Shown here: positions 1 through 44,897 of the stretch, piece by piece
Layout of the letters: every line of letters starts with the position of its first letter
How positions within the stretch are numbered: position 1 is the first letter of the stretch
Source: Chiloscyllium plagiosum
Lineage: Eukaryota
DNA: 44,897 bases
Direction: 5' to 3'
Assembly: GCF_004010195.1 (NCBI RefSeq)
Contig: NC_057749.1
Coordinates: 14,008,974 to 14,053,870, forward strand
The notes under the pieces: model-generated
The model's input: only the letters and a program-made list of their open reading frames with translations
The model's database searches: none
What the model was told of the DNA's origin: nothing
Program-made: the position numbers and the translations under genes

Positions 1-49
1 CAGATCTCTGGATTGCTAGACCTATGATAGGTTAAAATTTTAGAATTGA

Positions 50-525
50 ATCCTGAGATGTGGATGTAAATGGCCAGGCCAGCATTTATTGTACATCCCT
101 CATTATCCAGGAGAAGTTCAGTGAGCTGCCTTTTTGAACTGCTGCAGTCCATATGATGTAGGGACACCCACCGTGCTGTTAGGCAGGGAGATCTGGGAAT
201 TTAACCCAGCAGAGAGGGAAATCATTGGCCAACCCAGGAGCAGCACTCTGACACATAAATGAAGTATAGTGGGCCCCTCCATGCCCTATTGGGCCTTGAT
301 GTAAGCTCCTGTCTTAGGTCCTGGTTCCAAGGCAGGATGATGTGCAGCTTGGAGGACAACTTCCAGGTGCTTGGTGCTCCCCTATATCTGCAGCTGCTGT
401 CAATCTCCAGAGTTAGAGGTTATGGGTTTGGAAAGTTCTATTGTAGGGGTCTGGGTGAGCTGCTGCTGTGTACCTTTCAGATGGTATACACTGCTGTCAG
501 TAGTGGCACTCCAAATTATTGAACA
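50..525 (-). mobile_element. CR1-like LINE 3' fragment (same family as 21235-22200)
   Basis: Shares gtgagctgcct..ttgaactgctgcagtc and the gcatttattg tail with 21235-21560. Confidence 0.6.
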
Positions 526-1242
526 TGAGCACACGATGGGCTTTTCAATCTGAAAATCCTTTATTCAATTTATCATTTTTCCAGGTCTGGGCTCTAACTT
601 GTCAAAAGTCAAACATGTTTTCATTTGTGTCAAAATAGGATTGGGAAGTATTAAATTATGTGGGGAAGATTGGAATTGAGCATGTATATGTGAGCAAATC
701 CAACAAGACATGAAAAGGGCATGGCCATTGTGGGTGGAGGAGGGCTTCCTCAAAATGGAGGTCAGCAGTCATGCTCTGAAGTTGTTGAAGTCAATATTGA
801 ATCCTAGAACTCATTTTCTAGACACATTTCCACCTTTCTCATACATCATTTCCACCCATTTTGCATCTCTATCCCTCCTTTGCAACCATTAGCATTCCCT
901 TTGCCTTTTGCTCTGGGTACCCTCCCCATCTATTCCACTTACTACTCCTCCCCCTCTATCAACAACATAGAAAATACCATTTTCCAGTTCTGACAGAGTC
1001 ACATCACACCCAACATTAACTCTGTTTATCTGTCCAGAGATGCAGCCAGCATTTCTTATGTTAACTTAACACTTCACTAATGATATAAAATAAAACAAAT
1101 GTTAGAGGGGCAAAGAAAATCTGATAATCCTGACTTTCAGAGTAAAATGCCAGAATACACAGGTCAGTCTATGTACAAAAAAGTATTCTTTCTAATGTGA
1201 CCTTCAGGTCTGCCGAAGGTATCCATCTTAGAACATAGCTTA

Positions 1243-1570
1243 GAACTGTACAGCACAGGAACAGGGCCCTTCAAGCCATGATGTTGTGCCGAAAATGACA
1301 CCAAATTAAACTAATCCCTTCTGCCTGCCCTTGGTCCACATCCCTCCATTCCTTGCATATTCATGTGATTTCTAAAAGTCCCTTAAATGCCCCTAACGTA
1401 CCTACCTCCACCACCACCCTGGCAGCAGGTTGCAGACTCCTATCGCTGTTTTCATTTTAAAAAAAAAACCTTGCCCCTCATATTTTCCTTTTGAACTCTT
1501 TCTACCCCCACCACCATTCACCACCACCACCTTAAATGTGTGCCCTGAGCATTAGACATTTCAACTCTGG
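1243..1570 (-). mobile_element. CR1 LINE 3' end
   Basis: Reverse-complement CR1 tail (tacagcacaggaacagggccctt...ccttaaatgcccc...cttaaatgtgtgccct). Confidence 0.7.
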
Positions 1571-2170
1571 ATTGGAAAAAAAAATTAAGACTCGAGATCA
1601 TAAAATAAGTTTTTTTCCCCCGATACTGAATAGCATGTGGTGCATTTTCGGAAGTTTCTGGTTTTGTTAAATGTTAATACTTACCAAAGCAATGAAAACA
1701 AAACTATTGAATGTACCTGACAGATCTCTCTCTGCATGCAGATGCAGCCAGAGCAACCAGAGATCATTAACTCTCAATCTCTCCCTGAAACTGAGAGACT
1801 TGCTGAGCCTCTTTGTTTTTAATTCATCTGTACCCTTTTTTTAAGTTAAATTCCTGTATGATTTCGATATTTAAGTATACTAAGAAAATTAGAATAGTAC
1901 ATGTGAAGGGAAGATAATTTAAAAAGAGGTTTAAGATAACACAAATTGCTCAAACAGTTTTGATAGGATGTTGATTCCTGAGGCAACTGAGAGATTTCAA
2001 TAGCGTTAGGCATGATCTTAAGTAGATAAGGGAATTTGATTAATGCAGTTTAAAAATAGTGAAATAATTATAGCACCATTACTTTATCACATTATCAAGC
2101 TCACTAATCTTCAAGCAAACTTTACAGTGCTTCATTTAACATTTGACTCTACAATGCCATTAATTAGTGA

Positions 2171-2372
2171 TGATTTGGAGATGCCGGTGTTGGACTGGGG
2201 TATACAAAGTTAACAATCACACAATACCAGGTTAGAGTCCAACAGGTTTATTTGGAAGCATTAGCTTTCAGAGCACTGCTCCTTCATCCACCTAATGAAG
2301 GAGCAGCGCTCCGAAAGCTAGTGCTTCCAAATAAACCTGTTGGACTCGAACCTGGTGTCATGTGATTTTTAA
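2171..2372. mobile_element. Miniature fold-back Penelope-type element with hammerhead-like cores
   Basis: Inverted arms about 2212-2288 and 2293-2372; 12-bp TSD attaattagtga (2159-2170 and 2373-2384); core ctaatga-aggagcagcgctcc-gaaagcta-gtg. Confidence 0.8.
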
Positions 2373-3039
2373 ATTAATTAGTGACACCTTTTTTGACTCT
2401 GAATTAGAACATTTTATGGATATGATGCACACTCTAGAAGCTGAGCATTAATATCCAGTGTAATTTAGGCTAACATTATTGGAGCTGTTATTGCATGTAC
2501 ATTGTTGTTCGCAAGCTCAGTGGATATTATAAACTACTGGCTACTTGTGGATTCTGGTTGCATGTATTTGTGTGTTTACAGGGCAAGGCTTCAAAAGTGA
2601 TTCTGTCAATAAGGTAGTTTGTAATGACCCTGAGATGTGATGAATGAATAAGGTGCAATCTTAACATATGGTGACGTGAGCTTTTTTACCTCGTAAAAAC
2701 GTATATAGCAAACATGGAACAGGATAAGGAGTTGGATGATCAACCACATTCATATCGAATGGGGAAGCAGGTTCAAAAGGTCGAAATCATAGAATCAGAA
2801 TGGCCAACTCCAGTCTCTATTTGTCTATGTCTTTATGAAGCTTATTGGCCAGATCTAGAGGTCAGGTCTTCAGGATGTTAAAAAGGGATAGAATACGAAC
2901 ATCCTGCAGATACTTTAGCAGAAAAGTTTCTAGCCTCTGGGCTGGATTCGCACTGTTGGCTCAATGACTAAAGTCATCAGAATAAAGTCAACAACGTGGG
3001 TTACATCCTGCACTGGCTGTGCTACAGCTGGGAAAGCTC

Positions 3040-3350
3040 TGCACCTTGTGGAGTGGTCACCTCACACTGTCTGATGAGCCAACTCCTGGATACTAAACTA
3101 AAGCCACTAGTTATCATCTCAGGTGGTGTAAAAGATCTTATGGCATTATGTTTAAAAGCAAGGGAGTTCTCCCCAGTGTCCTGGTCATTATTTATAACCT
3201 CCACTAACATCACTAGCAACCAATGGTATGGTCATTATCATTTTTATATTTGAGAGCTTTGAGCATGAATGAACTGCTGTGTTTTTGGCACCCCAACATT
3301 GACTACATTTTACTCACACTTCTTTGGCTGTGAAGCACATTTTATAACCT
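3040..3350 (+). mobile_element. Deu-domain SINE remnant (SacSINE1/AmnSINE-like)
   Basis: Deu-domain motif agggagttctccccagtgtcctggtcattatttataacctccactaacatcact...ggtcattatca plus tail ttggctgtgaagcac. More decayed copies near 2400-2660, 20950-21200 and 43190-43270. Confidence 0.6.
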
Positions 3351-3599
3351 TGGATCAAAACTGACAAAATGCACTGGGTGTATGGATGATTAGTATCGAA
3401 ACAGAAAATTTGAAGCTGTGGGGCAGCTATGATTTTAAATTAACCACATTGTTGAAGTTGAGCAAACTGAAGAAAGATTTGTCATCTATAGCATGCCCTT
3501 GCTCTACCCAACCTTAACTGTTAACTTGAGAAAACGTTCCATGCACCAGCATTATCATCTGTTATAGAAGTTGCAGTCGCTGCATTAGATGCTAGGTTA

Positions 3600-3830
3600 G
3601 TAATACGATCGTGGGATACATGCAGTTATACCCAGTCAAGAGACAAGAAAGTTATGTTGCCTGCCTGGTGCAAGGTCCGAAACTGGAGAGATTCCAGTCA
3701 TTGTAGTCCAAGCATCAACAATGTAGAAACAACTTTTTTAAAAAAATGGTTCTGCTGGGAGATGTACAAGCAGACAGGAAATAAATTACAAAGCATAGCT
3801 TCAGAGGTAATAATCTGATTACCTGAGCCA
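3600..3830 (+). mobile_element. CR1 ORF1 (SGNH esterase) remnant
   Basis: tgcctgcctggtgcaagg (CLPGAR) followed by decayed VVVH and KLKS..KVIISGLLPEP motifs; homologous to 39148-39342(-). Confidence 0.55.
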
Positions 3831-3893
3831 TCATCTTCTAGCAAGGGCAATTAGGGACAGGCTTTGCCAGTGACACCCACATCCCATGAATTA

Positions 3894-4747
3894 CTGTATG
3901 CACTGGTGTAAAAGCCGACTGTCTATTTTTAGCCAAAAAGTTTCCATATACCTCGTGTAAAAGTCAACCCTAGTTCTTCACAGATAACGGATCAATATTT
4001 GAGAGTCAAGGTATTATCTTGTACATAAATGTTACGATGAGGAAATGAATCTCTTTTTCTGTGCTATTGTGCTTTGTACAATTCACACCAATTTAGCGTG
4101 AAATTTGAAGATGCATCAGGTCAGAGTCAGGTGACAACCTCCCTTTGAATTAAAATTAGAATCAGAATCCCTACAGTGCAGCTCAGCTTCCCAGTAGCAC
4201 TCATGGAATACACTCACATACCTAGTAGAGATTCTGAAATTATGTAAAAATGCCCTCCAGAAAAAAAACAATAAAAGATACAGCAGTGTTTAAACTGAAA
4301 GTTATTGAAGTTGCAGAGAAGACAAATAAACGGTGTAGCAGCCAGAGAATTGTGTGCTTGGGAGAAACTTGAGAGAGATAGATATCAAACCAACTTCAGA
4401 CAATGTTAAACCGAGAGTGTGCCAGAGGTAAACTTAGCAGGTGGCCACAATCAGAAAAAAAAAGTGTTGCTGAGTGGGTACTGGAAAATTGTCAAGATGG
4501 AAAATATTAGTTGTGAAGCCATCCGAATCCACATACAAAACCAATCAAAGAAGGATGGAATTTTGGATTTTAAAGCAAGTGCTGGCTGGTGCCTAAACAT
4601 CGTGAGAAGCCATGACTTAGTTCTCTGCCAAAGCACTCAGCTTGCACAAAAGCTGCCTGTGAATTAAAAGATAAGATAAGATGTTACACAGTTTCACCAG
4701 TTGGTAATTAGAAATCGGCAAAAGGGAGGCTTCTGCTAATGATACAG
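3894..4747 (+). mobile_element. pogo/Tc2-type DNA transposon, internally deleted, with transposase N-terminal remnants
   Basis: TA|CTGTAT...ATACAG|TA ends; Brinker-like FKLKVIEVAEKTN near 4290; CENP-B-type HTH FKASAGWCLNIVRSHDLVLCQSTQLAQKLP (ORF 4419-4667); frameshifted. Confidence 0.75.
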
Positions 4748-4862
4748 TATTTTGGACTGTAGAGGTTGCAAAAACAGTAAAAAGACACAGTTAAATGTTC
4801 TGAATCCAAGTGCATGCAGCATTTGTAACAAAATAGACAAATTGTTAACACAGAAATAAGTA

Positions 4863-5207
4863 CAGTAGCGCCTCGACATACAAACGACCCTGTTCATGAA
4901 CAAATCGGTTTACGAACAGGATTGTACGTAAAATTTTGCTTCAAGGTACGAACAGAGTGAAGTGCAGGCTTTTGTTGAGAGGCATCACCCTAACAAAACT
5001 GTGACCAACAGAGCAGTGAACATTTTAAAATTCTGCAAAAAAGAAAAAAAACAACAAGTTTCTCTGGATCGTTTTCTTGTGGCATCACCAACCTCAAAGA
5101 GACAAAAAAGAGAAAAGACTCCAGAAATATCCAAACAATGGAAAAATTGATTCAGTTCGCGAACTGGGTCCCAGAACGGATTAAGTTCTTAAGTCGAGGT
5201 GCTGCTG
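4863..5207 (+). mobile_element. Tigger-type MITE/deletion derivative
   Basis: Imperfect TIRs of about 23 bp (cagtagcgcctcgacatacaaac / gttcttaagtcgaggtgctgctg), TA TSDs, and an internal peptide FVERHHPNK...QVSLDRFLV resembling the Tigger transposase C-terminus. Confidence 0.85.
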
Positions 5208-5488
5208 TATGTATGTTTTGATAGATATCACAGACATGGTTGCAGACTGCCCTATCTTTGGATAGAAAACGCAGTTCAGGTATGTGCAATTGTGTATGTG
5301 AAATTTTCACCACCATCTAAAACTGCCCCACTCTCAAACAGTTGAGTGAATGGAAAGTGGATTGAGATGTAACCTAAATTCAAATTTCTTAGTATCCAAA
5401 TTGTGGGCAAAGATCTAGAAACACAAGATGGAATAAAACAAAACAGAAATTAAAGAGAAACAAGAGGGTGGAGTGTGTGTATAGAATA

Positions 5489-5660
5489 AGTGCCAGAGGA
5501 AGTGATGGAGGCTGGTACAATTACAACACTTAAAAGGCACCTGGATAAGTACACGAATAGGGAGGGCTGAGGGGGATATGGGCCAAATGCTGGCAAATAG
5601 GACTAGATTAATTTAGGATATCTGTTCAGTGCCGATGAGTTGGACAGAAGGGTCTCTTTG
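5489..5660 (+). mobile_element. CR1/HER1 LINE 3' tail
   Basis: tgccagaggaagtgatggaggctggtacaattacaaca...gagggggatatgggccaaatgctggc, homologous to 12210-12400. Confidence 0.75.
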
Positions 5661-6021
5661 CGTATGAATAGAGGAGAAAAAAAGAATAAATTCCTGTAAT
5701 GAGAATTATATCTGGTAATTAATTATTTATGTCACAGAGCCAGAAAATACGTCAGTTGCTAATAAGGAAACATTTATGACAACATGTTACCTCCAAAGTG
5801 TGACTTCTGTTATGTGTCAGGCCCAACTGAATCACATTCCTTAATAAACAGGAAATTATGACATCAGTAAGATTACAATTTAAAATTTTCAGCATACTCC
5901 AGATGTTTGGAGTCATGTACCTGTCATACATTTATTAGAACTATAGTTAAAAGCCCATAAAGGTTCCATTTGGAGAAAGTACCCCTGCAGTACATAGCTC
6001 ATTGCAATGCAACTTGTGGGT

Positions 6022-6341
6022 GGGCGGCACGGTGGCACAGTGGTTAGCACTGCTGCCTCACAGCGCCAGAGACCCGGGTTCAATTCCCGCCTCAGGCGAC
6101 TGACTGTGTGGAGTTTGCACGTTCTCCCCGTGTCTGCGTGGGTTTCCTCCGGGTGCTCCGGTTTCCTCCCACAATCCAAAGATGTGCAGGGTCAGGTGAA
6201 TTGGCCATACTAAATTGCCTGTAGTGTTAGGTAAGGGGGTGAATGTGGGGGTATGGGGTGGGTTTCGCTTCGGCGGGTTGGTGTGGACTTGTTGGGCCGA
6301 AGGGCATGTTTCCACACTGTAATCTAATCTAATCTAATCTA
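6022..6341 (+). mobile_element. HE1-type V-SINE (tRNA-derived), full length and young
   Basis: A box ggcacagtggttagc, B box ggttcaattcc, V-domain tgtgtggagtttgcacgttctccccgtgtctgcgtgggtttcctccggg, CR1-derived tail and (aatct)4. Confidence 0.92.
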
Positions 6342-6429
6342 AACAATTTACACAGCATGCAAAGTGAGGTTGGCACTGCAAAGCTCACCCTGGAAAGGTT
6401 TTAAAATCTTGGAAGAACATTCCTTTCAC

Positions 6430-6925
6430 CAGTGACTTGCTCTTGGATTCAGCTTGGCTGCAGGGGATGAAGTATCCTTTTTTCCCCACCACTTTATTCC
6501 ACTGAGATTCTTCTATATTGGTATCAATGGGCTGTTGTATTAATGGTGCCCAAAGTAGGAGTCTTCTTCAGTTGGTGGTGAGACCATTGGTGAAGAAGCC
6601 CAATGTGTGAGTGAAGACTCTGACACACACCGGGCAGGTGGTCTTTCAAGAGCCAGGTAGTTGTGTTTGTTTGAATCCTGTGAAGCTTGAACGACATCTC
6701 CTCTACATGTTCTCTAAGAAATCTCGATGTGTTTGGTACCTTCTCCAGTTTGATCAGTCACAAGCCAGGGACTCCCGTTAGTCAAGTGGGAATGTCTGAT
6801 CTTTTTAGGAATGTTTAATGAAGTTTTTCTGTGGTCCCAAGAATCTCCTGATATGACTGAGTTCAGAGTACAGCAGTTATTTCGGTTATCTGGTGTCAGG
6901 CATGAGTGGCATATTCTGCCTATTT
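6430..6925 (-). mobile_element. RTE-clade LINE 3' fragment
   Basis: Minus-strand translation retains PDTR.PK.LLYSEL, ESLACD..NWRR and a terminal C..C zinc-knuckle remnant, with many stops. Confidence 0.7.
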
Positions 6926-8104
6926 GGGGAGTGTTAATAAAAAAAACAGCAGTCTCTAAAATCAGACACTATCCAAATTCATAGTTTGAATGTCTAATTG
7001 GTTAGTTTATTTTTGAACTCATAATATTAAAAGTATCTTTTGAAGAAAAAAGGGGGTAGGTCATTTGGCTCATCAAATCTGCTTCTTGAATGAAAGATGC
7101 ACAGGCCACACCTCTTGGGTTTACACAGTTAGAAGGATGATGAAACAAAGTTTCAATATTTAGGAGTTTAAAAACTATAGAATTTCCTCCAGACATGATT
7201 ACTTTGTCCAGTAGAGAATGCCTTCAAGTGCTCCATACTAGTTAAAAATCCAAATTTGGTCCAACATGCTTCTTTCTGAAAAGAAAAAAAGTCCTGGAGA
7301 TCAGTGGATCAGGCAGGATCCATGGCGAGGGAGCTAATGTTTTACGTCTAGATGGGTCTTCATTGGAGCTTCTTTCTCTCTTATATGCAGATAGTGATCC
7401 TCAAAAAGGGGTCTATTAGTTTAGCAATAAATTATTTCAACAAGTTTATTTTACCCTCAGTGGAACAGCTGTGTATATTAAAAACATACATATATTTGTC
7501 ATAAATGAGTTTCAGTTATTTTGTTTATTCATCTTCTAGTCTAAAGATTTCACAGTTCAACTTCCCACCCAGCTTTGTATCGTGTGCAAACTTGGACATT
7601 TTAGATTCCTCTAAGCCACTAATCTAAAATTATTTTTAGCACTCCATTCAAATGAACACCTTTGGATGGAGTAATGGAAATAGCAAGGTAGACCTGTGTT
7701 CTATTTTACTGAGTCTTTTGAATAGCGGTGACAATATGCATTATTACACACTTGATGTAGTCTGGAGCTATGGATTGGCTTACTGATAGCTGTCAAACCA
7801 CTAAGTAGGAATCTCGCCTGCTCTTAACCAACTGAGGATTGTTTTTGAAGAATTTGCAGGTGAATACTTGACCTATTTGGCAAATGTGGTGAACATACAT
7901 TCCTTGGTTATCAGATGTTGGAATAGGACTTGAACTGTGAACCAGTGCACCACAAGACGTTGATGTTTGAGGTGACAGAATGCATTTCACTGCATATGTT
8001 TGATTTAATGTGATAAACCTTCTCTCCCTGTCTCAACAAACTCCAATTACAATAGTAGCAGGTAGTTACCTAACCAACCTGTTCAAAGATCTTGTTACAC
8101 TCTA

Positions 8105-8226
8105 AACAAAAACTGAAAGAACTGCAGATGCCATACATCAGGTTCTGAGGAAGGGTCACTTGACCCAAAATGTTAACTCTGATTTCTCTGCCAGACCTGC
8201 TGAGCTTTTCTAGCAATTTTTGTTTG
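8105..8226 (+). mobile_element. Penelope pLTR-derived remnant with decayed hammerhead core
   Basis: ctgagga-agggtc-actt-gaccc-aaaa-tgtt followed by ccagacctgctgagcttttctagca. Confidence 0.6.
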
Positions 8227-8227
8227 T

Positions 8228-8810
8228 GGTGTTAGTACACATATCTGGGGCAGGTGGGAGTTGAATCCAGGCTTATGGCCTCTAGGTAGGAACACTACCA
8301 AAATACCAAAAGAGCCCCACTAGCAAGTAATACTGAAAACATGAGGACGGAGTCCGTAACAAGACAATGAAAAAACTGCTACTGTGTCACAGGACCCCAA
8401 TAGGTTCTGTTGGATGTTAAACCTTCAGTATTTCAGGGTATGTAGGTAAATAGGTGTTGATTATTAATTACAGTTGCATGTGTATCCAAAGAAATTGGGT
8501 GGGGGTGGTTCATATGGCACAATGGTAGTATCCCTACCTCTGAGCTAGGGTGCCTGGATTCCGAACCCACCTGCTCCAGAGTTATACAATAACATTGAAC
8601 AGATTGATTGATTTGATTTTGATTAGAAGAGATCTACATTAGGTCATTACATGTTGTTTTTGGTGGTGTTGCAAATACTTGCATGTGTATCAAAAGCAGA
8701 GGGGCTCTTGTAGCACAGTGCTGGTGTTCCTACCCCTGGGCCAGCAAGCCCAGGTTAAATTTCCACAGGCTTCAGTCGTGTGCCATGTCATCTCTGAACT
8801 GGTTCATTAG
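8228..8810. mobile_element. Cluster of three short tRNA-headed SINEs (8228-8320 -, 8500-8625 +, 8701-8810 +)
   Basis: Mutually similar heads (tggcacaatggtagtatccctacctctgagc...cccacctgctccaga); another copy near 32150-32250. Confidence 0.55.
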
Positions 8811-9087
8811 GCAGACCCAACCAATGTAAGGGGGTTGTTTAGTGCCAAGCTGTTAGCTCTATAACCAGCAGTAAGCACTGACTCCACCAGAAGCAATCTG
8901 GACGCCTCACTAATATGCAAGGAGACTCTATAAATCTAGAATATAAAACTAGTCTTAGTAATTGTGACTGTGAGTGTCATCAATTGTTGTAAAATCATCA
9001 ACTCCACTTAGGGAAGGAAATCTATCATTGTTACTTGGTCTGGCCTACATGCAACTGCAGACCCACAGCAATGTGTGATTCTGAACT

Positions 9088-9580
9088 AAGACCATAAAGC
9101 ACAGGAGCACAAGTTGGCCTTTGCTCTGAGTTTGTTTGGTCATTCAGTGAGATCATGGTTGAATTAATAATCTTTAAGTCCACTTCTTGCCTTTACTACA
9201 TAACCCTTTATTTCCTTTTTTTGCTGCATTGAATATTCTTAATGACCTAACCCTTGGTAGTAAAGAGCTCCACAGATTCACGACCCTCAGGGGAAAAAAT
9301 AATCCTCCTCGTTTCTATCTTAAATGGATGACCCCTTACTCTAAGATCCAGACTCTCCCACAAGGGGAAACAACCTTTCCACACAATCCTATCAAACATT
9401 TAAGAATCATAATGTTTCAATAAGCTTTCTTATTGATCTAAGCTCCAATAAGTACAAACTCAACCTACTCAAACTATCCTCAAGAAAATCACTCCATACT
9501 GGGGATAAAAACCAGTGAAACTTCTCTGGCCTGCCAGTATATCTTTGCTTTGATAAGGGGACTAAAACTGTTCATAGTAA
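9088..9580 (-). mobile_element. CR1 LINE 3' fragment
   Basis: Reverse-complement CR1 tail and RT C-terminal region (ccacagattcacgaccctc, ggggactaaaactg). Confidence 0.65.
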
Positions 9581-10489
9581 ATTTTGTAAAAAGCCACTCT
9601 GTTCAAAGGCTATTAAAGGTGAGCCAAAACTCCTGGTCTTGCTGGCTACACCCACATCCCATGAATTAAGAGGCGGGGGGGGGGAAAAAGATAAACTGCT
9701 TTGGAGGGGACCAGAACTGGGAGCATAGCTAGAAGAGTGCTGTGCTGTACTGTACAGTTCTATGTTCTAAGCTGGCTACAAATAACTTGATGAATAGTGT
9801 GAGCATTGAGTGCGCTACCACAGAGTGGTTGAGGTATGTAATATGGTGCGTATAAAGAGGAAGCAGAGTAAACACACAGGAGCAGAGATGCATTGATAAG
9901 TCGGATGAAGGTTAGAGGCTGATTTGGAAGTATTATCAGCTTTGACAGATGGACCAAACTAGCATGATTCAGCACAGTGTGTAATGATATTTTGGTGTCA
10001 GTGTGTGTAAACCATCTTGAATACCATGATTTCATCATCCGTTTCAAAGCACTCACCAGAATACTTTTTACTTTAGAAAAAATGTCAGGAACAGACCAAG
10101 AGGGATGGAATGTATCAAGGGAAGTTAACAAGGGAAGATATTTTTGCAAATAGTCTGAGCTCCCCTCTGTCACTTTCCCACCTTGCTGGAGACTTTGGGC
10201 TGAAATTTTTTTTTGGGTTAAATGTCAGGTTTCATGGAGAGTTTCTCTCTGAGACTTGAAGAATTTTCTTGTCCAACCTGCTTCATACCCTACCTCACCT
10301 GAACAATGCTCCTCTCTCCTGATTCTAGCCCCATTCTACCACTCGCTGTACCCAGAATAGCTCACCACTGTTGGAATACCTGAAAGTAGCCAGCGTCCCT
10401 GCTGCCAGTACCATTGTTTTTAAAAAGCCATTGTGCATCTAGACAAGCACAGCTGGTCTGGCTGACTTTGTGTCTGCATTAGACTTCAC

Positions 10490-10976
10490 ATAAAGACAGC
10501 AGGTATATGAGCCTCAAATCTTTTACCTGAGGAGGCACGGCAATGAAAGAGTGAGGTGCTTTGACAGCGAGCGGAGATGCGAGGTGGCAGCAGCAGTGGA
10601 ATTGGAGACTCCTGGTTGTGGGGCGAGTGTGGGTTCAGCAGTGAAGAGATGGTCCTTAAAGTGTGATGACTGTTACATTGGTGGGTCTGGCGCAGGCACA
10701 TTGAGGCATTGGAGAGATCTCTTCTAGTTACTGGAAGCTAGGTGCTAGTGTAGTCTGGGTTGGAAAGTCTGTTATTCTGAACGTTTTTATCTATTCTTCT
10801 AACTTGTTCCTATGATCTGTAATGATAGACTCTTATTAATTTATTTTTCTTTTCTTCTTCCTGGGTTTTTTCTTAATGTGTACCTAGCACTCTTGTGTTG
10901 AGATGGTGCTGTAAGTGGCGATATGTAAACTTTTCACCGTACTCGTGTGAGTACACGTGGCAATTAAACTAATTCA
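10490..10976 (+). mobile_element. Non-autonomous retroelement with Rex1-like 3' tail
   Basis: 3' end cttttcaccgtactcgtgtgagtacacgtggcaattaaa resembles the reverse complement of the Rex1 tail at about 30795-30835; GC-rich 5' part and no ORF. Confidence 0.45.
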
Positions 10977-11177
10977 GAGATGCAGCCTGGTCCAGCCCAT
11001 GAGCTGAGTGCATGTCCCTTTGTGTGTCACCAGTCCCTCTGGAGCCTGCCCTGCGATATTGGCACCCTGTTTCGAACATGGCCATCATTCGGAGCAATCC
11101 ATCAGGGACCCGTTTTGGTTCCCACGTCAACTTTTCTCTGCGTCTGAAATAAAACAAACACCTGTGGGCGCTTTAAT

Positions 11178-11332
11178 TCTGAAATGAAAATGGGAAATGC
11201 AGGAATAAATCTGTAGGTCCAGCAGCACCTGTGGAGAGAGCAACTCTGGACTCAATGTTAACTCTGTTTTCCCCCTCTCCCTGTAGATGTTGCTGGATCT
11301 GCTGAATTTCTCCAACATTTCTGTTTTGTTTC
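11178..11332. mobile_element. Decayed fold-back Penelope pLTR remnant
   Basis: Imperfect palindrome gaaatgcaggaataaatctgtaggtccagcagcacctgtggagag / ctctccctgtagatgttgctggatctgctgaatttctccaacatttc. Confidence 0.55.
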
Positions 11333-11554
11333 CCAACGCTGAGCTTGTTTGGTGAGCTTGGTAAGATAGGAAGCTAAATCGTAACGAGTAGAGTTGGTCT
11401 GTTAACAAGGTATTGAGTAAGCATAGTTCCCCTTAAACCACCACTTGCTACTACCTAACGACAAACACACAATGCTGACTGAATGGGATAAAATTTGGAG
11501 CAAAATGCTCTCTGTTGAAGGGGACCTCATCACACTTTATCACCCAATTCTAGA

Positions 11555-12405
11555 ACTGGATTTTGACCAGCTAGGTCAATGGGCTGAGGAATGGCAGATG
11601 GAGTTTAATATTGGATTAATGCGAGATGCAGTGTTTTTGGAAAAGCAAATCCGAGCAGGACTTGTACACCTTTTTAATGGCAAGGTCCTGGGGTGTGTCA
11701 CTGATCAAAGAGACCTTGGAGTGCAGGTTCATAGCTCCTTGAAAGTGGCGTTGTAGGTAGATAGGATAGTGAAGAAGGCGTTTGGTATGCTTTCCTTTAT
11801 TGGTCAGAGTATTGGGTACAGGAGTTGGAAGGTCATGTTGCAGCTGTACAGGAAATTGGTTAGGCCACTGTTGGAATATTGCGTGCAATTCTGGTCTCCT
11901 TCCTATCAAAAGGATGTTGTGAGGGTTCAGAAAAGATTTACAAGGATATTGCCAGTGTTGGAGGATTTGAGCTATAGGGAGAGGCTGAACAGGCTGGGCT
12001 GTTTTCCCTGGAGTGTCGGAGGCTGCGGCATGACCTTATATCAAGGTTTATAAAATTATGAGGGGCATAGATAGGGTAAATAAACAAGGTCTTTTCCCTG
12101 GGGTGGGGGAGTCCAGAACTAGAGGGCATAGGTTTAGGGTGAGAGGGGGAAGATATAACAGGGACCTAAGGGGCAACGTTTTCACGCAGAGGGTGGTACG
12201 TGTGTGGAATGGGCTGCCAGAGGGAGTGGTGGAGCCTAGTACAATTACCACATTTTTAAAAGGCATCTGAATAGTATATGAATAGGCAGGGTTTGGAAGG
12301 ATATGAGCTAAGTGCTGGCAAATAGGACCTAAGTTAAGTTAGGACATCTGGTCTGCATGGATGAGTTGGAGCGAAGGGTCTGTTTCCATATTGGATATCT
12401 CTGAC
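11555..12405 (+). mobile_element. CR1/HER1 LINE, 5'-truncated ORF2 C-terminus and 3' tail
   Basis: DQLGQWAEEWQMEFN, DLGVQVHSSLKVA, LVRPLLEYCVQFWSP and RTRGHRFRVRG motifs; frameshifted. Confidence 0.93.
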
Positions 12406-13408
12406 TGTCCAAAATGGAGGCCCATGGGAGAAAACGAGAGCTTAGTACTCATCCTGACTTTCCTGATGGGAATTGTTGTTGTCTAGTTTTGTTTCTGGCA
12501 TATGGGAGAACGGAAAGTTGCATATAATCAAGGTGACATTAGATGCAAATAGGCCTTGGGTCACTCGCCTCAAGACTCCCACCTTGCTATCCAAGACGTG
12601 GTTCTACAATTGGAAGTTGATTTTGGAAATCTTTTTTTCAGTAAGCCATATTTTCCCAACTAATTTACCAATGTTAACATATTTTAGAAACGTGCTTTCA
12701 GTCGGAGTCTGTGCCTATAATTACTTGGTTAATTGTATTTCTTACAAATTAGGAGCAGGAGTCCATCATGAGGTGATATGTGTAGAATGCAATGCTCACT
12801 ACTTCATTCAGGTAGACCCATTACAAGCTTCAATCCTGAATGGCAGTCCCCAGTTAAAAGCTGTCTGGTCATAGTTTTGATTAGCCTGCAGAATGTGCAG
12901 CTATCTGCTGCTTATCAAGCTGAGGGATTATCCATCACCGTAACCCTGCCCTTCCTGTTCCTTCAGTAGCGTTTGTGCAACAGCCTCTTGAGTTTTTCTA
13001 AAAATGCAGCAGCTGATGAGACCATTATAAAACCGCAGTTGCAAGACAATTCTTTCTTTTTTGTGACTCACTATTTAATTGCAGTAATGTTCCTCGGCTT
13101 TTGCTTCCCAAATTGAATGCAATTAGCAACAAGATCAATGGAAGAATATCACATTTGTGGATCTCCACAATTTAGAAAGATTTGCTCCCTCCCTCGTCTC
13201 TAAGAGAATTAGTCATTTGCCCCCTTTCTCAGGTTTTTTTTAACGTGGATAGCTTGGTAATTGAGAATACCCACCCAAGTAACATCAGAGTTATAGAGAC
13301 TCTGAGGGTCTCCAGGTTCACTCCTGTTCGGAGTTACTCTGCGTTCCTCCTGTTGATCTGGTGCCAGGTGACTCCTACTGGAAGTAGGCATGTGTGGACA
13401 TCAGGTGA

Positions 13409-13443
13409 ATGCCAACATGGGCCAATATTGAAGGCATCAAGAG
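13409..13443 (+). CDS. Candidate alternative first coding exon of PSTPIP1 (MPTWANIEGIK-S)
   Basis: ATG at 13409 and a strong donor gag|gtatga at 13444, ending in phase 2, which fits the 19-nt microexon at 14658. No homology support. Confidence 0.25.
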
Positions 13444-13489
13444 GTATGAAGAGAAATTGGAGGTAGAGGATCAGTCGCAATCTTTTTTT

Positions 13490-13800
13490 TTTGTTTTGTA
13501 CATTCACGGGATGAGGGTGTCGCTGGCTAGGCAGCATTTATTGCCCATCTCTAGTCCGTTAAGAATCAACTACATTGTTGTGGGTCTGGAGTCACAGAGG
13601 GCATTACTGAACCAGATGGGTTTTTCCAACAATAGACAGTGGATTCATGGTCATCATTAGACTCTTAATTCCAGAATTACTTTTTATTGAATTTGAATGC
13701 CACCATCTCCTGTGGTGGGATTTGAACCTGGGTCCCTAGCCATCATCTGGGTCTCTGGATTAACAATCCAACAATAATACCATTTGAGGCCTTTGCCTCC
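13490..13800 (-). mobile_element. tRNA-headed SINE with CR1-like tail (same family as 28709-29030)
   Basis: Reverse-complement similarity to 28709-29030 (gtgggtctggagtcaca, gaaccagatgggtttttcc, ggattcatggtcatc). Confidence 0.75.
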
Positions 13801-14122
13801 CCTTTTAAATTGAATGGTGGAGCAGGCTTGCAAGACTGAATGGCCTACTTCTGTTTCTCTGACTCCGCTGGGGTCATGCAGCAGCTGGGGTGAAAAGCTG
13901 TAGCTTGCCCAAGAGATAGGGAAGGAAACGCATGGGAAAAACCATTCTGCTTAACTTTAAAATCGTCTCATGTTTCGTATTATCCGAAATGCAGATTGCT
14001 GATCACATCAACATTTTGAACAAATTTGAATCTGGGTCAGTAAGGTAGTTTTAATGGTTAATGCACAAAAATGTAACTAATTTATAATACTTTAATCATC
14101 ATTGGTTACAACTTAATCACTT

Positions 14123-14333
14123 AGAGTCATAGAGATGTACAGCACAGAAACAGAACCTTTGGCCCAACTAGTTCTTGCCAACCTGATATCCCAAATTAAT
14201 CTAGTCCCATTTGCCAGCACTTGGTCCATATCCCTTCAAACCCTTCCTATTCATGTGCCTTTTAAATGTTGCAATTGCATCAACCTCCACCACTTCCTCT
14301 GGCAGCTCATTCCATACACACCACCCTCTGTGA
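14123..14333 (-). mobile_element. CR1/HER1 LINE 3' tail
   Basis: agagtcatagagatgtacagcacagaaacag...ctctggcagctcattcca is the reverse complement of 16385-16598. Confidence 0.85.
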
Positions 14334-14657
14334 AACTTAATGGTAATTGTGGTGAAACTGCACTCCATGTAAGTTTATAGGTGCTATCATTCAAATCCGA
14401 AACATCTAAATCAATGTCCACTTGCTTCTGAAGCAATTCAGCATCTCTAGTATTAAGAAAATTTGTTTTTTTTTTAAAAAGAACACCAGTTGTAATAGAA
14501 GTGAATAACCTGATATTTTTGTGACTCGTGGTTGGTTTTCACTGGTGGTTGCTAAGGGGAAAGTAACTTGATGAATCAAACTGGTGGTTTGAGGAGGAGA
14601 ACCTCAAGTATCTCCCAAGTGGTGTGTAACTTCCCTATTTTTTTTTTTCTCTTTCAG

Positions 14658-14676
14658 TTTCCCTCTCCACAAATGG
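14658..14676 (+). CDS. Candidate 19-nt microexon upstream of PSTPIP1 exon 2 (..FPLHKW)
   Basis: Very strong pyrimidine tract ttttttttttctctttcag| and donor tgg|gtaggt. It ends on a TGG (Trp) codon in phase 0, as the canonical PSTPIP1 first exon does. Confidence 0.35.
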
Positions 14677-15009
14677 GTAGGTGGATGTCCACTGTTTCAA
14701 TTAAACAATAAGGAGCTGAGGCAAACTCGATAACTGCTCAGTGCCCAGTTTTAACTGATTTTGAGATTTCACTATTAGAAAGTGGAACAGATGTGACAAA
14801 GGTTTTTGCATATTTATAGTATTTTGCCACTACCCTCTGAACATCTCAAATCGTCGTGGGGAATTATTTTGAAAAGGGAAATGCTGTAAAGAAACACAAT
14901 AGCCATATCACACGCACACACGCACATGTGCAACTAATCCCTTAAACAATGTGATCAAATTAAATCTGCATCTCATTTTATTTTCTCTAACTCCACACTA
15001 TCAATTCTG

Positions 15010-15750
15010 ACCCAGACAATCTACATTCCAACTACTTAGGGAAGTGGCCCTAGAAATCATGGAAGAGTTGGTCATCTTTCAAATTTCTGTAGACTCTGGA
15101 ATAGTTCCTAGGGATTAGAGGGTAGAGGGTAGCTAATGTAATGCCATGATTTGAAAACCAGGGAGAGTGAAAACTGAATATAGACGAGTTAAGCCTGACA
15201 TTGGTAGTGGAGAAATGCTAGAGTTCATTATATTAAAAAAAAATCCAATAGCAGAGCACCTGAGAAAACAGTGACCGGATTAGATTAGATTCCCTACAGC
15301 GTGGAAACAGGCCATTTGGCCCGACAAGTAAACCATGGATATAGCAAGCAATGAAGAAGGCAATGGTACATTGGCCTTCATAGCGAGAGGATCAGAATAC
15401 AGGAGCAGGGACGTCTTGCTGCAATGGTACAGGACCCCGGTGAGATCACACCTGCAGTACTGTGTGCAGTTTTGCTTTCCATATCTGAGGAAGGATGTTC
15501 TTCCTATAAGAGGGGAATGCAGTGAAGGTTTACCAGATTGATTCCTGGGATGTCTGGACTGAAACGTGAGGAGAGGTTGAATTGGTTAGGATTTCAGTCA
15601 CGAGAGTTCAGAAAAATGAGGGGAGAATCTCTGAAATCTAACAAGTTCCAATAGGACCAGACAGTGTAAATGCAGGAAGGATGCTCCTAATGAGAGGGGA
15701 GTCTGGAACCAGGGACAGCCTCGAAAGGCAGGATGGTATATTTCTGCTCT
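15010..15750 (+). mobile_element. Decayed CR1 ORF2 fragments
   Basis: Remnants of ANV.P.F.K..R and LAFIARG.EYRSRDVLLQ.YR..VR.HLQYCVQF. Confidence 0.75.
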
Positions 15751-15775
15751 TGTTTTTTGTCATAATTTGAATTAA

Positions 15776-16598
15776 GAAACTTGAAAGGGTTCAGAAAAGA
15801 TTTAAAACTATGTTAGCAAATTACTGCGGATGCTGGAATCTGAAACCAAAAGAGAAAATGCTGGAAACATCAGCCTGTTCAGCCTCTCCCTATAGCTCAA
15901 ATCCTCCAACCCTGGCAAGACCCTTGTAAACCAAAAGAGAAAATGCTGGAAAATCTCAGCAGGTCTGGCAGCATCTGTAAGGAGAGAAAAGAGCTGACGT
16001 TTCGAGTCAGCTTTGTCAAAGGGTCAGTCCGACTCAACGTCAGCTCTTTTCTCGCCTTACAGATGCTGCCAGACCTGCTGAGATTTTCCAGCATTTTCTC
16101 TTTTGGTTTACAAGGGTCTTGCCAGGGTTGGAGGATTTGAGCTATAGGGAGAGGCTGAACAGGCTGGGGCTGTTTTCCCTGGAGCGTTGGAGGCTGAGGG
16201 GTGGCCTTATAGAGGTTTACACAATTATGAAGAGAGAGGGTAAATAGGCAAAGTCTTTTCCCTGGGGTCGAGAGAGGGTAAATAGGCAAAGTCTTTTCCC
16301 TGGGGTCTGGGAGTCCAGAATTAGAAGGCATAGGTTTAGGGTGAGAGGAAAAAGATTATAAGAGACCTACGGGGCGCCTTTTTCACAGAGTGGTACATAT
16401 ATGGAATGAGCTGCCAGAGGAAGTGGTGGAGGCTGGTACAATTGCAACATTTAAGAGGCATTTGGATGGGTGTATGAATGGGAAGGGTTTGGAGGGATAT
16501 GGGCCAGGTACTGGGACTAGATTGGGTTGGGATATCTGGCCGGCATGGACGGGTTAGACCGAAGGGTCTGTTTCCGTGCTGTACATCTCTATGACTCT
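15776..16598 (+). mobile_element. CR1/HER1 3' fragment interrupted at 'ttta' by a fold-back Penelope insert (about 15805-16106)
   Basis: CR1 text aaagggttcagaaaagattta resumes as tttacaagggtcttgccagggttggagg at about 16107; the insert matches the Penelope terminus at 37972-38075. Confidence 0.88.
16232..16307 (+). repeat. Perfect 38-bp tandem duplication inside CR1
   Basis: gagagagggtaaataggcaaagtcttttccctggggtc twice. Confidence 0.95.
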
Positions 16599-16900
16599 GT
16601 GTAAATTTTGTTTGTGTTTCAATGTGTGCCACTGCTGCCATTTCAAGCCTGCAAGTTATTATGTTGTTGATTTAACTAGTGCAGGGAAGAAAGCTAACTC
16701 TCTGGCAGTTCTTGTATCTTGCATTTAGAATCTCCACAAGGTAGATTTAACTGAGCAAGCAGTGTGGTTGAGAACCTGGATTAAGTTGCTGTCCAAATAT
16801 CACTGTGGGGTGTGCAGACATTGAGCTGTACATGGTGGGGGTCAGTGGCCTTGAACACTTGGACATGTTGTTAATCCTAATCCATCCATTGTTTTCACAG

Positions 16901-17001
16901 TGCCCAGAATTTACCAGTTATGTTGGGCACGAGGTCTTACTGGAGCGGTTACAGGAAGGCCGAAAAATGTGCAAGGACATGGAGGAACTGCTGAGACTGA
17001 G
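16901..17001 (+). CDS. PSTPIP1: PSTPIP1 coding exon (equivalent to human exon 2), N-terminal F-BAR/FCH region
   Basis: Acceptor ttgttttcacag| and donor gag|gtaaga. The 101 nt translate as [34 protein letters not shown], matching human PSTPIP1 [34 protein letters not shown] as I recall it, and closer to PSTPIP1 than PSTPIP2. Confidence 0.95.
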
Positions 17002-17411
17002 GTAAGATTTCAGAGTTCCTGGATTTTATGAAGCAACTATTTAGATTGGGGAAATAAAGGAACAGCTGCAGCATTGAGGAACTGGAACCTTCTACTGTGT
17101 TCCTAACTCCCAAAACATTTAGTTTAAAATAATGTTTTTATGTTCAGTCCCCCTCCAAAGTTTTGGTCCCTGGTGATGGGATGCAGTTATTCAGAATTTA
17201 ACAGTTGTCCATTAATACTAATGGAGCCAGATTTAACATTTCCTCGTTCCATTCTCTTCTTTCTGAGCTGAAACTGAAAATGTGACTCTGATGTTCACAA
17301 TGGTCAAGCCTGATCTTTACTCCACCTGACATCAGTTTCACAGCACAGAAACAGACCCTTCAGTCCAACTAGTCTGTCCCAAACACAATCCCAAACTAAA
17401 CTAATACCACC

Positions 17412-17625
17412 GTGGGATAGCACGGTGGCTCAGTGGTTAGGACTGCTGCCTCACAGTGCCAGGGAGCTCGGTTCGATTCCAGCCTTGGGCGTCTGCAAAC
17501 TCATTTCCTCCTACAGTCCAAAGCTGTGTCGGTTAGGTGGATTGGCCATGCTGAATTGTGCAGGCTAAGTGAATAGGGATCGTGTAGGGGCTGGGTCTGA
17601 GTAGATGGACTCTATGGACCAAATG
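17412..17625 (+). mobile_element. HE1-type SINE, internally deleted, in PSTPIP1 intron
   Basis: gcacggtggctcagtggttag...ggttcgattcc head and ggttaggtggattggccatgct motif. Confidence 0.75.
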
Positions 17626-17629
17626 ATCA

Positions 17630-17750
17630 TGTTTGCGAGGCATGTCCGGGGGCGTCTCTGGAAGAACCTTTAACACACACCTCGTAGGGCTTACAGGGTC
17701 ATGGTAAAAGCTCTCTCCAAACAAAGGAAATAGTACTTCCTTTGTATTTC
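17630..17750 (-). mobile_element. Fragment of the same LTR family as 18431-19042
   Basis: tctctggaagaacctttaacacacacctcgtagggcttacaggg...tggtaaaagctctctc aligns with 18565-18675. Confidence 0.75.
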
Positions 17751-17943
17751 AACTCTATAGGGATTCTATTCTATTCTATTCTATTTTGATTACCCTTTGG
17801 TCAATTGTTGACTATCTTCTGGATACATTCCTGTGAGGTACTTTTTGGGATATTTGATTTCATGAAAGGTGTCCCATATGTGGAGGCAATTCATTACCCA
17901 AAATCCCTGATCACAATGAGTGAAGCATTTTTGTTTTGTGCAG

Positions 17944-18018
17944 GGCATATGCAGAAGAGAAATATGGGAAGGAGCTGGTCCATATAGCCCGCAAAGCTGG
18001 AGGTCAAATGGAGATAAA
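17944..18018 (+). CDS. PSTPIP1: PSTPIP1 coding exon (equivalent to human exon 3), F-BAR domain
   Basis: Acceptor ttttgttttgtgcag| and donor aaa|gtaagt. The 75 nt are phase 2-2 and in frame with the previous exon: (R)[24 protein letters not shown], versus human [25 protein letters not shown]. Confidence 0.95.
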
Positions 18019-18239
18019 GTAAGTGTGTATCTTAGTTTTGCCATGTTGTGCTAAATGGAAAATATTTGGTGTGCTTATCAGTGTCTGATTGCTCTTTGTT
18101 GCCTGCCACTTTAAGCTGTTATTTAATAGATTTCATAACCTTGGACGGGAATTCTCTGTACAGAATATAACCGGTTGAGAAATCTGTTGATCTCATTTGA
18201 GGGAAACTTCGTGCAGTCATTGGAGGAATGTTACTGCAT

Positions 18240-19420
18240 GGATAGGAGTCGAGGCATCATGCTGAGGTTGTACAGGATAGTGAGGCCTCTTACACTCGCT
18301 GCCCTGTTATAGAAAGGATATTATTAAATTAGAGAGGACTCAGAAGATATTACCAGGAAGGGAGAGTTTGAGTTATAAAAATAGTTTGGAAAGGCTGGGA
18401 CTCTTTCACTGGAGTGTGAGGTTGAGGGGTTGTTAAGTTCATTTTGTCCTGAAGTCCTTACACACTTGTGGCAACTGCAATATGCCAACTTCTGTGAACA
18501 AGCAAAATTTTATTAAGAAAATGCAGTACAAGCTTGGGAGAAACCCTGAACACTCTACGCCACGCTTGGGAGGTGTGTCCAGGGGTCTCTGGAGGAACTT
18601 TTTAACACACACCTCGCAGGGTTTACAGGTTTGTGGTAAAAGCTCTCTCTGAGCAAAGGAAACAATCCTTCCTTTCTATAAAATCGTTACGTCACAGTTT
18701 GTCATGTCCACAAGACAACCCCTAGTCATTCCCTCAGTCCCATGCCACTCAAGATACAATGCAGTGACCACCTCCCCTCCAGAAACAATGTAATGCAAAT
18801 CATCCCTTAATGGTCAAGTCTGGTGTGAATTGTATTTTTTTTATATAACTATAGGGAGTAGTCAGAATTCCAACTGTAATGTTCTTATTGATTTCTGAAT
18901 AGGGGATGAAAACAATGTCAATTATCCCTGGATGGGAAAGTAAACCTACATTCCATCTATCAGATAAAGACACAACACTCTACCTCTGGGGCATTCAATT
19001 TTCTTGCAGGTCAGCAAAGCAAATTAACTCTGTAATATCACAGGATGACCTTTCATTGAGGTTTATAAAATCATGAGGGGTTTCGATAAAGTCAATGACA
19101 AAGGTCTTTTTCCTAGGGTGTGGGGAGTCCAAAACTATGGGACATCTTTTTAAATCCTACTCCTCTCACCTTAAAAATGACACGAGGGGCAACTTTTTTT
19201 TTAAACACTGTGGTTCCTGTGTGGAATGAACTGATGGAGGAAGTGGTGGATACAGGTACAGTTCCAATGTTTAAAAGACATTTGGATAAGTTCATGGATA
19301 GGAAAGATTTGGAGGAATATTGGCCAGGAGCAGACAGGTGGGACTAGTTTAGTTTGGGAATATGCTCAGTGTGGACTTGTTGGACTGAAGGGTCTGTTTC
19401 TGTGCTGAATGACTGACTCT
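18240..19420 (+). mobile_element. CR1 LINE 3' fragment split by a solo LTR
   Basis: CR1 text gaggttgaggggt resumes as (ggat)gacctttcattgaggtttataaaatcatgagggg at 19043. Confidence 0.8.
18431..19042 (-). mobile_element. Solo LTR (ERV1- or Gypsy-like), 612 bp
   Basis: TGT...ACA termini, near-perfect 4-bp TSD gggt/ggat, minus-strand AATAAA near 18510 and a TATA-like tatagaaag near 18675. Confidence 0.75.
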
Positions 19421-19659
19421 TTGAATAACCCATACCTGTTGAATCTGTTGAATCTCTACCACCATTCAGTAGATCATAGCTGCGCTGTATCTTAATCTAG
19501 CAACTGCGTTGATTCTGTAATCCGTAATAGCTCCAATAATGATTTATCAACTTCGGTTTGTAAATTTTCAACAGACTGCTAGCTTTTTAGAGGGAGAATT
19601 TCAGATTTTCACTATCTTTTTTTTGGAAAAACCTGTTTTCTTTCAACCGTCCCGAACTG

Positions 19660-20190
19660 GTTGGAGTTATATCCAACACAAAGGAAGATGGTAGCTTTTG
19701 TTAGAGATCTAATTATCTCAGCTCCAGGACACTGCAGTAGTTCCTCAGGGTAGTGTCTTAGACCCAACCATCTTCAGCTGTTTCATCAATGACTTTCCCT
19801 GCAACATAAGGTCAGAAATGGGGATGTTCAGTGATGACCTGCATAATGTTCAGCACCATTTGCAACTCTGACAACATCCAAACTTGGGTTGAAAAGTGGC
19901 AACTAATATTTGTGCCACACAAGTGGCAGGCAACGATCCCCCATCTCAAAGAAGAGTGAATCTCTCATTCCACCCTTGACATTCATTGACACTACTGTGG
20001 AATCTTCCTGTTATCAACATCCTGGGGTTATCATAGACCAGAACCTAACTAGACCAGTCATATAAATACTGGTTACTAGAGCAGGTCAAAGACTATGAAT
20101 CCTGCAGTGGATAACAACTGCTGCCTCCAAAGCTTGTTCATCTACAAGGCACAAGTCAGGAGTGTGATGGAATACTCTCCACTTGCAGCT
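19660..20190 (+). mobile_element. CR1-like LINE RT fragment
   Basis: gttcctcagggtagtgtcttagacccaaccatcttcagctgtttcatcaatgac (VPQGSVL.PTIFSCFIND); inverse copy of the 21235-22200 family. Confidence 0.8.
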
Positions 20191-20194
20191 CACT

Positions 20195-20300
20195 TGTCAG
20201 AGGTTCTGTTCACTCAGAGCTGGACCGGTGTCAAGTACTATGAATGTGTAAATAAATGGTGACTTGGTGACAGAATGCCAGCCTCCATGGAGTTATTTCA
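20195..20300 (+). mobile_element. Possible LTR 3' (R-U5) fragment
   Basis: aataaa followed by tgacttggtgac...ggagttatttCA end, inserted between LINE pieces. Confidence 0.4.
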
Positions 20301-21234
20301 GAGATGAAGAAATGTTTCTTCTTTCAGTGGTTGGTCAAGTTTTGAAATTCTTTAACACAGAAGGTTTTGGACGCTGGCTGACTGAGTAGAGTCAAAGAGA
20401 TTGATACATTTTTTAGACCTCGAGGAATGTAGATGGAATGCAAGAATCGTGAAACTGAGAGAATCAACTGTGATCATGTTGAACAACAGCAGACTCAAAC
20501 AGCCAAGTGGCCTACACTTGCTCCGAGTCTCCATGTTTCTAACATCCAACTCATTTGACATGGTAAATAGTTGAGCCTCCAACAGTAATTCTATGACACG
20601 CTTAATAGTTACAGTTTGTGAATTCCAAAAAATCTAGTTATCCCTACTGTTTTCCATTTGTTAGCCTGTTCTTTATCCATGATATATTACCCATAAACAG
20701 TATTCTTTATCGTATGTAGTAATCTCACTTTCATCAAATGTCTTTTGAAAATTCAAGTACACCTGCAGTTTCCCACTTATCCACCTTGCTTGTTACTTCC
20801 TCAAAGAATGCCAAATTAATTTGTGCATTAAGGGGAAATAGTGTCAAACTTTACATGACTTTTTTTTCAAATGTGTTGCTCTGGCAGTTCTCTATGGATG
20901 TACCTTTTTTTTTGGGCTGCAACGTTTGAAGGTTTTTCCCGCCCTGTCTCAGAAAGCAGGAATGTATCTGTGCCAGCCCCCAGCAATGTGACAATCGCCT
21001 GACAACAATCTGTTTTGTGATACAGCCTCAGGATCATCTTATGGTCACCTACAAGGGACCTTTAGTTTAACATTCCATTCAAAGGTAATGTCACCAACCG
21101 TGCAGCACTCCCACAGCACCACATGGGAATGTCAGCCTGGATTTTCCTGATCGAGCCTCTGAAGTGGGAAGGAAAGCCAAGGATTCGGGGCTAACTCTCT
21201 CTCATCTGAATTTGAAGAGTATGACATTCTAACT

Positions 21235-22200
21235 TTTATTCATGGAATGTAGGATGTGAGTATTTAAATTGCCTATTCCTATTCACCCTTGAGAAAATTG
21301 TGGTGAGCTGCCTTCTTGAACTGCTGCAGTCTATTTACTGTAGGTTGACCCACAATGTCATTAGGGAGGGATTTCCTGGATTTTGACCCAAGTCAGGGTA
21401 CTGAGTGGCTTGGAAGGGAACTTGATGATGATGATGATGATGATCTCATGTGTTGCTGCCCTTGTCCTTCTCCATGGTAGTGGCAATGTGTTTGGAAGGG
21501 GTCTAAGGAGGCTTGGTGAAATTCTGCAATGCATCTTGTAAATGGTACACGCTGCTGGTACTGAGCATCAGGTGGTGGAGGGAGTGGATGTTTGTGGATG
21601 TGCTGTCAGTGAAGCAGGCTGCTTTGTCCTGAATGGTGTCAAGCTTCTTGTAGCTGGATTTATCCAGGCAAGTAGGGTGTATTCTATCACACTCCTGATG
21701 TGTCTTGTAGATGGTGGACAGGCTTTGGGGAGTCAATGAGTTACTCACAGCAGTATTCCTGGGCCTAACTTGTTTTTGTAGCCATAGTATTTAAATGCCT
21801 TGTCCAATTCAGTTTCTGGTCAGTGGTAACACCAGGATGTTGATAGTGAGGGAGTTTGTGATGGTAATGACGTTGAATGTCAAGGGGGATGGTTAAGTTC
21901 TGTCCTGTTAGAGGTCGCCATTGACTGGCACTTGTCAGATTAAACCTGGATATTGTCCAGATTTTGCTGCAATTAGACGTAGACTGCTTCAGTATCTGAA
22001 GAGTCAGAAATGGTGCTGAACATTGTGCAATCATTGGTAAACGTCCCCTCTTCTGACCTTGTGATGGAGGGAAGGTCGTTTGAAGCAGCTGAAGACAATT
22101 GGGCCTAAGACCATACCCTGAGGAACTCCTGCAGACACATCAAGTTGAGAGACCTCCCCTCCAACCACAACCATCTTCCTCTCTATGACTCCAACTAATG
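21235..22200 (-). mobile_element. CR1-like LINE RT C-terminus and 3' tail
   Basis: Minus-strand VSAGVPQGMVLGPIVFSCF, GVTTDQKLNWTRHLN, LTPQSLSTIYK, KKLDTIQDKAA; contains (gat)n at about 21424-21444. Confidence 0.85.
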
Positions 22201-22812
22201 GAGTGCTTAGTCGAGTAGTCATAAATGATTAATTTCTACTATTTGAGCTAGTGAAACCTAACAAATGGATTTAGGTATTATTACTCATTTGTCCTTTTTA
22301 GAGTCAAAAGACAAAACCTTTTTTTTTTTCAGGGTATTTAGTAACATGAGCTATAGCAAGATTTTTCAGCATTGAGGTCAAGCCTGACATCAGGAGCATC
22401 TCCATCTGTGGTATATTGAGTTTCTCATTAAGCAGTGATGAGTTGTCAATTATGGAAGATTATTGCTTGTTAAACATCTTGATAGTCCAATTTGCCTCAT
22501 TAATATTCAGCTTCCTATCTTAAACTCAGAAAACAGGCAAGATGTTGGGAAAGCTCAACCTTGGTGTGTACCTGTTCAATTCAGCTCATGGCCTGCCCCA
22601 GAATACCCCTCTATTGGATACCAAGTGCTAATGTGTTAGGGTATGGGCCATGGACACAAGCAACATGCTTTCCATGGCGTATACTTTTGCCTATGGACAT
22701 GTGCCAGACTCTAAAGAACGCTCATGGCAGATCTCCAACTCACTTACAGGACACTCCAGCACTTCAGGGCTGTGTCCCAGGCAAACTCATTGTAATGCTG
22801 CAGGAAGCACAC

Positions 22813-22833
22813 TGTGTGTGTGTGTGTGTGTGT
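22813..22833. repeat. (TG)n microsatellite
   Basis: About 10 TG units. Confidence 0.9.
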
Positions 22834-24039
22834 ACGCACGCTTAGGGGGACACACCCAGCTCATGGACTGGACCAGGCTCTATCTCCTGGCTCCCTGCTC
22901 ACTCTCATAGTGCGAACTCCCTTTGAACTGACCTTGATGCTCACAACATCCCTGCCTTGCCTTGTCTCTTTGCGCATTGCCCCTCAGCAGTAATATGACC
23001 CTGATATCTCCACTTGGCTTGAGAGGGACAAGGTTTGTCACTGTTGTCAACAGGCCTCTGTCAAGTCAAGGGCAATAGCCCAGAACATTCGGAAATAATT
23101 TATTGAAAGGAAAACTAAGTGATTTGAGATACAAGAACGTAGCTAGCTCATAGATTGTGTCCGATGGTGTCTGTGCTGTCCTACGGAAACCAGAAGCTAT
23201 GGTAGACATCGTAATGTACATAGCAAAGGAAAATCTGGATCTGTTAGGAAAACTATGAAAATGAGAAAACTCAGCCTAATATGCATCTTCAGCACAAAGT
23301 CTGGGTTTTAACATCTCTCAGCTCTTAAAGTTTAGAAATGACAGTTTATTCTGAGCACTTGTAATTGTCCCTATTTGTGATGAGATACAAACCACGTACA
23401 GAAAACCTTGTGCATTCAATATGGTCTCTGAGTAGCTGGTGCATTTCATCACATATAATTACCCAGACAATCTAAATCCACTTTTTTAAAAAAAATAATA
23501 TTGGGAATTATATGCAGGGCTCACTCAGCGGCGGTGCACTACATAACTAGGGGAGGACAAAACCGTCAGCTTGTAATCTTTACCTATCAGTCCCTAGAAG
23601 CAAGCAGGGTACTTTCTGTAGAATATAGATCGCGGTGAGAAGCTGCAAATGGAGTACTTCTAACGTGGGGGAAGTGATTGCACTGCAGCTGCCACACTGT
23701 TCTGGTCAATCAGGAACCTCTCCAGTCTGACTGCCTGCTGTGGGCACATTGAAAGAGATTGTAGGCTGATCATCATCCTATTTGGCTACATTACAACATT
23801 TAATTCTGGGGCCATCGAGTCCTGGAATAGGCTTTGGACATGGATCCTCTGTCCCAAAGGCAGAGAAATCGGCCTCTGCACCCCAGTGTTTCGGACACAA
23901 ATGTAAATGGGGTGTGTTTAATTTGAGTGCAGACCTACAGTGCAGTCAGTTGTTTTTCCAAATGAAGCGGATGGAAAGGCAAGGTCCTTTTTTTTTTTGT
24001 TGTTGATGTGTGGAAGAACATCACAAACAAAAATCATTT

Positions 24040-24280
24040 AGAATCCCTGCAATGTGGAAAGAGGCCCCTCAGCCCATTGAGTCCACACCAAACCTTCGAA
24101 GAGCATCCCACCCAGACCCAGCCCCCCTAGTGCTATCCCCATAATCCTGCACTTCCCATGGCCAATCGACCAAACTGCACCTTCTTAGGCACTATGGGCA
24201 AATTAGCATGCCAGACCACCTACTGAACATTCTAGATACCATGGGCAAATTAGCATGGCCAATCCACCTAACCTGTACAC
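24040..24280 (-). mobile_element. HE1-related SINE 3' fragment with internal duplication
   Basis: Reverse-complement tail, with atgggcaaattagcatg repeated at about 24194 and 24241. Confidence 0.65.
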
Positions 24281-24609
24281 TTGGTTCACAACATAGCAAC
24301 CCAGACCAAACCTTGTCTGAATAAGAAATAATTTGTTCAGCAAACTGCAGAAATCCCACTTATTATAGATGCACAGTTTCATCTGCTGGGCTGGGGAGCC
24401 AGAAAATTGCTGACCAAACTAGGATTAAACTCTTATTAATCTGAGCCTGCAATTACTTAATAGCAATTAGATTTTAAGACTTTTTAAAGACTGAGTACTT
24501 CAATGAATGCTGTCACACTCCTGGCTTTATGAAGCAACATGTTGTGATGAATAGTGAGAACTCTGTTCATTTGGCGATGAAATGGAAGTTTCAACACTAA
24601 TAACAAATG

Positions 24610-24900
24610 ACACAGTGGCTCAGTGGTTAGTACTGCTGCCTCGCAACGCCAGGGACCTGGGTTCGATTCCTGCCTTAGACGACTGCCTGTGTGGAGTTTG
24701 CACATTTTTCCCTGTGGGTTTCCTCCGGGTGCTCCAGTTTCCTCCCATAAGATGTGCAGGTCAGGTGAATTGGTCATGCTAAATTGCCCATAGTGTTAGG
24801 TGCATTAGTCAGGGGTAAATACAGGGTTACTCTTCAGAGGGTCTGTGTGGACTTGTTGGGCCAAATGGCCTGTTTCCATACTGTAGGGAACCTAATCTAA
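24610..24900 (+). mobile_element. HE1-type V-SINE
   Basis: A and B boxes, V-domain and tail ending ctaatctaa. Confidence 0.9.
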
Positions 24901-25879
24901 ACATTTCCAATAGAAAACTTTATTGTTTTATCTGCACATGTTCAGATCATCAGAACTTGTACTGAAACCAGTTTTTGGTTCTTGCCCCTCTTGACGACAA
25001 CTTGAGTTTAATTTGCAATGCGCTGTTGTTCAACACATTGCAAAGGAGTCAATTTTTAGCAGTAGAACATTTCTTGAATAGGGTATGTGTTCATTTCCTG
25101 TCCTCACTGCTCTAAATACGACCGATAAAGGCAGTTTGTGGTTATAGCTGCAGCTCTTTAGGAAGTGACAGCATTGCCGAGAATGAGCAGGTCTGCATCA
25201 AATTTTTCCATGTGTATGTATAAATTGAATTCTGGCAATCTGGGGTTCAGTTCTCGTTCTCCACCATCTATTCTGGCTCCTGATGGCTTTACTCTGACTT
25301 CCTTTCCTTTCTTGTGTTTGTCCGTTCGTTGCCGAACGGGGGGTTTATGTTGCTAAACCAAGGGGATTAAGTTGAAGGGTATTGAGCCAACACTGTGGTT
25401 GAGGCCACACTTTGAACATTCAGTTCCGGTCATGATACATCGACGTATGCTTATTCAACGCGTGACTCCAATGTCTGCAACACCTTCGAAGCCATTCTGC
25501 TCTGTTGTGTTTCAATGCTGCAAAAATATAAATTACCAGAATCTCAGTGGCATGTAGCAATATCAATCTTCAACTAGCTGCCAGGAACTATGAGGAAAAT
25601 CTGATGATTGAAGGCACACCCCTCCTCTATCCCTATCTTCTCGTGGTGCTGCCAGGAGATTAGCACCACCTGATGAAATGAATATTTTCAAAACATTCCA
25701 TCATTTCAGTCACCCTTTTTGAAGTGCTTTGCCAATCATTTTGCACACAGCAAGATTTCACACACTCCAAACAATCTAGGGTTGTCTGTGGGAAGGATTT
25801 CCTCCAGAACACTGGGAGGACTCTGGCTCAATGAGAGATTTCATTCCGCAGTGTGGCATTCATTTGGTTCTGTATTGGT

Positions 25880-26250
25880 GTATTAGTCAATAAGACCATT
25901 AGATCTAGGAACAGGAGTAGGCCATTCGGTCCCTCTAACTTGCTCCTCCATTCCATGGGATCATGGCTGATCCAACATTCCTCATGTCCATTTTCCTGCA
26001 CTCTACCCATAACTCTTGATTCCCTAATTGATCAAGAATCTCTCTGTCTCAGCCTTAAATACACACAAGGACTCTGCCCCCCAGCTCTCTCTAGCAGAGC
26101 TCCAAGTACTGGTAATCCTCAGAAGAAAGTCCTCTTTGGCTCAGTCTTAAATTGATGCCTCTTTATTCTGAGACCTTGTGCCATCTGGTCCTTGACTCTT
26201 CCATTAGGGAGAGGCCCTTTTTCAATATTTACCCTGTCCAAGCCCCTTTC
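25880..26250 (-). mobile_element. CR1 LINE 3' end
   Basis: aggaacaggagtaggccattcggtcc...gatcatggctgatc...tcagtcttaaatt, a reverse-complement CR1 tail. Confidence 0.75.
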
Positions 26251-27060
26251 AAAATGTATTGGTAGTGTAAAAGTGTTGATCTTAATATGTAACTGAGATA
26301 GTTTGCATCATCGATGATCACTATTACCAGAGCAACTGGGCCATGGTGCTATCTGGTCACCCTTTTTATAAAGCCCCGTCCTCAGGATACTTTGCAAATG
26401 ATGTTTACTGACCAACACCAGAGGGGCAGGCTATCAACGCCAATCCCAGATTTTTAGACCGTGGATTTGAATCGGCTCAGGCTTGGAGGGCCGAAGGGCC
26501 TGTTCCTGGGCTGTAAATTTTCCTTGTTCTTTTATCTATGGTAATGACAGACAGACCTTGTCCCTGTAGAACAAAAGATAAAGATCAGGTTTATAAAAGT
26601 TGTTGCATTACTTCCACTCATCGTTATGTGGCAGATGCACTAATTTTCAAAATTGAAATTTCCTTCTGATGAGCCTGTGTGTAGTAATGGATAGCTCACA
26701 CTTGACAGGCCAGCGTAAGATCCAGTGAATTATTTTTAGGCAGCCCTTGAGCCACCTCAAGCACACATTAAATACCTTGTATAATCTGGTCACGAGACAC
26801 AGCCTATTTTAAGATCTTCTAGGAGAATGTGAGGACTGCAGATGCTGGAGATCAGAGCTGAAAATGTGTTGCTGGAAAAGTGCAGCAGGTCAGGCAGCAT
26901 CCAAGGAGCAGGAGTATCGACGTTTTGGGCATGAGCCCTTCTTCAGGAATGACGTTTTAAAAGGAAGGTGTGCCAAGCAGGCTAAGATAAAAGGTAGGGA
27001 GGAGGGACTTGGGGGAGGGGTGTTGGAAATGCACTAGGTGGAAGGAGGTAAAGGTGAGGG

Positions 27061-27763
27061 TAAAGTGGTTGATGTGGTGCATATGGATTTCAGTAAGATG
27101 TTTGTTAAGCTTCCCCACAGTCGGCTATTGCACAAAATACTTAGGCATGGGATTGACGGTGATTTAATGATTTGGACCAGAAATTGGCTAGCTGAAAGAA
27201 GGCAGAGGGTAGTGGCTGATGGGAAATGTTCATCCCGGATATCAGTTACTAATGGTGTACCACAAGGAACTGTTATGGGGCCACTGCTCTTTGTCATTTT
27301 CTTCAATGACCTGGATGAAGGTGGAGAAGGACGTGTTAGTAACTTTGTGGATGACACTAAGATCATTAGAGTTAAGGATGTTGTAAGTTACAGAGGGACA
27401 TAGATAAGCTGCAGAGCAGGGCCGAGAGGTGGCAAATGGACTTTAAAGCGGAAAAGTGTGAGGTGATTCACTTTGGAAGGAGCAAAAGGAATAAAGGGTA
27501 TTGGGCTAATGGTAAGATTCTTGGTAATGAAGATGAGCAGAGAGATTTCGGCGTCCATGTGCATAGATCTTTGAAAGTTAATAGGGTTGTTAAGAAGACA
27601 TATGGTGTATTAGCTTTTATTGGTAGCGGGATTGAGTGTCGCAGCCATGAGGTCATGCTGCAGCTGTACAAAACTCTGGTGTGGCTACACTTGGAGTATT
27701 GTGTACCATTTTGGTCACCACATTATAGGAATGATGTGGAAGCTTTGGAAAGGGCTCAGAGGG
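27061..27763 (+). mobile_element. CR1 LINE reverse-transcriptase fragment
   Basis: VDVVHMDFSKMF, VTNGVPQGTVMGPLLFVIFFNDLD, FVDDTKI, HLEYCVPFWSP. Confidence 0.93.
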
Positions 27764-27989
27764 NNNNNNNNNNNNNNNNNNNNNNNNNNNNNNNNNNNNN
27801 NNNNNNNNNNNNNNNNNNNNNNNNNNNNNNNNNNNNNNNNNNNNNNNNNNNNNNNNNNNNNNNNNNNNNNNNNNNNNNNNNNNNNNNNNNNNNNNNNNNN
27901 NNNNNNNNNNNNNNNNNNNNNNNNNNNNNNNNNNNNNNNNNNNNNNNNNNNNNNNNNNNNNNNNNNNNNNNNNNNNNNNNNNNNNNNNN
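27764..27989. other. Assembly gap (226 N)
   Basis: Run of N. Confidence 1.
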
Positions 27990-28708
27990 GGTGGAAGGTG
28001 TTGGTAAAGTGGATGAACTGTTCAACCACCTCGTGGGAGCACGAGGCAGCGCCGATACAGTCATCGATGTAGTGGAGGAAAAGGTGGGGGGTGGTGCCAG
28101 TGTAGCTGCAGAAGATGGACTGTTCCACATATCCTACGAAGAGGCAGGCATAGCTGTGGCTGTTTTAAGATCGCTCTGTTAAATTGGGTTGCCCAATACT
28201 TAGTCCATTCCCGTTTGCTTTACCACATGCAGCGCAACAACTGACCATCAGCAATTAAGCCTGATTTGGAACAGGCTGAAGGCCTGCTGATATTTTGACA
28301 TGACTTCTGTGATGCTTGAATAACCACACTTTGAAACTAAAGAAATGTAATTTTGCAGGCTGCTTGGGAGGAAGAGGAACTGAGTCAGACTCCTCTAGAT
28401 TGGTCTTTACTGATTCTGTTCCACATTACATGCTTTGCAAGTGCAGCTAAGCAGTATTCCCTGCTAAAATATTTATGCATAACACTGTCAAATCCTAGCT
28501 CTAATATATAGCAATTGCAACCATCCTCAAACCCCACATCTCCTCCACTTGCCTTAAGACCATGGCCAGTAAAGCAACCAACTCAACAATTGGCCTACTC
28601 ATTCATAGGACTTGGACATCACAAGCAAAGCCAGTGCTACTTCCCATTGAAACAGTGGTGGTGAGCTGCCACCTTGAGCTGTTGCAATCTGGTTGGCCTA
28701 AAATTAAA

Positions 28709-29030
28709 GGAGGCAATGGCATAGTGGTATTATCACTGGACTGTTAATCCAGAGCTCCAAGTAATGTTCTGGGGTTCAAATCCAGCCATGGCAGATGGTG
28801 GAATTTGAATTTAATAAAAATCTGGAATTAAGAGTCCAAGGATGACCATGAATCCATTCTCCAGGGGAAAAACCCATCTGGTTCACTAATGCCCTTAAGG
28901 GAATGAAACTGCTGTCCTTACCTGGTCTGGCCTACATATGACTCCAGACCCACCTCCATTTGGTTGACTCTCAATTAAGGGTGGGCAATCAAGCAAAACC
29001 TAACTCATCCCGTAAATAGGTGAAAAAGAA
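28709..29030 (+). mobile_element. tRNA-headed SINE with CR1-like tail
   Basis: ggcatagtggta (A box), ggttcaaatcc (B box) and tail ccttacctggtctggcctacatatgactccagacccac. Confidence 0.75.
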
Positions 29031-29469
29031 TTTATTAAACTGGAGATCAGGGTGTTCCTCTGCTCCTGCTGCCCTTGCTCCTTTTGCAGGTTTGGGAGCT
29101 GCCTCTAGAAATACAACAGCTCATTCAGATGATCGAAATATGACCCAAAGCCCAATTTCTGGCTAGCCTCCAGGACATGCCATGTACACGCACCTGTTGT
29201 TTGTTATAAGTAACTATATGCCCTGTAGTTGCCAACAAAGGTTAGCAGGAGCTTTCTCAGTTTATACCAGTCCTTGTGAGGCAGATTGTTTTAGATTTAG
29301 TTGCTGCAATTCTCTCCTTCCTGCTAAAATGACAGAATAGGAAGGGTTTAGAGGGAATATGGGACTAGATTAGGTTGGATATCTGGACTAGTTGGACTGA
29401 AAGGTCTGTTTCCATGCTGTACATCTCTGATTCTAAGTCTTTCCTACATTGTTGACGTAAATGTGTCAG

Positions 29470-30170
29470 AAACGGTGCAGACCAGATTTACCAGACTAAT
29501 ACCTGGCATGGCCTAGTTGCCTTATTAGGAAAGGCTGTGCAGGCTAGACTTGAATCTGACTAGATGAGAAGAGTAAGATCCTGTTTCCTTTTCTAACAGA
29601 ACCCAGAACAAAAGATCGCTGGTTCAAAATCAGGGGCTGTCCATTTAAAACAGAAGTGAGGATAATTTTTGAGTTGTGAGCCTTTGGAACTTGCTTCCAG
29701 AAAAGGTGGTGGTAGCAGAGGTTTTGAATATTTTTCAGGCAGAGGTGGCTAGAGTTTTAGTGATCAAAGGGGTGAAAGGTGATATGGGATAGGCAGGAAT
29801 GTGGATCAGTCAGATCAGCCACAATCTTATTGAACGGCAGAGTAAGCGTGAGGGGCCGAATGGCCTACTTCTCTTTGTATATTGGTAAGACTTAATGTCA
29901 GAACTAGGGGCAGGAGTAGGCCATCTGACCCCTCCAGCCTGCTCTGCCATTCAATAAGATGATTGGTCTTTTCGTGGCCTCTCTCCACTCGCCCGTCCGC
30001 TCACCATAACCCTTAATTCCTTCACTGTTCAAAAATCAATCTTTTGCCTTAAAAATATTTCAATAAGGTAGCTTTAACTGCTTCACTGGGTAGGGAATTC
30101 CAAAGATTCCAAGTACTCAGTCCGAAAGCTGCTCCCCCTTATTTTGAGGCTATACTCCCGAGTTCAAGTC
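29470..30170. mobile_element. Two CR1 3' fragments tail to tail (29470-29880 +, 29888-30170 -)
   Basis: ggggccgaatggcctacttct tail followed by an inverted ggagtaggccatctgacccc tail. Confidence 0.7.
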
Positions 30171-31115
30171 AAGGAGCAGACAACAAGATTGTTTCTGGAA
30201 GCGTTATGCATACAAAGCCCAGATGCAGGTACCTACAACGTTCTGGACTCCAGTTGGCTATTTGTAGAAAGCTGAAATGTCTGTGGGCAGCTGTAAGTGC
30301 GAACACTGTTCATCTGCACAGCACAAAATCCAGGACATTTCTCTCAAAGAAAGCTTTAACCGGTCAATTGATGAATTTGAGAAAGGGAAGTGGACTGAAC
30401 GTGGATGCAGTAGAATACGCCATGTAAAAAAGAATGCAAATGAGGAAGGCTTAGAGAAACTCTCTCGAATCTATAAATTGAAGGGGAAATGGGGCTTTTG
30501 GACAAATGTAGAAGCTCTGTTCCAAGATGATTCCTTGTCTGAATTTGCAAATCTGAAACTGAATACAAAAAGGCTGAGTATTGCAGGAAGTAAAACAGTC
30601 CCAATTCAAAATGAAATCTAAATGACCACTTGCTGATTCATTTCTTCTAAAAGATGTCTTATTGTTCATAGCCATTGGAAGATCACTGCCCTAGCAGAGT
30701 GTACTCTCTGCTTGTCCTTTTTATTATTAGGGAGTTCAGCTATCACTGAGGTGTTTATTTCCCTCTCCCAGCTACCTCATAAAGATGCTGATTTGATTTA
30801 TTACTGTAACGTGTACAGAGATACAGTGAAAAGTGTTGTTTTGTGTGCTATTCAGCTAAGTCAGATCTGACCTGCCATGCCTTGCATCAGGGAAATAGAG
30901 CAGAATGCAGAATATAGTATTACAGCTACAGAGAAGGTGCAGAGAAAGATCAACTCTGACATATGATAGGTCAGTTCAAAAGCCTGAAAACCGTGGGGAA
31001 GAAGCTGTTCTTGAATCTGTTCATGATTTGGAGATGCTGGTGTTGGACTGGGCTGTACAAAGTTTAAAAAATCACACAACACCAGGTTATAGTCCAGCAG
31101 GTTTAATTGGAAGCA

Positions 31116-31150
31116 CACTAGCTTTCGGAGCAACGCTCCTTCATCAGGTG
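31116..31150 (-). ncRNA. Minimal hammerhead ribozyme motif (Penelope type)
   Basis: cac-CUGAUGA-a-GGAGC(guu)GCUCC-GAAA-GCUA-gug on the minus strand. Confidence 0.7.
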
Positions 31151-31164
31151 GTAGCCTGGACTAT

Positions 31165-31199
31165 CATCTGATGAAGGAGGGTCACTCCGAAAGCTAGTG
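31165..31199 (+). ncRNA. Minimal hammerhead ribozyme motif (Penelope type)
   Basis: cat-CUGAUGA-a-GGAG(ggtca)CUCC-GAAA-GCUA-gug: conserved core, helix II, AGCU palindrome in place of helix III, short helix I. Confidence 0.65.
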
Positions 31200-32957
31200 T
31201 GCTTCCAATTAAACCTGTTGGACTATAACCTGGTGTTGTGTGATTTTTAGCCTTTAATCTGTTGGTATGGATTTTCAAATTTTTGTATATTTAGCCTGAT
31301 GGAAGATGTAAAACCAGGTGGGAGGGATCTTTTGATGTTGGCTGCTTTCCCAAGGCAGTGGGTAGTATAAATGGATTCAATGAATGGGAGGCTGGTTTAT
31401 GTGATGGACTGGGCTGTGTTCGCAACTCTAGTTTCATGTGGTCCTGCACATATCAGTTGCCGTACCTAGCTGTGAGCCATTCTGGTAGGATGCTTTCTGT
31501 GGTGCATCTATAGAAAATTAGTAGGCGAGGTTGTGGACATGCTGAGTTTCCTCACCCTCTTGAGGAAGTAGAGGTGTTGGTGTGCTTTAGACAGTTATTT
31601 CAATGTGAATGGACAAGGACAGACCAACATCATGAATGCTGCAACCTGTGAGGTCCATGCTGTCACCATTTTTGATCCAATTGAGTGGCCGTTGCCAAAG
31701 GCAGTTCAGTGTGAACAACTTTACTATGGGTTTGGACTCTCATATAGGCCCAGCAGATTTCCTTCCCTTGATGGAAGATTTTTGTCTGTCTGATAGTTTC
31801 GTTGTCACCATTGCTGATGCAGGATCTTTCTCATTTAATTTCCAGATTTATTTAAGTAACTGTACTGAAATTCCCCAGCTGTCATGGTTGGATTTGAACA
31901 CTGGCTTACTGGACCAGTCATGAAACTATTCTAGGCTACATTTGTTTGAACTGCTGACACAGGCTATAATGCAACCACAAAGCTTTGGGCATTTATTGCT
32001 GTGTGTTGGAGGCTATCAGAGCGCTGCACGTAAATTGGAATAGGTTGGCCATGTTAGAAGTGCAGATCTTTAAGCGTCAACCAGAACAGTTCTGGAGTTA
32101 ACTGAGAGCAGGCCATGCTCTTTCGAGGATTTTCCCATCTACAAGTCTAGGGGCCTCTTGTGGTCGTCATGTCCCTATTTCTAGACCAGGAGACTTTGGT
32201 TTGAGTTCCACCTGCTCCCGAAGTCTGTGATAATATCTCTGAACAGTTTGGTTCGAGGGTTAAAATAATCAACAGGCCCAGGCAGCAGGGCGTGGGGTTT
32301 GGTGCAGATCATAGTGCTGGCCTTCCTGCATCTCTTTAATTCAGAGTGCCCTTAGAGGCAACACACCAGCATCAATACCTTTGCCTTCAGAAAGAGGTGT
32401 GTAACATGAGGGCTGGAATGCATTCATCTCCTTTCCAACTCTATTTTGATTTAGTGCCCCTCTTTTGTCCTACCCTTCCATTTTTCTTTGTTATTCCTGC
32501 ACAGTTGCTGTTGAGTAGTGCACTATCTGCTGCTTGCTAGTTGTTTGGCTGATTTAGTGTTGGAAGGGGTAAAAGAGCTAAGATTTACTGTCCAAAGCTG
32601 TTGAGACCGGTGCCCCTCCCCCACCCACCAAGGGGATGGAGTGCATTATTATCTCCACTCTCACCCCATTTTCCCCCAATAGTATTTTGGTTTTGTTTCC
32701 ATTGTTTCCCCATCTCTTTGGTTTATTTTAATTATTGTGACACTGGTGGGAGGTGTGGTTAAATGGTTATTTAACTGGGTGATTAGATGGTGGGTTATTC
32801 AAAATAAAACCAGGAGCTGGGATTTGGGTTTGGGGGAGGTGTGGCGTCATGGTAATGTCACTGGACGAGTAATGCAGAGGTCTCCGGCTAAAGCACCTTA
32901 CACAGGATGTTACATCCTACTGTGGAAGCTGGTTGGGACTCTGTCGCAGTGTCCCTA

Positions 32958-33625
32958 GTCGCAGGTAGATAGGATAGTGAAGAAGGCGTTTGGTATGCTT
33001 TCTTTTATTGGTCAGAGTATTGAGTACAGGAGTTGGGAGGTCATGTTGCGGCTGTACAGGACATTGGTTAGGCCACTGTTGGAATATTGCGCGCAATTCT
33101 GGTCTCCTTCCTATCAGAAAGATGTTGGGAAACTTGAAAGGGTTCAGAAAAGATTTACAAGGCTATTGCGAGGATTGGATGATTTGAGCTACAGGGAGAG
33201 GCTGGACCGCCTGGGACAGTTTTCCCTGGAGCGTCGGAGGCTGAGGGGTGACCTGTATAATGGTTTACAAAATTGAGGGGCATTGATAGGGTAAATAGAC
33301 GACAGAGTCTTTTCCTTGGGGTTGGGGAGTCCAGAACTAGAGGGCATGGGTTTAGGGTGAGAGGGGGAAGATATAAAAGAGATTGAAGGGGCATCGTTTT
33401 CACACAGAGGGTGGTACAGGTATGGAATGAGCTGCCAGAGGATGTGGTGGAGGCTGGTACAATTGCAACATTTAAAAGGCATCTGGATGGGTATATGAAT
33501 AGGAAGGGTTTGGAGGGATATGGGCCGGGTGCTGGCAGGTGGAACTAGATTGGGTTGGGATATCTGGTCTGCATGGACAGGTTGGATCATAGGGTTTGTG
33601 TCCATGCTGTACATCTCTGACTCTC
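32958..33625 (+). mobile_element. CR1/HER1 LINE 3' fragment, young
   Basis: KKAFGMLSFIGQSIEYRSWEVMLRLYRTLVRPLLEYCAQFWSP...SLERRRLRGDL; highly similar to 11755-12405. Confidence 0.95.
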
Positions 33626-36600
33626 AGCTAGTAGGTCCTAGCTCAATCCTTATGTCCCAAAGGTGTCATTAATGAATCTGAGCAGATTGATTGGTTGATT
33701 TTTAAAGGAAGGAAAGAAAGAGCAGAGGGAGGTGGATACCACTGGGGCTGGGATGTATTATCTCCCCAACTCCATTCCATTTTAGATTGTCTTCCCATTT
33801 TCATTTTGTTACACATCCCTGGGAGGTCAGGGTTGTGAATTGTTCTGTTGGTCGGTCAATTGGCTGGTTTGGTAGTGGGTTTCTCAATATTAACAAAAGA
33901 CAAAGTGGGATTTTCCCTGATACTGAGTTGCTCTTTGGATAGTTAAAGGATTTGAAAGGGAAGGATAGAAACTGCTACTGAATTTTAGTTTTAACAATAA
34001 AGCAATAGTAAATCGGAGTCTTCTAGTGCCTGTGATAACATCTGGATATCTGCCTCTCCAAAGAGAAAGAGCTGCTGTTGGCCGACCCGAGAGATTCTGA
34101 ATGGTCTTGGTTCCCTATCTGCAGTCTCTTTCTCTGTCAGAGATTGTAACACCCAAATCTTCACCCCCATGGGATTCCTGTACAGATTTTAGCCTCCTCT
34201 CCCAGCACAAACTACATTTTATGTTGGAACAAAGGCTTACAGACCTCATCAACCTATGTTTTGTGTTAGCATCATTTCGTACGAAGGATTCCACTCAATA
34301 CTAATTAATTTTGCTTTCGGCTGCTGATCACGCTGTTGTGAATTTTGTCAGCACATCCATCACCTTCAGTCACTCCCCTTCCCCCTCCCCTCCCCGACAC
34401 TACTTCTGTCCCTGAAGATGTTGCCTCTTACTAAGACACCGTTGCAGCACTCTGGCTGTTGGAAGTCCAGGATGGCTCTTAGTCTTTTCCCCTCTGGTTC
34501 TAAATCACACTCCAGAGCCCTGTGGACATAATCCTGGAGAACATTTTGAGGAAGCTGCTCTGACTGATGGGTTGCATTGTCAGAGTTAAAGGTCCTGTAT
34601 GCTAATCTAATAGCAAAAACAAGCTTTATTATTGTACTTCTATTTATTGACGTACGTGCTGAGGTATTGCCTCCTTGATGCCCGAGCAGATGCTAAACTG
34701 CATAAGGAATAGGATTAGTGTTCCACATGGTCACACTGGTGTTGTCTCTTCGGTGCACTGGCCTCAGTTCCTGTGTTGTACAGTCATGAGGACAATTTCA
34801 AGAATTATTCTGTGAGCCTTTGGGAAATGGCTTTACTGTGAGGCAGCCCACTAGCAATCCATTGTCCAACCTCTCAAAAGTGGAATGACCTCTTGAATAT
34901 AGTACTAGCTGCAAACACCAACAGAGCTAGATCACCAATAGGGAGTTGATGGCATTAATTAAATCTGAACATGTTAACTGCAAATCAGTACCCTGATCCT
35001 ATGCTTACAATTGGTTTGGGAAATGGAAATGAGTGAGTTTCAAAGATTGCGACAGCAGACTGAGGAATGGTGGCTGCTAATGCCTGGTTAACCACAACAG
35101 TGGTCTACCTATGTGAAACCCCGAAAGGGAACAGTGCGGAACCCTCATGAGTAAACCGAGCAAGCAATTGTCTTCCTTCACCAGTCAGACAGAAGAATTG
35201 TGAACTTAGACCAAAAGACGATAAGACATAGAAGCAAAGTTAGGCCACCCAGCCCATTGAGTCTGCTCCACCGTATGATCATGGCTGATATGTTACTCAA
35301 CCTCCATTCTCGTGCTGCCTTCCTGTAACCCTTGATCCCCTTACCAGTCAAGAATCTATCTATCTATCTCTGTCTTTAATACACTCAATGACTTGGCCTC
35401 CACAGCTTTCTGTAGCAAAGCGGTCCACAGATTGACTACCCGTCCTCAGCTCCGTTCTAAACAGTCATCCTTTCACTGAGTCTGTGCCCTCTGGTCCTAG
35501 TCTCCCCCCCTTTTCCCCCCCCCCCCCACACACACACACTTGTGGAAACCTCTTCGCCATACCCACTCACTCCAGGCCTCTCTGTAGTCTATAAGTTTCA
35601 ATTGGATCGCCCCCTCCATTCTTCTAAACTCTGTCAAGTACAGACACAGGGTCCTCAACTGATCGTCCATATGAAAAGCCCTCCATCCTTTTTGGGATCA
35701 TTCTTATAAACCCCCTCTGGGCTCCAGCCACCATCCTTCCTTTGATACAGGGCCCAAAACTTCTCTCAATATTCCAAAAGTGGTTTGACCAGAGCCTTCT
35801 ACAGCCTCAGCAATAGATCTCTGCTCTTGCCCTCTTGAAATGAATGCTGTTATTGCATTTACCTTCCTAACTGCCAACTGAACCTGCATCTTAACCTTGA
35901 GCGAAATATAAACTAGGTCTCAAGTCTTTTTCTCTTCACATTTCTGAAGCCTTTACTCATTTAGAAAACAGTCTATGCCTCTATTCTTCCTACTGAAGTG
36001 CATAACCTCACACCTTCCCACATTGTATTCCATCTGCCACTACTTTGCCCACTCCTAACCTATCCAAGTCCTTCTGCAGCCTCCCCACTTCCTGAACACT
36101 ATCTGTCCCTTCACCTGTCTTTATGAAATCTGAAAACTTAGCAACAATGCCCTCCATTCCTTTGTCCAGGTTGTTAATGTATAATGTGAATAGTTATGGT
36201 TCCCAACACAGACCTACCTGCCATTCTTGAAAAAGACCCCTCTTAAGCCTACCTTCTGCTTGTCAGCCAGTGCTCTATCCATGCCAGTACCTTGCCCCTA
36301 ACACCATGGACTCTGACTAGCAGCCTCTTGTGCAGCTTCCTTGTCAAAGGCCTTGTGGAAATTCAAATAGATCACATCCACTGGCTCTCCTTTAACTAAT
36401 TTGCTCATTACCTCAAGGAATTCTAACAGATTTGTCAGGCATGACTTCCTGTTGATGAAGCCGTGCTGACTCTACCCTATTTTGCCATGAGCTTTCAAAT
36501 ACTCTACAAGGTCGTCCTTAATATTGGATTCTCAAATCTCGAATGACTAATATCAGGCTAGCCAGCCTTTACATTTCTCTTCTGCCTTACTCCCTTCTTA

Positions 36601-37971
36601 ACAGCAGTGTAACATTTGCAGTTTTCCAGGCCTCTGGGATCTTCCCTGACTTCAGTCATTCCTGAAAGATCGCCACTGATGCCCTCAAATTCTCCTTTGC
36701 TATCTCCTTCTGAACCCTGGGGGATAGTCCATCTGGTCTGGGTGGCTTATCCACCTTCAGACCTTTTCAGCTTCCCCAACACCACCTCCTTCGTGATGGC
36801 CACTACACTCAGCCTGCCCCCTGACTCTAAGTTCTAGTATGGTACTGGTGTATTCCACTGTGAAAACTGATACAAAGTACCTATTCAGTTCCTCTGCCAT
36901 TTCTTTGTTCTCTATTACTTCTTTAGCCTCCTTTTCCAGCAGTCCAGTGTCCAGTCTTGCCTCTCTTACCTGTTTTTAAAAAGAACTTGCAATCTTCTTT
37001 TATGTTACTAGCTAGCTTCATATTTCATTTTTTGGGTTTTTTTTAAATTTATCCCCTGTTTTTTTTTTTAAAGGCTTCCCAATCCTCCAGCTTCCCACTA
37101 ATCTTCACATTGTGTGCACTTTCTTTGAGATTGTCTCGGACTTCCCTTGTCAGCCTCATTCTCCTCTGAGTATGTTTCTTCTTCCTTGGGATGAATTTCT
37201 GCTGTGCTCACTGAATTAGCCCCAGAAACACCTGCCATTGCTGTTGCACTCTCTTCCCTGCCAGGATTCCCTTCCAATCTGCTCTGGTCAGCTTCTCCCT
37301 CGTGTTAGTGGTTACTCTTTACTCGGTTAGAAGTGACCCTGTATTGGAATTACATCATATTATGGTCACTGCCCCGAGGGATTCCTTCACCTTAAGCTTC
37401 CCAATCAAGTTTGCAGCATTACACACCACCAAGTCCAGAAATTACCTGTTTCCTAGTGGGGTACACTATAAGCTGCTCCAAAAGAAAATCTTGTAGACAT
37501 TCCACCTACTCCTTTTCTTGAATTCCACTACCATGCTGATCTTCCCAGTTCACCTCGATTATTGCAACAGTGTCTTTTTACATGCCTTTTCTATTTCCGG
37601 ATTTATTTTCTTCCCCACATGCTGACTTCTGCTAGGAGGCTTCTACACAACTCCCATCAGGGTCTTGCTTTTGCTGTTCCTCAACTCTACCAACATAGAT
37701 TCCATGCCTTCTGACTCTATACTGAGTTAATTTCATTTCTTACTAATGAGGCAACCCTGTCCCTTCTGCCCTTCCTTTAGATAGGACATGTGCCCTTGAA
37801 TGTTTAGTTCCCACCCCTGATCCTCTTGCAGACATATCTCTAATATCCACAACACTGCACCTGCTGTGTGTTGATACCCACATCATCATCCCTGACAATT
37901 TCGATACATGCGACAAGCTCATAAACGTTGTTTTGTGTACTGCCTGCATTTAAGTACAATGCTCTTAGTCC

Positions 37972-38885
37972 TACCAAAAGAGAAAATGCTAGAAAATCTC
38001 AGCAGGTCTGGCAGCATCTGTAAGGAGAAAAAAGAGCTGATGTTTCGAATCTAACTGACCCTTTGTCGAAGCTAAAAAAAAGGGAGAAATGGGGAGGTAT
38101 TTATATTCGGCTGAGGGAAAGTGAGTCATGGCTCCAGAAGTAAAGGTAGCAATCACGAGGTGATAATGACAGTGCATAGAGATTATAGGGAGATTAGGAG
38201 CTGTGAATGACCAAGGCAGAAGCCAGGGCTATGTGACAAAATATGTTGAGACCGGCAGGCTGTAACGTGCCTAGTTGGAAGATGAGATGCTGTTCCTCCA
38301 GTTTGCGTTGAGCTTCACTGGAACACTGCAGCAGGCCAAGGACAGACATGTGGGCATGGGAGCAGGATTGTGTGTTGAAGTGGCAAGCCACTGGATGGTC
38401 CGAGACCTGATTGCGTACAGACCGAAGGTGCTCAGCAAAGTGATCATCCAGTCGGCGTTTTGTCTCTCCGACATAGAGGAGACCATATTGGGAGCATTGA
38501 ATGCAATAGACCAAATTGAAAGAGGTACAAGTGAAACGCTGCTTAATCTGAAATGAGTATTTGGGGCCTTGGATGATGAGCATGGAAGAGGTAAAGGGGC
38601 AGGTGTTGCACCTTCTGCGATTGCATGGGAAGGTGCTGTGTGTGATGGGAGAGGTGTTTGGGTGATTGAGGAGTGGACTAGGTTGTCCTGGAGGGAACGA
38701 TCTCTGCGGAATGCAGGGAAGGGAAGGGAAGATGTGTTTATTGGTGGCGCATGTTGGAGTTGGCGAAAATAGCAGAGGATTATTCTTTGCATGTGAAGGC
38801 TGGTGGGGTGAAAGGTGAGAACAAGAGGGAACCTATTCTTGTTCTGGGAGGGGAGAGAGGGGGTGAGGGTGGCGCGGGAGATGGA
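37972..38885 (-). mobile_element. Penelope-like element 3' part with GIY-YIG endonuclease
   Basis: ORF 38194-38583: FTCTSFNLVYCIQCSQYGLLYVGETKRRLDDHFAEH...PVACHFN...LGTLQPAGLN; upstream AFRRDRSLQDNLVHS; frameshifted. Confidence 0.92.
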
Positions 38886-39396
38886 CCTTCCCCCATTTTA
38901 ACATTTTCAATAATTTTGCATGCAACTGAACTTGTCCACCAACTCAGCCCCATCTATAGCCCTAGTTATGCAGTCAGCCAGGGCTTGGTCCCAGTAGGAG
39001 TCAAGTGAAGTCCATTCCATCGGAACAGGGCTTCCTCCTTACCCAGTAATGATGTCAATGCCCTTGAATTTGAACCCATTTTCCCACATCAATCTTTGAG
39101 TCTCACTACTTTTAATCTTGTTGCCTCTATGCCGAGTTGCTCATGGCTCAGGTAGTTATCCAGTGATTAGTACCTTTTTTAATTCTGCTTTTAAATTTAG
39201 CCTCTAGCTTCTCGTATTCTCTCAGCAGAACCTCCTTCCTCTTTCTGCATATATCATTGCCACCTATGTGGACCACAACAACTGGGTCATTCACCTCCCA
39301 CTCCAGGTTCCAGATGAGATCCTGAATCCTTGCACCAGGCAAGCAACACAGCCTGTGGGACTCTCGATCCTGGCCATAGAGAACAATGTCTACTTA

Positions 39397-39718
39397 GGGT
39401 GGCACGGTGGCTCAGTGGTTAGCACCGCTGCCTCATAGTGCCAGGGACACAGGTTTGATTCCAGCCTCTGGCGACTGTCTGTCTGTGTGGAGTTTGAACA
39501 TTCTCTCCATGTCTGTGTGGGTTACCTCTGGGTGCTCCGGTTTCCTCCCCACAGTCCAATGATGTGCAGGTCAGGTGAATTGGTCATGCTAAATTGCCCA
39601 TAGTGTTAGGTACATTAGTCAGGGAAATGGGTTTGGGTGGGTTACACTTCAGAGGGTCAGTTTAGACATGTTGGGCCGAAGAGCCTGTTTCCACACTGTA
39701 GGTAATCTAATCTAATCT
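39397..39718 (+). mobile_element. HE1-type V-SINE inserted in CR1 ORF1
   Basis: Full head, V-domain and (aatct)3 tail. Confidence 0.92.
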
Positions 39719-40299
39719 ATTCCCTAACTATATTTTCTCCAGTTGCAAATATGTTTCTCTTAATAACCCCTTTTGAATGGCTCCATATACCAGTGCTACA
39801 GTCAATTTGCTCATTCCCCCTACAGGCCCCACTCTCATTCACACAGGCAGCAAGAATCTCGAACCTGTTAAGTCAAGCTCCAGAACGGAGAGCCCTTCAG
39901 CACGACTGCCTGGATCCCTCTAACTGCCTCACTGGTAGGCACAGCCTCTGCTCCCTGATCAAATTTATGTTGTTAATCTAAAGGGCGTGACTACCACCTG
40001 AAACATGCGTCCAGGTAACTTTTTTATCCCCCCTCCCTGAGGTGTCAGTGTTCAAAGCGCAGACTCCAGCTCATCAACTGAGGAGCTGGACTTCCTCAGG
40101 CAACAACACTTGCTACAGATGTGATTGCTATGAACTACAATGGGGACCACTAGCTCCCCCACATACGTTTGCAACGTAAATGCTAGCCTCTCCACACATC
40201 AGCTCTGGAGTAATCGAGACTCAACATTAGCTAGCTCTCCCTCCATGAATGCTGCCTGACCCGCTGTGATCTCCAGCAGCATTTGTTTTGTTTTCAATT

Positions 40300-40640
40300 C
40301 ATAGATGGAGTTGATGGTAGTCGTCTTTTTCCCAAGATGGGGAATTTCAAGACTAGGGGACACATTTTTAAGGTGAGAGAGAAAAAGAGAGACTTTTTTT
40401 TTCTTTTTAATAAAAAAAAGGCAATTTTTTTTTACACACGGTGATTCTCATTTGGAATGAACTTCCTGAGGAAGTGGTGGATCTGTGTACAGTTACAACA
40501 TTTAAAAGACATTTGGATTGATATATGAATTGGAAAGATCTGGGCCAGGAGCAGGCAGGTGGGACTAGTTTAGTTTGGGATTGTAGTTGGCGTGGACTGG
40601 TTGGACTGAAGCGTCTGTTTTCCATGCTGTGCGACACTAT
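40300..40640 (+). mobile_element. CR1 LINE 3' end
   Basis: gactaggggacacattttaaggtgaga...tggaatgaacttcctgaggaagtggtgg...ggactgaagcgtctgtttcc; homologous to 19100-19420. Confidence 0.85.
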
Positions 40641-40647
40641 GATGTTT

Positions 40648-40940
40648 TTAGATTAGGTTCCCTAAAGTATGGAAACAGGCTCTTCGTCCACACCAACCCT
40701 CCTGAAGAGTAACCCACCCAGACCCATTCCCTTGTATTTACCCCTGACTATGGGCAATTTACCATGGCCAATTCACCTAATCTGCATATCTTTGGATTGT
40801 GAGAGGAAACCGGAGCACCCGGAGGAAACCCACACAGACAGAGACAATGTGTGCAATCTCCACACAGACAGTCACCGAGGCTGGAATCGAAGCCAGGTCC
40901 TTGGTGCTGTGGGGCAGCAGTGCTAACCACTGAGCCACCA
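40648..40940 (-). mobile_element. HE1-type V-SINE
   Basis: Reverse complement of HE1 (gaggaaaccggagcacccggaggaaacccac...gcagcagtgctaaccactgagccacc). Confidence 0.9.
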
Positions 40941-40962
40941 TGATGCCTGACTTGGCATTAAT

Positions 40963-41105
40963 TACAGTACATACTCAAGTAGTAATCAATCTCATGTAAA
41001 GGTCGACCCCCTATTTTTGGCCAAATAACCTTGAATTTTCCATATCTTGTGTAAAAGTTGTCCCTAGTTCTTCACAGATAGCAGATCAATGTTTTGAGTC
41101 AGTGT
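40963..41105 (+). mobile_element. Left end of the same pogo/Tc2 family as 3894-4747
   Basis: tgtaaaagttgtccctagttcttcacagatagcagatcaat matches 3956-3997. Confidence 0.7.
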
Positions 41106-41135
41106 GTTGACCATCACATCCTGATCCAGCTTTCT

Positions 41136-41446
41136 GGGGTGGCATGGTGGCTCAGTGGTTAGCACTGCTGCCTCACAGCACCAGGGTGCCAGATTCGATT
41201 CCAGCTTGGGGCCACTGTCTGTGTGGAGTTTGCACATTCTCCCTGTGTCTGCGTGGGTTTCCTCCGGGTACTTTGGTTTCCTCCCACAATCCAAAGATGT
41301 GCAGGTCAGGTGAATTGCCCATAGTGTAAGGGGACATTAGTCAGAGGGACATGGGTCTGGGTGGGTTACTCTTCAGAGGATCGGTGTAGACTTGTTGGGC
41401 CGAAGGGCCTGTTTCCACACTGTGAATGGAATGGAATCTAATCTAA
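41136..41446 (+). mobile_element. HE1-type V-SINE
   Basis: Head, V-domain and aatctaatct tail. Confidence 0.9.
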
Positions 41447-43581
41447 TTCTGCCGGTTGTTCTGCTCTACTTTTGGTCTTCCAGTCTACTAACTGTTGTAT
41501 TCTGCTCCAGGTTTTCAGAGCTACCATAATTCATTGTTTTTCTTTATTCATTTCGAGATCACTTGGACTTCTGCTAATGATGCGGTATGAATTGCAGCCC
41601 CTTAAAAGTAATATCCATGTAATAGTTGACCCTATAAATTTAACCTTAAAAAGTAATCGAAAACATTTGACTATTACTCACGTGTATATTTGGTACTTAC
41701 AGCTTGATTTTGGTTCTTGTAGAAAGTTTTCACACTGATCTTTAATTTTAAAGCCTGTATATATTTCCCCTATTTACGTTCAATATGAAGGTAACTTACA
41801 ATAGATAGTTAAATTAGTAACTATCACCAACCAGTGAACTTAAGATTTATCCGTGATGTCACCTTTTTGGGCTAGACTCTTGATTCTGAGCTTCGATTTT
41901 ATCCTATTTTTAAAAGATCTTTGAAACTGAGCCAAAAAGCAAGCAAAAAAACTCCTCTTTTTTCCCGTCTGCACTGAATTCCCACACTCTCTGCAAATTC
42001 CCTGAACTATACACTCACTTGGGCTGTGTCACACTTCTGGATGTGATCTCTCCTTCCCGATTGTGTGTGCAAATTCACCATTCTCACTTACGTTCTCACC
42101 TGTTCATTTGAACTGTTCATGTAATGTTGCATGTAGAGAAAACGGTAGGAACATTTTTATCAAGCCAGAAAGAGCAACAGAAAGTTTAAGTTTTAAAAAT
42201 AAAATCTCAAACAATTAAAACCTGAAAGAATGAGATTACATATCTATAGAAGGTCACTTTTTATGACTGAGATTAACCTGAAATACATTAAATGTTTACT
42301 TGCACTTGAAGTTTTACTTCCTGTGGCAGTAAGGTAATTACCTCTTCTGTAAAAACGTGAATGTCACGCTGTTCAGTGCATTTGAATGATGAAACCAGAC
42401 AGGGTTTCTCCAAAGCATATCTATGCCAGTGAAGGTTTGGTTTCTACATGTACCTGCCCTGGGCAAAAGTTGCTTTTGTACAGTTAGCATTGTTCATCTT
42501 TTGACAAGTTTTGGACAAATAATCTGGTTCCATTCTGATTTTTGGAAACCTAATGAATTGTTGTCCTGCTCTCAAAGTCATTCTCCCAGTCTCTTCACCT
42601 TTCTTTCTCCCCCCCCCATCATGCCAACCACTGACATCAAAGGATGATCTAAAAGGTCTTTCAATACTTTGCCTAAGAGGTCCAAATAAACCTGTTACAC
42701 GATAACTTGGTGTTGTGATTTTTTTTTTTAACATTTGCCATCCGGGAAGCAGCCTAAAGCAGGCATGGTCAAGAGAATGCCAATGTTCGTTCTGTTCAAT
42801 GTTTCATTTAACAAAAAGACCTTGACCAATCAGATTCCACTTGGTAATTCTATTCTCTCTCGATGTAAAATGTTGTTGTTCTTTTCCATTTACAAGAATA
42901 CTGATGTCATGATGAGCTCAAGATGGGAGCTTTGCCGAGATGTGTCCAGGAGAATTTACTAGGTTGAGCTGTGTTCGCAAAGTGACTTGTTCCTTTGTGA
43001 CTTGAACTGATCAGCCAGATTCTTGTTTCTGTAATAGTTTGCATGTTGACAGAAGGATGCATATGCAAGCCTACAGTGGTTAATCAGCACCCTGGTGTTG
43101 TACTGTAGCAATAACAACGTCAAGAAAGACATGCAATCATACAGCATCTTGCATAAATATTAGATGTGGCAACCATTGGAAACAGACAGGGCAGGCAATT
43201 TGCATACAGCAAGCTCCCACAAACAGCAATGCGCTTTTGTGAATCCAGTTAAAGAAGAATAATGACCAAATTGTGGGAATGTAATCACATAATGACTGAA
43301 ATGGGTGAGTGGTGAAAATATCCTCCTTTTATTCAGCAACTGCAAAGGGCACAAGTTTGAGGTGGCAAAAGAATCATGAAATATAGCACTTGCAAGAGTC
43401 ACTTTATGCACGGTTCTTAGATTAAAATTCCACTACTGTGGTGTTACATTGTTTTATCTATAGTATTCAAAGGTTTGAGGGGCTTTTGTCCTGGGACACA
43501 GGAGATCGGTGCTAAGTGTTGGCTGCTACTACTGATGGGATTAAGAGTGTCTATCTGGTCTGTTTGCATAATTAAGAGGTC

Positions 43582-44548
43582 ATGATGTGGAGATGCCAGT
43601 GTTGGACTTGGGTGGACAACATTTTTAAAAATCACACAACACCAGCTTATAGTCCAACAGGTTTATTTGGAAGCACTAGCTTTTGGGGCACTGCTCCTTT
43701 GTCAGGTAGCTAGTGGGGCAGGATCAAAGGACACAGAATCTATAGCACAAGATCAAGTGTCTGATCATGCAACTGATGCAATATATTAAACCTAGATTGC
43801 TGTTTAGTCTTTTAGAATGGGTTGCAGGTTTCGGTTCATTAATATGTAAATGCCAGAACTTCTTCCAAGTCACAACCTCGAGGACTTAAGGTTTTATATT
43901 TTTTTTTTAAAAAGTGACATCTCAGCTCAGACAATGCATTAAAGGTGTGAGGTTAGAGTCTGTCTGGTATTACAATCTTGAGTCAGACTGGTTCTGTTTC
44001 CAAAGTAGGGATTTATAAAATGTCACATGGATTGACTGTGCTTTTTCAGCAAAATAGAATGTATCTGCAAATGCACATTCACGCCATAGAGTTTGTGCAT
44101 GCATCCATGTGAAGGAGAGAGTTTGTGTGTGCGTGCTTGGTGCAGTGTGTGAGTGTGTAACAGAACATAAGCCTGTGAGAGGCTGTGTGCAGGAGTGTGT
44201 ATCTGATTTTGTGTGTGTGTGTGTGTGTGTGGTGTAGTGCCTACTTTGGAAATTGAACCAGTGACTCAAGGTTAGAATGTGACTTTGGGAATGCGACTTG
44301 AAAGAAGTTCTGGAATTTACATATCAATTAATCGAAATTTACAACATATTCTAAAAGATGAAAGATTTAAAGCAATCTGGGTTTGTTCAATATATCGTAT
44401 TCGTTGCATGACACTATGATCTTGTGCTATAAATTGTGTCCTATGATCTTACCCTACTAGCTACCTGACGAAGGAGCAGTGTTTTGAAAGCTAGTGCTTC
44501 CAAATAAACCAGTTGGACTGAACCTGATGTGTGTTTTTTAACTTTGTA
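43582..44548. mobile_element. Long fold-back Penelope-type element (same terminal family as 2171 and 31022)
   Basis: Imperfect inverted arms about 43615-43875 and 44290-44548; decayed hammerhead ctgacga-aggagcagtgtttt-gaaagcta-gtg at about 44465-44496; internal (tg)n. Confidence 0.8.
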
Positions 44549-44640
44549 ATAGTTTTGTAAATATTTTACTATGTTATATTAAACAACAGGTTAGTGAAGG
44601 GTTATGAATGAACAGGAATCCAGTCTTTAGTAAATATAGT

Positions 44641-44897
44641 GAGCTGAAAATGTGTTGCTGGAAAAGCTCAGCAGGTCAGGAACAGGAGAATCATCGTTTC
44701 GGGCATAAGCCCTTCTTCAGGAATGAGGAAAGTGTGTCCAGCAGGCTAAGATAAAAGGTAGGGAGGAGGGACTTGGGGGAGGGGTGTTGGAAATGTGATG
44801 GGTGGAAGGAGGTCAGGGTGAGGGTGATAGGCCAGAGTGGGGTGGGGGCGGAGAGGTCAGGAAGAAGATTGCAGGTTAGGAAGGCGGTGCTGAGTTC
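44641..44897 (-). mobile_element. Penelope-like element 3' terminus/pLTR, running off the window
   Basis: Near-identical to 26855-27060; minus-strand CUGAAGA-AGGGC(uuau)GCCC-GAAAC at about 44696-44720. Confidence 0.8.

Follow-up and report, generated by a model that had tools for sequence, protein, structure and literature searches.

A fold-back insert and its setting

The window analysed here is a 44,897-bp stretch of contig NC_057749.1 of Chiloscyllium plagiosum. It holds a PSTPIP1-like exon on the + strand (16901-17001), which matches PSTPIP1 of the PDB with E = 2.2e-11, and a second one near 17946-18020 on the same strand. A simple splice-site filter returned no further PSTPIP1 exons in the remaining 27 kb of the window. 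Because a later exon was not found there, we infer rather than observe that the insert described below lies in an intron of a PSTPIP1-like gene.

The insert sits inside another repeat: once it is taken out, the reading frame of the host repeat is continuous across the site. The interruption proposed in an earlier sequence-only reading of this DNA therefore stands. The name given to the host, a Rex1 LINE, is less firm: judged by its peptides it is probably a Rex1/Babar LINE, and Pfam gave no match on this LINE piece.

Two inverted arms of 88 nt (31067-31154 and 31161-31248), 93% complementary and separated by a 6-nt spacer, make up most of the insert. Folded as a hairpin, it has a computed energy of -164.3 kcal/mol (z = -21), and none of 200 shuffles reached equal stability. 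An exact 8-bp direct repeat, AATCTGTT, flanks it; both the arms and this target-site duplication (TSD) had been claimed from the sequence and were recovered. If a single mismatch is allowed, the TSD lengthens to 12 bp (31010-31021 / 31252-31263), a version nearer to that of most relatives. Its length is variable: 8-12 bp in the insert and mostly 9-14 bp among the relatives. All features are listed in Table 1, where positions within an arm are counted from C3 of the hammerhead CUGAUGA, set to 0. The filler at the junction of the arms ends in a G, at position -9 of the right arm, which is possibly a cap-derived base.

Table 1 Features of the insert, in window coordinates
Feature	Position	Strand	Remarks
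Left TSD	31014..31021	+	Exact over 8 bp; 12 bp, one of them mismatched, if begun at 31010
Penelope 'tail', 40 nt, left arm only	31022..31061	-	Putative distal RT start site, by comparison with PMC11167929
ATG of the parent ORF, at the end of the tail	31024-31022	-	By match to the parent element
Left arm, sense pLTR copy, -7 to ORF ATG	31022..31154	-	93-94% identity to parent pLTRs
Minimal type I hammerhead, consensus intact	31116..31150	-	Predicted cut 31119/31118, after CUA (PMC4209133)
Junction filler, 5 nt	31155..31159	+	Matches neither arm in register
Right arm, sense pLTR copy, -8 to +81, without tail	31160..31249	+	
Ends of the right arm	31160..31249	+	-8, putative transcription start; +81, proximal RT start site
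Minimal hammerhead, helix II cut to 4 bp by two substitutions	31165..31199	+	Predicted cut 31196/31197
ATTAAA polyadenylation signal of the pLTR (+40..+45)	31208..31213	+	GU/U-rich 3' of the signal; evidence at family level, not from the insert itself
Segment between right arm and right TSD	31250-31255	+	Either an eroded element end or a piece of a longer TSD
Right TSD	31256..31263	+	8 bp exact

Hammerhead motifs of the two arms

Both strands of the insert carry a motif that satisfies the minimal-hammerhead pattern (core CUGANGA/GAAA, helix II, palindromic stem III and helix I), in agreement with the earlier claim of one minimal, dimer-type hammerhead per strand. The minus-strand motif, with C3 at 31147, reads CAC-CUGAUGA-A-GGAGC/GUU/GCUCC-GAAA-GC-UA-GUG; the plus-strand one, with C3 at 31168 and an eroded helix II, reads CAU-CUGAUGA-A-GGAG/GGUCA/CUCC-GAAA-GC-UA-GUG. 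The pattern scan gave 128 motifs in about 322 kb, comprising the window and loci selected for the family, versus 0.7 in mononucleotide shuffles. In an Rfam scan of the insert the hammerhead family went unmatched, and the only hits were sub-threshold miRNA hairpins. We regard the two motifs as predicted minimal hammerheads of Penelope-like elements (PLEs), with putative cleavage sites.

As the arms are joined head to head, a transcript of either strand has its antisense arm first. The computed pairing probability of helix II is 0.39 and 0.98 in the isolated arms and below 1e-10 in the full insert, so both ribozymes should be silent; the modelled fold thus agrees with the sequestration by the complementary arm that had been proposed. 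According to this model, the insert's ribozyme should be a passenger that is not foldable in read-through RNA. Thermodynamic dimer folding did not single out an active hammerhead dimer, a structure beyond the modelling reach of that method.

Among copies, core and flanking non-CpG sites are equally variable (0-5%), as expected of dead copies. The common source-level variants (-6, -4, -1, loop 2, +32/33 and +41) all fall outside the hammerhead core, and a second hammerhead family of the window differs in helix II and has ACGU where this one has AGCU. That common variants avoid the core and that a second family swaps helix II and palindrome would support selection in the parents.

The parent element

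At locus L083 the tail continues directly into an ORF. We searched with this tail-ORF junction and fetched four of the best 40 scored matches; all four loci are built as pLTR-ORF-pLTR, their pLTRs share 92-95% identity with the arm of the insert, and the repeat unit of L084 measures about 3.4 kb. Pfam recognised RVT_1 in both RT segments scanned and gave no match on the endonuclease segment of L084. Read by eye, the translation contains DKG, a CX4CXXC linker (present in both L084 and L085) and a CCHH-type GIY-YIG.

A CX2-5CXXC linker before GIY-YIG is described as a mark of Neptune and Nematis, Penelope and Poseidon being listed without it (PMC8557442); the linker motif thus favours Neptune or Nematis over Poseidon. 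By sequence identity, both arms of the insert correspond to one segment, from pLTR to ATG, of an autonomous PLE that is present in the same genome. This parent appears to be an abundant, endonuclease-positive element of Neptune type, whose ORF encodes RT and, at the C-terminal end, GIY-YIG. The Penelope origin suggested from the sequence holds, and the autonomous element with the same terminus is present.

Related repeats in the window

Two other fold-backs of the window are close to this family. The one at 2170-2371 is shorter and belongs to a sister subfamily; it is 2 nt shorter after the cut site, has an AATAAA signal, and shows a one-sided tail and an apparent TSD. An older, long fold-back of a related subfamily lies at 43580-44550, with arms of at least 250 nt, and the relatives L040 and L044 link it to the end of a GIY-YIG ORF.

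The second hammerhead repeat family occupies 26855-27061 and 44641-44825 on the minus strand, and forms a fold-back at L084:4707-4864. Its motif has CUGAAGA, a GGGC/GCCC helix II, the ACGU palindrome and, in the best copies, a GUC triplet; it is probably the pLTR end of another PLE family. A decayed PLE endonuclease fragment of a different family lies at 38194-38832 on the minus strand (Pfam GIY-YIG, E = 0.0024, below cut-off), and an RT-like fragment at 27715-28164 adjoins a masked stretch. The fold-backs at 15871-16166 and 29824-29960 are unrelated to the insert's PLE family; one of them is presumably CR1-like LINE 3' sequence.

Copies and their junctions

The family is very abundant: in the 3.56-Gb genome one 27-mer of the arm has 12,729 exact matches, and one 26-mer downstream of the ribozyme has 28,195. 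Nevertheless, the insert's own junction occurs once, with up to 3 mismatches allowed, and the 61 short fold-backs at the loci examined show 58 different junction strings. These counts do not support a self-propagating family, whose daughter copies would share the internal junction.

The sequence-only reading had taken the insert for a MITE- or retrozyme-like non-autonomous parasite, transcribed and mobilised as a unit. Its short geometry is indeed strongly favoured (all 40 best scored matches span nearly the full 234 bp), one simple symmetric join is shared by 4 of the 61 short fold-backs, and some RNA reads span the joins of fold-backs (17 and 3). However, sizes form a continuous range up to full-length elements, with arms from less than 50 to more than 700 nt, the longest reaching the endonuclease-coding end. 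The short copies lack a TATA box, the ribozyme is buried in the 88-bp hairpin, and the insert, which has no tandem units, bears a tail on one side rather than terminal inverted repeats. With its junction unique as well, we consider such a parasite very unlikely. As to the two models invoked, asymmetric ends, a variable TSD and a partner that is a retroelement, not a DNA transposon, rule against a MITE; a single inverted pair, instead of direct tandem units with a hammerhead each, rules against a non-LTR retrozyme.

A best-match search favours the geometry of its own query; it was therefore left out of the turn-point statistics, which use coordinate-ordered pattern matches. Among these ordered copies solos are common, some turn in the loop of helix II, and others have arms that measure from 120 to more than 700 nt. 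The same reading had held that random turnaround points would mark the copies as one-off insertions: the points do differ copy by copy, but they are not random, being clustered at the 5' edge of the hammerhead.

Regularities across the fold-back population

In 67 of 71 fold-backs one arm, and only one, carries the tail (35/39 unselected, 31/31 best-match and the insert itself). The tail-less arms end at +81..+92. By analogy, the one-tail rule and these ends match the two internal RT start sites and the extension of both strands demonstrated in vitro for PAc, a Poseidon element of Anolis (PMC11167929).

The 5' ends of arms were called with a gapped end-caller at 71 of the first 100 listed exact anchor matches, namely all those in the first 8.6 Mb of contig C1; this census represents one stretch of one contig, and its calls may err by a few bases. 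Forty-six ends fall at -14..+5, 10 at +6..+37, one at -40..-15 and 14 beyond -40, with a mode at -8 (8/71). Per base, the rate is about 7% in the -14..+5 zone versus about 0.5% and 0.3% on either side. No hot spot was found at the predicted cut (+29), where two of the 71 ends lie at +29..+31 and one at +34; with only these two or three ends near it, the templates would be mostly uncleaved.

Another account of these ends is that RT, instead of running off a capped 5' end, stalls on long RNAs at the folded hammerhead, be it at helix II or at a ribozyme that is dimeric or bound by protein. Twenty-one of the 71 ends, at -4..+5, lie just past helix II and a few copies turn in its loop; besides, the run-off start at -8 is itself deduced from TATA spacing and arm ends. 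Ends left by a stall should nonetheless lie at +20 or above, the hairpin's 3' foot, and few are seen there, whereas the mode is at -8 and ends are almost absent beyond -14. The TATA spacing agrees with a start at -8 too. In our estimate stalling is highly improbable.

TATAAA is found 32-34 nt before C3 in 41 of the 43 arms that hold both motifs, in old and young subfamilies alike; in the parent it starts 30 nt ahead of the A at -8. With the TATA box in this position, the 5' end of the RNA would lie some 8 nt ahead of the hammerhead core, at a putative transcription start at -8.

The base at -9 is non-templated in 1,957 of 9,946 exact matches and the templated C in the other 7,989. G occupies 79 of the first 100 listed non-C cases, as compared with 12 of the first 100 listed at -10 and 26 at -8, where T is found in 66 and 52, respectively. 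Likewise, a hand count of arms with a non-C filler directly before -8, mostly best-match loci and including the insert, has G in 9 of 10. An untemplated 5'-end G has been ascribed to cap copying for L1 and SVA (PMC3287187). Much of the excess at -9 is ambiguous, since in symmetric joins, which give G when read along one strand but C or T along the opposite one, the partner arm can supply the G; the ten or so arms with filler are a small set but bear on the question less ambiguously. In a related observation, the junction fillers of L023, L025, L026, L006 and the insert often repeat snippets of the hammerhead 5' edge, once or twice, as if RT had repeatedly re-primed near the RNA end.

In X19, the single RNA run to yield reads, the poly(A) begins at +57 in 382 reads and at +60 in 462. 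These family poly(A) sites lie downstream of A(A/T)TAAA, and the two RT start sites are further downstream still. The run is 3'-biased, about 2% of it was read, and its source may be a species related to this one (of 2,945 reads, 101 at >=99%); within that fraction no pile-up of starts or ends was seen.

Origin of the second arm

A further explanation retains the PLE origin and has a single cDNA, or an antisense template, fold back and be copied; such self-priming has been put forward for the head-to-head repeats of rotifer Penelope elements (PMC3846280). Palindromic joins are common, and the two arms usually share alleles (22/26 at -6 and 68/71 at +41), although later homogenisation fits this too. 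Self-priming alone leaves unexplained why the second arm stops at the known second RT start site, as it does in 67 of 71 cases, and many joins are asymmetric or bear filler. Moreover, the arms disagree at -6 in 4 of 26 fold-backs, against 11 expected under random pairing and a transversion background of 1.2%. Arms that mostly share alleles, with discordance above the background, argue for one RNA or donor as the usual case, two templates being possible. Finally, the join of one fold-back, L055, holds about 700 nt that translate like the RT/EN region of another PLE. Taking both sides together, we find self-priming unlikely.

The arms of L055 are 244 nt long and 98.8% identical. The content between them suggests template switching between families, or a later insertion.

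A proposed two-nick model of fold-back formation

The one-tail rule, the 5'-end clustering and the poly(A) sites together suggest two run-off cDNAs of the 5' end of an uncleaved mRNA, presumably primed from both target nicks. The RT-endonuclease would cut both target strands, at nicks about 8-14 nt apart. Each 3'-OH would then prime RT at an internal position of the RNA, which would be the tail site (about +120) for one and the proximal site (about +82..+90) for the other. The two cDNAs would extend as far as the RNA 5' end, some 8 nt before the hammerhead core, or close to it, and their ends would be joined head to head through microhomology or a few filler bases. The template RNA would be uncleaved, because both arms span the cut site. 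For a related PLE in vitro, it is reported that both strands are cut and extended, that two internal starts bound the tail, and that uncleaved RNA is used (PMC11167929).

We thus think it quite probable that the fold-back is a dead-on-arrival PLE by-product, made during insertion by this two-nick mechanism. The 5'-end clustering, and poly(A) sites upstream of the RT start sites, appear from the sequences to go beyond the patterns that we found in print. A literature search at title and abstract level returned no twin-priming or strong-stop model for PLEs, which supplements or subscription papers may hold; at the same level, and with Repbase outside its scope, it returned no palindromic non-autonomous PLEs of cartilaginous fish.

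More tentatively, the pLTR may be organised like a retroviral U3-R-U5: a TATA box upstream, R from -8 to about +58 with the hammerhead, and RT starts at about +85 and +120. If so, the RT start sites of the normal mRNA would all lie within its first 130 nt, and the first product of PLE replication would be a target-primed cDNA of strong-stop type. Its transfer to the R copy at the 3' end would yield long and partial-tandem insertions; failed transfer would leave solo stubs, and priming at both nicks would give fold-backs. The main template would then be a linear, capped, uncleaved mRNA and not a ribozyme-made circle.

As an element the insert is ordinary, a stub of the published PLE fold-back pattern. 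The single locus matters little: it is a decayed stub in an apparently intronic position, whose only plausible effects would be to give the host pre-mRNA a putative 88-bp dsRNA hairpin and a putative cryptic poly(A) signal. Taken together, the stubs, in their tens of thousands, record PLE RT start and stop points in vivo. The formation of tandem and inverted PLE repeats and the role of the hammerhead are described as open (PMC8557442, PMC11167929); the regularities in start sites, poly(A) sites and tails lead to a specific model, testable in the existing in vitro system.

Comparison with known systems

In descriptions of EN+ PLE insertions, a 5'-truncated copy lies next to the element in inverted orientation, and a tail of 30-40 bp is present on one side (PMC8557442, PMC3846280, PMC2377424). 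The insert resembles these canonical cases in its head-to-head inverted pLTR, its tail at one end and a TSD of about 8-14 bp; the pLTR also runs into the ORF start, as it does there, and holds TATA/Inr-like motifs, as reported for rotifer Pen2a. It differs in being a minimal case with no ORF between the arms, in a very high copy number, and in ends clustered at the hammerhead 5' edge.

Hammerhead pairs on opposite strands, about 100-700 bp apart, have been noted before, and dispersed motifs were ascribed to truncated PLEs (PMC4209133). Like the minimal hammerheads of metazoan PLEs in that account, the insert's motifs have a bulged A after A9, a G10.1-C11.1 pair and palindromic 15-16 positions without helix III (PMC4209133). 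Their helix I has only 3 bp, versus 4-5 bp in the Schistosoma motifs (PMC4209133), and their triplet is CUA.

PAc, whose genomic copy ends are mapped in Fig. S2 of its report, likewise starts RT internally at two sites, which mark the limits of the tail and lie close to the beginning of the ORF (PMC11167929). Cutting and extension of both strands, with uncleaved RNA as substrate, belong to PAc and would apply to the insert's parent by extension (PMC11167929). The parent has the CX4CXXC linker of Neptune and Nematis, whereas PAc is a Poseidon element; one of its putative RT start sites is at the ATG and the other shortly before it, whereas those of PAc are 111-118 nt into the ORF; and its hammerhead is wholly upstream of the ORF, unlike that of PAc (PMC11167929).

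Non-LTR retrozymes share with the insert a non-coding nature, a type I hammerhead and kinship with PLE pLTRs, and consist of units repeated directly in tandem, each with its own ribozyme (bioRxiv 10.64898/2026.07.22.740005). The insert, in contrast, is a single inverted pair, with ribozymes on opposite strands and no dimerising in cis.

Two other known processes give related outcomes. In LTR elements, priming near the RNA 5' end produces a short run-off cDNA, the minus-strand strong-stop DNA; in L1 twin priming, two nicks prime one insertion and an inversion results. The mechanism proposed here is unlike both: its primer is target DNA and not tRNA, no integrase takes part, and the two PLE cDNAs copy the same overlapping segment.
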